Notes under the pieces: model-generated | Seen by the model: only the letters and a program-made list of their open reading frames with translations | Database searches by the model: none | What the model was told of the DNA's origin: nothing | Sequence record: NZ_CP021276.1 | Source of the DNA: a plasmid | Length of the DNA stretch: 64,000 bases | Direction: 5' to 3' (one strand) | Program-made: the position numbers and the translations under genes | Shown here: positions 1 through 64,000 of the stretch, one piece after another | Numbering within the stretch: the first letter of the stretch is position 1 | Layout: each line of letters opens with the position of its first letter

Positions 1-423
1 ACGGACTTTCTTCAGGAGCTCGGGACAGACTTTTGTTTTGTTGCCCGACAAAAACGCATGGGGACTGGTAAAAAAGATCGTTATCTGGATTTGCTATTTT
101 TTAATCGAAGACTTCGCCGATTAATCGCTATTGACTTAAAACTTGGTGATTTTGATCCAGCTTATAAAGGCCAGATGGAATGGTATCTTAATTGGCTTGA
201 TAAAAACGAACGATTTGGTTATGAAGAAAAACCAATGGGAATTATCCTTTGCGCAGGAAAAGACCATGATGACATTGAATATCTTGAAATGGATAAAACA
301 GGGATTCATGTTGCTCAGTATTTAACTGAGATGCCACCAAAAGAAATTTTAGAAGCCCATTTACGCAAGGCTATTGCAATAGCTAGAGAGAATCATCTTA
401 AAAAATTACTGGATAAAGATTAG
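1..423 (+). CDS. YhcG/DUF1016-like PDDEXK nuclease, C-terminal part (5' end lies outside the window)
   Basis: The frame is open from nt 1. The translation TDFLQELGTDFCFVARQKR...IAIDLKLGDFDPAYKGQMEWYLNWL...GIILCAGKDHDDIEYL matches the conserved C-terminal core of the YhcG/DUF1016 family as I remember it. It ends 3 nt before the tnpA start. Confidence 0.5.
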   Translation, partial: TDFLQELGTDFCFVARQKRMGTGKKDRYLDLLFFNRRLRRLIAIDLKLGDFDPAYKGQMEWYLNWLDKNERFGYEEKPMGIILCAGKDHDDIEYLEMDKTGIHVAQYLTEMPPKEILEAHLRKAIAIARENHLKKLLDKD

Positions 424-426
424 CTC

Positions 427-3360
427 ATGCTGATGCAAGAAATTTTGGATAGCGCACCCAATCAATTTTGGCACGTACTCCCTCATGAAAAACGATTACT
501 CCAAAAAAAACGAGGATTATCGCGACTCACCTATTTATTGTTGTTTCGATGGTTTGAAAAGACTGCAAGCTTCCCAGAAGACATCAAAACAATTCCCTTG
601 GATTTAATCGATCATGGAATTGCTTTATCAGAAGAGCAAAGGTCGTATGAAGATCTACTCGATTTTTTTGAAAAAGAGCGATTAATTAATCGATATAAAC
701 AGGAAATTAGAGAACATTTTGAATTCAAGGAGTTCAATAAAGATTGTCCTTTTATTTGCGACTATTTAATGACGAATATTTTTAAAGAAAAAAATGATGA
801 GGTATTAAAATCTAAACTTTGCTTATTTCTTAAAAGTATAAAAACAGAGATTCCATCTGAAGCAGACTTACTCGAACTTATTAAAAATAAAAAGAAGGAT
901 AAAGAGGAACAGTTTTTTTCTCAAATTGATAATCTACTATCAGATAAAGATAAGAATTACATTGATGATTACCTTCTAACTAGTAATGATTTCAATGGTG
1001 TCTGTCAATTTTTAAGGCAAGACTCCAGCGATTCAACCAAAGAAGGGGTTGCGAATGAAATTAGTAGGCTTACAATATTAAATCAATTACCCGTTGAGTC
1101 GTTCAATTTTATTAGTGATATCAACATAAAACAACGAAATATTTATAGACGACGCTTTCTTACAGATACTCCTGAAAGAACAAAACGTCGAGCAGATATG
1201 AGTCGTTACTCCCTAGCCATTATATTTTGTTTTCAGCGACACCAAGAAGCAATAGATAATTTAATAGAGCACTTACTTTATTTTATCCACCAAATAAAAA
1301 AGACAGCCCAAAAGAAACAAGAAAAATTGAATAAAGAGATAGGCCAACAGCTAGGAGATCTGGACTCATTATATTCACTAGCTGAGATAAACAGAGATTT
1401 TCCAAAAGGGATTATTGAACAGGTTGTATACCCTTCTGTTTCTCAAGAAACAATAGATCACCTTATTAAAACAAGGGATTTTGCCCGTCAAATCAAGAAA
1501 AAAGTACGTGAATCTGCTATTAAGAAATACTCCAATACCTATCGTCATACTATTTTTAACATCATTGATTTCTTAAAGTTTCATTCTAACAATACTACAT
1601 TTTTGGAGGCGTTAGCACTAATCAAGCGGTATCAAAAGAGTAAGCTAAAATATTATCCAATTGAAGAAGAAGTTCCATTTTCTAGCTTAATTAGTAAACA
1701 ACATCAAAAAGAAATTACTGAGCGAGATGAGCTTAATAATTTAAGAATTTTAAGAAAAGACTATGAGTGTGCCATATTTAAACTCTTACGAATTAAACTG
1801 AAGCACAAAGAGGTTTGGGTGAATGGCGCATATAAATACCGTGACCCCATTGATGATTTGCCGAAAGACTTTGAGGAGAATCGCGTACAATATTACGCGT
1901 TATTAGAAGCACCCATACAATCACGTGACTTTACTAGTAAAATTAAAAATGAGATGGGGGAACATATTCAGCTGCTTGATGATGAATTTCCTGAAAATAA
2001 TTTAGTTACCATTATTAAGAAGAAAGGTAAACCTTGGATTGAACTTACCCCTTTAGTGAAAGTTGATGAGCCCAAGCTTATCCAACGACTCAAAGAAGCG
2101 GTTCTTTCCAAATGGGGTGTCATAGATTTACTCGATATTTTAAAAGAAGTAGATTTGCGAGAAAATTTCACAGACTGCTTCAGTACAGCTGGCAACCGTG
2201 AAATATTGGATCGTGAAACGATTCGAAAGAGGTTGTTATTATGTAATTTTGCTATTGGTACCAATGCAGGGCTTAAGAGAACAGCAGGAGCATCTAAGGG
2301 TGCTGTAACTTTTGAAGAATTAAGGCATATTAGAAACTTTTTCCTTAATAAGGATGATTTGCGTGAAGCAATTAACACCGTTGTTAATGCTATCTTTAGA
2401 ATCAGAAGCCCCAAGATATGGCGGTCAGTTTCCACAGCGTGTGCTGCGGATTCAAAGCAATTTGGTTGTTTCACTAAAAATTTGTTAACGGAATGGAGTC
2501 CGCGCCACCATAATAGTGGTGTAATGATATATTGGCATGTCAGCGATCAATACATCTGTGTTTACTCGCAGATGAAAACATGTACCTCATCTGAAGTAGC
2601 ATCCATGTTACAAGGGATTATGGATCAAGAAACTGCTATGGAGATTGAATCACAGTATGTGGATAGTCATGGCCAAAGTGAACTGGGGTTTGCTTTAAGT
2701 TACCTTGAGCAATTCGATCTACTTCCACGATATAAAACAATTGGCAATCAAAAGCTTTATTTGCCTTCCGATGATTTTCAAATAAAAAATATTAAAGAAA
2801 TTACCACACGTGCAATTAATTGGGAATTAATAGAGGACCAATACAACGAAATGATCAAACATGCTGTTGCATTAAAAGTAGGTACAGCAACCGCAGACAC
2901 GATTATTCGAAAATTTGCCAGAAGTAACTACCAACACCCTACATTTAAAGCTTTTATGGAGCTAGGAAAAGCAGTAAAAACCATTTTTTTGTGCCGTTAT
3001 CTTCATTCTGTTGAACTCAGGCAACAAATTAATGCTGGTCTGAATGTCGTTGAAAATTGGAATGGTGCCAATGATTTTGTATATTATGGCAAAAGCGGAG
3101 AAATCACATCAAATGCTCGTGATGACCAAGAAATCTCAATGCTTTGCTTACACCTACTTCAAACGAGTATTTCTTACGTTAATACATTGCTAATCGAAGA
3201 ACTATTACAAGACGAATATTGGCTAAGCCGATTAAGCGAAGAGGATTACAGGGCCTTAACCGCCTTATTCTACTTACACATCAATCCATATGGCAGTTTT
3301 GAAGTGGATTTAACAAAACGATTGATGATTAGGCCTATCTTGGAAGGAGCTATAGCATGA
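427..3360 (+). CDS. tnpA: Tn3-family transposase TnpA
   Basis: 977 aa. C-terminal blocks align with Tn3 TnpA as I remember it: VMIYWHVSDQY vs ITWYNFVSDQY; LNVVENWNGANDFVYYGKSGEI vs LNRGESRHAVARAICHGQKGEI; DQEISMLCLHLLQTSISYVNTLLIEELL vs DQLGALGLVTNAVVLWNTIYMQAAL. Confidence 0.85.
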   Translation: MLMQEILDSAPNQFWHVLPHEKRLLQKKRGLSRLTYLLLFRWFEKTASFPEDIKTIPLDLIDHGIALSEEQRSYEDLLDFFEKERLINRYKQEIREHFEFKEFNKDCPFICDYLMTNIFKEKNDEVLKSKLCLFLKSIKTEIPSEADLLELIKNKKKDKEEQFFSQIDNLLSDKDKNYIDDYLLTSNDFNGVCQFLRQDSSDSTKEGVANEISRLTILNQLPVESFNFISDINIKQRNIYRRRFLTDTPERTKRRADMSRYSLAIIFCFQRHQEAIDNLIEHLLYFIHQIKKTAQKKQEKLNKEIGQQLGDLDSLYSLAEINRDFPKGIIEQVVYPSVSQETIDHLIKTRDFARQIKKKVRESAIKKYSNTYRHTIFNIIDFLKFHSNNTTFLEALALIKRYQKSKLKYYPIEEEVPFSSLISKQHQKEITERDELNNLRILRKDYECAIFKLLRIKLKHKEVWVNGAYKYRDPIDDLPKDFEENRVQYYALLEAPIQSRDFTSKIKNEMGEHIQLLDDEFPENNLVTIIKKKGKPWIELTPLVKVDEPKLIQRLKEAVLSKWGVIDLLDILKEVDLRENFTDCFSTAGNREILDRETIRKRLLLCNFAIGTNAGLKRTAGASKGAVTFEELRHIRNFFLNKDDLREAINTVVNAIFRIRSPKIWRSVSTACAADSKQFGCFTKNLLTEWSPRHHNSGVMIYWHVSDQYICVYSQMKTCTSSEVASMLQGIMDQETAMEIESQYVDSHGQSELGFALSYLEQFDLLPRYKTIGNQKLYLPSDDFQIKNIKEITTRAINWELIEDQYNEMIKHAVALKVGTATADTIIRKFARSNYQHPTFKAFMELGKAVKTIFLCRYLHSVELRQQINAGLNVVENWNGANDFVYYGKSGEITSNARDDQEISMLCLHLLQTSISYVNTLLIEELLQDEYWLSRLSEEDYRALTALFYLHINPYGSFEVDLTKRLMIRPILEGAIA

Positions 3361-4055
3361 GAACCCCAACTAAAGAGATTGTAAAAAAAATCAGTAAAAT
3401 TTTGAGAGATGAGCGGCCTGATTATATTTATTTAAGGGATTTATTTAAAAAAATACGGGAAGAGTTTGATATTGTAGTGACAACACATCCCAAACGATTA
3501 CCTTGTGTACCCACAGAAGAGGAACTGAGACAGTATTACAATATTGTCTGGCAAACAAGAAACACTAAACACATGGTATTGATTAGAGTATTGCTTTATA
3601 CAGGTATCAGAGTCCAGGAATTAGTCAATATTAAAATGAATGATATTGATTTTGATCGTTGCCAGATAAGGATTAATCACGGAAAAGGCAATAAAGATCG
3701 GATCGTACCATTTCCAGATACCTTCAAAGAAACGCTTATTCTTTTTGTTCATTCAGAACTGGCAAAAGGTGCTCTCTATTTATTTGAATCAAATAGAAAA
3801 AAACCATTTACGACCCGGGGAGTAAGAAAGATTTTAGCTGAGTATGCCACTGAAGCAGGGATGCAACAATCTATCTCGCCACATAAACTTAGACATTTTT
3901 TATTTACATGGCTTAAAAAACAAGGTATAGATGATGCCTTAATTCAGCCTTATTCAGGACATGAAACCAGGCAGTCGCTAGAAATATATTCAAAATTATC
4001 GTTAGCAGATGCACAAGAGATATATAACGAAAAAATAGATAAATTTCCAATTTAA
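3357..4055 (+). CDS. Tyrosine site-specific recombinase (TnpI/XerD-like resolvase of the transposon)
   Basis: 232 aa. It overlaps the tnpA stop (ATGA). The C-terminal RHFLFTWLKKQGID...GHETRQSLEIYSKL has the R..H..R..Y pattern of tyrosine recombinases. Confidence 0.7.
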   Translation: MRTPTKEIVKKISKILRDERPDYIYLRDLFKKIREEFDIVVTTHPKRLPCVPTEEELRQYYNIVWQTRNTKHMVLIRVLLYTGIRVQELVNIKMNDIDFDRCQIRINHGKGNKDRIVPFPDTFKETLILFVHSELAKGALYLFESNRKKPFTTRGVRKILAEYATEAGMQQSISPHKLRHFLFTWLKKQGIDDALIQPYSGHETRQSLEIYSKLSLADAQEIYNEKIDKFPI

Positions 4056-4119
4056 GCATAGAACAGCGTTAAGAGCCTAATGAAACGAACATACTGAAAA
4101 ATATAAAGATTTTTAATCT

Positions 4120-4389
4120 TTGTTATTTAAAAGTAATAAAAAAAACAGATTGCCAACAAAAATACTTTGGGGAATGTATATGAAATTGTTTAATCAAAAA
4201 CCAATAGATAAAGAAGAAAAGGAAAAGCGAGTTCAATTTTTAAAAAATATTCACTCTCTATTATCTAGCGATCCCTCAATGCCTAGCGAAGAGAAACAAA
4301 AGATATTAATTGGCGCATTGTTGCATACAGGTCTTACTAAAGATGAAGTGCAAGAAACGATCTTAAATAAATATAATTATAATGCTTAG
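4120..4389 (+). CDS. Hypothetical small protein (89 aa), AT-rich
   Basis: ORF only. There is no recognisable domain. Confidence 0.25.
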   Translation: MLFKSNKKNRLPTKILWGMYMKLFNQKPIDKEEKEKRVQFLKNIHSLLSSDPSMPSEEKQKILIGALLHTGLTKDEVQETILNKYNYNA

Positions 4390-4502
4390 AGGCGGAACTA
4401 TTTGCCTGAAATTATGGTCATTTTTGGCCTTAAACTGGATAGGATAGTAAGCGAAATGGCAACAAATGACAACTACAATTTTAAAGTGGGAACTAATGTT
4501 GA

Positions 4503-6056
4503 CCGAAAACAGGATCTACGTACACACTAGGCCCTGCAGGCCCTAATGGCCCATTAAGCCCGTTAGGAGTTGAAATTAAAATGCTACCCGATGACAACGT
4601 GAATACCTTTTTAGTGTCCGTTGATGCAGGCGCTAACGCAACGTTAACGAAAACAAACGAGTTACTTCGCGAACTTAGTGCAACCATCCAAAAAAATCCT
4701 TACGTCACAGACTTGGAGCTGTACTTAGGAGAATCAGCCCCAGAAGATTTTGCCGCTCTGGTGCGTGGAGATAATCTATTAAGAGGCAGTCAATACGGGC
4801 AAATACGCGTGAATTTGGTGAACAAACATCATCGAGCTATTGGCTCACACCAAATTGCAACACAGGTTTACCAGGGACTTGTGCATTTGCAAAAACAACA
4901 TCCCCAAAGCCATATCAAGCTTTTTGAAAGCCCTCCTGGGCCGCCTGTTCGCTCACAAATGGAGGCAGGTCTCTACGGGCCTAATTACAATGAATTGAGG
5001 TCTGTCGCTAATAAGATAACCTCTGAAGTGTATCCCAAAATATACGGCATGATAAATATTGATAACTCAGTGACTCAAGACACCAATCAATACCGCATTG
5101 AAATCAATCATAATGCAGTCATGCTGGCAGGCTTAGCCCCAAAAACGGTAGCGCAGGAGGTAAGCGCTTTGTTCAAGGGTATTTCCATCGGAAATGCACA
5201 TGAACCCAATGCCAGACAGCCCGAGCACATCATCTTACGTCTTCCGCAAAAGGCACGTGAAGTTGCTCAAGTACTTAATCAGCTGTGTTTAAAAAATCAG
5301 CAACAACAACTAATCCCTCTGGCAAAAATTGCAACCTTACATGAAGATAAAGAGGAAAAACCCATCTTCACTAAAGATCAAACACCCGTTGTTTATGTAA
5401 CCGGTGAAGTGTTGGGCACGAGCCCTGCTTATGCGGTCACTTCTGCAACAAATATGCTCAAGAAGCCCCCTTTTTCAATGGGGGTTGAAAATTTAGGATT
5501 TCATGAATCACAGCCTAATCGCTTTGCTAAAAGTCAACTCTTTTGGCTTGGTGAAATGCGCCTGACGTTGGATGTTTTTCGTGATTTAGGCTCAGCCTTT
5601 ATTGTGGCTATAGTCTTGATTTATATTTTACTAACAGCTTTTTACCAGTCGTTTTTTATTCCCCTAATTATTATGGGGGCTATACCGCTAACTGTCATTG
5701 GCGTTTTTCCTGGCCATTGGTTAATGAACCAACCGTTCACTGCCACGTCCATGATAGGGGTAATTGCTTTAGCCGGAATTGTTGTTCGAAATTCGCTATT
5801 ACTCATCGATTTTATTTTAGAACATCAACATCGAGGTTCCTCTATCGTAGAAGCCGTTATTGAGTCAGGCGTGGAGCGAATTCTACCGATTGTCTTAACA
5901 GCACTTGCTATTATTCTGGGCTCCGCTGTGATGTTATCCGATCCTGTCTTTGGCGGCCTTGCTATTTCTTTGATATTTGGTTCATTTGCTTCAACAGTAC
6001 TTACCTTGTTTTTAATTCCATTGATCTATTTAAGTTGGTGGAAGCGTAACCATTAA
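4503..6056 (+). pseudogene. RND efflux permease, C-terminal ~half only (5'-truncated gene remnant)
   Basis: The frame is open only from 4503, with three in-frame stops at 4467–4502. The translation shows the RND periplasmic and TM7-12 region (...AIPLTVIGVFPGHWLMNQPFTATSMIGVIALAGIVVRNSLLLIDFILE...). It is related to, but clearly distinct from, the intact czcA at 10482–13640. Confidence 0.7.
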
Positions 6057-6074
6057 TTAGTATTAGGAGAATAG

Positions 6075-6275
6075 ATGATGACTATTGAACGTATTATTCG
6101 AATTGTCGCTGGTGCCTTTGTTTTGATATCACTCGCTCTAGGCGTGTCGACCAGCCCAGTATTTATCAACGTTAATTTTTTATGGTTTACGGTATTTGTA
6201 GGAGCTAATCTTTTGCAAAGTGGATTTACAGGATTTTGTCCTCTTGAAATGATTTTAAAGAAGTTTATTGGGTAA
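6075..6275 (+). CDS. YgaP-like / DUF2892 small inner-membrane protein
   Basis: 66 aa with two TM segments and a GFCPLE-type motif. Such genes commonly neighbour metal and sulfur genes. Confidence 0.45.
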   Translation: MMTIERIIRIVAGAFVLISLALGVSTSPVFINVNFLWFTVFVGANLLQSGFTGFCPLEMILKKFIG

Positions 6276-6481
6276 GAGCTAGTATTCGGATATAAAAAAT
6301 TAACGAAGTAAAATAAATAGGAACTAGTGTTACGAGTAATTTAACCCATAATGCCACCAGCGACATCGACAATTAAAAAGCCTCCCGTGAGCAAAAGAGC
6401 GAACCAAAGTAACTGCTCTTTTGAGTATTTTTTTAATCATGAGGTACATCCTTACTCATTATTGCTCCTCATCACCACCAG

Positions 6482-6655
6482 CTAATTTAATTTAAATGAA
6501 ACACCATGTAAGAAAATTGCGGCAAGAATAAGAAAAGTAATTAAAGCGGTGTAAAAATGAATGGTTTTCTTAGTTTTTCTGAACCAGAAGATAAGACCAA
6601 TCAATACAATAATTGCAATACCTAAAGAACCTAAAAACCATCCATTAGTAAACAT
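6482..6655 (-). CDS. Unannotated small membrane protein (57 aa, 2 TM)
   Basis: I hand-translated the minus strand: MFTNGWFLGSLGIAIIVLIGLIFWFRKTKKTIHFYTALITFLILAAIFLHGVSFKLN. It is below the ORF-track length cutoff. Confidence 0.25.
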   Translation of the reverse strand: MFTNGWFLGSLGIAIIVLIGLIFWFRKTKKTIHFYTALITFLILAAIFLHGVSFKLN

Positions 6656-6668
6656 TATGTTTTCCTAT

Positions 6669-6833
6669 TTAGTCGTTCTTAGGTTGGTGGTTATGACCTC
6701 CATCACCACCAAATCCTCCCTCATAGCCAACCTCAGGATGAGCTGGAGCAGGTGTTGTTTTAGGAGTGCAGGCAGTTAAGCCCAGACCCAATAAACCGAT
6801 CAATACAATTATTTTAAATCCATTAATATTCAT
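6669..6833 (-). CDS. Unannotated small lipoprotein (54 aa) with a Gly/His-rich tail
   Basis: I hand-translated the minus strand: MNINGFKIIVLIGLLGLGLTACTPKTTPAPAHPEVGYEGGFGGDGGHNHQPKND. It has a lipobox (LTAC) and an AAGGAG RBS 7 nt upstream. Confidence 0.35.
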   Translation of the reverse strand: MNINGFKIIVLIGLLGLGLTACTPKTTPAPAHPEVGYEGGFGGDGGHNHQPKND

Positions 6834-6956
6834 TATTTCTCCTTAACAGCCAATCAAAATAACATGAAACTACTTACATCGTAATATACTCAATAACATA
6901 AGATAAATGCATCTTATCTTCTCCAATTTTACGTTTACACGCCACCTTTAAAAAAT

Positions 6957-7376
6957 TCATTTTTTAATATTCTTTACAAAATCAAGCAACTGTACTGCAT
7001 CCTTCTTGGATATAGGTTTTTTAAAATAAGTAGCGCTATCGTGCAGGTTTTCCTGATTAGGGTTGGAAGTTAAAATGATCATAGGCGTATGGTTGTTTAA
7101 TACTGAATTTTTTTGTATCTGGTCAATCAGCTCATGGCAATTTAAATTTTTATCCACTAAAATAAAATCATAAACTCTCATGAAAGCCAACTCTCTTGCC
7201 GAGTCATCATCTCCTGCCATATCCACCAAATGCTTCAACTCTAATAAATGCATACGAATGAGAATACGAATTCCTAATGAGGATTCCACCACTAAAAAAC
7301 GCAATGGATGAGCGCTGCATTGTTCATTTTCAACCCAATCATTCATCATGCAACCTCTTTCGTGACAAACCCGCAA
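6957..7376 (-). CDS. Stand-alone receiver (REC/CheY-like) domain protein, last gene of the P-type ATPase operon
   Basis: Has FILVDKNL (phospho-acceptor Asp), IILTSN (Thr/Ser) and FKKPI (Lys-Pro). It lies 9 nt downstream of the ATPase stop. Confidence 0.55.
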   Translation of the reverse strand: MRVCHERGCMMNDWVENEQCSAHPLRFLVVESSLGIRILIRMHLLELKHLVDMAGDDDSARELAFMRVYDFILVDKNLNCHELIDQIQKNSVLNNHTPMIILTSNPNQENLHDSATYFKKPISKKDAVQLLDFVKNIKK

Positions 7377-7385
7377 AGACTCTCA

Positions 7386-9542
7386 TTATCCATTCATTTC
7401 CTGATATTCAGAATGCCCTTTATGGGAATTAAGTAAGCGCAGACCATTCGCAACAACAATTAGACTCGCACCCATATCAGCAAATACCGCCATCCATAGC
7501 GTTGCGAATCCTCCCAAGGCCAGAATAAAAAACACCCCTTTGATGGCAAGGGACAAAGTAATATTTTGGCGAAGAATACGCGCCGTTTTTCGGCTTAAAT
7601 CAATGTATAAAGGCAGCATGGCTAAATTATCATTCATTAATGCAACATCTGCCGTTTCTAAAGCGGTATCAGTACCTTTCCCCATTGCAAAACTAATCGT
7701 AGCCTTAGCCAAGGCTGGAGCGTCATTGATTCCATCCCCCACCATTCCTACCGTTTTATACTGTTCCAAAAGGTGATTAATTGCTTGTAATTTTTCAGTA
7801 GGCAAGACATTCGCCTGCACTTCATCAATCCCCACCACTTTGGCAATGGCTTTAGCTGTTAAGGCATTATCACCCGTTAACATCGCTGTTTTAAGTCCTT
7901 GTTGATGCAAGGTGTCAATTGCCCATTTGCTTGTAGAGCGCAAAGTATCAGCCACCGCAAAAACCGCCAAAACTACCGCTGAATTACTCAAAATGACTGT
8001 TGTTTTTCCTTCCTCTTCCAAACGCTTAAGTTCCTGCTCTACAGCAAGAGAGCACACCTTATTATCTTCTGCCAGTTGATGATTTCCAACGTAATACAGT
8101 TCTTGACTAATAATGCCTTGCACCCCGCGGCCAGGAAGTGCTGAAAATTGCTCTACCTCAAATAAAGACCCATTAGGTTGGCTTTGCTTCCAATACTCAA
8201 CCAAAGCATGAGCCACTGGATGTTCCGAATGACTATCAAGGCTTGCAGCCAGCACTAACAAGTATTCTTTTGGTTGGATTTTATCGTAAACGATAAAATC
8301 AGTCACCACAGGCTTCCCCTCAGTTAAGGTGCCTGTTTTATCCAGGGCAATTAATTTGAGCTGGTGCCCCAGTTCTAAATAGCTGCCGCCTTTGATAAGA
8401 AGACCATGTTGTGCTGCTGAAGCCAATCCGCTGACTACCGTTACCGGTGTAGAGATGACCAAAGCACAAGGGCAAGCAATAACCAATAACGTTAAGGCCT
8501 TATAAATCCAATCATAAAAAGGATAACCAAACACCAACGGGGGAATAAGTGCAATAACCAGTGCAATCAAGACCATAATTGGGGTGTAGTATTTGGCAAA
8601 CTCATCGACAAAGCGTTGCGTTGGTGCCCGCTCACTTTGTGCCTGCTCAATGGCTTTACCAATTTTAGCAAGCAACGTATCACCCGAAGCCTTAGTGACT
8701 TTAACTTCAAAGGCACCGTGCTCATTTAAGGTTCCGGCAAACACGTCATCACCTACTTGCTTGCTCACCGGCATGGATTCCCCTGTAATCGGGGCTTGAT
8801 TGACCGTACTTTGTCCCGATATCAACACCCCATCCAGTGGGATGCGCTCACCGGGTTTTACTTTAAATACCGCACCGACCGCTACATCTTCTACAGGCAA
8901 AGTCTGCCATTGACCATTATCCATTTTAATCCGAGCCACCTCTGGTGCAATTTGCATGAGACTGCGAATGGCAAGGCGGGCTTTATCTAATGAATAACGT
9001 TCGATTCGCTCAGCAAGAGCAAATAAAACGGTGACCATCGCAGCTTCCGGCCAGGCACCTATAATCATAGCCCCGGTGATTGCAATTAACATCAGGCTAT
9101 TAATATTCATGGCCTTAGTACGAAGCGCGATTAAACCCTTCTTAAAAGTAGAAGGGCCACTTAAGATAATGGCAAGCACCGCAGGCAAAATGACCCAGAT
9201 TGATTGCTCTTTGGCAATGAAATAAGCAGTTAACTCAGAGCAAAGCGCTAAAAGACCTGCCAAAGCAAGCAATGGCCATGACGAATCAACTTGCTTCTTC
9301 TCTTCTTTTGCAGAGGAGGTACTGCCTTGAACCCGAACACTCATGCCTAACGCTTCAATTTGTTTTTGCAACACATCAATAGCTGGAAGACGATGGTGCA
9401 CGGTCACTTCCTCAGCAATGAAATTAAAATCCATCTGCGCCACTTCAGGAATCACTTTTAATTGCCGCCTGATTAATTGCTCTTCAGCCGGGCAATCAAG
9501 GCCTGCAACAAAAAAAGTGGTTAAGGTTAGAGGCTTTGTCAT
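7386..9542 (-). CDS. P1B-type heavy-metal (Zn/Cd/Pb-type) translocating ATPase
   Basis: Has an N-terminal HMA domain (GLDCPAEEQ), CPC (ACPCALVISTP), DKTGTLT, GDGINDAP and an HP motif. I chose the start at MTKPLTL (9542), which makes a 4-nt overlap with the upstream zinc-ribbon gene. The longest ORF runs to 9605. Confidence 0.85.
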   Translation of the reverse strand: MTKPLTLTTFFVAGLDCPAEEQLIRRQLKVIPEVAQMDFNFIAEEVTVHHRLPAIDVLQKQIEALGMSVRVQGSTSSAKEEKKQVDSSWPLLALAGLLALCSELTAYFIAKEQSIWVILPAVLAIILSGPSTFKKGLIALRTKAMNINSLMLIAITGAMIIGAWPEAAMVTVLFALAERIERYSLDKARLAIRSLMQIAPEVARIKMDNGQWQTLPVEDVAVGAVFKVKPGERIPLDGVLISGQSTVNQAPITGESMPVSKQVGDDVFAGTLNEHGAFEVKVTKASGDTLLAKIGKAIEQAQSERAPTQRFVDEFAKYYTPIMVLIALVIALIPPLVFGYPFYDWIYKALTLLVIACPCALVISTPVTVVSGLASAAQHGLLIKGGSYLELGHQLKLIALDKTGTLTEGKPVVTDFIVYDKIQPKEYLLVLAASLDSHSEHPVAHALVEYWKQSQPNGSLFEVEQFSALPGRGVQGIISQELYYVGNHQLAEDNKVCSLAVEQELKRLEEEGKTTVILSNSAVVLAVFAVADTLRSTSKWAIDTLHQQGLKTAMLTGDNALTAKAIAKVVGIDEVQANVLPTEKLQAINHLLEQYKTVGMVGDGINDAPALAKATISFAMGKGTDTALETADVALMNDNLAMLPLYIDLSRKTARILRQNITLSLAIKGVFFILALGGFATLWMAVFADMGASLIVVANGLRLLNSHKGHSEYQEMNG

Positions 9543-9808
9543 AATGAGCCCCCACATTGGCCGCAAAAATTTGCCCCTGCAGCAATAGTGGCGCCACAAC
9601 TGCATTGAGTATTCTCAAGACCACTGCCACATTGACTACAAAATCGTGATCCAGGAGCTAGAGAGCTCTTACAGCGCGGGCAACTCAATCCTCTTGGCTC
9701 AGGATTGGTTGAGTAATTATTCTGTTGGCTTATTTGGCCATGATGAGAGCGTCGGTATCCGCCATGATGGCCGCCAAGACTTCCAAGCATTCGTTTTAGA
9801 AAACTCAT
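9539..9808 (-). CDS. Small His-rich, double zinc-ribbon protein
   Basis: 89 aa. Contains HHGGYRRSHHGQ, then CPRCKSS...CSQCGSGL and CSCGA...CGQCGG (two CxxC-x-CxxC ribbons). It is translationally coupled between arsR and the ATPase. Confidence 0.5.
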   Translation of the reverse strand: MSFLKRMLGSLGGHHGGYRRSHHGQISQQNNYSTNPEPRGLSCPRCKSSLAPGSRFCSQCGSGLENTQCSCGATIAAGANFCGQCGGSL

Positions 9809-9809
9809 G

Positions 9810-10106
9810 TTAATTCTCCGTCTCTTCAGTAAAGTGTTTGAGCATGTCCTCTAAAATACAACGCACATGCGCATCATAAATAGTGTAATAAATATGCTTT
9901 CCCTCTCTATTTGCTAGAAGAAGGCGTGCAGAACGTAACAGACTTAAATGATGGCTCGCCAATGGCACCGAAAGTTGCAGTTGTTCCGCCAGCTCTGAAA
10001 CTGATTTTGGACCATGCAAACACTCGATAAGAAGCTTTAAACGATTAGGCTCACCCATCAAATGCAAGATATCGCTTAAAGTGATGATTTGGTCTTGAGT
10101 TAGCAT
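9810..10106 (-). CDS. ArsR/SmtB-family metalloregulatory repressor
   Basis: 98 aa. The HTH block ELAEQLQLSVPLASHHLSLLRSARLL is present. It is the first gene of the operon. Confidence 0.8.
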   Translation of the reverse strand: MLTQDQIITLSDILHLMGEPNRLKLLIECLHGPKSVSELAEQLQLSVPLASHHLSLLRSARLLLANREGKHIYYTIYDAHVRCILEDMLKHFTEETEN

Positions 10107-10118
10107 AGTTTATTAAAC

Positions 10119-10138
10119 AGTTAAATAAGTATTTAACT
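10119..10138. promoter_or_regulatory. Candidate ArsR/SmtB operator: perfect 9-2-9 inverted repeat AGTTAAATA-AG-TATTTAACT, 13 nt upstream of arsR
   Basis: Seen directly in the sequence. The size and position are typical for ArsR-family operators. Confidence 0.5.
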
Positions 10139-10240
10139 TTAAGTGTAGCTCATTCACAGCGGTTGTCAAAAACACTATCCGTTGTCCTTTGCTCAAAAGA
10201 GCTATAATTAAATGAATCTATTTTTGTATAAGGAAGAAGA

Positions 10241-10447
10241 ATGACGACCCTTCTTTCAAATCACAGTCTTCTGATCATCTTAGGATTTGCTTTTTTTATG
10301 GGAATAATTTTAATTATTCTGGCAAAAGGGAGTTCCGGCCATAAAATGAAATTTATAACTCACTTGGGATTTTATCTTTCTCTTGCTGCCGCACTTATCT
10401 TTGCTATAGTGCTTTTTATAGATGTCTTTCCACTTATTTTAAAATGA
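10241..10447 (+). CDS. Hypothetical small membrane protein, divergent from arsR
   Basis: 68 aa with two TM segments. Confidence 0.3.
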   Translation: MTTLLSNHSLLIILGFAFFMGIILIILAKGSSGHKMKFITHLGFYLSLAAALIFAIVLFIDVFPLILK

Positions 10448-10481
10448 CAATCACCAATATGTTACAATTCCATCAAAGGAA

Positions 10482-13643
<3,162 letters not shown>

Positions 13644-14903
13644 TTAGTGCTCGTGGCTTGCGCCATCCTTTCCTAACTCTGCTTTCATAAAAAAGCTATT
13701 ATTGCTGACATAGCGCTGGCCTGCATCAAGCCCCGAAACCACTTCGACCCATTCATCATCCCTTTGGCCTAAAATAACAGGCGTTGCCTCAAAATAATCT
13801 CCTTGCTGGATAAAAATTACTTCTTTCTCATCCATGCGCTGAATAGCCGACAAAAGTATGGCAACTGGAACCGTTTTTTCTTTAATGGTAATTGCGGCAT
13901 TAATGTACATCCCAGGCAACCAAACACGAGGCTCATTAGAAAGAACTGCTCGTGCGAGCGTTGTTTGACTGTCTTCAATGCCTAAGGGCGCAATGTAGGA
14001 GATGGTGCTGATGGATTTTGGTGTTCCTTCATCTCCAGTTACCACCACACTCATTCCTTGTTTTACTAAAGGCACCTCTTTACGATATAAGGTAAAATCA
14101 GCCCACACAGTAGCCAAATTAGCCACTTCATAAATAGGTTTGGTGCTTTGCGCAAGCTCCCCATTGGTTGCGTATTTTTGCACGATGGTTCCGCTCATGG
14201 GTGCATTAATTGTATAATTTTGTAAACTTTCGTTACTCTCAATCGTAACTAATACCTCCCCTTTGGTGACTTCATCGCCTAAATTCTTAGTCATTGATTT
14301 AATAATGCCTGAATAGCGTGCATAGATGGGAGCTAAGGTGTCTCGATTGGGAGCAATTTTACCTACGACTTTAAGTTGAGTTTTAATTGTTTGGCTTTGT
14401 GCCTTAGCCGTTTGAATGTCTGCCGCTTTTAGAATGGCTGGCACCATTTTAATGCGGCCTTCATAAGTCGCATAATGCCAGGTATAGCGTTTATCCTGAA
14501 GCTCTAATTGAATGCTCACATCAAAAGAATGAGGCTCTTCAATCACCTCAACGCTTTGTAAAAAATTCTCGACAGGAGTGAACGCAATTGCTTCTTTTTT
14601 ATCACCAAATCGCTTTAACTGAACGGTCAATTGCGCTTTCCCAGGCGCGATAGGCTCACCATTCTTATACAAATAAGCGCGAAAATGCGGTGGCATGCCC
14701 CGTTCAAAAATTAAAAACTCAAGGGCTATATCTTCATCCTTAAACAAACGCCCACCTTGCGGACCCTTTTCCATGGTTTCTTGATGATTTTTTTCTTCAT
14801 CGCCATGGGATTCTTCATTTGTTGCCCATAACGAAAAGGAACTCAACCCCAATAACAGAATTATAAAGGGCATGCAGGATAGGAATGGCTTTAAAACTCT
14901 CAT
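13644..14903 (-). CDS. czcB: CzcB-like membrane fusion (periplasmic adaptor) protein
   Basis: 419 aa with a signal/TM anchor and a biotinyl-lipoyl / beta-barrel adaptor-like sequence. It overlaps czcC by 4 nt. Confidence 0.8.
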   Translation of the reverse strand: MRVLKPFLSCMPFIILLLGLSSFSLWATNEESHGDEEKNHQETMEKGPQGGRLFKDEDIALEFLIFERGMPPHFRAYLYKNGEPIAPGKAQLTVQLKRFGDKKEAIAFTPVENFLQSVEVIEEPHSFDVSIQLELQDKRYTWHYATYEGRIKMVPAILKAADIQTAKAQSQTIKTQLKVVGKIAPNRDTLAPIYARYSGIIKSMTKNLGDEVTKGEVLVTIESNESLQNYTINAPMSGTIVQKYATNGELAQSTKPIYEVANLATVWADFTLYRKEVPLVKQGMSVVVTGDEGTPKSISTISYIAPLGIEDSQTTLARAVLSNEPRVWLPGMYINAAITIKEKTVPVAILLSAIQRMDEKEVIFIQQGDYFEATPVILGQRDDEWVEVVSGLDAGQRYVSNNSFFMKAELGKDGASHEH

Positions 14904-16147
14904 TTACTCTCCTTAGAAGGCGCTAATCCTAAAAGCCCGGTCAGTTGAATTAAGGCTTTATGATAATCAGCATGAGCTTGTTGGTAATGACGCTCTTCTT
15001 CATACAACGAATTAAGGGCTGTGGATAATTCAATATACGTATAACGTCCCATTTGGTAGCCATCCTGTGCCAATTTGATTGATTTACGCGCCAAAGGTAA
15101 TAACGAATTCGTCACCAAGCTCGCCTCATAATGACTTTGTTCGGCTTGTAGAAAAGCCCCATAGACATTTTGACGCACATCAAGGCGTGTACCTTGAAGC
15201 TCATGAGCCGTTTGGGTGTATTGTGCCTCAGCGGTTATGATTTTTCCTTGATTTCTATTGTAAACAGGGACTTCTGCAAAGGCTGAAGCCACTGCGGCAT
15301 TACTGCCATCATCAGAGAAATGACGACCGCCTAATTGAATGTTTAAATCCGGCCACACAGATTTTTTAACTGCAGTAATAGTCGCACGCTTGGCGTGTAA
15401 TTGCTGTTGAAGCTGTACTAACTGAGGGCTTTGCGGTAATTTTCTAAGTAACACAGCCCAGTTCAATGTCACTCCAGGAAGACCTTTATCCACTAATTGT
15501 CCATCAACTCGTAATCCATCACCTAATAGACGCGCCAATTTCGCACGCTGAAATAATGCATCCCTTGCAGCTTTATTTTCTTGAATACGCGCTTCGCCTA
15601 AGCGCACCTGGGCCAAACGTAAGTCTAATTCCGCTCCAGCGCCTGCCTTAACTCGACGCTCGATTGCGCTTACGATGTCTTGATTGAGGCGAATAAGTTT
15701 TTGGGTGACTTGATGCCATTGACCCGCATAAAGTGCATCCACATAGGCCACACCAACTGCCACATAAAGTATCGCTTTTTGTACTTGAATTTGGGCAAGA
15801 GAGGCTAAGTAATCTGAATAGGTTGCTTTTTTCAGATACTGCAACCGATTACCCAAAGGGATGGGCTGGGTCACTGATGCCGTAGTTTCTGCCGCCTCAT
15901 AACTTGAATAACTCCCCGAGCCGCCAAAGTTTTCTGCGGTTAAAGTCACTTGAGGATTGGGATAAAGCCCACTTTGGATAAAAAAACCGCGCATGGCTTG
16001 TGCTTTATCTATTTCGGCCTGTAATTCGGGATTATTGCGATAAGCAATGCCCAGGGCTTGTTTGAATGTCAAAGGGGTGGCCGCGAGTGCCTCACTCGCT
16101 ACAAGGCTCATTGCACTCCACACAACATAATAAAATAAATAACGCAT
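14900..16147 (-). CDS. czcC: CzcC-like outer-membrane efflux factor (TolC family)
   Basis: 415 aa with a signal peptide and a two-repeat OEP helical pattern. Confidence 0.75.
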   Translation of the reverse strand: MRYLFYYVVWSAMSLVASEALAATPLTFKQALGIAYRNNPELQAEIDKAQAMRGFFIQSGLYPNPQVTLTAENFGGSGSYSSYEAAETTASVTQPIPLGNRLQYLKKATYSDYLASLAQIQVQKAILYVAVGVAYVDALYAGQWHQVTQKLIRLNQDIVSAIERRVKAGAGAELDLRLAQVRLGEARIQENKAARDALFQRAKLARLLGDGLRVDGQLVDKGLPGVTLNWAVLLRKLPQSPQLVQLQQQLHAKRATITAVKKSVWPDLNIQLGGRHFSDDGSNAAVASAFAEVPVYNRNQGKIITAEAQYTQTAHELQGTRLDVRQNVYGAFLQAEQSHYEASLVTNSLLPLARKSIKLAQDGYQMGRYTYIELSTALNSLYEEERHYQQAHADYHKALIQLTGLLGLAPSKESK

Positions 16148-16315
16148 TCCCTACCCTATCAAATCCTTGTCAAACCTTTCGTTCCAGTGTACCTTGATTT
16201 TGGGCCTTGATACACCTTATTGCTAAAAAAACCAGAAAATCATAGCATTAAGTCACTGAAATGATTACCAAACTGGTATACACTGATCTTTATAATCCAT
16301 TAACTTGTTTATCCT

Positions 16316-17050
16316 ATGCACCTACGATTATTATTTGTTTTTTTAATAATCTTGACTGCCGAACTTAAGGCTCAGTCATTAACTATTGGAATAGTAGCGT
16401 ATGACCCGCCGTTTTCAATGAATGCCGACAAAAATCATTTCTTTGGATTTGATGTTGAGCTCATAACAGAGCTTTGCAAGCAAATTAAAGCTCAGTGTCA
16501 ATTGAAACCCATGCTGTTTGACGAGCTGTTTACAGAATTAAAAGCGAGTAAAATTGACTTGGGGATAGCGGCAATTATCATCACCGACGAACGACAGAAA
16601 ACCTTTCTCTTTAGTCTTCCCTATCTGGCAAGTGCAGCACGTTTTATGACCACAAAAAACGACTCAATTACATCTCTTAAAAAACTCAACAATAGATCAA
16701 TAGGCATTATCAGAGGCTCTCTCTTCAAACAACTCATTACTCAGAAATTTAAAACCAATAGGGTTAGAGAATATCCTTCAACTAATCAACTCATCACTGC
16801 CTTAAATCAACAGGAAGTGGATGCCTTGCTTATGGATGACTTTTCGGCTGATTATTGGATAGCCAATAATAACACCTTGTTTAAAGGATTAGGTAAACCC
16901 TTCCCCGTCGGCATCGGTTATGGAATCATGGCCAAAATGGATTCTAAGATGCTAATGAACCAAATCAATCAAGCCTTAAAACATATCGAAAAAAATGGAT
17001 TTTATTTATCTTTATATCAAAAATATTTTCACACCATACCCATGCATTAA
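16316..17050 (+). CDS. Periplasmic solute-binding protein (family 3 / amino-acid ABC-type SBP fold)
   Basis: 244 aa with a signal peptide. It is divergent from czcC. Confidence 0.5.
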   Translation: MHLRLLFVFLIILTAELKAQSLTIGIVAYDPPFSMNADKNHFFGFDVELITELCKQIKAQCQLKPMLFDELFTELKASKIDLGIAAIIITDERQKTFLFSLPYLASAARFMTTKNDSITSLKKLNNRSIGIIRGSLFKQLITQKFKTNRVREYPSTNQLITALNQQEVDALLMDDFSADYWIANNNTLFKGLGKPFPVGIGYGIMAKMDSKMLMNQINQALKHIEKNGFYLSLYQKYFHTIPMH

Positions 17051-17102
17051 AATATGAATCACTAACGGTTATCTTAATGTCAATTTTTTAATTTAATTCG
17101 GT

Positions 17103-17276
17103 TTAGTGGTGTCCGTGACCATGACCACGCGGGTGATACCCACCAAATACACGTTTAGGCTGTTTATTGTTTTTTGAATCTTCCTTATTAATAGAAGAAG
17201 CGCAGGAAGCCAACAAAAACATTAAAGAAATGAGCACTAATACATATGGGGTTACCAAACTAGATTTTTTCATCAT
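17103..17276 (-). CDS. Unannotated small lipoprotein with a C-terminal His-Gly repeat (probable metal-binding peptide)
   Basis: I hand-translated the minus strand (57 aa): MMKKSSLVTPYVLVLISLMFLLASCASSINKEDSKNNKQPKRVFGGYHPRGHGHGHH. It has a lipobox (LASC). The listed +ORF 17167–17400 on the opposite strand is probably spurious. Confidence 0.4.
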   Translation of the reverse strand: MMKKSSLVTPYVLVLISLMFLLASCASSINKEDSKNNKQPKRVFGGYHPRGHGHGHH

Positions 17277-17439
17277 TCGCATCCTTGGAATAACTCACTT
17301 GCTGTTATTTTTTAATATCATTATTATGGATGAAATAAAAGTAAATTGTACTCCTTTGGTTTTATATTCATTCAATATAAAAAAAACGGAGTTAAATTGA
17401 TGAAATTTTATTCCCGTCAACACCGCACAGGAGGCGAAT

Positions 17440-17886
17440 ATGAAAAAAGAGGTTTTTATTTCAATCTGTGGCGGCCTTATTTTTTCGTTATCCACACAAA
17501 CAATCCTGGCCGATGAAATTCCCAGTCGCACCTTACCTATGTCTGAAATCTTGAAAATTCTACAGACTCGCGGTTATAGCGTAATAAGAGAAGTTGAATT
17601 TGATGATGGTTTATATGAGGTGGAAGCCTTTGATGAAAAAGGGATTCAGCTTATTATTCGAATGAACCCAAATACAGGGGACTTTATCAACACCAATTTA
17701 AAAACCAAGAAATACCCCATCTCAATGCTTGAAGCGGCGCAGAGAATTGAGGGCGCTGGCTATCATACTATTTTCAAAATTGAAGCGCACGGCAGTCAGT
17801 ATGAGGCAAAGGCCCTTGGTACAGAGGATAAAAAAATTAAATTACGCATCGATGCTAATTCTGGCAAAATATATATCCTTGAATAA
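17440..17886 (+). CDS. PepSY-domain secreted protein (two PepSY-like repeats)
   Basis: Has a signal peptide. The ...YEVEAFDEKGIQL... / ...QYEAKALGTEDKKIKL... pattern is typical of PepSY. Confidence 0.5.
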   Translation: MKKEVFISICGGLIFSLSTQTILADEIPSRTLPMSEILKILQTRGYSVIREVEFDDGLYEVEAFDEKGIQLIIRMNPNTGDFINTNLKTKKYPISMLEAAQRIEGAGYHTIFKIEAHGSQYEAKALGTEDKKIKLRIDANSGKIYILE

Positions 17887-18132
17887 GAGAACTAGAGTTA
17901 TTAATTCTGCAACATTTAAAATTTTTCAATAAATAAAACAGCCAACCTATTTAAGTTAAGCTTAAAGAAATTTAAGACTTGACATCCTCTATCCTTATCC
18001 CAAGAGCCATCACGAATCAGCTGATGCCTGCAATGCTGCCTGTTTTTTAAATCCAAGGAAGGCTTAGCATGCACAAGATAAATATAATGACGTCATAAGA
18101 GATTTTCCAATCTAATATTTTAGATTTTTGCA

Positions 18133-18495
18133 TCAGGGCGCAAGTTCCGGAGCGCTAGGCCTAACAATACTGAGCGTAATAAGGGCTGCAAGATTTGCCA
18201 TGATGCCAATCATCAAAAGAGGTATGGTGAGCACTGCACCTGCGGTAATTTTTTGCCACAAGGGAATTTCATTCCAAAACCTTGCAGCACGAGAAAGCCA
18301 ACTAGGATTGTTATTCATTGATTGAATCAGTTGATTTAGATCTACTTTGATTTTTTGTATTTTATTTTGAGTCGTTATAATCTTCTCAAAATGTTCTTTA
18401 TCTTTTTTTGTTTTCTGAGCGAGAGTGTCCTGCTCCATATGTTCTGATTGATGGATATCAGAATTCAACACAAGTTCCACTTTTTGATACGACAT
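18133..18495 (-). CDS. Hypothetical coiled-coil protein with a C-terminal TM anchor
   Basis: ORF only. Confidence 0.3.
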   Translation of the reverse strand: MSYQKVELVLNSDIHQSEHMEQDTLAQKTKKDKEHFEKIITTQNKIQKIKVDLNQLIQSMNNNPSWLSRAARFWNEIPLWQKITAGAVLTIPLLMIGIMANLAALITLSIVRPSAPELAP

Positions 18496-19190
18496 AATTC
18501 TTCCTTACAACGAATGAGTCATCCACTTTTTTTAAATCGAAATGGTGTCACCTGATCATTAGGTTAACCTTAAGATAAGCAGGGTGACGGATAACCTCTT
18601 AATTATTGAGTTAATTACCAGTACCTTTTTTACGTATTGGATTGAGGTGTATCTTCGGTTTTTGAGGTACCGTATAAAAACCCTGAAAATAAGGTCTTAA
18701 GGTTGCTCATTGAGGGGGAAAATTGATTTTTAATATTCAGAATGTTACTCATTACCACGTTTCCTTAATTTGGTTTGAAACAACAATCAACCGGGCGTTT
18801 TTCCTTCGAACGGTTAAATCTTGATCATTCTATCGAATAAATTATGTTCAGTCATTCTTTTTTAGTGACTCACTATTCTTTATCTACTTGCCGCATTAAG
18901 GTTACCTGAATGGATATTTTTTAGTATCCCATCAACCACCAAGAGGTTCGTTTTCATCAAAATACCCAGGCGCTTTTTAAATGAATATTGAGATAATTTT
19001 TATCTTGTTCTTAACTCTTTATCGGTACTGCCTTAATTCAATCTATTCACATAGTTATCCCCTAAAATTGTGGATAAAAGAATGTTTTAAATTTGACCAC
19101 CTGCCTTTGATTTCGGAGCTTAGGAGCATTTAATAGTAATGAGCGAAGCGAATTCATTTAAAGCAGTTTAAAAGAAGGATTTAGATTTGT

Positions 19191-19345
19191 GCCTCGTCAT
19201 TCATCGCTCAGTCGCAAAAAATAAAAATAACGGAGTATTTTATTAAGAACAATGAGGAACGGAGCGAGCTTGCGAGTGAGTAGTCATTGTTCTTAATAAA
19301 ATGCGGAGTTATCTTTTATTGCGATTGAGTGATGGGTGATGAGGC
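19191..19345. repeat. ~155-bp imperfect palindrome: two ~65-bp inverted arms around a 26-bp centre
   Basis: Left arm: gcctcgtcattcatcgctcagtcgcaa...attttattaagaacaatga. The right arm is its near reverse complement, with a perfect 20-bp core (ATTTTATTAAGAACAATGA / TCATTGTTCTTAATAAAAT). Confidence 0.6.
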
Positions 19346-19420
19346 AATCGATCTTTAATTATTGCTTTGTTTGTTTTTTTATTTGATTATTGGCCATAGG
19401 CCAATTCATTATTATTAATT

Positions 19421-19447
19421 ATCCACAAGGATGTTCTGTGGATAATA
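19421..19447. promoter_or_regulatory. Two perfect DnaA boxes in inverted orientation (TTATCCACA ... TGTGGATAA) in an AT-rich tract, as part of a candidate oriV downstream of repA. Another TGTGGATAA lies near 19078–19086.
   Basis: Seen directly in the sequence. The DnaA-box consensus TTATCCACA is established knowledge. Confidence 0.55.
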
Positions 19448-19741
19448 TTCAAGAAGGTTTAAATGGGACTATAAGTAAGAGCAGACACTTAAAAGCTATT
19501 CTATAAGACACTTAAATTTCATTATAGCAAAATATGTACAGTGGATTTTATTAAAAGTGATGGTTTATTCCATGTAATTCACATGTTTTGCAGGTGATGA
19601 ATGCATTTTTTCTACTCTAATTATAGATAATGATACAAATTTGAGTTTGTGACGCCTTTTAGTGGTGTTGTGGGTATAGAGTAGGGTTAGAGGATCATCT
19701 CTGATAAACAAAGGTAAGGTATTAAGGTGGGTTGCAGCGCC

Positions 19742-20578
19742 CTATTCCTGAAATTTGTGACGGCGTAAAAGGGATTCGCGTCGTCTGCGCTCTTTTTCGC
19801 GCGCCTGCTCTTCGGTTTTCTGCTCCAACTTAAGCATGTCTTTCATTACATCAATATGGGTTTTAGCATTCCCTTTTGGAGCTATAAAATCAAGAATGTT
19901 ACGTGCGGCAGCCTGAGACTCCTGAGCATTGGCAATAAAGATGCTTCGCTTCTTATTAAGCCGTTTACGCGCAAGAGCGCGTTGTGCCGACAGTGCCTGA
20001 AGATTAATGTTGCATGCTTTAAAAAAGGCGGGCGTTAGGCATTTTACCGCGGCAAGACCAATAAAACGCTCTTTACCTTCCTCTAGTTTAACATCAAAAC
20101 GCTCAATCATTTTTAAATAGCCTGCACGAACCAGTAATTTAATAGCGCGTTGTGCTCGCTTTAAACCAATTCCTGCCTTATCAGCAAGAAATTCGATGGT
20201 AAGGGAGCGAAAGCCTTCACTTGCATGAGGTACACCCACCCGAAGGCTTGCCAGTTCTGTGTAATATAATAAGACCTGAGCAATGCTTGCCAAAGCCTCA
20301 CGTGCCTCAGAGCGCTGCTGGCGCGTTGAGTTGCGGCGCATACGGATTTCTTTAAAATAGGATGTGGGTAGCCCATAGTAACGCCGCCAGGCATCAATCG
20401 CCCAGGTAATTATTTTGGGGCGAGCCTTATGTTCCTGTGGCTTTTGAAAAAAACGTGGGGACTCAGGATCATGGCCGCACCAGTTCCCCTGACGCACCAC
20501 CCCTGCCCTTCGAGAGCTGTAGTCTGTTGATTTCTCAATGAAATCAATGCAATCCATCACTAACGCACTTTCTTGCAT
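19742..20578 (-). CDS. repA: Plasmid replication initiator (RepA; IncFII-RepA-like by context)
   Basis: 278 aa, basic, with a K/R-rich C-terminus. It is flanked downstream by DnaA boxes and an AT-rich region, and upstream by a structured leader plus a partition cassette. The family assignment is from memory and is not verified. Confidence 0.55.
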   Translation of the reverse strand: MQESALVMDCIDFIEKSTDYSSRRAGVVRQGNWCGHDPESPRFFQKPQEHKARPKIITWAIDAWRRYYGLPTSYFKEIRMRRNSTRQQRSEAREALASIAQVLLYYTELASLRVGVPHASEGFRSLTIEFLADKAGIGLKRAQRAIKLLVRAGYLKMIERFDVKLEEGKERFIGLAAVKCLTPAFFKACNINLQALSAQRALARKRLNKKRSIFIANAQESQAAARNILDFIAPKGNAKTHIDVMKDMLKLEQKTEEQAREKERRRRESLLRRHKFQE

Positions 20579-20642
20579 GCGTAAAATACCCTTAGCGGTA
20601 GCTAATTATTGACTAATCAATTACTTAACGCTAAGATATAAT

Positions 20643-20702
20643 TGTTCAGGTTATACTTTAGCGTTAACCGGAAAAGCCCGCGCCAACGGGCTTTTTTTTT
20701 GT
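20643..20702 (+). ncRNA. Candidate short countertranscript (CopA-like antisense RNA) in the repA leader
   Basis: A TATAAT hexamer at 20637–20642 lies ~30 nt upstream of a hairpin (cttaacgctaag / ctttagcgttaacc). The terminator is at 20672–20702. This is inferred, not demonstrated. Confidence 0.3.
20672..20702 (+). terminator. Rho-independent terminator on the + strand: GC-rich stem AAAGCCCG / CGGGCTTT, then T9
   Basis: No + strand gene lies upstream of it. It sits antisense to the repA leader. Confidence 0.6.
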
Positions 20703-20801
20703 ATTTAAACTCATTAGTCCAAAGTTATCGTTTATTATTAAACCAGTCAACTTCTTTTTTTTTATAACCACTTGAAATAATGGATTATTTTGTAATTTAT
20801 T

Positions 20802-21173
20802 GGTTCACATTCGGTTCACGTTTTTTCAAGTGAAATGGTTCACAATTAGTTCACGAACTGCTTGAATATCTACACTGATATTTGTACCACTGAAGCTCAT
20901 ATTCGGCTCACACTTTTGATTTACATGACTCTAAATTAGCTAATATTTAGATCTAAATAATGGTACACAAACGGTTCACATAAATGCAGGAGGCTCTTTA
21001 TTTAATTAGATCAGTTCGAAAACATACCCAATCAGAATATGCAGTTCACGATTAATTCAGATCATATTTTCAATTTTAATCAAATACAGAAATGGAATAG
21101 CCTAAATGATTTTACTTAAAGGTTCACAAATGGTTCACGTTAAATGATGTTTATTGGTTCACAAAAGGAACAC
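20802..21173. repeat. Iteron/centromere-like field: ~12 GGTTCAC-type half-sites, mostly as pairs with 11-bp centre-to-centre spacing
   Basis: Sites at 20802/20813, 20837/20848, 20904, 20962/20973, 21043, 21121/21132 and 21156/21167. Confidence 0.7.
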
Positions 21174-21302
21174 AAAATAACAATTAAATATATAAAAAAA
21201 TATTTTATGTATTTTAGTAACTTTATCATTGACCTAAAGAAGTGAGTATGCAATTGTATGTATTAATACAATAATAATGAAAAAACATACAAGGCACGAA
21301 TA

Positions 21303-22352
21303 ATGGAACAATTAAGCTGGACTAACTCAGACATTCGTAAATTATTTAAAATGGATAATCGATTCAAATCAGTTCAGACATTATATAACGCAGAAGATCG
21401 AGGAGAAATACCTACAGCCAAAAGAGAGGCTAGAGGGAAAGTTTCAACTAGAGTATGGGACTTATATCAACTCCCTGAAATTGGTAAACGATTCGGCTTT
21501 TTGAAACCACCAATACAACAAAAGATACTATGTAAATACATGCAAAAAGGAGGAGTTTACAAAACAACTTCCAGCTATAATGAGGCACGCACTTTAGCAC
21601 TTAATGGCATTAAAACCATTTTAATAGGCTTGGATCCCGAATGCTCTGTTTCTGATATAATAATTCCTCAGCAAGAACTTAATAGACTTGATGATTTTGA
21701 ACAAGCAAAAGGTCTATTTCATTTTTTTGTCGAAAATACGCCATTAGATGAAATCATTCGTCCCACATCATTACCCACCCTTGATTTCATACCTGAAACA
21801 CATGATTTGGTAAAATTAAACAAATGGATGTCCTTTGAAAAACGTCGCGAATATATTTTTCAGGATAAGTTAATTCCTCTCCTATCCAAATATGATGTCA
21901 TCATTTTTGATAATAGTCCTACATGGAATCATCTCGTTGAGAACTCAATTTTAGTTTCTTCATCAGTTATTATGCCATTAGGATGCAGCCTCCTCGCCTA
22001 TAATGCATCCGCTACTAATATGCAAAACATATGGGATTTTCAAGATGTGATGAGGCTAACAAACCAAGGATTAATAATGTTTAGCACGGCTCTTGAGCGA
22101 AGCTCTCTTAGCCAACAAATCAATGCAACCTATCTAAGTCGTTATGTTGACTACATGATAACAACCCCCATACGCAAGTCTGTAAAATGGGAAGAAGCTC
22201 TGATGTCTAAACAGACTATTATAGAATACGCTCTTGGATCTTCTCAAGCAGAAGAATACTACCATCTAGTTTCTGAGTTATGGGCTAGGGTCAATAATAA
22301 TGAACATAGCTTTGTCGATTTATTACTAACTAACGAGCTAGAGGCTATCTAA
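21303..22352 (+). CDS. parA: ParA-family partition ATPase (type Ia, SopA/P1-ParA-like)
   Basis: Has the deviant Walker A KGGVYKTT, A' box ILIGLDPE and Walker B VIIFDNSP, plus a ~70-aa N-terminal extension. Confidence 0.8.
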   Translation: MEQLSWTNSDIRKLFKMDNRFKSVQTLYNAEDRGEIPTAKREARGKVSTRVWDLYQLPEIGKRFGFLKPPIQQKILCKYMQKGGVYKTTSSYNEARTLALNGIKTILIGLDPECSVSDIIIPQQELNRLDDFEQAKGLFHFFVENTPLDEIIRPTSLPTLDFIPETHDLVKLNKWMSFEKRREYIFQDKLIPLLSKYDVIIFDNSPTWNHLVENSILVSSSVIMPLGCSLLAYNASATNMQNIWDFQDVMRLTNQGLIMFSTALERSSLSQQINATYLSRYVDYMITTPIRKSVKWEEALMSKQTIIEYALGSSQAEEYYHLVSELWARVNNNEHSFVDLLLTNELEAI

Positions 22353-23632
22353 TGGCTATAAAAAAGGGAGCATTTGAATTATATACACAGGAAAGAAAAC
22401 TTCCTGAGAAAAAGGAAAGTAGTCATATCAAAAAAAGCCATTTTTTTGATGATGTATACTCTAAAAACAAAGGTTCACAATTAGTTCATGAACGGTTCAC
22501 AACAGGAGAAGGAATACTCACCGAAGATCAACAAAACCATTCGGGCTCTGATTCAAACAACAATGGAAATATCGGTTCACAAATGGTTCATGAACGGTTC
22601 ACGACAGGAGAAGGAAGGCTCGCCGAAGATCAACAAAACCATTCGGACTCTGATTCAAACAACAATGGAAATATCGGTTCACAAATGGTTCATGAACGGT
22701 TCACGACAGGAGAAGGAAGGCTCGCCGAAGATCAACAAAACCATTCGGACTCTGATTCAAACAATAATGGAAATATCGGTTCACAAATGGTTCATGAACG
22801 GTTCACAACAGGAGAAGGAAGGCTCGCCCAAGATCAACAAAGCCATCTGGATTCTGATTCAAACAACAATGCAAATATCGGTTCACAAATGGTTCATGAA
22901 CGGTTCACAACAGGAGAAGAGAGGCTCGCCCAAGATCAACAAAGCCATCTGGATTCTGATTCAAACAATAATGCAAATATCGGTTCACAAATGGTTCATG
23001 AACGGTTCACAACAGGAGAAGAGAGGCTCGCCCAAGATCAACAAAGCCATCTGGATTCTGATTCAAACAACAATGGAAATATCGGTTCACAAATGGTTCA
23101 TGAACGGTTCACGACAGAAGAAGGAAGGCTCACCGAAAATCAACGAAACCATTCGGACTCTGATTCAAGCAATAATGCAAATATCGGTTCACAATTGGTT
23201 CATGAACGGTTCACAATAGGAGAAAGAGGGCTCGCCCAAGATCAACAAAACCATTCAGAATCTGAATCAAACAACAATGCAGGTATCGGTTCACAATTGG
23301 TTCACACTGATATAAATAATGTTTCATCTGAATTTGTAAAAAAACCTCAAATAAGTTTTTCAAAATTAGTTGGCAATCAAAGAGCAATATTAATAGCTCT
23401 ATATAAGAACATTAAAATTAATAAATCAGATTCAACTGATGAGCTAACCCTTGAATTGATCTCAGAAATTGCGAGAGTAAATCAAAAATCACTTAAAAAC
23501 ACTTTGTTCAGGTTAACTAATGCAGGGGTACTTATTCGGGTAGATCAAAAAGTAGGTAGGGGTGGATGGGTAAAGTACAAAATCAACTCTGAAATCATTA
23601 AAGAAATTCAACAGAAGGAATTTTTCAGATAA
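22352..23632 (+). CDS. Tandem-repeat protein with a C-terminal winged-helix-like domain. It is the candidate centromere-binding partner of ParA and is not ParB-like.
   Basis: 426 aa. It carries nine 34-aa repeats (GSQMVHERFTTGEGRLAEDQQNHSDSDSNNNGNI). The C-terminal ~100 aa is non-repetitive (…ELTLELISEIARVNQKSLKNTLFRLTNAGVLIRVDQKVGRGGWVKY…). Its start overlaps the parA stop (TAATG). Confidence 0.6.
   Translation: MAIKKGAFELYTQERKLPEKKESSHIKKSHFFDDVYSKNKGSQLVHERFTTGEGILTEDQQNHSGSDSNNNGNIGSQMVHERFTTGEGRLAEDQQNHSDSDSNNNGNIGSQMVHERFTTGEGRLAEDQQNHSDSDSNNNGNIGSQMVHERFTTGEGRLAQDQQSHLDSDSNNNANIGSQMVHERFTTGEERLAQDQQSHLDSDSNNNANIGSQMVHERFTTGEERLAQDQQSHLDSDSNNNGNIGSQMVHERFTTEEGRLTENQRNHSDSDSSNNANIGSQLVHERFTIGERGLAQDQQNHSESESNNNAGIGSQLVHTDINNVSSEFVKKPQISFSKLVGNQRAILIALYKNIKINKSDSTDELTLELISEIARVNQKSLKNTLFRLTNAGVLIRVDQKVGRGGWVKYKINSEIIKEIQQKEFFR
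22472..23310. repeat. Nine near-identical 102-bp tandem repeats inside the CDS, each with GGTTCAC-n4-GGTTCATGAAC-GGTTCAC (three half-sites at 11-bp spacing; GTTCATGAAC is palindromic)
   Basis: Unit starts at 22472, 22574, 22676, 22778, 22880, 22982, 23084, 23186 and 23288. This is the same motif as the upstream field at 20802–21173. Confidence 0.85.
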
Positions 23633-24008
23633 TTATATAAGTAAACCGTTAAACACACATCCGAAATTAAGCAGAGCTAAGAATGAAATTACACATATTT
23701 ACCACAAAAGTAGGGCTTCGGAAGTAATGGAACGACCAACCGACTTAAGAGTTATTTGGATCTCTGAGTGACCTTAATTTTCCATCCTTTACCTCATCAG
23801 ACATTGAGGGTTAATATCGGCCTAACATATTAAAAAGCTTTGCAAAATGGTAATAGTCTCACTAAATCTTCTACATTAACAGTAAAGTTATCGCTCTGTA
23901 GCTGGACTAGTGCTCCTAATTGACCCTCCTGTCCAGGTACAACAACTAGGAATATAATAAAACTTACTTGGGGTTCTTCACAGATCCTAGATTAATAAAA
24001 TAAAAATG

Positions 24009-24857
24009 TTAAAGTTTAGAAAATATAGGCTTACACAATCCATTATCAATATCATGAACCTTTTCTTTATGAAGATAAGGTTTCCTAGCAACAACCTGTA
24101 AACACCAAAAACTTACGGGAATTTCATCAATATCATTTAAACTAACATGATTTAAAAACTCATTTACAAAGTCATTCAGAAAGTTCTCTTTTAGATCTGA
24201 TGGTATAAATTTAATTTGGGCTCCTGCAGCATTAAAAAATTCTTTAAGATCTTTAGGGGTTTGATAAAAATAGGTCATTTCCTCTTCTTCGATATTTACT
24301 ATTTGTAATCCGGCTTTGACGAGTAATTGTTCATAATTTGCAACATCAAAAAATGAACGTGGACTAATGTAATCTTTAAAAAAGATAGACCATTTTTCAC
24401 TTGCACAAATTTTGTCGAGTACTAAATGATATAAAGATTTTCGGTGAGATAATAATAACGCAATCTGAGCACCATCTACTGCAGCTTTAGCTATACCTAA
24501 AATTGCACGTTCTTGATTACTCACCCAGTGCAAACAATTAAATGAAGTGACAATATCAAATTGGTTACGAAAAAAATTTTTAGCGGCATCCATCTGAATA
24601 AAACGTATATTATCTTGAGCAATATATTTTTTAGTAGCATGCTCAATCATAGCTTCGGAAATATCCGATCCAATAATACATCCATCAGTTACAATTTTTG
24701 CAATTTCATTTGTAATAACTCCATCACCACATCCTATATCTAATATCCTTGAGGTTGAATTAAATGAGATTTTACTTAGCATTTTCATTGCAAAGTTATA
24801 CTGTAACGCATTATTTTTGCTATAAAGTTCAGGGTTTTTAAAAATATGTACAGGCAT
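24009..24857 (-). CDS. Class I SAM-dependent methyltransferase (Tam / methyltransferase-11-like)
   Basis: Has the ILDIGCGDGVIT glycine-rich SAM motif. The gene is very AT-rich. Confidence 0.65.
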   Translation of the reverse strand: MPVHIFKNPELYSKNNALQYNFAMKMLSKISFNSTSRILDIGCGDGVITNEIAKIVTDGCIIGSDISEAMIEHATKKYIAQDNIRFIQMDAAKNFFRNQFDIVTSFNCLHWVSNQERAILGIAKAAVDGAQIALLLSHRKSLYHLVLDKICASEKWSIFFKDYISPRSFFDVANYEQLLVKAGLQIVNIEEEEMTYFYQTPKDLKEFFNAAGAQIKFIPSDLKENFLNDFVNEFLNHVSLNDIDEIPVSFWCLQVVARKPYLHKEKVHDIDNGLCKPIFSKL

Positions 24858-25090
24858 GATTAGTTAATTTTGCCATATATAGAAAATTTACATTATAGAA
24901 CTTGTTTGTATTACAATCCAGAAATACTGAATATTTATATTACCCTGTGATGCTTGAGAAATATTAAATCAACTATAGAACTCTAAATTATAAAACGTGT
25001 TTGATAAAATAAAGAGCATCAATATCCCTTTTTTGATATAATCGTGTTTCAAGAAACAAGCAGTTAGCTTAAATAGAAATAGGGAAAGTT

Positions 25091-25633
25091 GTGATCAAGG
25101 ACATTCTTAAAAAAATATTTTTATTAATCAATGAAATAAAATCTCAAAACCTAGAAATAACTTCGGAAGAAGAGAATGATGAATCTGGACTGATGTATTT
25201 ATCAGTAAAAATAGTAGGAAAATGCACGCTACCTATTCTAAAAGATCCACTAATTTTACTAAAGGAAAGTGGATCAAAAAGCCATTTTTCAGAAGATGAT
25301 TTTAATTGGATATTAGCTACTATATTAGAAAATCAGAAAAGAATAATCGAAAAAAAATATAAAAAAAGATTCTTATTAATCAAACACCAATTTTCCGAGC
25401 AATTAGAAGAACCTTTAATTGTTTATAAAGATCAGCTAACAAATCAAATATACATTAAACCCGCTAAAGAAATATATTCTAATATAGAAAAATTAAAACA
25501 ATTCAGTTCTGAAGATAGTGCTTGCATAGGTAATATAGTTGGTTGCAACGAAACTGAGAAAGATTATAAGTTCTGCCGAGAACATAAAAAAGATAATTTA
25601 ATTAGGTTCGATATTTCGTCCTTAACTGGTTAA
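25091..25633 (+). CDS. Hypothetical protein (180 aa)
   Basis: ORF only. Confidence 0.3.
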   Translation: MIKDILKKIFLLINEIKSQNLEITSEEENDESGLMYLSVKIVGKCTLPILKDPLILLKESGSKSHFSEDDFNWILATILENQKRIIEKKYKKRFLLIKHQFSEQLEEPLIVYKDQLTNQIYIKPAKEIYSNIEKLKQFSSEDSACIGNIVGCNETEKDYKFCREHKKDNLIRFDISSLTG

Positions 25634-26351
25634 TATTCATTACATTGTATGCAGTTTCTTTATTGGTACAATTTGCATTTATTATTTTTTTAACTTTATA
25701 AACGACAAATGCATTTGGAATACAAATAATGAGAGAATAAATCATTTTTAAAACATAATCAGAAATAATTATATTTGAGGTTTCCCAAATATTTGCAACG
25801 CTAAAGTAGTGGAAGGTTATTAAATTAGTAGATATTGTAAATAATAACTCGCCGACTGCAGTCGCCCCTAAACTCCGGATAAAAAACCCCTTACCGAATA
25901 TTTTCACGCCCCATCTTGCTAGAACATAAGTATTGGCAAAAAAACCTATAGCGAGGGATATTGAGTCAGCTACAGCTATATGCAAAAAACCAGACGTTAA
26001 TACAGGATAAATTTCTTGATTTTTCCACAATGCTGGAGAGGGCAACGAAGCAAGAAAATATGTAATATAGCTAAATAAAAATTCACATATAATTGTTGCA
26101 ATTATCATTAGGTATGATGTTTTTTCACCAAAAATTTCAGTAAGTGAATCATTAATTGGAAAAAGCAATGGAAAAACAAAAACTGATGCACATAATATCC
26201 TACCGTTCAAGTCAACAGTCTTATAACCCATTACGAATGATGCAAAAAAAATTGTTATATAAAGCATGCCGATAACGATTAAATAGCAACCTTTATCTAA
26301 CTCTTTAAAATACATGGATAATTTATTTAATATTACTTTTGATGGAATCAA
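25602..26351 (-). CDS. YhhQ/VUT-family (DUF165) membrane transporter, the queuosine-precursor transporter family
   Basis: FPLLFPINDSLTEIFG aligns with E. coli YhhQ FPFIFLATDLTVRIFG (from memory). It is a multi-TM protein. Confidence 0.5.
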   Translation of the reverse strand: MIPSKVILNKLSMYFKELDKGCYLIVIGMLYITIFFASFVMGYKTVDLNGRILCASVFVFPLLFPINDSLTEIFGEKTSYLMIIATIICEFLFSYITYFLASLPSPALWKNQEIYPVLTSGFLHIAVADSISLAIGFFANTYVLARWGVKIFGKGFFIRSLGATAVGELLFTISTNLITFHYFSVANIWETSNIIISDYVLKMIYSLIICIPNAFVVYKVKKIINANCTNKETAYNVMNINQLRTKYRT

Positions 26352-26372
26352 TTTATCGCCTTATTTCAATTT

Positions 26373-27023
26373 TTATCTGCTTTTAACCAAACTTAGCGAA
26401 TTAGCAGACTGTTCAACCTTATTAAAGTCAAATAAATTAGTTCTGTAATGCACAATAACACCTATGAACGTGTATTCTTGTTTAATTATTTTAGTTAACT
26501 CAACTGGAAAATCAGAATTTAAAATTTTCAAATAATAATTCTCCCCATCGCTAATTAATTGCCTAATTCTAGGTTGATCATTATCTTTTTTTATAAGAAA
26601 AACAAAATCTTTATTCGTAATTTCTCGATCTGGATCAATGATGACAATAGAGTTTTTTAATATGAATGGCTCCATAGTATTGTCTTGGCAAATACTTGCA
26701 AAACTTCTTTGATTCAATGGGAAATCAATCGGTATACTATCAAATTTAGATTTTTCCTCTGGATTCAATTTAAAGAAATTTGCAACCTCAAGAGCGGGAA
26801 CCAATGGAATTTGTTTACACCCTATCGGTTCCTCCCCAATTAATTGACTAACAGTGATCTGAAAAAAGGTTGCCAGTTTTTTTAGAACTTCAATGGTTGG
26901 ATTTCCATCACTTTTTAATAGTCTGTAAATCGTACTTGCCGGAACACCAGTTAAACGCTCTATTTCAAGAGCGTTTAGGCCAAATTTTTTTATTAATTCA
27001 GATAATACGATAGCAATTGACAT
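26373..27023 (-). CDS. lvrR: LvrR-like repressor: XRE-family HTH plus S24 (LexA/CI-like) peptidase domain
   Basis: The N-terminal ...LTGVPASTIYRLLKSDGNPTIEVLKKLATFF... is an HTH. The ~120-aa C-terminal domain fits the S24-like fold. It is divergent from the lvrA-like gene and sits next to the csrA paralog and traT. Confidence 0.65.
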   Translation of the reverse strand: MSIAIVLSELIKKFGLNALEIERLTGVPASTIYRLLKSDGNPTIEVLKKLATFFQITVSQLIGEEPIGCKQIPLVPALEVANFFKLNPEEKSKFDSIPIDFPLNQRSFASICQDNTMEPFILKNSIVIIDPDREITNKDFVFLIKKDNDQPRIRQLISDGENYYLKILNSDFPVELTKIIKQEYTFIGVIVHYRTNLFDFNKVEQSANSLSLVKSR

Positions 27024-27043
27024 AATTCGCCATTTATAATAAA

Positions 27044-27061
27044 TTTACCATATATGGTAAA
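27044..27061. promoter_or_regulatory. Perfect 18-bp palindrome TTTACCATATATGGTAAA in the lvrR / lvrA divergent promoter region (candidate repressor operator)
   Basis: Seen directly in the sequence. Confidence 0.5.
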
Positions 27062-27141
27062 TAAAGTTGTATTAATTAACATTATAAATTGATTTGCCAT
27101 AAAAATAAACAAACACGTTTAGCTCTACAAGGACAGCGATT

Positions 27142-28116
27142 GTGCAAGGAATAGATTGTTATAACAAATACATAAGGGAAATCGAGAAAGCATTTATGGG
27201 ACTACCATACGCTTCTTCAATAATAGTCAAATCACTGGTTACTCTAGCTGATTCCTCCACTGGCATTGTTAATGACATTACATATAACGAATTAGCAAAA
27301 CTACTTACGGTCAATCCGGCACCTGGAAGAAGGAATAGTGGCACTCCAACAAAACAAAGTATTCGTAATTACATCAAATCAATAGAGAAGGAATGCGGGG
27401 AATATTTTAAAGTAGTTTCCGAAGGTCAATCTCTCAAATTTCTTTTCCCTCAACTACCTAAAATTTATAGTGAAATCTTCGGGAACACGGAAGTTAACAC
27501 AGTAACAAACTCAGTCAGCACCCAAGAAAACATTGGTAAAAATAAGGTTTTTGATATAGGAATTAACACAGAATTTAACATAGAAGATAACACCCATAAC
27601 CCATCTGTAAAGAATATTAATATATTTAATATAACTAACTCAAACAAACAAACTCAAACTACGAGCAATGATTTTTCTCGCAGCAAAAAACCAATTGGCG
27701 ATGATTTTTACCCAAACACAAAAACCATCGAAATGGCATTTTCCATGGGACTAACCAAAGTAACTGACAAAGAAGAAATTCAGGCGTTTATCAAACACAA
27801 CAAGAAACAAAACACTCTATGGGCTGACTTTAATCCAGTATTCATTAACTGGCTGGAGCGAGATGCCCAATACATCCAAAAACAACTACAAAAGGCACAA
27901 GGACAATTAAGGAGTCATCACAATGAGCGTGGTATCAATCAAAGCACTCTTAACCAAACAGCACTCGAACGAGTCAGCGAACATCATGGCATTTCAATCG
28001 ACTCACTCTGGGACACCTCAGGCACTGAACTCAACTCCGGTGCATTTATCGAAGGAACACTTGTCCAGCCTCTGGATGAAGCTGACCGCAATATACGGGC
28101 AACTTTTTATCAGTAA
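27142..28116 (+). CDS. LvrA-like hypothetical protein
   Basis: 324 aa with a GTG start in the ORF track. It occupies the lvrA position of the lvrRABC-type module. No domain was recognised. Confidence 0.4.
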   Translation: MQGIDCYNKYIREIEKAFMGLPYASSIIVKSLVTLADSSTGIVNDITYNELAKLLTVNPAPGRRNSGTPTKQSIRNYIKSIEKECGEYFKVVSEGQSLKFLFPQLPKIYSEIFGNTEVNTVTNSVSTQENIGKNKVFDIGINTEFNIEDNTHNPSVKNINIFNITNSNKQTQTTSNDFSRSKKPIGDDFYPNTKTIEMAFSMGLTKVTDKEEIQAFIKHNKKQNTLWADFNPVFINWLERDAQYIQKQLQKAQGQLRSHHNERGINQSTLNQTALERVSEHHGISIDSLWDTSGTELNSGAFIEGTLVQPLDEADRNIRATFYQ

Positions 28117-28597
28117 GCATGGAGTGAAAGATACTGGAGTTTGGTTTGCTGCACTTAAAGATTTAACTCCAAAAGCATTAGACAGTGGTGTGGAGCGATT
28201 AATGGCCCTGAGTAGAGGCGACAAGTTTTGTGAATTTCCACCCAACTGCCTGCAGTTTCGAGCTTTATGTCTTGGCTTTTATAGTGATTTGCGCCTGCCT
28301 TCCGCTGCCCAGGCGCATAGGGAGGTATTAAACAGCGCTTATTCAACGAACCCAAACTGGAGTCATGCAGTGGTTAAATTTACTGCTAAAAGACTGGGGC
28401 TTAAATTTCTGGAAATTGATAATGAAGGCCATTCTTTTGCAGTATTTAAAGAAGCCTATGAACAGGTATGTCATTTAATGAGACAAGGACACCAGATCCC
28501 GGAAATTAAAGAGAAGGTCTTGTGCGCTTTGCCTCAATCAAAGGACATTGCAACAACACACCTTGCGAAAATTCGCCAGTTATTGGGAGTTGCATGA
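28076..28597 (+). CDS. LvrB-like hypothetical protein (start uncertain)
   Basis: The longest ORF begins at 27923 in another frame, overlapping lvrA. The internal Met at 28076 is more plausible. Confidence 0.35.
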   Translation: MKLTAIYGQLFISKHGVKDTGVWFAALKDLTPKALDSGVERLMALSRGDKFCEFPPNCLQFRALCLGFYSDLRLPSAAQAHREVLNSAYSTNPNWSHAVVKFTAKRLGLKFLEIDNEGHSFAVFKEAYEQVCHLMRQGHQIPEIKEKVLCALPQSKDIATTHLAKIRQLLGVA

Positions 28598-28797
28598 TGA
28601 AACAAATTCCATGTTTAAAACTGTTTACAAAGGAAGAGCTGTACTGTCTTTTAAACGCCTGCTCTGAGTCATTGGCTCTGGCCTATCAGGAAATCCCTGA
28701 ATGCGATTTCTGGCACATTGCGATGGAGGCACGATTGGCATGCGAAGCGCTTCGATTCGAAATTGATTCACAAAAAAAAGAATATTCAATTCACTAA
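28594..28797 (+). CDS. Small Cys-containing hypothetical protein (67 aa), coupled (ATGA) to the lvrB-like gene
   Basis: MMKQIPCLKLFTKEELYCLLNACSESLALAYQEIPECDFWHIAMEARLACEALRFEID... Confidence 0.3.
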   Translation: MMKQIPCLKLFTKEELYCLLNACSESLALAYQEIPECDFWHIAMEARLACEALRFEIDSQKKEYSIH

Positions 28798-28816
28798 CCA
28801 ATAAAAGGAACACAGC

Positions 28817-29041
28817 ATGTTAATACTTACACGTAGAATAGGCGAAACCGTACTAATCAATGATGACATTTATATCACCGTGCTCGGTGTTAAAGGGAAT
28901 CAAGTCCGCTTAGGGTTCGATGCACCACAAGATGTAATTATTCATCGTCAGGAAATACATCAAAAAATTAAAAATGAACAATCTCTGTTTTTAAATAAGC
29001 CTGGTAAGTGGAAGGAAGAGCGTGGCGTACAGACTCATTAA
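28817..29041 (+). CDS. csrA: CsrA-family RNA-binding regulator (a plasmid/ICE paralog of the LvrC/CsrT type)
   Basis: [47 protein letters not shown] is a textbook CsrA sequence. Confidence 0.9.
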
Positions 29042-29079
29042 CCAATCAAATCATCATACTAACGAGTTAAGGGAATAAA

Positions 29080-29832
29080 ATGAAACCATGCATTAACCAG
29101 ATACAAAAGGCAATTACCACTTTAGCTTTAACTGGATCTTTTGCCCTGTTGGTGAGCTGTGCTGCTACATCAACAGTAATTGAACATCGTAACTTAGAAA
29201 CAGATACAAAACTCAGCCAAACGATTTTTCTTGATCCTGTGGCTCAAAGTCAAAAAACGATTTACATCACAATTAAGAATACTTCTCAAGAGTCATTATC
29301 CATTGATAAGTCACTAAAGCAGGCATTAGAAGAACATGGCTATAAAGTGGTTGGAAATCCATCCAAAGCCCATTACCTGCTACAAGCCAATATTTTAAAG
29401 GTTGGAAAAATGAGCGTGTCTGCAAGTCAGTCTGCGCTAGGTGGCGGGTATGGCAGTGCATTGGCGGGGGCTGCAACAGGAACTGCACTGGGTGCATTAA
29501 GCGGTCATTCAAGCACCATGATTGGTGCAGGTATTGGTGGAGGAATTATTGGTTTGGCTGCAGATTCTCTAGTCAAGGCAGTGAATTACACGATGATTAC
29601 CGATGTACAAATTTCTGAGCGCGTTGGAAAGGGTGCCGTTCATGAACAGTTTAATTCCAACCTTCAAAATGGCACAGCATCTGGAACCACCCAGACATTG
29701 AGCAAACACAGTGATTATCAACGCTATAGAACGCGGGTGGTATCCAATGCCGATAAAGTCAATCTGAATTTTGCAGCAGCACGACCCGCATTGGAACAAG
29801 GTCTGGTAAAAACATTAGCGGGCATCTTTTGA
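29080..29832 (+). CDS. traT: TraT surface-exclusion outer-membrane lipoprotein
   Basis: Aligns with F TraT along its length (…NYTMITDVQI…RVVSNA.KVNL.F…) and has a lipobox (LLVSC). Confidence 0.9.
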   Translation: MKPCINQIQKAITTLALTGSFALLVSCAATSTVIEHRNLETDTKLSQTIFLDPVAQSQKTIYITIKNTSQESLSIDKSLKQALEEHGYKVVGNPSKAHYLLQANILKVGKMSVSASQSALGGGYGSALAGAATGTALGALSGHSSTMIGAGIGGGIIGLAADSLVKAVNYTMITDVQISERVGKGAVHEQFNSNLQNGTASGTTQTLSKHSDYQRYRTRVVSNADKVNLNFAAARPALEQGLVKTLAGIF

Positions 29833-29909
29833 TGCAGCCTGATTAAAGATTCATAAAAAAAAGTGCATGGGATTTAAAAAAACACTAATTAGTTAAAGAG
29901 GGAATAGTA

Positions 29910-30311
29910 ATGAGAAGCAATGTAATAGCAGGACTTATCATCACCGCACTGGGTTCACCCTGTGCTGTTGCAACCAGTTCGAATCACTACGATTTAGAAA
30001 GACGAATTTTTGATACGTCTTATCAACTCAACCAGATTGCCAAAGAAAACGACTACGATTTATGTTCTGGAGATGTCGCAATTGCAGCAGCCTACCTGGA
30101 GTCAGCAGGAGCGCAATTGCAGCATCATCAAAAAGACAGAGCAGTTGTTTCTATGGCTTATGGATACAATGAATTAAAAGAAATCAGCAATGTAAGAAGC
30201 TACTGTACACATTTATCACCAAAGGTAAAACCCTATCTTGCACGAGTCATTGTGATGAAAAGTGAACTTGAGAACATCAACATACCAGAAACAGACCAAA
30301 CATCGGACTAA
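29910..30311 (+). CDS. Exported hypothetical protein (signal peptide, Cys pairs)
   Basis: ORF with an N-terminal signal peptide. Confidence 0.3.
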   Translation: MRSNVIAGLIITALGSPCAVATSSNHYDLERRIFDTSYQLNQIAKENDYDLCSGDVAIAAAYLESAGAQLQHHQKDRAVVSMAYGYNELKEISNVRSYCTHLSPKVKPYLARVIVMKSELENINIPETDQTSD

Positions 30312-30354
30312 GTTTAAAGGTTTAAGTTCATAGCAAAAATAAAAGGAGCACTTA

Positions 30355-30726
30355 ATGAACGTTATTAAAACACTCATGCTGTCGATGACCCTCATGATTG
30401 TGAGTGGAGTTATTCACGCAGAGCCCACAACACTGCCTGAAAACAACTTTAAGATTAATCAGAATCTGACCGCCGCTTCAACTGAAAATGATGAACAGGA
30501 TGTCGAATATTTTAAACACATTCTTTCCGGTGGAGCGCTTTTTACGCTTTTGTTATCAATGGATAAGGAGGTTCCTGACGTAGCCAAATCAGTTGAGTAT
30601 GTGGCTTTGTTCAAAAAGCTGGATTCTGCAAATCACTTACTGACACAAATTTTAGTTGAACTTAAAAAGAACAACCACCTATTAAGTCAAAGCATGCTCG
30701 ATAAAGGAGTAACCATGAATGGATAA
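30355..30726 (+). CDS. Exported hypothetical protein
   Basis: ORF with an N-terminal signal peptide. Confidence 0.3.
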   Translation: MNVIKTLMLSMTLMIVSGVIHAEPTTLPENNFKINQNLTAASTENDEQDVEYFKHILSGGALFTLLLSMDKEVPDVAKSVEYVALFKKLDSANHLLTQILVELKKNNHLLSQSMLDKGVTMNG

Positions 30727-30832
30727 ACTCTCTTTATAAAACCACAAAAACACGATTCATTAAATAAAAAGAATAAAAAATGAGCACAAATTAGGGCTCA
30801 GGGGATTTTTTTAACCAAAAAAGGAGAATGTG

Positions 30833-31144
30833 ATGAACTATAGAACAGCAATGAACGAATTGAGCATTAAAGGATATCTGTATGCTAGGCAACTGCTCCC
30901 TTTTTTAATGATTGGTTTGGCACTGTTGTGTTTGATGCCTGACTCTTGTTTTGCGGCTGAGAATCGGCTTTCTGGATTAAAAGAGGAAGTAAAGGCAACC
31001 TTTGGAGCTGATTCAGATCTCCCTTATTTTCTTTTGTTAGCAGAAGGGCTTGCAGGGGCTTATGCCTACATCAAAACCAAAAATATCGCAGTCCTTGCGG
31101 GTGTTCCTGTATTGATGGTGTTTACTCACTGGGCATTGAAATAA
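30833..31144 (+). CDS. traA: F-type propilin TraA
   Basis: Has a long leader ending ...CFAA. The mature part (VKATFGADSDLPYFLLLAEGLAGAYAYIKTKNIAVLAG) resembles F-pilin (VKATFGKDSSVVKWVVLAEVLVGAVMYMMTKN). An AAGGAG RBS lies upstream. Confidence 0.7.
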   Translation: MNYRTAMNELSIKGYLYARQLLPFLMIGLALLCLMPDSCFAAENRLSGLKEEVKATFGADSDLPYFLLLAEGLAGAYAYIKTKNIAVLAGVPVLMVFTHWALK

Positions 31145-31434
31145 TGGCTCGCAACTACCAAACCTTTATGCTCTCTGATGAGCCTAAAATTGCGGGTATT
31201 CCTGTTACCACAGGCCTGCCCATTTTTTTACTCACGGGAATTGGGCTTTTAACAGGACTTGCCTATCAGCTTTTTATGATAGGCGCAGCCCTAAGCGTTG
31301 CGATGCATATCAAGTATGGAGGACTGCCTCTGCGGAGTCTGTTTGCCATCGTATACTGGTCGCTGCCTCACAGGTTAACGTCCCTTGTATTTCGAGCTTT
31401 TCCCGATTCTGCCAACCGAATTTATATCAGGTGA
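31144..31434 (+). CDS. traL: TraL (T4SS VirB3-like)
   Basis: The C-terminal YWSLPHRLTSLVFRAFPDSANRIY matches F TraL YWHLPSSVFRRLLRHHLPDSAYRQW. Confidence 0.8.
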   Translation: MARNYQTFMLSDEPKIAGIPVTTGLPIFLLTGIGLLTGLAYQLFMIGAALSVAMHIKYGGLPLRSLFAIVYWSLPHRLTSLVFRAFPDSANRIYIR

Positions 31435-31438
31435 TTTA

Positions 31439-31999
31439 ATGGATACTTCATTTCGTGATAATGCGATTGCAAAAAACAGACTGTTATTCAAGCTGACACT
31501 GATTTGGGCGCTATCGAGTACGTTTGCAATTATTGTCCTTTGCGCCTTAAATTTTTATACCTTACTGCATAAGCAGGTTCACTGGCTTCCAGTGTGTACT
31601 GGTCTAGAGTTTAGCATTGGTGATAAAGGCTATTCACCCGAATACCTGAAAGAAATGACGCAGAAAGCTGCTGACTTACGCCTGACCTACAATCCTGAGA
31701 CCATTGATGCACGCTACACCATGCTGTCTCATCTGATTCCAGCGAAATACCAGGAATCGTTTTCCAAACTATTGGATGCCGAGCGAAAAACAGTACATGA
31801 AAAAAATGTAAGCTCAGTTTTTTATGTTGAAAAAGTATCCGTGGATGTCTCTAAAAATCAAGGTCAAATCGAAGGGCAATTGTATCGCACAAGCCATGGG
31901 CTTCAATTAAAGCCACAACACAAAATGTATCGAGTGCAGTTTTCACATCAATCAGGCCTTTTAAATCTTGTGTCCATTCAGGAGATACACCATGACTAA
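31439..31999 (+). CDS. traE: TraE (VirB5-position, pilus assembly)
   Basis: 186 aa with an N-terminal TM. It matches F TraE in size and position. The start was chosen at the Met just after the traL stop. Confidence 0.7.
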   Translation: MDTSFRDNAIAKNRLLFKLTLIWALSSTFAIIVLCALNFYTLLHKQVHWLPVCTGLEFSIGDKGYSPEYLKEMTQKAADLRLTYNPETIDARYTMLSHLIPAKYQESFSKLLDAERKTVHEKNVSSVFYVEKVSVDVSKNQGQIEGQLYRTSHGLQLKPQHKMYRVQFSHQSGLLNLVSIQEIHHD

Positions 32000-32726
32000 C
32001 TCAATTTATGATCAAGTTAAAAAAAACATTCTTCTTATAAGTTGTTTGTGCTCAGGAATTGTTTGTGCAAGCACAGCTCCTTCGGTCATCGCTTTTGAAG
32101 AAGGAGAGCAGTTTAATCTGACCTTATCGAGTATTAACTTTAATCGTGTGTTTGTTGAAGGGGAATCGATCACTAAATTAAGTTACCCAGAGCATGCTAT
32201 TACAGTAGATAAAAGTGAGATGGATAACCCTGAAAGCACGGATTCTTCGGTGTATATAAAGCCCAATTTTCAAGTTCCCATTACCCTGTTCCTAACTACA
32301 GATAAAGGACATCACGTATCACTTACCCTGACACCTGATGAATCGGTTGGAAAAACCTTAAGGCTTGTGCCGCGCGCTCAAACAAAATTGAAATTTGTGA
32401 AACTGGATACCCCTGATGCCAGTGAAGTAGATGAGGCAATCGCTGCCATGAAAGCAGGGGAGACCCCCAAAGAATTTAATGAGAAACGAATTACTCCACG
32501 TTCTTTTTACATTAAAAAAAACATTAAGGTAACTCTTGAAAAACAATATCAGGGGAAGCGTTTCACCGGCTTTATCTATCGGTTAGAAAATACATCAAAT
32601 CATGAGCTGGCGCTTACAACCGCCTTATTTGCCCATAAGGACGCAGAATCCCTGTCATTAAGTGATGAGGCGCTCCCACCTAAAAAAATCGCTTATTTAT
32701 ATGGGTTATACAGCAATCAGGGATAA
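31992..32726 (+). CDS. traK: TraK (VirB9-like secretin-like)
   Basis: 244 aa with a signal peptide. It is assigned by position and size in the F-type order. Confidence 0.65.
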   Translation: MTNSIYDQVKKNILLISCLCSGIVCASTAPSVIAFEEGEQFNLTLSSINFNRVFVEGESITKLSYPEHAITVDKSEMDNPESTDSSVYIKPNFQVPITLFLTTDKGHHVSLTLTPDESVGKTLRLVPRAQTKLKFVKLDTPDASEVDEAIAAMKAGETPKEFNEKRITPRSFYIKKNIKVTLEKQYQGKRFTGFIYRLENTSNHELALTTALFAHKDAESLSLSDEALPPKKIAYLYGLYSNQG

Positions 32727-32766
32727 ACCAGAAGCTGCTTAAAATGAGTTGGAAGGAGAGTAGGTA

Positions 32767-34233
32767 ATGTTTAAAAAAATAAAACAATGGTTGACGCTAA
32801 AACCTCAAAACGCCAATAAACTGGCCAAAAAGGAACAATTGAAGCACGCAGCCATTTTATTACTGGTGGGTGGGGCATCCTATGGATTTTATTGTTACTC
32901 ATCAGCTGAGAAAAAAAAACCAGTCCACCAGGAAGAAGCTCCGTTCGAGAGTATTTTTGAAAGTACTTTTAATCAGGGCAGTGACGAAGCACTCCTTCTG
33001 CAACAGCAGCAACAAATTGATTCTTTAAAAGAGTTAGTGGCAGAACATCATAAAAAACAGCAGGAAGCAGCACCTGTGAAAACAGAAAATTCGGAAACAA
33101 AAGCTTTGATCCAGGCCATGAAAGAACAGCTTTCACACCTTGAAGAAGAAAATAAAAAAATGAACGAACAATTACAGGTTGCACTGGTTTCTACCCGTCA
33201 GGCAAGCCTGGTCACCGTTAGGCCGCCAACTCGTGAAGAAATGGAAGCACAGCAAAAGAAAAAGCATCAGGCAGAGCGCGAACTGCTCGCAAAATCAGGA
33301 CTGGAAACAGTGCAATTTAACAACCGGAAGAAAAAAAACAAGGAAGTGCGAACCTCTAAAAATTATGTTTGGGCGGGAACCTTTGTTGAAGGGGTGTTGC
33401 TGACTGGGGTTTTAGGTGATGCAGGAATAAACGGCTCAAAAAACATGGGAACTGCTTTAATCCGCCTTACCAGCGGAGGAATCATGCCCAACAATCAGCG
33501 TTCTCATCTGGAAGACTGTGTCGCCCTGGTATCCACTTATGGTGATTTATCAGGAAGTTCCGTGGTGATGCATTTAGAAACACTGTCTTGCGCAGGAAAC
33601 AACATCAATTTTGAACAAAAGGCCTACGGCTCTGTATTTGATTTGGATGCCATGCAGGATTTACGCGGAACATCCATTCTAAAAACAAAGCCGCTCTTAA
33701 CCTATTCGGCAGCGGCAGGCATGCTGGCAGGATTTGGTGATGGCTTAAAGAATTTAAATACCGCTCAAACAATCAATCCGGGGGCTGGCACCATTACGAC
33801 CTACGGGCAGGCATCAACCCTTGCTCAATCGGCTGCTGGTGGTGCGCTTAGTAATCCTGCCAATCGTATTTCAGACTATGTAATGCGCATTGCTGATATT
33901 TATCATCCACTGGTTGTGGCACGTGCGGGTCGTCGTGTGTCCGTTTTATTTACTAAAGGCTTTTGGATAGACAAAGAACATCAGGTGTACGAGTCAGGAC
34001 GCGCTATCAATGAAGGACATGCCCAAAACGAGTCTGGGGTTACAACCACTGTAAGCCGTGCCTATGAATTAAATACACACCCTGTGAATGGCGCTTCATT
34101 GATGCAGTCCAATAATCAAGAGCCCATGGTTCAAACCGTTAATCCTGTTGAGAATCCCCTCTTAAATCAACCAGGACAACCCTCTACCCCATTATTTTCA
34201 ACCGTACAAAATGAGGAGCCACTTCATGACTAA
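32767..34233 (+). CDS. traB: TraB (VirB10-like)
   Basis: 488 aa with an N-terminal TM, a coiled coil and a C-terminal beta domain. Confidence 0.75.
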   Translation: MFKKIKQWLTLKPQNANKLAKKEQLKHAAILLLVGGASYGFYCYSSAEKKKPVHQEEAPFESIFESTFNQGSDEALLLQQQQQIDSLKELVAEHHKKQQEAAPVKTENSETKALIQAMKEQLSHLEEENKKMNEQLQVALVSTRQASLVTVRPPTREEMEAQQKKKHQAERELLAKSGLETVQFNNRKKKNKEVRTSKNYVWAGTFVEGVLLTGVLGDAGINGSKNMGTALIRLTSGGIMPNNQRSHLEDCVALVSTYGDLSGSSVVMHLETLSCAGNNINFEQKAYGSVFDLDAMQDLRGTSILKTKPLLTYSAAAGMLAGFGDGLKNLNTAQTINPGAGTITTYGQASTLAQSAAGGALSNPANRISDYVMRIADIYHPLVVARAGRRVSVLFTKGFWIDKEHQVYESGRAINEGHAQNESGVTTTVSRAYELNTHPVNGASLMQSNNQEPMVQTVNPVENPLLNQPGQPSTPLFSTVQNEEPLHD

Positions 34234-34453
34234 ACCTCTATTTTTATTGAGTACCCTTTTCTTAGTGTCGCAGTTATGTGCCTGCTCGAAATCCATCCTC
34301 GACAATCAGGATGCAAGATGTCCTTTTTCTGACAGGGGTGGTTGTCAAAGTATGGAAATGGTGAATCGTATGGTGCAGGAAAAACGCTATACACCCGATG
34401 GTCAATTCGTGCAGCAGGCAAGAATTCAAGATCTGTATTCAGATTATAAATAG
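34226..34453 (+). CDS. traV: TraV outer-membrane lipoprotein (short form)
   Basis: Has a lipobox (LCAC). ARCPFSDRGGCQSMEMVNRMVQE aligns with F TraV FECNATTSDTCMTMEQANEKA. Confidence 0.65.
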   Translation: MTKPLFLLSTLFLVSQLCACSKSILDNQDARCPFSDRGGCQSMEMVNRMVQEKRYTPDGQFVQQARIQDLYSDYK

Positions 34454-34481
34454 GCGCTGGCACGAATACAGGAGAGAAGCC

Positions 34482-37031
34482 ATGTTTACAAACGCTATAG
34501 AATGGGTCCAAGATACTTATGAGTTGCTAAAGGAGACCTGGAATGACAAAGGGCTAACGGGCAATGAATCCGATTTTGACCTCAAGACACATCAATATCC
34601 TTCGTTTACTGAAAAAATACTGCCTTATCAATATTTTGATGAGGAATCGAAGCTATTTTTTAACGAATACAACGCAGGATTAATTTATCGCATTATTCCT
34701 TTAACAGGTGCGAATGAACACATAGCGGAACAACTGGATACGCTGCTTCAATCTAAAGTGTCGCATGAGTTCACCTTGCAGTTGATTTGCGTCAAACACA
34801 ATCAAGTTGGGAATGATATTGAAGCGTTTACTTCCCAGTTTGCAAAAAGCGAATTTGAAAATTTAAGCCTGTTAGGAGATAACCTTAAGGCCTTTTATCA
34901 AAAAGCCGCCATCCATGGTTTTAAAACCAACACGATGCTTGCACCGCGATTAACGCATACAGATTGCTATATCGTTATTGATAAAATCAAAAAAGAGTCC
35001 GAGAGTGATTTAAAAGCCTGTTTTGGCCAGTTTCGCGTTTCGTTTGAAGCATCCTTAAGTGCTGCAAAAATTGGATTCAAGCAAGCGGATGCAACTGATT
35101 TTTTGCATTTGCTTCACTTTTATCTGGATAATTGCCCTGATGTCATTACTCCACGCCCTGTGATTTATGATAAAACCAAATTACTCAAAGAGCAGGCACT
35201 GTCTCATGACTTTGATATTGAATTTAAAAATAATGAAGTAGTGATTCAAGGAGTTAATGAATCTGGGCGTATTTATGAAACAGCCGTATCAGTTCTGACC
35301 ATTGATCGCCTGCCTCGCCAGTATTGTTTATGGGAGAACATTAATAATACCAGCAATATTTTTCATCCTGATAAAAGAATATCCTGCAATCACATCATCT
35401 CGGTCATCTATCTGGTCGAAGAGCAAGGACGCGCTCAGGGTAGGGCGAATCGTAAAACCCGTGATTTGGATAAAAAATCTAAAAGTGATTACGCATTAAA
35501 TGTGGCGGGAACGGAGGAGCAGGCACGGGTATGGCGTACCTTTCGTGATGATTTATCCTCACAAAAGACTCGCTCTGTAAAGATGCTTTATAACGTGGTT
35601 CTTTTTTCAAGACCTCATGAGAAAGAGCGTGATGTAGAAGCTGCTCGCACAGTATTTGCGTTTAATGACATTAAACTGGCATTGTGTAAACGCATGCAAT
35701 GTCCCTATTTTTTAGTCTCGATGCCGTTTTTTTTCACAGGAAATCTGGTTAAGGATTTTTCTCTTCCCACAATGATGTGGCCAATTTCTTCATGGAATGC
35801 AACTCAATACATGCCCATTCTTTCTGACTGGCGCGGAGTAGGTAAGGGTATCTTGTTGCCTACCATGCGCGATCAATTTGCCTGCATCGATCCTTTCTCT
35901 GGTGTATTTGGCAGCAATTACAACATGGCTGTCACCGGAACCTCGGGCGGTGGAAAAAGCTTTTTTATTCAGATGCTGATGCTCAATATCCTGTTTAATG
36001 GCGGAGATATTTTCATTATTGATGTAGGTGGGAGCTATAGAAAACTGTGTGAGGCGCTCGGTGGGACTTATCTTGAGTACAGCAATTTGGCGATGAATCC
36101 CTTTACCCATGTAACGGACATTTTACGGGAGATTGATGATATTATTGCCTTGTTTGAATTATTAACCTGCCCTACCAGCGGTGCTACAGATGACGACCGA
36201 GGCACTTTAAGAGAAGCTATTTTAACTGCTTTTGGAGCAACTCAGAATCAAACGCGCATTGATGAGGTTGCAGGAGTCTTATTATCGTTGTACGAGCACG
36301 ACCGCGAAACCTATCCTACAGCGCGCATTTTGTCTAAGAACCTCCAGCGTTACTGTTCTGCCTCAGAGCATGGCAAAGCGTTTAATGAACCCTCTCAGCT
36401 ATCACCTGATGCCCGTATGATTGTAGTGGACTTGAAGGAAATTGAGGACAATCAAAGTATTCGCGCCCCGGTTCTTCTGTACGTTATTTCCCAGTTTCAA
36501 AGACGTATGTTCAACTCAGACAGGAACAAACAAAAGATGTGCATCATTGATGAAGCCTGGTCATTTTTTACAGGGGATTTAATTGCGGTCAACTTTATTA
36601 CCAAAGGCTTTCGTACTGGTCGGCGGCATAAAGCATCATTTGTCACGATTACCCAGGGTATTGAGGATTATTTCGAATTTTCAGAAGCGCGCGCCGCCTG
36701 GGAAAATTCCGCATTAAAGCTTGTTTTTTTACAAGAGGAATCACCGCTTTTAGAACATCAAAAAAAGCATGAGACTTTTTCAGACTACGAGATGACTATT
36801 CTCAAATCATTCCCGATAGCGAAAGAAGCGGGTTTTTCTCAAGTCTTGCTGCGTGCTAATGGTATTTCCTCCTTTCATCGCTTGTTTGTTGATCCGTTTA
36901 CTCGCGTGCTTTTATCTTCCGATGGTGATGATTATCAGGCAGTCATTAATTATGTGGCACAGGGACTGTTATTTCTTGATGCCGTATCGCAAGTGGCAAA
37001 GGAGCATTATGGGAGGGCTTATGCAGCTTAA
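34482..37031 (+). CDS. traC: TraC (VirB4-like ATPase)
   Basis: The Walker A region NYNMAVTGTSGGGKSFF...DVGGSYRKLCEALGGTYLEY aligns with F TraC NYNMAVCGTSGAGKTGL...DMGDGYKSLCENMGGVYLDG. Confidence 0.9.
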   Translation: MFTNAIEWVQDTYELLKETWNDKGLTGNESDFDLKTHQYPSFTEKILPYQYFDEESKLFFNEYNAGLIYRIIPLTGANEHIAEQLDTLLQSKVSHEFTLQLICVKHNQVGNDIEAFTSQFAKSEFENLSLLGDNLKAFYQKAAIHGFKTNTMLAPRLTHTDCYIVIDKIKKESESDLKACFGQFRVSFEASLSAAKIGFKQADATDFLHLLHFYLDNCPDVITPRPVIYDKTKLLKEQALSHDFDIEFKNNEVVIQGVNESGRIYETAVSVLTIDRLPRQYCLWENINNTSNIFHPDKRISCNHIISVIYLVEEQGRAQGRANRKTRDLDKKSKSDYALNVAGTEEQARVWRTFRDDLSSQKTRSVKMLYNVVLFSRPHEKERDVEAARTVFAFNDIKLALCKRMQCPYFLVSMPFFFTGNLVKDFSLPTMMWPISSWNATQYMPILSDWRGVGKGILLPTMRDQFACIDPFSGVFGSNYNMAVTGTSGGGKSFFIQMLMLNILFNGGDIFIIDVGGSYRKLCEALGGTYLEYSNLAMNPFTHVTDILREIDDIIALFELLTCPTSGATDDDRGTLREAILTAFGATQNQTRIDEVAGVLLSLYEHDRETYPTARILSKNLQRYCSASEHGKAFNEPSQLSPDARMIVVDLKEIEDNQSIRAPVLLYVISQFQRRMFNSDRNKQKMCIIDEAWSFFTGDLIAVNFITKGFRTGRRHKASFVTITQGIEDYFEFSEARAAWENSALKLVFLQEESPLLEHQKKHETFSDYEMTILKSFPIAKEAGFSQVLLRANGISSFHRLFVDPFTRVLLSSDGDDYQAVINYVAQGLLFLDAVSQVAKEHYGRAYAA

Positions 37032-37386
37032 CCGATTCAAAACCATGCACTGGGTCTTTGCAGGAATTGGCGGATTAATTGGAATCCTGGCGGGTATTTG
37101 GGTGATGTGGCCTAAGTCTTTACCTCTTTTGGTGGTTGACATGAATCGTGCCATTGAAGCGCCTTCGGTAATGCTTGCTCGCTCCAAACTGACTCATGAA
37201 GAACAATTAAAAATAATGGAGCGCTTTTCACGCACCCTCCCAGAAGTCATCAAGGATTATGGGGCGTCACATCAGGTAACCCTTGTGAGTGCGTCCGTAT
37301 TGTCGAGTTTTAAACCGTCCCATGTGGATGTGACGGATGAGCTTATTGCCTTGACCATAACAAGGATAAAACATGAAGCGCGCTAG
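37021..37386 (+). CDS. trbI: TrbI
   Basis: HQVTLVSASVLSSFKPSHVDVTDEL matches F TrbI HAVILVSPAVVQGAPDITREI. The start overlaps the traC end. Confidence 0.6.
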   Translation: MQLNRFKTMHWVFAGIGGLIGILAGIWVMWPKSLPLLVVDMNRAIEAPSVMLARSKLTHEEQLKIMERFSRTLPEVIKDYGASHQVTLVSASVLSSFKPSHVDVTDELIALTITRIKHEAR

Positions 37387-38007
37387 TAAACGATTTTTTC
37401 TCCTTATTCTATGTTTTTTCTGTCTATTAGAACCTGTGGGTCATGCAAAAAATATAGGTCATTATGGTCAGACATTCCCTGTCAATGAAGAGGATATAAG
37501 GAAAGTCATTATGAACAAACTCTATGCATTGCAGCAAAGCGGTGATTTAGAGCATGTTCAACGCGATTTAGAGCAGAAAGCCGCACGTCAGGCGATGAGG
37601 CCAAACCCTTTAGCATTGAGCACGACTCGCAAGCCTAAGACGTTTCGCATTTCACCGGCAGTGACTGTATCTCATGATGTCTGGACACCTGATGGACATT
37701 TAATTGCAAAAGCAGGAACTCGGATCAATCCATTTGAGCGTGTTCACTTCCTTAAAACCCTGATTTTTTTAATGCAGATGATGCAGGACAGGTTGCCTGG
37801 GTTAAAAAACATTACACCGACTTTAAGCACGTTAAATTTATTTTGACCGGTGGGGATGTTCGAGTTGCTGCAGAGCTTTTTGGTCGAATTTATTTTGATG
37901 TGAACGGCATCATTTCATCCAGGCTTCACCTTCAACACGTTCCAAGCATAGTCAGCCAGGAAGGTCTTGATTGGCAGGTTAAAGAAATTGGAGTGAACGA
38001 TGAATAA
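37373..38007 (+). pseudogene. traW: traW interrupted by a 1-bp frameshift near 37770–37773 (after a T7 run)
   Basis: The N-terminal ORF ends after ...INPFERVHFLKTLIFL. One base later, the +1 frame reads NADDAGQVAWVKKHYTDFKHVKFILTGGDVRVAAELFGRIYFDVNGIISSRLHLQHVPSIVSQEG..., which matches the F TraW C-terminus (DDPAQVAWMKRQ...YFDQNGVLCQRLGIDQVPARVS). Confidence 0.7.
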
Positions 38008-38977
38008 ACGACTTTTCTGTTCAATTGCTGCAGGCTTATTCTTCATCTGTTCATTGCACGCATCGCAGTGTAAAGGGCATTTTGTCAATCCTATAACCGA
38101 CATTTGCTGGGATTGTTTGTTCCCATTAACCATTGGCTCCTCCGAAGTGGTAAAGAGCCAATATCCTGATACGAAAAACCCTGGCAACCCTATCTGCTCC
38201 TGCCCAAACAAATTACAACTTTTAGGAGTTACTATAGGTTATTGGGAACCCTTTGCGTTAGTGGATGTGACACGAAAGCCTTATTGCATGGTGAATCTTG
38301 GGGTGCAATTGCACATTAAAGATCAGGGGCTGGGTGGTTCACAAATGCCTGATACCGATGGGCGGGGCGCATTTTATTACGTGCATTGGTACAAATACCC
38401 ACTGATGTATTGGCTGCAGGTACTCACTTCCATCGGCTGTATGGAGACAGAAGATTTCGATGTGATGTATTTGAGTGAACTTGATCCAACATGGAATGAC
38501 TCTGAGTTTGCTTTTGTTCTTAATCCTGAGGCCACTTTATTTACCACACCGCCAGTGCGTGCGTCTTGTGCTGCAGATGCAACCAAAGCATTCGCAGGGA
38601 CGGCCATGGATTCTTTATTCTGGTGCATGGGCGCTCAAGGTTCCACCTATCCTCTCAATGGTTTTGTTGCCAATCAGGCAAGTCCCATTAGTGCCGCAAC
38701 ACTTCTGACAGAACGCACCGACTTTAAGCTTCATCGCCTTGGAGCAATTAAAGATTCCGTTGGTAAAGATTGGCCTGCACTTTGTAGCACCTATCGCTCT
38801 TCCATTTTACCTAAAAGCCGGTATCGCTACCAATTAGTCAATACATTGCCTGATGCAAAACGCTGCCAGCCCTTTGGCCGTTCAGTCATTACCTGGGAGG
38901 CCGGACATACCTATCCTGGGGATGGGGATAATTTTGGTTTCATGATTTGGCGCAAGAGAAATTGTTGCTTTTTATAA
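38000..38977 (+). CDS. traU: TraU
   Basis: Has near-collinear identity blocks with F TraU: RFVNPITDICWSCIFPL vs HFVNPITDICWDCLFPL; YHVHWYKYPL; NPEA.IF; GCMVNLG; RKRNC.FL. Confidence 0.9.
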   Translation: MNKRLFCSIAAGLFFICSLHASQCKGHFVNPITDICWDCLFPLTIGSSEVVKSQYPDTKNPGNPICSCPNKLQLLGVTIGYWEPFALVDVTRKPYCMVNLGVQLHIKDQGLGGSQMPDTDGRGAFYYVHWYKYPLMYWLQVLTSIGCMETEDFDVMYLSELDPTWNDSEFAFVLNPEATLFTTPPVRASCAADATKAFAGTAMDSLFWCMGAQGSTYPLNGFVANQASPISAATLLTERTDFKLHRLGAIKDSVGKDWPALCSTYRSSILPKSRYRYQLVNTLPDAKRCQPFGRSVITWEAGHTYPGDGDNFGFMIWRKRNCCFL

Positions 38978-38988
38978 GGAGGCCTTTC

Positions 38989-39654
38989 ATGGCGCACTAC
39001 ATTAAAATCATTATTCTGTTTCTAACTGGGATTGGCGGATGCTTTGCAAACACTAATGATGAGTTAAGGCATTATCAAGAGGAGGGGGCTCACCAGGTAT
39101 CAACCATTTCGAATAAGACAATTGAAACGTTAAAGCGCACGTCCTCACGGAATCAATCAGAGCACCAATTATTAATTGATACACTCATGCAACGCAGCAC
39201 AGACGGTTTACAAAGCAATCAAAAACCGCAGGGAGCTGAAGGTGCCATTTTATTTGTATCCTTTTCCATGCCCGACTCACTTTTATTTGCATTGAGCGAT
39301 GAAGCAGCACGGTTTCATATTCCCGTGGTCATTAATGGGTTAGTGGATGGTGATTTTAAACAGACCATAGAAACATTTAAACGTCTTAATAGCGAAGCCA
39401 AAAAGCAGCATTTGAACTTTAAGGGAATTTCTATTGATCCAGTCTGGTTTAATCAATTCCACATTACAACGGTTCCAGCGCTTGTAGTAACAGAGCCCTC
39501 CAGGTCTTGCGGTTCAGGGCAGCCCTGCACCAATCAACCGTTTGATGTAGTGTATGGCAATGCAAGCATTAAAAAAGGACTCGAGCTCATCGCCCAGAAA
39601 GGAGACGCAGGAGCGACATTAGCGGCCACCATTTTGGAGAAAGGCCATGTTTAG
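38989..39654 (+). CDS. trbC: TrbC
   Basis: LFVSFSMPDSLL... matches F TrbC VFVSFSMPEASL. AGGAGG lies upstream of the chosen ATG. Confidence 0.65.
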   Translation: MAHYIKIIILFLTGIGGCFANTNDELRHYQEEGAHQVSTISNKTIETLKRTSSRNQSEHQLLIDTLMQRSTDGLQSNQKPQGAEGAILFVSFSMPDSLLFALSDEAARFHIPVVINGLVDGDFKQTIETFKRLNSEAKKQHLNFKGISIDPVWFNQFHITTVPALVVTEPSRSCGSGQPCTNQPFDVVYGNASIKKGLELIAQKGDAGATLAATILEKGHV

Positions 39655-41458
39655 AAGTTTGTTGACCATCGCCTGTATTTTTGGTTTTTGCACTTTCTCG
39701 GCTGCCAATACAACAGCCCAAGACTTTCAGAAATTAAAAGAATACGCAAAATCTTTGGGGAATCAACCACTGAGCGCCATGAATGAATTTAAGCCCCAGA
39801 ATACCTTCAAAGACTATACGGAAACTCCCTCGCAATCGCTTCATTATCAGGGGGTTGAAACTGAAAAAACCGATTTAAGTACCTTTGCTGCCAATGCCTT
39901 ACACAATGATGCCGGTGGACGTACTGTGACCGAGCATTTTGGTCAGCGCCAATTTGAAATCAATACCAAAAATGAAGCGATTAAAAACGCTAAATTAATT
40001 GAAGAAGAAAGTTATGCCATTACTCATGGACAATCCAATGAGCGAGTCAAATGTGATGAAAAGCCACAGGCTTGTGAGATTAAATCGCATGAGGAAATCT
40101 GCCATACATCAAGGCAATTACCCGAGCAGCAGTGTTTTAAAAAACGTAAAGTAACCGTGAACACCGAGCGCTTAAGTCAAAGAGCTGATTTTGAGGTATG
40201 GGTTCATAAAAAATGGACGGGGCTTATTGCGGTTAATCTTATAACGGGTGCCATGACCAATAGCGCAGGCGGGCACTTAACCAATCCTGTGAAGTTAAAT
40301 CATCCCTGTGAAGAAATGAAAGCCACGGTTCACTCCATTTTAAATAATGGTGGTTCTGCTCATTGGGTGCATGTTGTGGGACTTCCAACCTGCCAGAATG
40401 GAGGCGTAATCACCTTGTATATTTCAGATAAGTTCAGTCGCTATTACCCAATTCAGGTGGCATTGACGATTAATGCCCATTCCAAATCCTATGTGGAAGA
40501 AGAGCACTGGGATAATGAATGCGCCACTCTTGAGACAAACAACCTATGTCAAAAAACACAAGAGCAGTGTACTGATTCCAATCCAACCCGTGTCATTAAT
40601 GGTCTGCCCGTCACCCGTGATTGCTGGGAGCTTAATGCACAATACCAGTGTGCATCCGCTGCAGCCGATGAATGTAAAACGCAACGGGAAAAAGGATGCT
40701 TACAGGCAAGCTCGCGCTGCACATTAATGAACAATAATACCTGCTCGCTCTATGAGCAGGTATATCGTTGCGATGAGACAGTCTGCCCACAGCCTGTGGC
40801 CTGTGTGCGAGATCTCTTTTGTGCCGATGGAGACTGCACGGAACATGCAGCAACTCAGAATGATGGTTTTGGAGAGGCCATGGCACCCATGGCCGTTGCA
40901 GGGGCTGCTGGCGCTGAGTTTGGAAAAACGCAGGCTACCTTATTTTCAGGCCATCCTGTGCAGTGCAAAATCTGGGTTTGGGACATTATTGATTGTTGTT
41001 CGAATGAAGGCTGGGCTGACAAACTCCATATCGATTTGTGTCGTGAAGAAGATAAGGCTTTAGGCAAAGCCAAATTGAATTACCTGGCTCATTATGTAGG
41101 CGAGTTTTGCAGCCAGAAAGATCCCATTTTTGGCACCTGTCTGGAGCACAAACGCACCTATTGTGTCTTTGACAGCAAAATGGCGCGCATTATCCAGGCC
41201 GAAGGACGTTTAAGACAATTAAATCCCAACGCTTTAGGAGATGCAGAGCATACACGCTGTGCGGGGCTCAGTGTGAATGAATTACAAAGCCTTGATATGG
41301 GACGCATCGATTTTTTAAACCCTGTGTATCCATTTCCCCAGGGACAGCCAACAAAAGAAGCAGGAATTGTAGGCGATGTCGTTTTAAATAGCCCCGACGC
41401 TTCAAAAACCATGGATGAAATCAAACGGCGAGTCCAGAAAAAGGCGGAACAAAAATGA
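39647..41458 (+). CDS. traN: TraN (Cys-rich outer-membrane mating-pair stabilisation protein)
   Basis: 603 aa with a signal peptide and many Cys in the C-terminal half. It is in the F order position. Confidence 0.75.
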   Translation: MFRSLLTIACIFGFCTFSAANTTAQDFQKLKEYAKSLGNQPLSAMNEFKPQNTFKDYTETPSQSLHYQGVETEKTDLSTFAANALHNDAGGRTVTEHFGQRQFEINTKNEAIKNAKLIEEESYAITHGQSNERVKCDEKPQACEIKSHEEICHTSRQLPEQQCFKKRKVTVNTERLSQRADFEVWVHKKWTGLIAVNLITGAMTNSAGGHLTNPVKLNHPCEEMKATVHSILNNGGSAHWVHVVGLPTCQNGGVITLYISDKFSRYYPIQVALTINAHSKSYVEEEHWDNECATLETNNLCQKTQEQCTDSNPTRVINGLPVTRDCWELNAQYQCASAAADECKTQREKGCLQASSRCTLMNNNTCSLYEQVYRCDETVCPQPVACVRDLFCADGDCTEHAATQNDGFGEAMAPMAVAGAAGAEFGKTQATLFSGHPVQCKIWVWDIIDCCSNEGWADKLHIDLCREEDKALGKAKLNYLAHYVGEFCSQKDPIFGTCLEHKRTYCVFDSKMARIIQAEGRLRQLNPNALGDAEHTRCAGLSVNELQSLDMGRIDFLNPVYPFPQGQPTKEAGIVGDVVLNSPDASKTMDEIKRRVQKKAEQK

Positions 41459-42237
41459 GATTATTCACTATTATTTTAATGTTACTTTCCATGCCGGTCA
41501 TGGCTGATTTAGTAAGTCCACCCGCTCATGGGTTTCATTGGTACAGTACAGAAAACAAAGAGCATCAGGTGAAACCTGTTCAAAATCCAAAGGTATCAAA
41601 GCCTTCGCTGACTCCTTATGAGCAGCTCATGGAAGTCCGCAAAGCCACAATGAATAAGCTCGCAACGGCATTAATTGCCCCATCATTTGATGCAACCTAT
41701 GAGTACATGAAAGCCCAGCAGGTGTATGCCAAAAACAATCAGAAATTTGTCCAGTACTGGCAACAGGTTCTGTTGTCTCATCCTGAGCTGGATCATTCCT
41801 TAAATTTTCCAACCGACAATACGGCTGTGGCCATTCGCAATGATTCAATGAATCTTTTAATGGAGAGGGTAGTCAGAGAAGGGGCGAAACGTTATGGATT
41901 AATCCTTTTTTACAAAGGGAACAGTTCCATTTCGCAAAAATTCATCACTCATCTTGTTCCATTCGTCAATTTGACCCATTTTTCCATGATTTCAGTCACG
42001 ACAGATGGGCAACCTATTGAAGGTCTGCCTAATCCTAAAAACATACCTCTTCATGAAATACAAAAAACAATGAATTTGCAGTCACGCTACATGCCTGCAC
42101 TGTTTCTTGTTGATTTAAAAACACAACACATGTCGCCCTTGTCCTACGGATTTGTCTCCACAACCGAATTAAAGGAACGTCTGCTGGATGTGGCGACTCA
42201 TTACAAACGATACAGCTATGAGGGGTTTGAAGCATGA
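41455..42237 (+). CDS. traF: TraF (thioredoxin-fold pilus assembly protein)
   Basis: 260 aa with a signal peptide. GLILFYKGNS resembles F TraF. Confidence 0.7.
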   Translation: MRLFTIILMLLSMPVMADLVSPPAHGFHWYSTENKEHQVKPVQNPKVSKPSLTPYEQLMEVRKATMNKLATALIAPSFDATYEYMKAQQVYAKNNQKFVQYWQQVLLSHPELDHSLNFPTDNTAVAIRNDSMNLLMERVVREGAKRYGLILFYKGNSSISQKFITHLVPFVNLTHFSMISVTTDGQPIEGLPNPKNIPLHEIQKTMNLQSRYMPALFLVDLKTQHMSPLSYGFVSTTELKERLLDVATHYKRYSYEGFEA

Positions 42238-42728
42238 TTGTTCGCATCATTTTTTTACTGCTTTTTTCTGTAATTAGTCCTTTGCACGCCAATGTGGCAG
42301 TTGAAGAACTCAATGCACTGTTATTGAAAAAGCAAGCCCCTAAAGCTTTTGCACAAAAGGAATCAGCTGAAGCTAAAGATTTATCCAAAAATTATTATTT
42401 TGCATTTATTTATCGAAGCACCTGCCCACATTGTAAAAAATTCTCCCCTGTATTAAAGGATTTTTCAGAAACATTCCATATTAAGGTTCGTGCTTTTAGC
42501 CTGGATGGAGAATCCCTGGATGGACTCGATACCACACCATTAACCCCTGAACTTTTTCAAACGTTCTATGTATCAGGAGGGTATAAGCCTACGGTTCCCG
42601 CCTTGTTTTTAGTCAATCGACATACCCTGGAAGCCTACGCTGTCTTGTTTGGAGAAGCAACTCCTTATCAGCTGGCACAAAGAGTTCATGAATTAAAGCA
42701 ACACATTGAGGAGAAATTTAATGATTAG
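42234..42728 (+). CDS. trbB: TrbB (periplasmic thiol-disulfide isomerase)
   Basis: Has the CPHC active site in a thioredoxin-like context and a signal peptide. Confidence 0.7.
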   Translation: MIVRIIFLLLFSVISPLHANVAVEELNALLLKKQAPKAFAQKESAEAKDLSKNYYFAFIYRSTCPHCKKFSPVLKDFSETFHIKVRAFSLDGESLDGLDTTPLTPELFQTFYVSGGYKPTVPALFLVNRHTLEAYAVLFGEATPYQLAQRVHELKQHIEEKFND

Positions 42729-44103
42729 AGCTCTTGTGCTAGCCGTTGTTGCGTCTTTTACTTGCGTGGCAGGAAATGGTATTCATGCATCAGCCAGTGC
42801 CGATTTAAATCATTTTTTTAATAATCTTGGTTATTCTGCGAATGTCACAGGTAGCCATTCCTATGAATCACAGGCAGCAGGATTTGCATCATTAGGCTCA
42901 GTCTATGCCAGAAATCAGGTGCGCTCCATTCAGATAGCTCACGTTGATGTACCTGGTTTTCGCTCAGGATGTGGCGGAATTGATATTTTTGCAGGTGGTT
43001 TTTCCTTTATTAAATCAGAGCAGATAGTTTCATTTATGCAGAACATTTTAAGTAACGGGGCAGGCTATGCAATGAACCTGGCACTCGAGACCGAGCTGCC
43101 TGAAATTGCTCATGCCATGCAGTACATGCAAAAGCTGGCAAATGACATTAATGGAACTAATTTTAATTCGTGTGAGATGGGAGAAAATCTGACTGCAGCG
43201 CTTTATCCCAAAAATAGAGCGGCACATCAGCGTTTGTGTGAGGACATCGGGCGTAACCGTAATGTATACACCGATTGGGCAGAAGCCCGACATAAATGTT
43301 CGACAGGAGGGGAGATTGAAAAGCGATTAGAACAGGCAAAAAACGATTCAGAATATAAAGACAGGGCTCTTTTGAATACCAACGTAGTTTGGGATGCATT
43401 ACAACTGAATGAATTCATCAAATCAGATACAGAAATTTCAGAAGTCTATATGTCAATTTCAGGAACGCTGGTATTTGATGCCAAAGGAGGGATGCAAACG
43501 TATCCCTCTTTAGCGACTAATCAGGATTTTGTAAAAGCCTTGCTTTATGGAGGCAAATTGCCCAGCTATAAATGTACTGATTCGAATAAGCCGATGAAAT
43601 GTGTTGCCATCAATGTGAAAGGAAGCCAGGAGATTAGCAGTAAAGACGCTCTGGTATCTCAAGTACAGGCCATCCTGCAGGGAGTTTATGAGAATATCAA
43701 ATCAGGGACAGCCTTAACGCCCCAACAAAAAGGGTTAATTGAACTCACCCAGCCGTCCGTATTTCAGCTTATTTCAGCCAGCGCACAGCAGAATATTGGC
43801 ATACAAAGCAGTTATGAGCTTGCCCAGAGTGTAGCAACGGATTTGCTTGCCCAATATCTTGCAAACTCACTTGAAGTGATTCGAGCATCCCTTGCAGGGC
43901 GTGATATAGGAAATGCCCATGAAGAAAAACTATTTAAAAATCTGCAGGTTGCACAACAATTTGTAGATAATTTTAATAGCGAATCAAGAGCACGTTTTAA
44001 TGCGGCACTGACCACCAATCAATTGGTTCAAAACAACGTGAAGCAGGCACTGAATGCCCTTAATCCCATCTTAAGACAATCCTATACCGGAGGCGCACAA
44101 TGA
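42721..44103 (+). CDS. traH: TraH
   Basis: ~460 aa with a signal peptide, in the F order. The ATG at 42721 is preceded by GAGGAG. The ORF-track start at 42706 is TTG. Confidence 0.75.
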   Translation: MIRALVLAVVASFTCVAGNGIHASASADLNHFFNNLGYSANVTGSHSYESQAAGFASLGSVYARNQVRSIQIAHVDVPGFRSGCGGIDIFAGGFSFIKSEQIVSFMQNILSNGAGYAMNLALETELPEIAHAMQYMQKLANDINGTNFNSCEMGENLTAALYPKNRAAHQRLCEDIGRNRNVYTDWAEARHKCSTGGEIEKRLEQAKNDSEYKDRALLNTNVVWDALQLNEFIKSDTEISEVYMSISGTLVFDAKGGMQTYPSLATNQDFVKALLYGGKLPSYKCTDSNKPMKCVAINVKGSQEISSKDALVSQVQAILQGVYENIKSGTALTPQQKGLIELTQPSVFQLISASAQQNIGIQSSYELAQSVATDLLAQYLANSLEVIRASLAGRDIGNAHEEKLFKNLQVAQQFVDNFNSESRARFNAALTTNQLVQNNVKQALNALNPILRQSYTGGAQ

Positions 44104-46985
44104 GCCCATTATTAATCTATACCCCACAAAATGGGATTTATTTAAAAGAGCTGCTTGATGGTATGGCCACTTTGCTTACTGAATCTACCTTTAGTACGGC
44201 GTGTGACATTATCATGATTCTATCCGTTAGTATGGTCGGTTATCAGTTCGTGATGGGGAAAAAGCTCGAATCATTAACTCGCTTTATGCTGACCACCTTT
44301 TTAGTCATGTATTGCGTGCTGGGCATTAAAGTGCCTGTGGCTATTATTGACATGCAGACAGCCGAAGGAGCAGGAGAAGCCTTAACGGTTGATCATGTAC
44401 CTCTAGGCGTTGCTTTACCTGCCTCATTGATTAGTGGCATGGGGTATGGAATTACGACTGCCTTTAGTGATGTATTTCGCATGCCAGATAGCCTTGAGTA
44501 CAACAAAACAGGAATGATTTTTGGTGCAAGGACTTGGCTTGCAGCAACTCAGACAAGGCTCTCCATGTCGCCTGATTTGGCACAAGACCTATCGTCCTAT
44601 ATCCGCCAATGCGTGTTTACGGCAAAACTTTTGGCAAGCCATCAATTAAGCCCTCAAGAGCTGACCCAAAGTGCTCATCTTTCTAAAACCTATTTTGAGG
44701 AGCCATCACCCATTTATCGGGTGATTCTGCACAATGGAGTCAATTTAAGTTGTGGTGATGCGGCAGCCAATTTGAAGACTCGACTGCCCATTGCAGCGAA
44801 ATTGGAGTTGGAGCGTCTTAATCATCTGGTAACCACAGGCGCTTTAACATCACGCAACACAGACAGCAGTTCGTTGCCTGGCGAAAAGACTTTTGGTGAC
44901 AGGTTGGAGGCCGCTCATAAATATTACATGAATATTACCGAAGATGCTGCCGAAACACTCACCCAAAATATCTTAATTAATGCGACCCGAGATGCCGCAG
45001 CCGATGCTTTTGCTTTTTCAGGAGCTGATGCTGCACTCATGAATTACACCAATACGGACAGCACCCAAAAAATGCACATCGCTGAAGCCAATAGCTTTTG
45101 GCTTGCAGGATTTCGCCTGCCTTACTATATGACCGTGATGTGGATGTTGACGCTGTGTATCTTTCCATTAGTCGTTTTGATTTCATTTTTTCCGACCCTG
45201 AGTAACGCTTATTTCCTGTGGGTGCAATCTCAAATCTACCTTTGGTCATGGCCGCCGATGTTTATTATTTTTCATTGGTTTGTTTCAATGGCCTCAAGTA
45301 CTACCATCACTTTGTTTGGTCAAAAAACAGGAGGAGTGACCTTCTCTAATATCGATTCATTAGCCAGCATGCACAGTAATTTTGCCTATACGGCAGGTGC
45401 ATTGGCTGCAAGTGTTCCAGTTATTGCCCTGTACATCACGAAAGGATTAGGACAGATTTTAAGTACATCCTCCCAGCATTTTGGTGGTATGGCACAATCT
45501 TTGTCAGTCAGTGAAGCGCAATCTGCAGCTGCAGGTAACATCTCAATGGCAAGTTACAGCGGTTGGAATATGAACTATGAAAATACCAGCGCCAATAACG
45601 TTTCGGCTAACAAGCACGATACCAATTGGACTAACATGCATGGGATGCACACGGAACAATTGGGAAGTGGTGTGCTTAAGACTACCACAAGCCATGGGGA
45701 TGCTGTTTTTGACGTAAATCCTGGGATGTCACGAGGACCCGTACACATTTCAGATACAAAGGCCTTAAGCGGCTCTTTAAATCAGGCTTTTGAAGAATCC
45801 AGACAGGCTGCAGCCAATGAAAGTCAGCATTATCAAACGTCCTTGTCCAGTTTTGCGCACAGTGCCGTGCAGTTATCTAAAATGCAGGGTCATGATATGC
45901 GTTTGGGCGATGGAGTGTCTGAAAGTGAATCCGGTCAATACAGCCAGGCATTATCGACCATGACGCATATTGCCTCGGATGTAGCTAAACGCGAAGGGAT
46001 AAGCCAAGAGGATGCGCTGGCTCATATGACCGCTGCTGGATTAAATGTCCACGCCGGAGTTGCAAGTGAAAAAAGCATACTGGGAAGCATTGGGCGGTTT
46101 GCTTTTGGAGCAACAGGAGGTGCTGATAGCCATGCTAAGTTCGATCGGTCATCAACAAGTAGTGATCGTTACCATGAAGGGACGGACAGCAGCATGTCAG
46201 CGAAGGAAGCAGAAGACTTTAATCAGGCGCTTAATTACGTGAGTCAGTTTGCACAAAACCATCATTTTGATAACAGCCATTCGGAAGGGGCAAGCCTTTC
46301 GAATCAAATGGGTACCGATTTAAGGGAGGCGCAAACGGCAAGCCAAAACTACGATGCCTCGATGTCTAAAGCCGCTCGCATTAGCACGGCCAAGAGTTAT
46401 GTGGAATCAAACTCCGATCAGATTACCACCGATCTTAATCAGGCATTTCCTGGTTTTGTGGCACACCGCATTGGAGAGAAGGCACGAGATGAATTGTATT
46501 CCAATCCTTCAGATCTGGCCTCATTAAAACAATTACAAACGCTAGCTAATGAGTTTATCAGTGAACAACGAGAAGGTTTAATCGCACAATACGGCAATGC
46601 TTCTAAAAATGCTCGGATTGACTCCTTTTATCAGGATGCAGCAAATCCATTAAGTTCAAAAGAATCACAAATGAGAGCTGACTACCACAAAAACAGTAAT
46701 GCATTGGAGGATTCTGGAAGGACTATGGGAGTTGGCATGGATGCATCAAGAGCCAAAAGTATGCAGCAAAAAATTAATAATCAGGTAGATGCGGCGGTAA
46801 ATAAAACAAGCAGTGGAGGAGGGCGTTTAAAGAGTCAATACCAGAAAGCGGTTGAAACAACAAACAACGATGTAGGCGAAGGTAAAAAACTGGGGCAAAC
46901 CAACGTGGCCATACCCGCCTATTTTACTAAATGGGTTGATCATCATGATAAATCAGCCCCAAAGAAGGAGCTTATCCATGAGTAA
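44100..46985 (+). CDS. traG: TraG (VirB6-like N-terminal membrane domain plus large periplasmic C-terminal domain)
   Basis: 961 aa with multi-TM N-terminal third, in the F order. Confidence 0.8.
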   Translation: MSPLLIYTPQNGIYLKELLDGMATLLTESTFSTACDIIMILSVSMVGYQFVMGKKLESLTRFMLTTFLVMYCVLGIKVPVAIIDMQTAEGAGEALTVDHVPLGVALPASLISGMGYGITTAFSDVFRMPDSLEYNKTGMIFGARTWLAATQTRLSMSPDLAQDLSSYIRQCVFTAKLLASHQLSPQELTQSAHLSKTYFEEPSPIYRVILHNGVNLSCGDAAANLKTRLPIAAKLELERLNHLVTTGALTSRNTDSSSLPGEKTFGDRLEAAHKYYMNITEDAAETLTQNILINATRDAAADAFAFSGADAALMNYTNTDSTQKMHIAEANSFWLAGFRLPYYMTVMWMLTLCIFPLVVLISFFPTLSNAYFLWVQSQIYLWSWPPMFIIFHWFVSMASSTTITLFGQKTGGVTFSNIDSLASMHSNFAYTAGALAASVPVIALYITKGLGQILSTSSQHFGGMAQSLSVSEAQSAAAGNISMASYSGWNMNYENTSANNVSANKHDTNWTNMHGMHTEQLGSGVLKTTTSHGDAVFDVNPGMSRGPVHISDTKALSGSLNQAFEESRQAAANESQHYQTSLSSFAHSAVQLSKMQGHDMRLGDGVSESESGQYSQALSTMTHIASDVAKREGISQEDALAHMTAAGLNVHAGVASEKSILGSIGRFAFGATGGADSHAKFDRSSTSSDRYHEGTDSSMSAKEAEDFNQALNYVSQFAQNHHFDNSHSEGASLSNQMGTDLREAQTASQNYDASMSKAARISTAKSYVESNSDQITTDLNQAFPGFVAHRIGEKARDELYSNPSDLASLKQLQTLANEFISEQREGLIAQYGNASKNARIDSFYQDAANPLSSKESQMRADYHKNSNALEDSGRTMGVGMDASRAKSMQQKINNQVDAAVNKTSSGGGRLKSQYQKAVETTNNDVGEGKKLGQTNVAIPAYFTKWVDHHDKSAPKKELIHE

Positions 46986-47601
46986 TGAAGAAATGAATTC
47001 ACAAGAATTAAAAGAGGCCATCGCCTTGGATATAGAAACATTAAAAACATTGGACGTGGATATTATGCCGGCCAAGGAGTATTACCAGGCGAACAGGCGT
47101 TTGTTTTTGCATGTTTTTTTTAAACTATATGGAACAATACTTCTAGGATTTTTACTTCCACTTCCTTTTTATTGGAAGGTGTTGATGGTGGAGACTTCAA
47201 CACACGAGCTCATCTACATTTTTTTCTGGCTGCCATTAATGGCTTTAGGACTATGCCTTTTTGTTTTTCTATTCATTTACAGCTCATTAAATCAATACAT
47301 TTTGATTGACTATCAATTGAAACACAAACTAAGAACAGGCTCATTGATTGTAAAACAAATAAGGCGGGCTGGAACTATAGCTTATCGAATATTTGCAGGG
47401 CTTGTTTTGATTCCTTCACTGTTCTTGTTTCCCAGTGCAGCCTTCTTCATATCCTTTGGCGCTTTTTTCATCAGCGGGATTTTATCGAGCATCCTTGTTG
47501 AAATGGAGCTCAACAGGATAGGAATCAGTGCTCTGTTTACTCTCATAAAGAATTATTTTGATAAGGACAAAAATACCAGTGCGGCAATACCCTTAAAATA
47601 A
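46978..47601 (+). CDS. Inner-membrane protein at the traS position (putative entry-exclusion determinant)
   Basis: ~207 aa with 4 TM segments. It is coupled to the traG stop. There is no sequence similarity to F TraS. The assignment is positional only. Confidence 0.3.
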   Translation: MSNEEMNSQELKEAIALDIETLKTLDVDIMPAKEYYQANRRLFLHVFFKLYGTILLGFLLPLPFYWKVLMVETSTHELIYIFFWLPLMALGLCLFVFLFIYSSLNQYILIDYQLKHKLRTGSLIVKQIRRAGTIAYRIFAGLVLIPSLFLFPSAAFFISFGAFFISGILSSILVEMELNRIGISALFTLIKNYFDKDKNTSAAIPLK

Positions 47602-47690
47602 ACAAAACACATCAAAAAGAATAATTTTTAACCACAAATACAAGCAGTGGAAGCCGCTGCTTTGCCCAAAATAAGCAGGAGGAAGATAAA

Positions 47691-49544
47691 ATGAGCAATG
47701 AATCCAATTACAAACATTATACCCGGGGAGGTCAGATCTCATTCCATAATCTGCGGATGTGGTTTCAGATTAACAAAGCACTCTTTCATGTTTACTTATT
47801 CATTTGGGCAGGGTTAAGCATTGTATTGACCTGTATCTTTGCGCCACATGGAATGATAAGACAGACGGTGTCCTATCATGCGGCTCATTTTTATCACCTG
47901 GCAGGGGTGCCACATGTATTTTCTATCCCTGTTAAAGGGGGGTATGCATCACAAACTGTCGAGCAGCTTCTCCACAATCACTATTTTTCTGCAACCTCAG
48001 ATCGTTTACTGACCCTGCTGTTACAGTCAACTCTATGGAGTTTTCCCTTATCGTTGATTGTGGCACTTTTGGTGAGCCGATATTTCATTTATCGAGGAAA
48101 GGTACAAACACAAAACCAATTTATACGAGGGGCGAGTTTAGTCCCATCAGAAACACTTAAAAAACAGATAATAAAGCAAAGAAAAGCATCTGATTTACAT
48201 CTTGATGGATTCCCTCTTTTGCAAGGCTCAGAGGTACAGCATTTATTAGTACATGGTACGGTCGGTATGGGAAAAAGTCAGTTCATCATGAAATTGATGG
48301 ATTGTTTACGTGCGCGTGGCGACCGAGTCATTGTTTATGATAAGGGGTGCACGTTTACTCAGGCGTATTTTCAGGAAGGTCATGATGTCTTACTCAATCC
48401 TTTTGATGCACGCTGCGCTAATTGGGATTTATGGCTGGAAGCCCCAAAAGATGAATTACTGGAAAATATGGCAGAAAGTCTTATCCCTATGCATGGAGAA
48501 AACGATCCGTTTTGGGTTAATGCAGCACGTACCGTGTTTGCCTGTCTTGCAAGTCAAATGCGTGAGGATAAAGAACGTTCCTTATCCAAGCTGTTAGGGT
48601 TACTTGTAACTGGCGAGTTTAGCGAGTTGGAACCTTATCTCAGCGGTACAGCCGCAGCGACTTTGGTCAGTAATAAAATAGAAAAAACAGCCATCTCCAT
48701 TCGCTCTGTCATTACAACCTACCTTAAATCAATGCAGTCGTTAAATGGGCTTGATGAGTCTGGGAAGCCTTCCTTTTCCATTCGTGATTATCTGTTAAAT
48801 AAAGATTTGGAGGGCTGGCTTTTTATATCAAGCAATGGGGAACAACATAAATCTTTAAAGCCGTTGATTTCGATGTGGATTGCCATGGCATCACTGACAC
48901 TCTTAAGTTTGCCAGAAGACGCGAACAGGCGAATTTGGTTTATTTGTGATGAATTACCAAGCCTGCACAAATTACCCTTATTGGGTGAAACCATTGCTGA
49001 AGTCAGGAAATTTGGCGGCTGTTTTCTTCTAGGAATGCAGAGCTTTAGTCAATTGGAGAAGGTATATGGGCGTAGTGGGGCAGCTGAAATTTTTGATTTG
49101 CTTAATACCCGAGCCTTTTTTGCAAGTCCAAGCCATGAAATGGCGCAACTTGTCAGTAAAGAGCTTGGGGATGAAGAAATTGATGACACCCGAGAAAATT
49201 ACTCTTATGGAGCCAACTCCATTCGTGACGGTATTTCATTAGGAAAAAACCGTATAACACGCCCCTTAGTAACCTATCCTGAAATTATGGGACTTGATCC
49301 GCTTACCTGTTATCTGCGATTGCCTGGTCAATACCCTATTACAAAGCTGGAACTTCATTATCAAAAAAGAAGTATAAAGGCCGCAGGTTTTTTACCTCGT
49401 GCCATACCGTCCCTTCCTCCGTGTGATGCAAATCTCAAAAAAGGTTCTGCTGTTAATGAGCCCACCAGCGGTCGTTTTGAGGTGCAAGCGCCAACCAACA
49501 TCAAACGTATCGAATGCGAGTCCGATAGGGAATTCATTTTTTGA
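47691..49544 (+). CDS. traD: TraD type IV coupling protein (VirD4 family)
   Basis: Has two N-terminal TM segments and Walker A GTVGMGKSQ. Confidence 0.85.
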   Translation: MSNESNYKHYTRGGQISFHNLRMWFQINKALFHVYLFIWAGLSIVLTCIFAPHGMIRQTVSYHAAHFYHLAGVPHVFSIPVKGGYASQTVEQLLHNHYFSATSDRLLTLLLQSTLWSFPLSLIVALLVSRYFIYRGKVQTQNQFIRGASLVPSETLKKQIIKQRKASDLHLDGFPLLQGSEVQHLLVHGTVGMGKSQFIMKLMDCLRARGDRVIVYDKGCTFTQAYFQEGHDVLLNPFDARCANWDLWLEAPKDELLENMAESLIPMHGENDPFWVNAARTVFACLASQMREDKERSLSKLLGLLVTGEFSELEPYLSGTAAATLVSNKIEKTAISIRSVITTYLKSMQSLNGLDESGKPSFSIRDYLLNKDLEGWLFISSNGEQHKSLKPLISMWIAMASLTLLSLPEDANRRIWFICDELPSLHKLPLLGETIAEVRKFGGCFLLGMQSFSQLEKVYGRSGAAEIFDLLNTRAFFASPSHEMAQLVSKELGDEEIDDTRENYSYGANSIRDGISLGKNRITRPLVTYPEIMGLDPLTCYLRLPGQYPITKLELHYQKRSIKAAGFLPRAIPSLPPCDANLKKGSAVNEPTSGRFEVQAPTNIKRIECESDREFIF

Positions 49545-49558
49545 TAGGGGAATAAATC

Positions 49559-52500
49559 ATGTTAAGTCTGCGAGTCAAACCAATTAAAAAGCCTGGTTAT
49601 TATTTTGATCAGGAAAATTATTATTTTACGAACCAATTGGTTACCCAATGGGTTGGATTAAGTGCTGCACGTCAAAATCTTTCTGGAGAAGTTAACGTAA
49701 AAACCCTTGAGTCTCTTGTCAGTGGCGAATTACCAAGCGGTGATGTGATTAAAGGCTTGAAATTAACTACTGGTGAAATAAGCAAGCGAGGCGGCTATGA
49801 TTTAACTTTTTCTGCCCCAAAATCCGTATCCTATCTTGGGCTGGTCTGTGAACATAAAGAATTTATTGATTTGCACCTCAATGCGGTAAAGACAGTCTTA
49901 AAACTGATTGAAAAAGAGGCGGCACAAGCGCGCAAATCAGGAAAAGAAGGCATGGAATATGAAAAAACGGGGAATCTTTGTTTTGCTGCCATTCTCCATG
50001 ATACCTCCAGAGAGCTTGATCCTCAGCTTCATGTGCATGCATTGTTGATGAATTTCACCGAGCGGCTGGATGGCAAATGGCGTGCTTTGGCTTCTGATAT
50101 CAGTCGCAATAATGGCACCATGGAGTGGATTATGGATAATCAAATCTTTTTGGGTCTTGTGTACCGCTCTGAAATGGCTCTCGGTTTAAAAGAAATGGGG
50201 CTCGAAATAGAGCATACGGGTGATGCTCATGGTCTATTTGAAATCAAGCATTTTGATAAGGCATTGTTGGAGCAAATCTCTAAGCGCCGTGCCCAGGTTG
50301 AAGAACATATTAAAGGGATGCACTCTAATTCATTAAAAGCGTATGACAGGGCGACTCTGGATTCAAGGAAATCAAAGGAAATGGTTTCTCCAGAGGAATT
50401 ACGCACACGATGGAGCGCTGAAAGTGAAGCGTTGGGCGTTAATCCAGCCACCTATCTTGCCACCTTAAAAGAAAAAACTAAAGAATCGCATACACCAAAA
50501 GAAACCATGTCCAATAATCAAGAACTCGATAGAAGTGTTCTTGACGCAATTGCGCATTTAGAAGAAAAAAAACTAACCTTTACCTATCAGGAAGTATTAC
50601 AGACGAGCCTTTATTTTTCCTTAGGTGAGCAGGGCTTTGAAGCACTGATGGCACGGATTGATAAAGAAATTGATGCACAAAATCTGATTGCTCTTAATAC
50701 AGAAAACTTCTCTTTTACAACGAGTACGCTCATTAACAAGGAACAAGAACTCATTAGAAAAATCGTGAACTTCACACCCCAAAAAAAAGGCATAGAACGC
50801 AATACGGATAAGGTTTGCAAACTCACTGATAATGAGTCCATTCAAAAAGCAGTAACTCAAGCCTTATTTTATAAAGAAGGGGTTGTGCGCATCAAACAGC
50901 AAAGTGCTACCTCGCGTGAGCTCTTAAGTACTTTAATTGATTATTCACAGGATTCAAAAAAAATTCGTATTCTTTGTCCTTCTGCTTATTCTGCGCGGAC
51001 GATGAATAAGGACATGACCCAATCAGCGCCTACCCTGTGGCAATGGATTTTATCTATTGGAAAACAGGATTTGTGTGAAACAGTTGCGGGCTTTAATTAT
51101 CGCCATCGTTCAGAGCATAAATTACCTTTTTTTAACAGTAAAAAGGAGCGCGAGGTGCTGATTGTGGATGAATCACAGCGTCTTACTCCTGACGAGATGA
51201 ATATTTTATTATCTATTGCCGATAAGCGTAGTGCCAAAGTCATTTTGCTGGAAAAATCACAATCCCTTTCTGGTTTTAAATCCGATATTCCCGACTTGCT
51301 GAATAAAGCCAGCATAAAAACATTTGAGGTTGATGACAGGAAAGCGCCTGCCACCAACATCAATCTCATAGAAGAAAAAACGATTGAAGGGCGTATTCTA
51401 AAAACAGCACAAATGTACAGTAACTTACCGTTGAACCAGAGGCAGAATACAAAAGTATTAACTGTCTCAAAGCTCGAAGCGAAAGAGGTCAATGAAGCAA
51501 TCCGTAAGCAGTTAAAAGAGCACGGGGAGATTTCAGTAGATGAAAAGAGCATCAATACGTTAACCCCTATGTCCTTGACCTTAAGTGAAAAAAAAATGGC
51601 CAAAAGTTATCAGCCCGATTGGGTATTAATCCAGAACACCCGTACAGAATCAAAAAAATTCACGGTAATCGGTGTCAATGAAAAAGACAATCAATTGATT
51701 GTTCGGAATCATAACGGGGTAAGATCACAACTTGCTGCTAAAAATATTACAGATTCCACGCAGGTTTATGAACAAACACCATTATCAGTAGGTATAGGAG
51801 ATCAATTAATTGCTACGGGCAGTTTATCCTTTGAAGGATTAAAAATCGGTAACCAATATGAGGTCACTGCATTTACCCGCCATGGAATAAAAATAAAAGA
51901 TGGAAAAAGAACTATTCATCTTATCACGAGTAACGAAAAGCATTTCCCATTGAGCCATGCCTATGCCAAAACCATTTATTCTGATGATTTTAAACCCGTG
52001 AAACAAACCATTATGACACTACCGGCCTATGCGCTCAAACAAAATACCATGTCGGTATTATGCGAATCGAGTAAAGAAGAATTAATGATTATTACGGATG
52101 ATGTGGACAAGGCTAATCGGTTTGCAATGAAGACTGCAGCAAAATCCTCGGCGATATCGCTGACTTTGAATGCTGCCAAAACCAATCATGGTGCACAAAT
52201 TATTGACCATAGAGCCACGACTGATCTGCTCACTTCACTGGAGCAGGCCTTAACTATTTTAACCTCGGAAAAACCTCAAAAAAGTGATGCAGAAAAAGCG
52301 CTGAACTTTGCAATAGCCCATCTTTCAGAACGAGAAGCAGCCTTTACTCGGTCAGATTTGCTTAAGGTTGCGCTCACTCAGGCTATAGGAAAAGCAGGAC
52401 TTAACGAATTAAATAACGTCCTGGATAAGGTCATGACTAATGGGGATTTAATATCAGGGGGGAACGAGATTTTGACCACCAAAGAAGCGGTGGCATTTGA

Positions 52501-55396
52501 AGAGTCGATTATCAAGAATGTTAAAGCAGGTATTAACACCATAAAGCCGCTAATGAGTGGTGATGAAGCACGAAAACAATTAGAGCCCACACACCTTACC
52601 AAAGGCCAAAAAGAAGCATGTGAGTTAATCACGACTACAACTGATCAGTTTATTATGATTCAGGGTTATGCAGGAACAGGAAAAACAACCATGACTCGAA
52701 GTGCGATTGACACCATCAGGCATGTCCAATCTATGACTCATGAAGAGGTGAAACTGATTGCGGTCGCGCCCACGCACCAGGCTGTAAAAGAAATGAGGGC
52801 GCTGGGAATTGAAGCGCAAACATTAAAGAGTTTTCTTATTGAACAAGAACAGGAAGTGACATTAAGCAAAGAAACACTGGTGCTGCTTGATGAATCTTCT
52901 ATGGTCTCTAATCGAGATTGCGCAAGCCTCATCCAAAAAATCCATGATTCGGGCGCTCGTTGCGCAATGCTTGGCGATATTAGCCAGCATCAAAGCATTG
53001 AAAGCGGTAAGCCAAGCAAGATATTGATTCAGGAAGGAAGCATCAAGGTGGCCTGTATGGATGATTTGGTACGACAACAAGTCATCGAATACAAAAAGGC
53101 AATCGAAACATTAATCACGGGGGATATTGATAAGGCGTTGGCTCAGTTAGCGAATCAACCCTTAGACTCAATCACCCGAACTAAAGCCGATAGTCCTTAC
53201 TACAACATGACCTCTTCAATTATTGAAACAGGCCATTCGACCCAAGCGTACCTGCAACAAGAACACACTCAACAAGAATCGAAAGAACCCTTCCAGGAAG
53301 AATTAAAGGAAAAAAGCCCGATAGAAATGGCTGTAGGAGATTATTTATCACGGACACCAGCATGCCGTGATAACACCATTGTTATCATTCATGAAAATAA
53401 AAAAAGGGAAGTTGCAAATGGTCTGATTAGAAATGCACTGATGAAAGAGTCTACCATAGGCCTTGAAAACAAAGAGTTCCCGCGGCTACTAAGCACGAAT
53501 TACACCACTGCAGAGCTTTATTATTGTGAAACGTATCGGGATTGCTTAAAAAAGAAAGAAGAGTATTTTTTAAAGAAAGGAGAGCACTATTTCAAAGTGG
53601 TTTCGGTAGATGAGGCAGCGAAAGTAGTGGTATTAAATGATACGAAAGGAAATAAATGCCTCTTTGTTCCTGAAAAAGAAAATAAAGACTGGAAGATTGA
53701 ATTGTTTCAATCCATGCCAGGAAGAGTTTCGGTGGGTGAAAAAATTCATTTTAAAAAATCTGATAAGACTTTGGGACGTTTCGCTAATGAAAGGGTGCAG
53801 GTGACGGAGGTAAACGATGAGTCATTTACCGTAAAAGACAGTAGTGGCGTGGCGCACGTTCTGGAAAAAAAACAGATGAAGGATTCCCATTGGGATTATA
53901 GTTATACTGCTACCAGTTATTCAATTCAAGGGGCTTCATCCCCATTTGTTATTGGAGTTGCTGAAACTAAAAATGCTCAAGTAAACCATCTGCGTTCATT
54001 TTATATCATGGTAACGCGAGGTTCCTTGCATGCCATGATTTATACGGACGATCATAAAAAACTACGAAAACAACTTCGTGTTACTCCTGAAAAAACTTCT
54101 GCATTGGAATCGCTTGGCCTCCTGCATACCCCAATAAAGTCCAAAACTCCTAATGAGCAACCAAAATCACTCAAGCCAATGCATGGTATGCCCAAAATAA
54201 AGAACCAGGAACCTCGCTATGATGCGAATATGCTGTCACAAAATTTATCCGACCAGGCTGAGCTCGTGATTGAATCACTACTTGGAGAGCCCAATAGAGC
54301 GCTTTCGTCAAAAACAGAATATCGATATGGTACTAAAGGCAGCTTAAGCATCTGTTTAAGTGGAGAAAAAAGAGGAGTTTGGCATAACTTTGAAACAAAG
54401 GAAAAAGGAAACATGCTTCATTTGATTCAAAAAACATTAAATCTAAATTTTAAAGAAAGTCTTGAATATGCTGCCAAATTCACAGGTGATGACTTAAAAG
54501 AACGTATTAAATTAGCAAGCAAAAACCCTAATAAGATTCAAGCAATCGATTCTGATAAGAAAAGAAAAACATCAGATTATGGACTGCAATTAGCACGAGA
54601 ATCGAAACCCATATCAGGCACAATAGCAGAGCGGTATTTAAAAGAAATCAGGAAAATTCATAATGTGTCTGGAGAAAATATTCGCTTTCATCCTCATGTC
54701 TATACTAAAGATACCGAAGAAGTTCGCTACAGGCCAGCACTATTGAATATTGCGCGGGACAAAGACAATAAAGTAGCCTGCGTTGAAGCAGTATACCTGG
54801 ATAATGACACAGCAAATCAAGCAATAATGAAGATAAAGCCTAAGAAATCTTATGGATTAAAAGCAGGCGCTGGAGTCATATTAAATGAGGGGAAAGGACA
54901 TGAAAGTGTCACCTATATCGCAGAAGGTGTAGAAACAGGACTAAGCATCAGAGATGCAGTTCAAAATGAACGAGTTATAGCGACACTAGGGAAAGAAAAT
55001 TTTGTAAATATCGATATGGCTTTGCTCACCGATAAAATAGTCATTTGCATGGATAATGATGGAAAACCCATTAAAGAGGACAGGGTAATTATTCAAACCA
55101 TTGAACGATTGAAACAGCATGGAAAAACCGTAGAAATTGCCATTCCTCTGCGTCAAAAAGACTTTAATGATGTGATTAAAAGCGGGGGTATACAAGAAGT
55201 AGTTGATACATTAAATAAATCAGTTAGTGTCGATAAACTGATTGGAAGCCCCAATAAAACAGATTTGAATCAAGATCAAATTAAGAAGTGCCTTGATACC
55301 ATTTCACGACAGATGAACCTTGAAATTCCTGAAATTAAAAACAATTCAATTGATAAATTGAAAACCCTTCAGCGAGAAGAAATGGAAATATATTAA
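49559..55396 (+). CDS. traI: TraI relaxase–helicase (MobF/TrwC-type) with a C-terminal Toprim/primase-like extension
   Basis: The N-terminal relaxase has the HDTSRELDPQLHVHALL 3-His motif. The helicase has GYAGTGKTT. The C-terminal ~400 aa contains YIAEGVETGLS and VICMDNDGKP (Toprim Glu and DxD). Confidence 0.9.
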   Translation: MLSLRVKPIKKPGYYFDQENYYFTNQLVTQWVGLSAARQNLSGEVNVKTLESLVSGELPSGDVIKGLKLTTGEISKRGGYDLTFSAPKSVSYLGLVCEHKEFIDLHLNAVKTVLKLIEKEAAQARKSGKEGMEYEKTGNLCFAAILHDTSRELDPQLHVHALLMNFTERLDGKWRALASDISRNNGTMEWIMDNQIFLGLVYRSEMALGLKEMGLEIEHTGDAHGLFEIKHFDKALLEQISKRRAQVEEHIKGMHSNSLKAYDRATLDSRKSKEMVSPEELRTRWSAESEALGVNPATYLATLKEKTKESHTPKETMSNNQELDRSVLDAIAHLEEKKLTFTYQEVLQTSLYFSLGEQGFEALMARIDKEIDAQNLIALNTENFSFTTSTLINKEQELIRKIVNFTPQKKGIERNTDKVCKLTDNESIQKAVTQALFYKEGVVRIKQQSATSRELLSTLIDYSQDSKKIRILCPSAYSARTMNKDMTQSAPTLWQWILSIGKQDLCETVAGFNYRHRSEHKLPFFNSKKEREVLIVDESQRLTPDEMNILLSIADKRSAKVILLEKSQSLSGFKSDIPDLLNKASIKTFEVDDRKAPATNINLIEEKTIEGRILKTAQMYSNLPLNQRQNTKVLTVSKLEAKEVNEAIRKQLKEHGEISVDEKSINTLTPMSLTLSEKKMAKSYQPDWVLIQNTRTESKKFTVIGVNEKDNQLIVRNHNGVRSQLAAKNITDSTQVYEQTPLSVGIGDQLIATGSLSFEGLKIGNQYEVTAFTRHGIKIKDGKRTIHLITSNEKHFPLSHAYAKTIYSDDFKPVKQTIMTLPAYALKQNTMSVLCESSKEELMIITDDVDKANRFAMKTAAKSSAISLTLNAAKTNHGAQIIDHRATTDLLTSLEQALTILTSEKPQKSDAEKALNFAIAHLSEREAAFTRSDLLKVALTQAIGKAGLNELNNVLDKVMTNGDLISGGNEILTTKEAVAFEESIIKNVKAGINTIKPLMSGDEARKQLEPTHLTKGQKEACELITTTTDQFIMIQGYAGTGKTTMTRSAIDTIRHVQSMTHEEVKLIAVAPTHQAVKEMRALGIEAQTLKSFLIEQEQEVTLSKETLVLLDESSMVSNRDCASLIQKIHDSGARCAMLGDISQHQSIESGKPSKILIQEGSIKVACMDDLVRQQVIEYKKAIETLITGDIDKALAQLANQPLDSITRTKADSPYYNMTSSIIETGHSTQAYLQQEHTQQESKEPFQEELKEKSPIEMAVGDYLSRTPACRDNTIVIIHENKKREVANGLIRNALMKESTIGLENKEFPRLLSTNYTTAELYYCETYRDCLKKKEEYFLKKGEHYFKVVSVDEAAKVVVLNDTKGNKCLFVPEKENKDWKIELFQSMPGRVSVGEKIHFKKSDKTLGRFANERVQVTEVNDESFTVKDSSGVAHVLEKKQMKDSHWDYSYTATSYSIQGASSPFVIGVAETKNAQVNHLRSFYIMVTRGSLHAMIYTDDHKKLRKQLRVTPEKTSALESLGLLHTPIKSKTPNEQPKSLKPMHGMPKIKNQEPRYDANMLSQNLSDQAELVIESLLGEPNRALSSKTEYRYGTKGSLSICLSGEKRGVWHNFETKEKGNMLHLIQKTLNLNFKESLEYAAKFTGDDLKERIKLASKNPNKIQAIDSDKKRKTSDYGLQLARESKPISGTIAERYLKEIRKIHNVSGENIRFHPHVYTKDTEEVRYRPALLNIARDKDNKVACVEAVYLDNDTANQAIMKIKPKKSYGLKAGAGVILNEGKGHESVTYIAEGVETGLSIRDAVQNERVIATLGKENFVNIDMALLTDKIVICMDNDGKPIKEDRVIIQTIERLKQHGKTVEIAIPLRQKDFNDVIKSGGIQEVVDTLNKSVSVDKLIGSPNKTDLNQDQIKKCLDTISRQMNLEIPEIKNNSIDKLKTLQREEMEIY

Positions 55397-55470
55397 AATA
55401 TCTTTAATTGATTGAGCATAGGAATTTTATATGAAAAAAATGTGTGGAATAATCTCTCTAATATTGATAA

Positions 55471-55854
55471 ATGGAGGTATCATTCTACCTTATTTATGTC
55501 TATGTATTAGTAGCTTGTTCCACCAAAATGAACAACCTATTACAGGTTGCTTATGAGCCATCTGGAATGCAAATGTTTTTTTATTTTATATCGCTCCCGT
55601 TTTTTATAATTTTAGCAATATTAAGTCGTATTCATTGTTTTTATTATGATGTAAAAAATGGATTAGCGTTTTCGTTGTTATTGATTTGGTTATTGTATTT
55701 TTTATTTATCGAATATATTGACCAAATAGTTCATTTTCCCAATGGAAATGAACTATTTTATTATGGTAGTTTAGCTATTTCATTAGGGGCATTTACTTTA
55801 ATTGGATTAACTACCTATTTCCAATTAAAACAGTTAATGTCCGATTCTAGGTAA
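55471..55854 (+). CDS. Hypothetical membrane protein (4 TM)
   Basis: ORF only. Confidence 0.3.
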   Translation: MEVSFYLIYVYVLVACSTKMNNLLQVAYEPSGMQMFFYFISLPFFIILAILSRIHCFYYDVKNGLAFSLLLIWLLYFLFIEYIDQIVHFPNGNELFYYGSLAISLGAFTLIGLTTYFQLKQLMSDSR

Positions 55855-55918
55855 AATTTTTAGAGTAAAAATTATCTTTATTACTTTCAATTTAACGGCA
55901 AGTACTATTTTTTATAAC

Positions 55919-56287
55919 TTAATTATTGATAAATCCTTCAATGAAATTATCTACCTTTTTCTTCAGTTCTGCGATATGTTCTTCGGCATTATTCGAATCA
56001 CTTTGAAGTTTGTTTTTATCATAAACACAACGAAAAATATCAGCACTGATTCCCAGCAATCTTAAAAGATGGGTCGTGTGTTGACGATTTAACTCTTCCT
56101 CTTTTTCTAAGCGTCTTTTTTCATCCTCGCTTATCACTGGATTATCTTTATTATGGAGATAAACCTTTATCCCTAATTCAATCATTTCTTTCATTGTTTG
56201 AGACGATGAATCATGCCCTTCATCTTTTTTAATGGATTCGAGCTGATCAATAATTTTTTGATTTAAATAACAATAGGCCTTGGGCAT
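55919..56287 (-). CDS. Hypothetical helical protein
   Basis: ORF only. Confidence 0.3.
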   Translation of the reverse strand: MPKAYCYLNQKIIDQLESIKKDEGHDSSSQTMKEMIELGIKVYLHNKDNPVISEDEKRRLEKEEELNRQHTTHLLRLLGISADIFRCVYDKNKLQSDSNNAEEHIAELKKKVDNFIEGFINN

Positions 56288-56681
56288 AAAATCCTCTTTT
56301 AAATTTATAATACAGGTTCAGTGCACTGATTTTGGCTAGTTGAGAATAATTATATCATTTAATTATAGGGGTCGAATAGGTGTGTATCTTTGTTTAATAG
56401 AGGTTTTTTATTCATTTGCTAGGTGTGGATTAGGTGTTGATATTTTATAAGTTATTGATTAATATTAAAGAGTGGATGCACACCCATATAAAACAGAGGT
56501 GTTGGCAGATTTAAAAATGCTCATCTTCACGTAAGTTATTGAATAATAATAAAATGTTTTAAGCAATAAACATTGCGAGGGGTGTGTTCTTTTTTAATTT
56601 AATCATTCTTTTTGTATGGGCATTTAACTGGGAATTTTAGTATTATTTATTTAAATTAATATTATGAAAAGCGCATAATAA

Positions 56682-57053
56682 TTGCGTGCTTGTGATTCAC
56701 AGTATTCTCTTAACCATTTACTCAATAGGGATATTTATATCATGAATATATTAAAAAGATTTCTGAAAAAAATTGCTAAAATCATTCATTTTAGACCCTA
56801 TAGTGAATGGACTGAAGAAGAGAAGGCTGTGTATGCTAAACGGCATTCTTTTCATTCTTACTCTAAATCAAATGATACAAAAATTAATCCTGCAAGCGGC
56901 CTGCCAATGATTGGTTGTCTGGATGTAAATGGCAATACATTTGGATCTAGCAGTTCATTTGATGATTATCATAGAAATCATGACAACAATTATCGTATTT
57001 ATTCATCTACAAATTATTGCAATAGTTATGATCCGTTTGCCAATCGCTATTAA
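56682..57053 (+). CDS. Hypothetical protein
   Basis: ORF only. Confidence 0.3.
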   Translation: MRACDSQYSLNHLLNRDIYIMNILKRFLKKIAKIIHFRPYSEWTEEEKAVYAKRHSFHSYSKSNDTKINPASGLPMIGCLDVNGNTFGSSSSFDDYHRNHDNNYRIYSSTNYCNSYDPFANRY

Positions 57054-57141
57054 TTGTTTCGATTTTTATTTTTATGCCCTATTTTTACTGATATAGTAAA
57101 CTAAATTTTTTATAAGATTTATGGTAATTTTGGAGAATCCC

Positions 57142-57357
57142 ATGGCTTTAATCAACGCAAGAAAAACACCTGAAAAAGAAAAAATTAAAATCGAAATAAA
57201 CAAAGAAATATATTCGGAAATTAAAGAATATTGCTCATGGGTTGGTATTGATGATATTAGCCATTTTTTTGAAGAGTCATCAATTATGATTTTCTCTAAA
57301 GACAAAGAATGGAAGCAACATCGAAAAGACAAAAAACTGAATAACGAAACCGTCTAA
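57142..57357 (+). CDS. Small RHH-like (ribbon-helix-helix) protein, possibly an orphan antitoxin or regulator
   Basis: MALINARKTPEKEKIKIEINKEIYSEIKEYCSWVGIDDISHFFEE fits a beta-strand plus helix RHH pattern. GGAGAA lies 6 nt upstream. The opposite-strand ORF 57072–57332 is probably spurious. Confidence 0.25.
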   Translation: MALINARKTPEKEKIKIEINKEIYSEIKEYCSWVGIDDISHFFEESSIMIFSKDKEWKQHRKDKKLNNETV

Positions 57358-57531
57358 TGTTTATCAGATAGGGACTTACTTTTGAAAAAATATCAGCAAC
57401 ATTTTATTTACCTTTCCTTTTTTTAATTGCGTATAATATTCCTTCCAATAAAAGCAGAAAAAAAGAGCTGATAGGATAGCTGAATCGATAAGAAAAAAAG
57501 CCCATGGAATTTGGGCTTTTTTATGGGAATT

Positions 57532-57930
57532 CTACCCTAATTTAATCAACTCCCAATCACCAAAGTACCCATCTTTGGTTTTAATTAAATCTTCATAAAC
57601 ACGCATCTCTAAACCATCAGCAATCTCATCCCACCCTGTTACTTCCCTCGCTATATTAAAATACTCATCATTAATAAAAAACACTCTGGGAACTCCGTAT
57701 GTCCAGATAATGCCATCAACACCAAAAAGTGTTGCTCCTTCAAAGCCCCAATCATCCATTTCTTGTTCTGGGGTATTGCGTCCGTGGTATAGTCTTAATT
57801 TCATCAAATGTTCCTTTAATCTTGCTGTTGTTATCACGCTATTTTCAGGATGAGGCAAAGGGATTTTTCTTTGCCTCTTAAAAAATTCCGTTACCTTTTT
57901 ATTTCCATCATTTTTTCGGTTAACGTCCAC
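57532..57930 (-). CDS. Hypothetical protein, second gene of the DUF932 operon
   Basis: 132 aa. It overlaps the upstream gene. Confidence 0.35.
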   Translation of the reverse strand: MDVNRKNDGNKKVTEFFKRQRKIPLPHPENSVITTARLKEHLMKLRLYHGRNTPEQEMDDWGFEGATLFGVDGIIWTYGVPRVFFINDEYFNIAREVTGWDEIADGLEMRVYEDLIKTKDGYFGDWELIKLG

Positions 57931-58772
57931 AATGCTCGATTTAATTTCACATTTTGATCAATGGCTTTTACTTCTCTCGTTTTTGTTCGAGTGGTGTATC
58001 CGTATTTATTTAAACGATGGCCACGGATACCCCCTTTAATTAAGTTTTCTTGCAGGACATTAAACACCGTAAACAAATCATTATCTTTTTGATCAACATA
58101 ACGCCTTGGTTGCAATAAACGCTCAGGAGCAACGATCATTGCACCCTCATCATTAGAAAATTTTAGAGAATGGGCAGCTTCGGCAAAAATCATCTTTTCA
58201 GTATCGTTTAAATGAATTGAAGCCATATCATCTGATACATCGAGCATCTTGTTTGCAGTTTCAATCACTTTATAAGTGCCTTCAATAACATTTCCAACAA
58301 CATCCCCCTGATGTTTAATTCTGATTTCGTCATACGATTGCCCAGCAATCATTCCATTACCACACACAACCCGAAAAAGACCCGCCATTAGACGATAAGA
58401 AGACAGGCCATCATGAGAATTGATAAGAACAAGTTCTGGATAAAGTCCCTGATTATTTTGAATGACATCATGGCGTTGAAAACGAAGCATGTGTTTTGCA
58501 AATGCTTTCGATTCTTCACTCAGGCTTTTAGTCTGAGTTGCCCAAGTTGGAAAAAATCCTTCTGACATTAATTTTTCAATGATTTGCTCTGTTGAGATTG
58601 GTGAGTACTGAGCACTTGTTTTGTGGGAACTTTCTTGTGTAAATATGGAAGGGGCTAATTTAAATAGTTTTTCTTTTGATAAAATGGGTAACATGATGTT
58701 TTCTCCTATGTTTTTACTATTGTTCTCAAGGAACAAATACAGTATCTCAAAAAAGCGCGTAATCGTCAACAA
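57891..58772 (-). CDS. DUF932-like (phage/plasmid-like protein family) protein
   Basis: LVLINSHDGLSSYRLMAGLFRVVCGNGMIAG matches the NSHDGS...FRLVCSNG signature of the family as I remember it. Confidence 0.5.
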   Translation of the reverse strand: MLTITRFFEILYLFLENNSKNIGENIMLPILSKEKLFKLAPSIFTQESSHKTSAQYSPISTEQIIEKLMSEGFFPTWATQTKSLSEESKAFAKHMLRFQRHDVIQNNQGLYPELVLINSHDGLSSYRLMAGLFRVVCGNGMIAGQSYDEIRIKHQGDVVGNVIEGTYKVIETANKMLDVSDDMASIHLNDTEKMIFAEAAHSLKFSNDEGAMIVAPERLLQPRRYVDQKDNDLFTVFNVLQENLIKGGIRGHRLNKYGYTTRTKTREVKAIDQNVKLNRALWTLTEKMMEIKR

Positions 58773-58885
58773 TTATTATAAAATATATTTATAAAAAATA
58801 TTTACCAAAAATGTTGATATTTATTGCTGCCCTTGTTATATTGTTCTTGTCCCAATGACACATAGTAAAAACATAGGAGAACACA

Positions 58886-59209
58886 ATGACTATTCCAGAA
58901 ATTATCCAGCAACAATTGCTGCGCACGAATAAAGCGATTGTTTGGTCTTGGGGCGTATCTAAATGGTATGAACTATCATCTAATGCACTTGCAATAAGAG
59001 TTCATGCGCGTTATTTAGATGGTTTTGTCTGTATCGAGTTGGATGAGGCGCAAGACTTATACAATATTTCCTTTTACCTTAACCAAGACTTCTCAGACAT
59101 ACTGGTGTGGCCAGTGATACCCTATAAACCGATGAAAGGAGTCTATTGCGATCAACTGGTTGAATTCATTGATAACAGAATAGAAAGAATACCCGATTAT
59201 AAATACTGA
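58886..59209 (+). CDS. Hypothetical protein
   Basis: ORF only. Confidence 0.3.
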   Translation: MTIPEIIQQQLLRTNKAIVWSWGVSKWYELSSNALAIRVHARYLDGFVCIELDEAQDLYNISFYLNQDFSDILVWPVIPYKPMKGVYCDQLVEFIDNRIERIPDYKY

Positions 59210-59261
59210 CTATTGCCCTACTTCCTACCGTGGGGAGTAGGCCATTAACAGGAGTAGATTC

Positions 59262-60080
59262 ATGAAAAAATTATCGTTTGCCGTTAAAGCAAACATGAAT
59301 AAACCACCTAGGGTTCACGTGCAATCAGCCGATAAAAAATCAACTTATGGCTCATTTCAAGCAAATAACTGCGATGAATTCGATAGTTGGGACAAATTAA
59401 GCCAGGACGAAGCCATTGAATTAAAGCACTACATGAATAATCTAGTGGCTATTGAGCATTACTTTTCCACAAAGGCTCTGTCCGAACAAAAAGATTTTAG
59501 GATCCGATTACCCGGTAGTTTTATTGATGCGATTGATGAACTAAGCAAGTTATGTTTTGAAGAGCACATCGACTTGAATGTTTATGATGCCATGATAAGT
59601 GCCGCTATTGGGCAACTTAAAATAAAGACAGCAAGCCTTCCTGATGAAAAAAAACAGCAAGCGCTTACACTGCTTAATCAACTAGGATTATCTGAAAATG
59701 TAAAAACAGATGTTTCCTTGAAAATACAGGCGGTATTCTCTGAATTATTATCCATTCATAACAAATCAGAAAAACTGCACCAAAAAGCCAGGATGCTTTT
59801 TAATAAAGATAAAAGTATTGCTCCAAAAACTATTGAGGAAATCGCAAAAGGTGAACTATCAACTTCCAAATGGTTAGTGGCTTGTGCTGTAGAGATTTTA
59901 CTGGAAGAAAAACCAGATATAGTGCAAAAAATATTAACTGAGGACGATATCTTGTTTTTGTGGGCTAATCCTTTACTAAAAAATCATAGACCGCTCAAGG
60001 AACTGCTCGATAAACTAGAGTCGTTGAGTAACTCGGAAACGTTAAGCAATAAACTAAAATCCATGATTAATTTTAGTTAA
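59262..60080 (+). CDS. Hypothetical protein (272 aa)
   Basis: ORF only. Confidence 0.3.
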   Translation: MKKLSFAVKANMNKPPRVHVQSADKKSTYGSFQANNCDEFDSWDKLSQDEAIELKHYMNNLVAIEHYFSTKALSEQKDFRIRLPGSFIDAIDELSKLCFEEHIDLNVYDAMISAAIGQLKIKTASLPDEKKQQALTLLNQLGLSENVKTDVSLKIQAVFSELLSIHNKSEKLHQKARMLFNKDKSIAPKTIEEIAKGELSTSKWLVACAVEILLEEKPDIVQKILTEDDILFLWANPLLKNHRPLKELLDKLESLSNSETLSNKLKSMINFS

Positions 60081-60118
60081 ATACTTTCCAAATTATCACA
60101 TTTATGCTATAAATTATT

Positions 60119-60472
60119 ATGAAAATAAAATTTTACCAAAAACAATCGGGCAAAAACCCCGTGGCGGAATTTCTAAATGATTTGCCGTCCGATGAAATCG
60201 CGCGACTTGCTGGTTGTTTAAAGAGTGTTGAAGAACTGGGTTTTGATAGCCCAAGGGTACAATTCAGGCAAATAAAAGGCTCGCTTTGGGAAATTAAAAT
60301 TAAAACATCGCGCAGTGGTTATCGGTTTTTTTATGTGTGCATCCAAAAAGAAATCATCGTTCTTTTACATGCCTATAAAAAACAATCACAAAAAGCGCCA
60401 AAGCAAGAAATTGAACTGGCTGAAAAACGAATGATGGAGGTATACGAGAATGAAAGCACTTACCTTAAATGA
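60119..60472 (+). CDS. Type II toxin, RelE/ParE superfamily (Gp49/DUF891, HigB-like)
   Basis: ...QKQSGKNPVAEFLNDLP...QIKGSLWEIKIK.SRSGYRFFYV...IIVLLHAYKKQSQKAPKQEIELAEKR matches the Gp49-like toxin pattern. It overlaps the downstream antitoxin. Confidence 0.7.
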   Translation: MKIKFYQKQSGKNPVAEFLNDLPSDEIARLAGCLKSVEELGFDSPRVQFRQIKGSLWEIKIKTSRSGYRFFYVCIQKEIIVLLHAYKKQSQKAPKQEIELAEKRMMEVYENESTYLK

Positions 60473-60740
60473 ATTTATTGACGATAAAATCAATCAAGAT
60501 GAAGAATTTGCCAAGCACTATGAACGTGAGCAAATTATTAATAATATAGCAGTAATGATTGTAAATGCCCGTAAAAAGCGACATATGACACAATCTGAAT
60601 TGGCCAATAAAATTGGAACCAAACAATCGGTTATTTCTCGCCTTGAAAGTGGCAATAGTTCATTTATTCCCTCATTAGAGACCTTGGTGAAGGTTGCTGA
60701 TGCGCTGAACATGCACTTAAAATTGCAATTACAGGCCTAA
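60450..60740 (+). CDS. HigA-like XRE-family HTH antitoxin
   Basis: Has the HTH RHMTQSELANKIGTKQSVISRLESG. It overlaps the toxin gene by 23 nt. Confidence 0.7.
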   Translation: MKALTLNEFIDDKINQDEEFAKHYEREQIINNIAVMIVNARKKRHMTQSELANKIGTKQSVISRLESGNSSFIPSLETLVKVADALNMHLKLQLQA

Positions 60741-61055
60741 TTGGATTAATTGGTAAATACATATTATCTAAAACAAGCCATGAATATTCATGGGCTTTTA
60801 ATTTAATTCTCTGAACCTTCATTATTAGCGATTCAACGTTGTGGTCAAATATAGGCCAGTTATTTAACGTTGATTACATTAAAGTCTGATTATCTATATT
60901 AAAAGATCTAAGATGGTTTTGTAGTTAATGTAGTCAACGTTTTCATGCAGGATAACAGATCTTATTTAATATTTAATTAGGAACTTAAAAGCATTAAATA
61001 ACTAAATCAAATTAGGGAAAATATACTCCGTTCGATATAGAACGGAGTAAGCAGT

Positions 61056-61196
61056 TTAGCAACGTATTAAAAATCTCCAGCACTCGAGCCCATAATCATG
61101 TGCATCAAGATATCTATCTGAATTCTTCACACGTCGATGACGACAAAATACCCATTTAAAACCACTGGGTGGTGGTATCAGACTATCTTTAGTCAT
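61056..61196 (-). CDS. Unannotated small ORF (46 aa)
   Basis: MTKDSLIPPPSGFKWVFCRHRRVKNSDRYLDAHDYGLECWRFLIRC. It is below the ORF-track cutoff. The function is unknown. Confidence 0.2.
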   Translation of the reverse strand: MTKDSLIPPPSGFKWVFCRHRRVKNSDRYLDAHDYGLECWRFLIRC

Positions 61197-61768
61197 TATT
61201 AATCCTATTAATTAATTTATTTATTAATAGTTGACTTTTGACCCACAGATACCTATAATCATTTTGTCTAGAAATTATACAGAAACCTGCGGGGTTAAGC
61301 CAACAACCTTGGTTTAATTTCGTTATGTCATATATACCCCCTTATTTTTGTATTAATGCTTATTTGCAAAATAGATATGGAAATACAGGGGTGTTTTTTA
61401 GGACAAAGAAATTCTACGTAAAAAGCCTGAGTGGGTTTTACAACTAGAGAAGATCTTTTTAAATGATCTTTTTTATTAAGAAGATACAGCTACTAATATT
61501 TTTATTCCTTGAATATTACTGTTCGCACAAATTGGACACAACTCCCTAACCATATACTATATTTATAGCACAACAATATACAAACCGCCAATTAATTGGC
61601 CAAATTTATAATGTAAAAATTATTGGCTTTAAGTAACATATTGATTATTAGATCTAAATAAGCCGAAGTTATAGAAAAAACCTATTATTGAGATAACTAT
61701 TTATCACAGTGATTGCAGGTAGTATTTAAATAAACGTCTATTAATCCCAAGTCAATTTATGTCTATTC

Positions 61769-63445
61769 CTAATCTTTTACCCTTATCTCATTTAAACGAG
61801 ATTCTTTTGCTATTTTTTGCAAAGCAAAGTGAACTTTTTCTGATATTACTCGGTAACTGTCTTTTGAATTACGTGAAGATATAAATATCGACAATCCTCT
61901 GTAGTATTTATCTATCTGCCCCCTCTTAAGAGATTTGAAAAAAGTATAGTATTCTTCAATGGTTCCTGAAGCCAAGGCATCCTCATGTTCAGATGACCAA
62001 CTATTATTGTATCTCATATGTTCAATTGCCTGGACAAGTGATATTTCAGGCTTAAGCTTATTATTTAACGCCTCAATAGCATCCTTGAATTGCTCATCTT
62101 TTAGCTGATTAAAATAATAACAATTATCACTATTAATAATGATTTTATTCACACTAAGGTAGTGAATATAATCATTCATTATTTCTTCAGCGAGAGCATT
62201 TTGCTGAATTTGCCTAAAAATTGAAATAATATAATCAATGTCATTGATTGACATACATTGTTTGTATTGAAAATATCCCGATTTTAAATCCTCGATAACC
62301 TGCTGTTCATTGTCATTAAAGCCATCAGACAAAGAGTCCCAAATATTGTAAGAAGCCTCTTTTTCCTTATCCTTAATTATTTGGCAGTTAACATTTTTTA
62401 CTTCGGCAACTAGCTCTTGTTCATTAAAAAATCCAGTTTTAACACCCTGAGCCATAATAAAATCAAGGTTTGTCATTCCATAAAAAAGGTATTTATGAAG
62501 AAACTCTTTTTGCTCCTTAATGTTATTAATACCTGAATCGTTTGATGAGAACAATTTCGGCAAGTCTTTTCCTTTTTCAATCAAAAAATCCAAGGTGGGT
62601 ATATGCTCACCGACAATGTACTGACAATAAGAAAATAAACAGAGAGATTTAATAAGCTTATCCCATGTCTCATCCTCAAGGTCGAGAACTATCGCTTGAA
62701 GATTTTCAGATAAAGTATTAATTGTTTTAATGACACGCATATTTGTCAGATTGAGGCTCTTGAGATAACTTGCAATTAATTCTTTATGGGGATTGGTTTC
62801 AGGAATAATAGAGTTGCAACATTCCATTGAGGATACGTTCAACTGTACACGCTTATCTATCACTTTTTCATTAAGCTCGCTGAATTTATCATCATTCATT
62901 TTGTCAGAATTATAAATAACGATTATTTTGCAGTTTCTTTTTTCTTTTAAAAAATTGATATATCCCAAAATCTCATTAACAGTTAAAGATTCTCCTTTTC
63001 TTTCAATGTCATCAATACATATTACCGCATCTTTAATAGCCATGCTCATTGCATGATCTATAAGAGGACTAAACGATTTTATCCAAGGTAAACATTTTGC
63101 AATCGTTGGGGCTTTTTTGTTCCAATATCCTTTTTTCCTCATCTCTATCGTAGAGGATAAATTACTGATAAAGGTTTTTATAGAAGGTTCGTTTTCGCCA
63201 ATTAAATCAGTACTGATCATATTTTCAAAAACTGATGTTTTCAGGCTTGCGAGTGAATTGATACCAAATAGTGACACATATGAATATGATTTGTAGCAGT
63301 CAGGAATCATTGTACGTTTGTTTTTGATTACGTCATTCCATATGTAGGTTTTTCCTACACCCCAACTACCGTATACGGCAAGAACTTCTGAACTTTTTAA
63401 TTCTAAAAAAGCACCTATATTTTTCTCGATGATATTTCTTGACAT
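61769..63445 (-). CDS. KAP-family P-loop NTPase
   Basis: Has the N-terminal Walker A LAVYGSWGVGKTY (the KAP GxWGxGKT signature), a large helical C-terminal region and no obvious TM insertion. It starts 24 nt downstream of hicB. Confidence 0.65.
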   Translation of the reverse strand: MSRNIIEKNIGAFLELKSSEVLAVYGSWGVGKTYIWNDVIKNKRTMIPDCYKSYSYVSLFGINSLASLKTSVFENMISTDLIGENEPSIKTFISNLSSTIEMRKKGYWNKKAPTIAKCLPWIKSFSPLIDHAMSMAIKDAVICIDDIERKGESLTVNEILGYINFLKEKRNCKIIVIYNSDKMNDDKFSELNEKVIDKRVQLNVSSMECCNSIIPETNPHKELIASYLKSLNLTNMRVIKTINTLSENLQAIVLDLEDETWDKLIKSLCLFSYCQYIVGEHIPTLDFLIEKGKDLPKLFSSNDSGINNIKEQKEFLHKYLFYGMTNLDFIMAQGVKTGFFNEQELVAEVKNVNCQIIKDKEKEASYNIWDSLSDGFNDNEQQVIEDLKSGYFQYKQCMSINDIDYIISIFRQIQQNALAEEIMNDYIHYLSVNKIIINSDNCYYFNQLKDEQFKDAIEALNNKLKPEISLVQAIEHMRYNNSWSSEHEDALASGTIEEYYTFFKSLKRGQIDKYYRGLSIFISSRNSKDSYRVISEKVHFALQKIAKESRLNEIRVKD

Positions 63446-63469
63446 GGTTTTTTATCTAACCCATAAGTA

Positions 63470-63874
63470 TTATTTATGACTTTCTATATAACTAAGTGCT
63501 GCATCTGCTAAAAATGAAGAGCGATTTTTTACTGCATGATTTTTAGAATATAAATCAATAAGATTTAATACGCGCTCTGGAATAGTGATATTGATGCGTT
63601 TTGATTTACCTGATATTTGACTTAAATCAATATCAATAAATGCCCACACTCCACCCTGAAACTCTTCCTCATTTATCCAATGATCAATTGTAGAACCTAC
63701 TGGTATGGACTCATTGTCCATTAACAACCCTTCTAAATGACATTCAATTGCCTCAATGACGTTAGTTAACGCCTCATCATAAGTAGCTCCAGCAGAATAA
63801 CATCCAGGAATATCTGGGACACTTACGCCATAATCACTGTGCTCGTCTTTATGTATTACTACAGGATATCTCAT
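63470..63874 (-). CDS. hicB: HicB antitoxin (RNase-H-like fold N-terminal domain plus C-terminal RHH DNA-binding domain)
   Basis: The N-terminus MRYPVVIHKDEHSDYGVSVPDIPGCYSAGATYDEALTNVIEAIECHLE is the HicB/UPF0150 signature. The C-terminal ...RINITIPERVLNLID...SSFLADAAL fits an RHH. It overlaps the hicA stop by 4 nt. Confidence 0.75.
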   Translation of the reverse strand: MRYPVVIHKDEHSDYGVSVPDIPGCYSAGATYDEALTNVIEAIECHLEGLLMDNESIPVGSTIDHWINEEEFQGGVWAFIDIDLSQISGKSKRINITIPERVLNLIDLYSKNHAVKNRSSFLADAALSYIESHK

Positions 63875-64000
63875 TTTATATCCTCCTTATTAATTCCAGC
63901 CTGTTTAAAAATACTAGCTACCGTTTTAACGGGTAAATCTTTTTTAGGATGAGGCACAGTCACCCTACCCTTTTTTGTTGGATGCTTAAATTGGCAATGA
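63871..64000 (-). CDS. hicA: HicA toxin, C-terminal part (the gene continues beyond the window end)
   Basis: The minus-strand translation ...HCQFKHPTKKGRVTVPHPKKDLPVKTVASIFKQAGINKEDIK matches the HicA consensus. Confidence 0.6.
   Translation of the reverse strand, partial: HCQFKHPTKKGRVTVPHPKKDLPVKTVASIFKQAGINKEDIK

Follow-up and report, generated by a model that had tools for sequence, protein, structure and literature searches.

A ParA-coupled gene carrying phased direct repeats on a conjugative Legionella pneumophila plasmid: a putative adaptor and its candidate centromere

Genes and phased repeats of the cassette

The cassette described here is located on a conjugative plasmid of Legionella pneumophila of about 73 kb, of which we analysed a stretch of 64 kb (the window). 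Clusters of the heptamer GGTTCAC phased at 11 bp were found in front of parA and within the open reading frame (ORF) coupled to it, which encodes a protein of 426 aa. The following features were assigned:

20802..21173, + strand: extragenic array field upstream of parA (site scan), with one orientation throughout
20802-20854, + strand: distal four-site module, spacing 11/24/11
20905 and 21043, + strand: single sites (scan at up to one mismatch)
20962/20973, + strand: site pair (scan at up to one mismatch)
21121-21173, + strand: proximal four-site module, spacing 11/24/11
21229..21261, + strand: probable parA promoter, assigned from invariant columns in a nine-lineage alignment
21254..21292, + strand: inverted repeat TTGTATGT (21254-21261) / ACATACAA (21285-21292), both arms invariant in nine lineages
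21303..22352, + strand: parA, encoding a ParA ATPase of the Walker type (349 aa, of which ~75 aa are an N-terminal extension; AAA_31, E=3.9e-27)
22352..23632, + strand: gene of the 426-aa non-ParB partner, a putative centromere-binding adaptor, translationally coupled to parA
22352..22471, + strand: N-terminal segment MAIKKGAFELYTQERKLPEKK...SHFFDD, conserved in short and long forms of the protein
22472..23305, + strand: intragenic array of 8.2 units of 102 bp, each with three 7-bp sites phased at 11 bp
23354..23632, + strand: C-terminal winged-helix DNA-binding domain (H1-H2-H3, beta-hairpin wing, C-terminal helix)

The exact heptamer occurs 30 times in the window, compared to 4.45 on average and at most 11 in dinucleotide shuffles. 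All 30 copies are on the + strand and 25 of them are found at 20802-23305, while the parA coding sequence contains none. In the remaining 60.8 kb of the window no site pairs spaced at 11 bp were detected. The initial annotation had proposed about 12 half-sites upstream of parA, and this agrees with our scan, in which 11 sites at up to one mismatch (7 exact) were counted on the + strand at 20802-21162, in addition to GGAACAC at 21167. These upstream arrays are irregularly spaced and contain no ORF. Direct repeats in front of the operon, a feature of type Ib centromeres, are thus present (11-12 at 20802-21173), and their arrangement is kept in relatives; for instance, the position and spacing of the proximal four-site module are retained in nine Legionella-type lineages in the alignment.

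The site scan also confirmed that the phased half-sites of the upstream field recur in the coding sequence of the partner. Tandem Repeats Finder reported a period of 102 bp with 8.2 copies and 92% matches at 22472-23304. The repeat described earlier is therefore real, although the nine units and 839 bp given for it were slightly generous, as there are eight full units and a partial ninth. Each unit starts with a three-site cluster, which is followed by a variable linker of 73 bp. The cluster of three half-sites at 11-bp phasing was seen in units 2-8, which read GGTTCAC-AAAT/AATT-GGTTCAT-GAAC-GGTTCAC. Counting 25 in-ORF sites at up to one mismatch and AGTTCAT at 22483, the array holds 26 phased sites rather than the ~27 copies previously estimated. 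Because the spacing of 11 bp is not divisible by three, a single heptamer is translated in three frames and yields the peptide GSQxVHxRFT. The coordinated amino-acid blocks (NGNI/NANI, GRLAE/ERLAQ) that had been noticed are present in the array. On the other hand, the palindrome GTTCATGAAC, which had been taken as a key element, is incidental because it is missing from the relatives: these carry CACGATCGG, CACAAACGG and similar sequences instead, and the palindrome is specific to the His-Glu-Arg codons of this plasmid.

The upstream gene of the operon encodes a ParA with 80-95% amino-acid identity across 15 related loci. It matches the PHROG 'ParA-like partition protein' (6.7e-34) and ParA/Soj structures in the PDB, and its Walker A motif is found at about residue 81. 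The proposed assignment to type Ia, in which ParA (P1 ParA, F SopA) has about 390-400 aa and an N-terminal winged-HTH domain for autoregulation, is roughly right but has to be read with the length of 349 aa, the ~75-aa extension and only a partial alignment to the SopA profile (residues 23-243, scoring 45 bits where the cut-off is 725); the P1 and P7 ParA structures are weak matches (E 3e-4 to 9e-4). The length and extension rule out a small type Ib ParA (about 200-250 aa, no extension), and a type III TubZRC system was ruled out since the upstream gene encodes a Walker ParA and not a tubulin-like TubZ GTPase. The start codon of the partner gene overlaps the stop codon of parA as TAATG at 22352, as had been noted.

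Conservation of the repeats among related loci

Wherever parA survives in the loci examined (Legionella-type, Piscirickettsia, Bdellovibrio and metagenomic), a homologue of the 426-aa protein is encoded directly downstream of it. Conversely, a ParA gene immediately precedes each of the examined family members in which the repeat region is retained. Truncated remnants without ParA (L015 and L018) are also without arrays. All complete family members examined harbour at least one phased in-ORF cluster, across proteins that are 30-35% identical.

The motif itself differs between lineages. One plasmid type of P. salmonis carries GGAACAC (9 sites upstream and 9 in the ORF), another carries CGTACAC (6 and 5 copies, respectively), and L027 has GATCACAAAC both upstream and in the ORF, while the motif of the Bdellovibrio plasmid is RGACAMA. 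In these distant relatives the change of motif is identical inside and outside the ORF. As the relatives keep this design with lineage-specific motifs, the gene probably doubles as a centromere. The initial annotation had listed a gene that doubles as parS and selection on the DNA over a tolerated linker as separate possibilities; the two are mutually compatible, and both are supported by the covariation across the family. In the complete plasmid pBdHAGR4 and in L029/L030 and L034 the arrays are solely intragenic, showing that arrays can be restricted to this gene. Moreover, the motif tracks the par cassette rather than the neighbouring Rep: the upstream proteins of 278 aa and 398 aa are unrelated, yet GGTTCAC is common to both plasmids. 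Covariation alone cannot prove whether ParA or the winged-helix protein reads the motif, as both always co-occur. However, the Bdellovibrio ParA has 282 aa and appears, from its length, too short for the ~75-aa N-terminal extension, yet the arrays persist, which argues for the winged-helix protein as the reader.

Codon usage in the array points in the same direction as had been suggested, namely to selection on the DNA. In 15 other Legionella-type loci the motif codons GGT/TCA/CAA/GTT/CGG/TTC were used at 219 of 222 positions (99%), against background usages of 0.27, 0.24, 0.62, 0.31, 0.09 and 0.17, respectively. For comparison, codons of conserved residues in the winged helix were identical at 446 of 946 positions (47%). 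Within the array, 2 of the 29 motif-cluster positions vary compared to 25 of the 73 linker positions (p=0.005). In addition, the 11-bp lag ranked first or second among the repeat lags of the ORF in every lineage tested, whereas it was zero in parA. These sequence data indicate that the in-ORF sites are selected as DNA.

It could be argued that the in-ORF sites have no function of their own and reached a tolerant, disordered linker from the upstream arrays through recombination or gene conversion, or that the GSQxVHxRFT peptide itself is selected, in which case the upstream arrays would be decayed gene fragments. The linker shows no detectable constraint at the protein level (26 non-synonymous versus 10 synonymous differences within the array) and its composition is typical of disordered regions. 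Tandem arrays also homogenise readily, and the copy number ranges from 2 to about 26 among the relatives. Against this, an in-ORF cluster is kept in every complete member examined despite the low identity of the proteins, and the lineages with solely intragenic arrays have no upstream donor. A selected peptide does not account for the fixed choice of rare codons such as CGG and TTC, nor for the concerted change of all three frames between lineages (GS/V/RF to GT/E/RN), which is unexpected under selection on the protein, and the irregular, ORF-free upstream arrays speak against gene remnants. We regard both versions of this explanation as very improbable. The earlier proposal that the array evolves by expansion and homogenisation is borne out by the relatives, which range from 239 to 505 aa and of which many contain 34-aa repeat units.

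The partner protein: partition, regulation or replication

Profile searches and the fold search agreed that the partner of ParA is not ParB, as had been claimed. ParB_N, HTH_ParB and ParB_C gave no match to the 426-aa protein in Pfam and NCBIfam, even at E values up to 1. Identity with ParB/Spo0J/SopB, the type Ia centromere-binding CTPases, is ruled out, since the ParB_N domain that carries their GERRxR box for CTP binding is lacking and the region in front of the winged helix is encoded by the repeats. A ParB-type central helix-turn-helix on a palindromic parS is likewise ruled out by the C-terminal winged helix and the direct-repeat sites. Searching the complete plasmid revealed no ParB and no second ParA, so that ParA and the 426-aa protein are its only detectable partition cassette.

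The C-terminal winged-helix domain that had been postulated was predicted with a pLDDT above 90, and KSLKNTLFRL is the predicted recognition helix. The domain is of the MarR/ArsR type, and its fold neighbours are mostly transcriptional repressors. They include the archaeal centromere-binding protein AspA (4rs8, 5k5q; target-normalised TM 0.61-0.65, E about 6e-3) and the N-terminal domain of pTZ2162 RepA; all are generic, and no PDB match had an E value below 1e-3. The predicted fold rules out a ribbon-helix-helix binder as in type Ib systems, and the presence of a single winged helix without a Rep_3 or other Rep match rules out an initiator of the Rep_3/RepE/pi type (WH1-WH2). At the other end of the protein, short and long forms share the consensus MA[IVL]KK.xF..Y..E..., followed by SH..(V)FD[DE]. 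In a modelled long-form homologue this end was predicted to form a short helix, and the counterpart of the repeat-coded region was predicted to be disordered. N-terminal tails of ParB and ParG act on ParA, and by analogy the basic N-terminal peptide may contact and activate ParA here.

In line with the repressors among the fold neighbours, the repeats could bind the winged-helix protein for regulation only, by autorepression and an intragenic roadblock. The arrays bracket the operon, and because the intragenic block is located downstream of parA, bound protein would selectively cut expression of the adaptor and set its ratio to ParA; the link between ParA and its cargo would then lie elsewhere or be non-specific. 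However, the 26-37 sites are far beyond the needs of an operator. The upstream arrays lie 130-500 bp ahead of the start codon, outside the inferred promoter, which gives no indication of autoregulation in the style of type Ib. This candidate promoter consists of a -35 element TTGAC(C) at 21229-21234 and an extended -10-like element TG-N-AATTGTATGT at 21249-21261, both invariant in nine lineages; it was not among the promoters listed by a consensus scan. Between it and the ribosome-binding site of parA lies the invariant inverted repeat TTGTATGT/ACATACAA, which may be a ParA operator or a hairpin in the 5′-UTR and is a better operator candidate than the arrays. A role of the repeats restricted to regulation seems improbable to us. 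A regulatory function would not preclude one as centromere, as type Ib and type II centromeres double as operators.

The main alternative is that the protein is an initiator or copy-control protein of the O/DnaD/RepA_N type, or a derivative of one, with the repeats as iterons and ParA merely co-transcribed. The intragenic array would then be an origin, or a handcuffing/incompatibility site, within the linker-coding region of the initiator. Several properties of the relatives are consistent with this. Winged helices of the long forms match phrog_428 'replication initiation' in 35 of 84 cases (best E 1e-7 to 1e-6), and PHROG matches to O-like families (19/84) and DnaD-like loaders (6/84) were also found. 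In BFVD the long forms matched GpO N-terminal, 'replisome organizer' and 'replication initiator' entries over 240-290 aligned columns, with E about 1e-4 and TM 0.16-0.24. The Bdellovibrio homologue also matches phage replication-initiation families, and its complete plasmid pBdHAGR4 (11.9 kb) has no other recognisable Rep. One member, P0172, carries a DnaA_N domain, and in L022 and L029 the repeats are followed, past the winged helix, by AT-rich stretches that encode Ser/Asn/Thr. The RepA domain among the fold neighbours fits as well. Initiator genes that contain their own origin are known from lambda O and RepA_N. A further precedent is repC, in which oriV lies inside a gene that forms an operon with ParA and ParB homologues (PMC3155836), and a study of P. 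salmonis plasmids reported no Rep in 3 of 4 plasmids (PMC6963756).

The 426-aa protein itself, however, had no match to Rep, O or DnaD families in Pfam, NCBIfam and PHROGs. The likeness to initiators is weak and mostly confined to the winged helix. Long forms possess an additional C-terminal helical domain that was confidently predicted and gave no structural or family match. As the 426-aa protein stops 9 residues past the last helix of its winged-helix domain, it lacks such a domain, the part which recruits the host machinery in O and RepA_N initiators. Moreover, the plasmid carries a separate RepA_IncFII-like gene. Three perfect DnaA boxes (19069, 19419 and 19437) are clustered downstream of this gene within 380 bp, an AT-rich run spans 19.0-19.5 kb, and the replicon also has an antisense-RNA-like element. 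No perfect DnaA box was found at 20.7-23.7 kb, and thus none in or beside the GGTTCAC arrays; iterons next to DnaA boxes and an AT-rich unwinding element are ruled out here, as the boxes adjoin the RepA-like gene instead. The most AT-rich 40-bp stretch of the partner ORF (0.82 versus a mean of 0.62) is found just before and at the start of the winged helix. The RepA-like replicon, about 90% identical, is also found in plasmids that lack the cassette. For instance, the sister plasmid pLPE509 has the same replicon and encodes a type-Ib-like pair, a 212-aa ParA and a 92-aa protein, at the position of the cassette. A replication role would also not explain why the gene is strictly coupled to that of a well-conserved ParA, or why no other adaptor is present. 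We consider an initiator role of the 426-aa protein unlikely.

Proposed mechanism and the closest known systems

The reading that we favour, and hold to be probable, is that the 426-aa protein represents a new class of adaptors for ParA and that its gene forms part of the centromere to which it binds. A literature search found no paper describing this protein family. In the adaptor, a long disordered linker would connect the C-terminal winged helix to a short basic peptide at the N-terminus. We infer that the winged helix binds the repeats and that the resulting complex serves segregation. Winged helices would bind head-to-tail on 7-bp direct repeats (GGTTCAC and a 4-bp spacer), which the 11-bp period would align along one DNA face. 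The two repeat blocks that bracket parA, the non-coding field upstream and the about 26 sites in the linker-coding sequence of the adaptor, could together make up a single extended centromere of about 2.5 kb. The GSQxVHxRFT peptide would be a by-product of the DNA sites, and the number of 102-bp units would grow and shrink through unequal recombination. More speculatively, binding within the gene might act as a transcriptional roadblock that throttles expression of the adaptor.

The proposed geometry is based on PhoB/OmpR-type boxes, which likewise consist of 7-bp direct repeats with 4-bp spacers and an 11-bp period, and on which winged helices bind head-to-tail on one DNA face. PhoB and OmpR are response-regulator transcription factors that use two to four sites; they are unrelated to partition, and no homology to them was detected.

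Among partition systems, type Ib (TP228 ParF/ParG-parH, pB171 par2 and pSM19035 delta/omega) also combines a Walker ParA with a small non-ParB binder from the gene immediately downstream, and its centromere lies in front of the operon as an array of short direct repeats. In type Ib the flexible N-terminal tail of the binder activates ParA, a role that is only presumed for the peptide described here. Unlike in type Ib, the predicted binding domain is a winged helix instead of a ribbon-helix-helix, the ParA has 349 aa with an N-terminal extension and most sites are within the coding sequence of the binder itself. Direct repeats about one helical turn apart are also found in TubR-tubC (pBtoxis, type III) and ParR-parC (R1, type II). 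There the repeats are spaced at 12 bp (tubC) and 11 bp (parC) and are bound cooperatively, in two blocks, by a small protein in many copies; TubR is a winged helix. These systems differ from the present cassette in their motors (the TubZ GTPase and the actin-like ParM versus a Walker ParA) and in their non-coding centromeres. TubR and ParR showed no detectable sequence similarity to the 426-aa protein and were absent from the top fold matches. AspA of pNOB8 resembles the proposed adaptor in being a winged helix that works with a Walker ParA, a likeness at the generic level of this fold (E about 6e-3). In contrast to the proposed adaptor, AspA requires a separate ParB adaptor to reach ParA, spreads from a palindromic site and has no intragenic array.

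Arrays of sites in the linker-coding segment of a winged-helix binder are known from lambda O/ori, RepA_N (pAD1, pSK41) and repC, and this feature is present here with 26 sites at 22472-23305. Those proteins are initiators with a C-terminal effector domain, whereas the 426-aa protein has no such domain, is coupled to ParA and is encoded beside a separate replicon. Centromere sites within genes of binding proteins are known as well: B. subtilis spo0J has a parS within its own coding sequence, and the gene of Streptomyces SCP2 ParT contains the site bound by its product (PMC12260392). In both cases this is one palindrome of 16-18 bp bound by a ParB-type protein. The family described here has instead 2 to about 26 direct repeats, which expand in tandem units and fix the sequence of a peptide through all three reading frames.

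Sites in and upstream of the gene following parA

The cassette comprises four features, all on the + strand:

20802-21173, +: upstream repeat field
21254-21292, +: inverted repeat TTGTATGT / ACATACAA, in the interval from the inferred parA promoter to the ribosome-binding site
21303-22352, +: parA
22352-23632, +: gene of the 426-aa putative ParA partner (the proposed adaptor), sharing a TAATG overlap with the parA stop codon

The exact heptamer GGTTCAC was found 30 times in the window, compared to 4.45 ± 1.9 copies (maximum 11) in dinucleotide shuffles. Every copy is on the + strand, and the interval 20802-23305 contains 25 of them. With at most one mismatch, 11 sites are present upstream of parA, in addition to GGAACAC at 21167, and 25 phased sites in the 426-aa ORF, in addition to AGTTCAT at 22483, while parA itself contains none. 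No pairs of sites at 11-bp spacing were found in the other 60.8 kb of the window. The region 22472-23304 of the ORF consists of 8.2 copies of a 102-bp unit with 92% identity (Tandem Repeats Finder); the sites of the upstream field do not keep this 102-bp spacing. The initial annotation had described this layout accurately overall, but its counts of nine units and 27 in-ORF sites have to be corrected to 8.2 and 26. The feature is real, strongly non-random and evolutionarily conserved. Four complete Legionella pneumophila plasmids (71-77 kb) contain the stretch 20600-23700 with 100% identity. They are conjugative with an F-type mating-pair system, and the two cassette genes are annotated in them as 'ParA family protein' and 'hypothetical protein'.

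With a distance of 11 bp between sites, one and the same heptamer is translated in all three frames, as Gly-Ser-Gln (GGT-TCA-C..), x-Val-His (..G-GTT-CA.) and Arg-Phe-Thr (.GG-TTC-AC.), resulting in the peptide GSQxVHxRFT. In 15 other Legionella-type loci the motif codons were GGT (45/47), TCA (47/47), CAA (47/47), GTT (47/47), CGG (16/17) and TTC (17/17), whereas their background usage on the plasmid is 0.27, 0.24, 0.62, 0.31, 0.09 and 0.17, respectively. As a control for shared ancestry, codon sameness with the window was scored at identical winged-helix residues of the same genes. The codon was the same at 446 of 946 of these residues (47%), compared to 219 of 222 motif positions (99%; Fisher p ~1e-56). 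Within the array of the window, variation affects 2 of the 29 site-cluster positions and 25 of the 73 linker positions (p = 0.005), and the linker differences are near neutral (26 non-synonymous versus 10 synonymous). The constraint on the in-ORF sites acts on the DNA and not on the peptide; selection at the DNA level had been one of the initial proposals, and both the fixed codons and the low variability of the site cluster agree with it. The palindrome GTTCATGAAC, initially taken as a further binding element, is not conserved among relatives and was ruled out as a separate binding site.

The repeat array is also crossed by an alternative-frame ORF of 243 aa (22488-23219, +, frame +2; beginning MNGSQQEKE). 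Since its translation is the 102-bp unit in another frame, this ORF is most easily explained as arising from the repeats, and we rejected it as a gene; gene callers could mis-annotate it.

Covariation of the sites among relatives

The pattern of two blocks, always on the coding strand, was present in all 15 Legionella-type loci that kept parA. For instance, plasmid pLD-TEX-KL of F. dumoffii, whose parA is 78% identical in DNA sequence, carries about 17 exact copies of GGTTCAC upstream of this gene and has a homologue of 243 aa with two GGTTCAC triplets. Distant homologues, with a winged helix 30-35% identical, carry other motifs. In Piscirickettsia salmonis, one plasmid type carries GGAACAC in 9 upstream and 9 in-ORF copies (peptide NGTQTEHKRNT), and a second carries CGTACAC in 6 upstream and 5 in-ORF copies (peptide NRTQTVHKVNT). 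A metagenomic locus (L027) carries GATCACAAAC inside the ORF and, inverted, also upstream, while the motif of locus L026 is GAACACAAAC/GGACACAAA and that of the Bdellovibrio plasmid pBdHAGR4 is RGACAMA. In every such case the 11-bp lag is the first or second strongest repeat lag in the ORF and is absent from parA. The lineages share the motif core CACAAA and differ in the four preceding bases.

In the complete 11.9-kb pBdHAGR4, 17 of 18 + strand copies of the motif lie within the ORF and no non-coding array was found. Loci L029/L030 and L034 (the latter a long form of 704 aa, with GGTTCAC) likewise have intragenic arrays and no non-coding array. As the intragenic array is the sole one in some plasmids, two genes without a non-coding site might there form a self-contained segregation module.

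The covariation of the motif inside and outside the ORF throughout the family favours the initial proposal that the gene doubles as a putative centromere. Judging from these sequences, the 426-aa protein is fairly probably a ParA adaptor of a new class, and part of the centromere, or in some relatives all of it, would lie in the adaptor's coding sequence. If so, this would be the best example to date of an amino-acid sequence imposed by an array of protein-bound DNA sites that overlaps it, with GSQxVHxRFT and its lineage-specific variants as a natural experiment in dual coding. An 11-bp repeat lag in the ORF following parA would be a search signature for such centromeres. The adaptor reading would also indicate where cis sites and incompatibility determinants lie in plasmids from Legionella and from Piscirickettsia, a fish pathogen, for which neither centromeres nor origins had been found.

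A period of 34 aa (102 bp) is kept in many lineages with otherwise unrelated linkers; it was seen in the window (22472-23305), in homologous proteins P0015, P0018, P0019, P0023, P0037 and P0040 and in loci L004-L006, L008, L009, L016 and L020. As a consequence, protein lengths differ by at least one whole unit (two between 366 and 434 aa). Many database copies of the protein (P0001-P0003 and P0032, from Legionella spp.) are labelled 'partial', and in several related loci (e.g. L004 and L007) a contig edge falls inside the repeats. The 102-bp repeats probably cause breaks in short-read assemblies, which makes repeat copy numbers in draft genomes unreliable. The proposed adaptor class would explain the 'hypothetical' annotation as well as, probably through such breaks, the many 'partial' entries.

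The putative ParA partner and the adjoining replicon

ParA is a Walker ATPase of 349 aa (AAA_31, 3.9e-27; PHROG 'ParA-like partition protein', 6.7e-34) with ParA/Soj proteins as closest solved structures. Its N-terminal extension of about 75 aa aligns only partially with SopA. The 426-aa protein gave no ParB, Rep or other meaningful family match in Pfam, NCBIfam and PHROG, which bears out the initial view that it is not a ParB. The winged-helix-like C-terminal domain noticed initially was recovered in the AlphaFold2 model of the last 120 residues (pLDDT >90 over residues 30-117; 37 homologues). Its Foldseek neighbours, none with E <1e-3, are winged helices of the MarR/ArsR type, among them the archaeal centromere-binding AspA and a staphylococcal RepA (N-terminal domain).

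In all examined loci with the repeat region kept, the winged-helix gene lies directly 3' of the ParA gene. Two truncated remnants without ParA (L015 and L018) have zero GGTTCAC. The other flank of the arrays is a separate replicon, with these features in the window:

19069 (-), 19419 (+) and 19437 (-): perfect DnaA boxes TTATCCACA, three of the window's five
about 19370-19420: AT-rich run beside the DnaA boxes
19742-20578, -: RepA-like gene, 278 aa, weak RepA_IncFII match (E 2.3e-7)
20609-20700, +, upstream of the RepA-like gene: promoter-like site TTGACT-17-TAAGAT followed by a two-hairpin element (dG -19.2 kcal/mol, z -2.3)

The three DnaA boxes span less than 380 bp (19069-19445) immediately 3' of the RepA-like gene. 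The AT-rich run is adjoined by two of them, which are inverted relative to each other. This region is probably the vegetative origin of the plasmid, with a layout like that of IncFII replicons. The two-hairpin element is antisense to the rep leader and ends in a GC-rich stem and U-tract (terminator); over the first 100 nt, its counterparts in other Legionella plasmids share 96-97% identity with it. It could be a copy-control RNA; Rfam gave no known RNA family anywhere in the window. The inverted repeat and the -35 TTGAC are invariant across nine diverged lineages, and the repeat may be an operator for the N-terminal extension of ParA or a 5'-UTR hairpin.

The 278-aa gene is found 5' of the arrays in the window and six relatives. 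In pLD-TEX-KL this position is taken by a gene for an unrelated protein of 398 aa, and the remaining Legionella-type loci gave no match to the 278-aa protein; GGTTCAC is retained in all. Unrelated Rep candidates beside identical GGTTCAC arrays rule out the neighbouring Rep as reader of the motif. Furthermore, the rep/ori module is about 90% identical in three plasmids without the winged-helix cassette. One of the compared plasmids, pLPE509 (NC_020522.1; L036 6471-7386), has at the cassette position a 212-aa ParA-family ATPase and a 92-aa protein without family match, as if one partition cassette had been exchanged for another. No ParB, second ParA or other annotated Rep was found in the complete plasmid.

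By their defining tests, the cassette is none of ParB, type Ib, type III or Rep_3, and it is probably not of type Ia. Type Ib would be closest in working, as it also has a non-ParB binder, upstream direct repeats and an N-terminal tail, but the cassette differs in the size of its ParA and in a putative binder that is not ribbon-helix-helix. Direct repeats one helical turn apart are shared with TubR-tubC, ParR-parC and PhoB boxes. A precedent for the proposed arrangement is spo0J, a binder gene with the centromere inside it, there as a single palindrome. The same applies to ParT of SCP2 (PMC12260392). The literature searched contained no prior description of the winged-helix family or its motif. 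If the adaptor reading is true, a winged helix would be the fourth structural class of bacterial centromere-binding protein for a Walker ParA, next to proteins of the ParB-HTH and ribbon-helix-helix types; the archaeal AspA would be a remote counterpart.

Coxiella QpH1, in which genetics shows that ParA and the next gene (CBUA0037/0038) are required for partition, was rejected as an experimental proxy, since the annotation of CBUA0038 (gene name parB.2) is that of a usual DNA-binding protein of the ParB type. By tblastn, no Coxiella plasmid matched the winged-helix family.

Long forms of the family and a possible initiator role

At E up to 1e-3 the homologue family comprises 433 clusters (50%-identity representatives) from Legionellales, Piscirickettsia, Bdellovibrio and many metagenomes; none was found among 50,697 phage records. 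Most members are long forms of 400-500 aa, with a central winged helix, repeats on both sides and a C-terminal domain confidently predicted to be helical (P0048 was modelled), which matched no known structure or family. In a subset of the long forms, the N-terminus carries a motif homologous to that of Legionella. From this motif and the architecture of the long forms, the protein of the window looks like a C-terminally shortened derivative.

These relatives bear on the main alternative, also raised initially, of an initiator-type protein with intragenic iterons, which we consider unlikely. PHROG matches of the long forms were to 'replication initiation protein' (35/84), O-like proteins (19/84) and DnaD-like loaders (6/84), and a long-form model matched predicted structures of lambda GpO-like proteins and a 'replisome organizer' (E ~1e-4, low TM-scores). 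One long form (P0172) has a DnaA_N domain, and in some (L022 2300-3577, L029 2952-4481) the repeats after the winged helix are followed by an AT-rich stretch coding for Ser/Asn/Thr. There are also precedents for such an arrangement: the origins of lambda O and RepA_N systems lie within the initiator's own gene. That of repC is embedded in the same way (PMC3155836). The protein of the window, however, lacks the C-terminal domain and any Rep-family match, has a separate replicon beside its gene and is the sole candidate for the partner of a strongly conserved ParA. The Rep reading is weaker for this protein than for the long forms. For the latter, the C-terminal helical domain, the AT-rich stretches and the DnaA_N domain suggest a role in replication, and together with the PHROG and fold matches and the embedded-origin precedents they indicate that long forms may be initiators or dual-function proteins.

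For the family as a whole we tentatively propose, with less than even confidence, an unannotated ParA-coupled winged-helix family related to O/DnaD, with the array in three frames of the linker-coding sequence, in which some members would be self-contained segregation modules and the long forms might combine origin and centromere. If the long forms are bifunctional, one protein and one site array would join replication initiation and segregation.

Two further ideas were rejected. ParA-adaptor fusions as 'Rosetta stone' evidence were dismissed, as the members of 500-704 aa have no ParA domain. The 2.9-kb contig L035, with only ParA and a long form, has no terminal overlap and therefore gives no evidence of a circular two-gene replicon.

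Two replicons with a long-form cassette (L023 6683-8261 and L027 2004-2804) also have a conventional ParB gene elsewhere, with ParA in L023 and without an adjacent ParA in L027, and may therefore have two partition-type systems. In pBdHAGR4 (L025), a 452-aa ORF (2593-3951, -) fills most of a stretch without annotated genes and, from its translation read by eye, may encode a reverse transcriptase.
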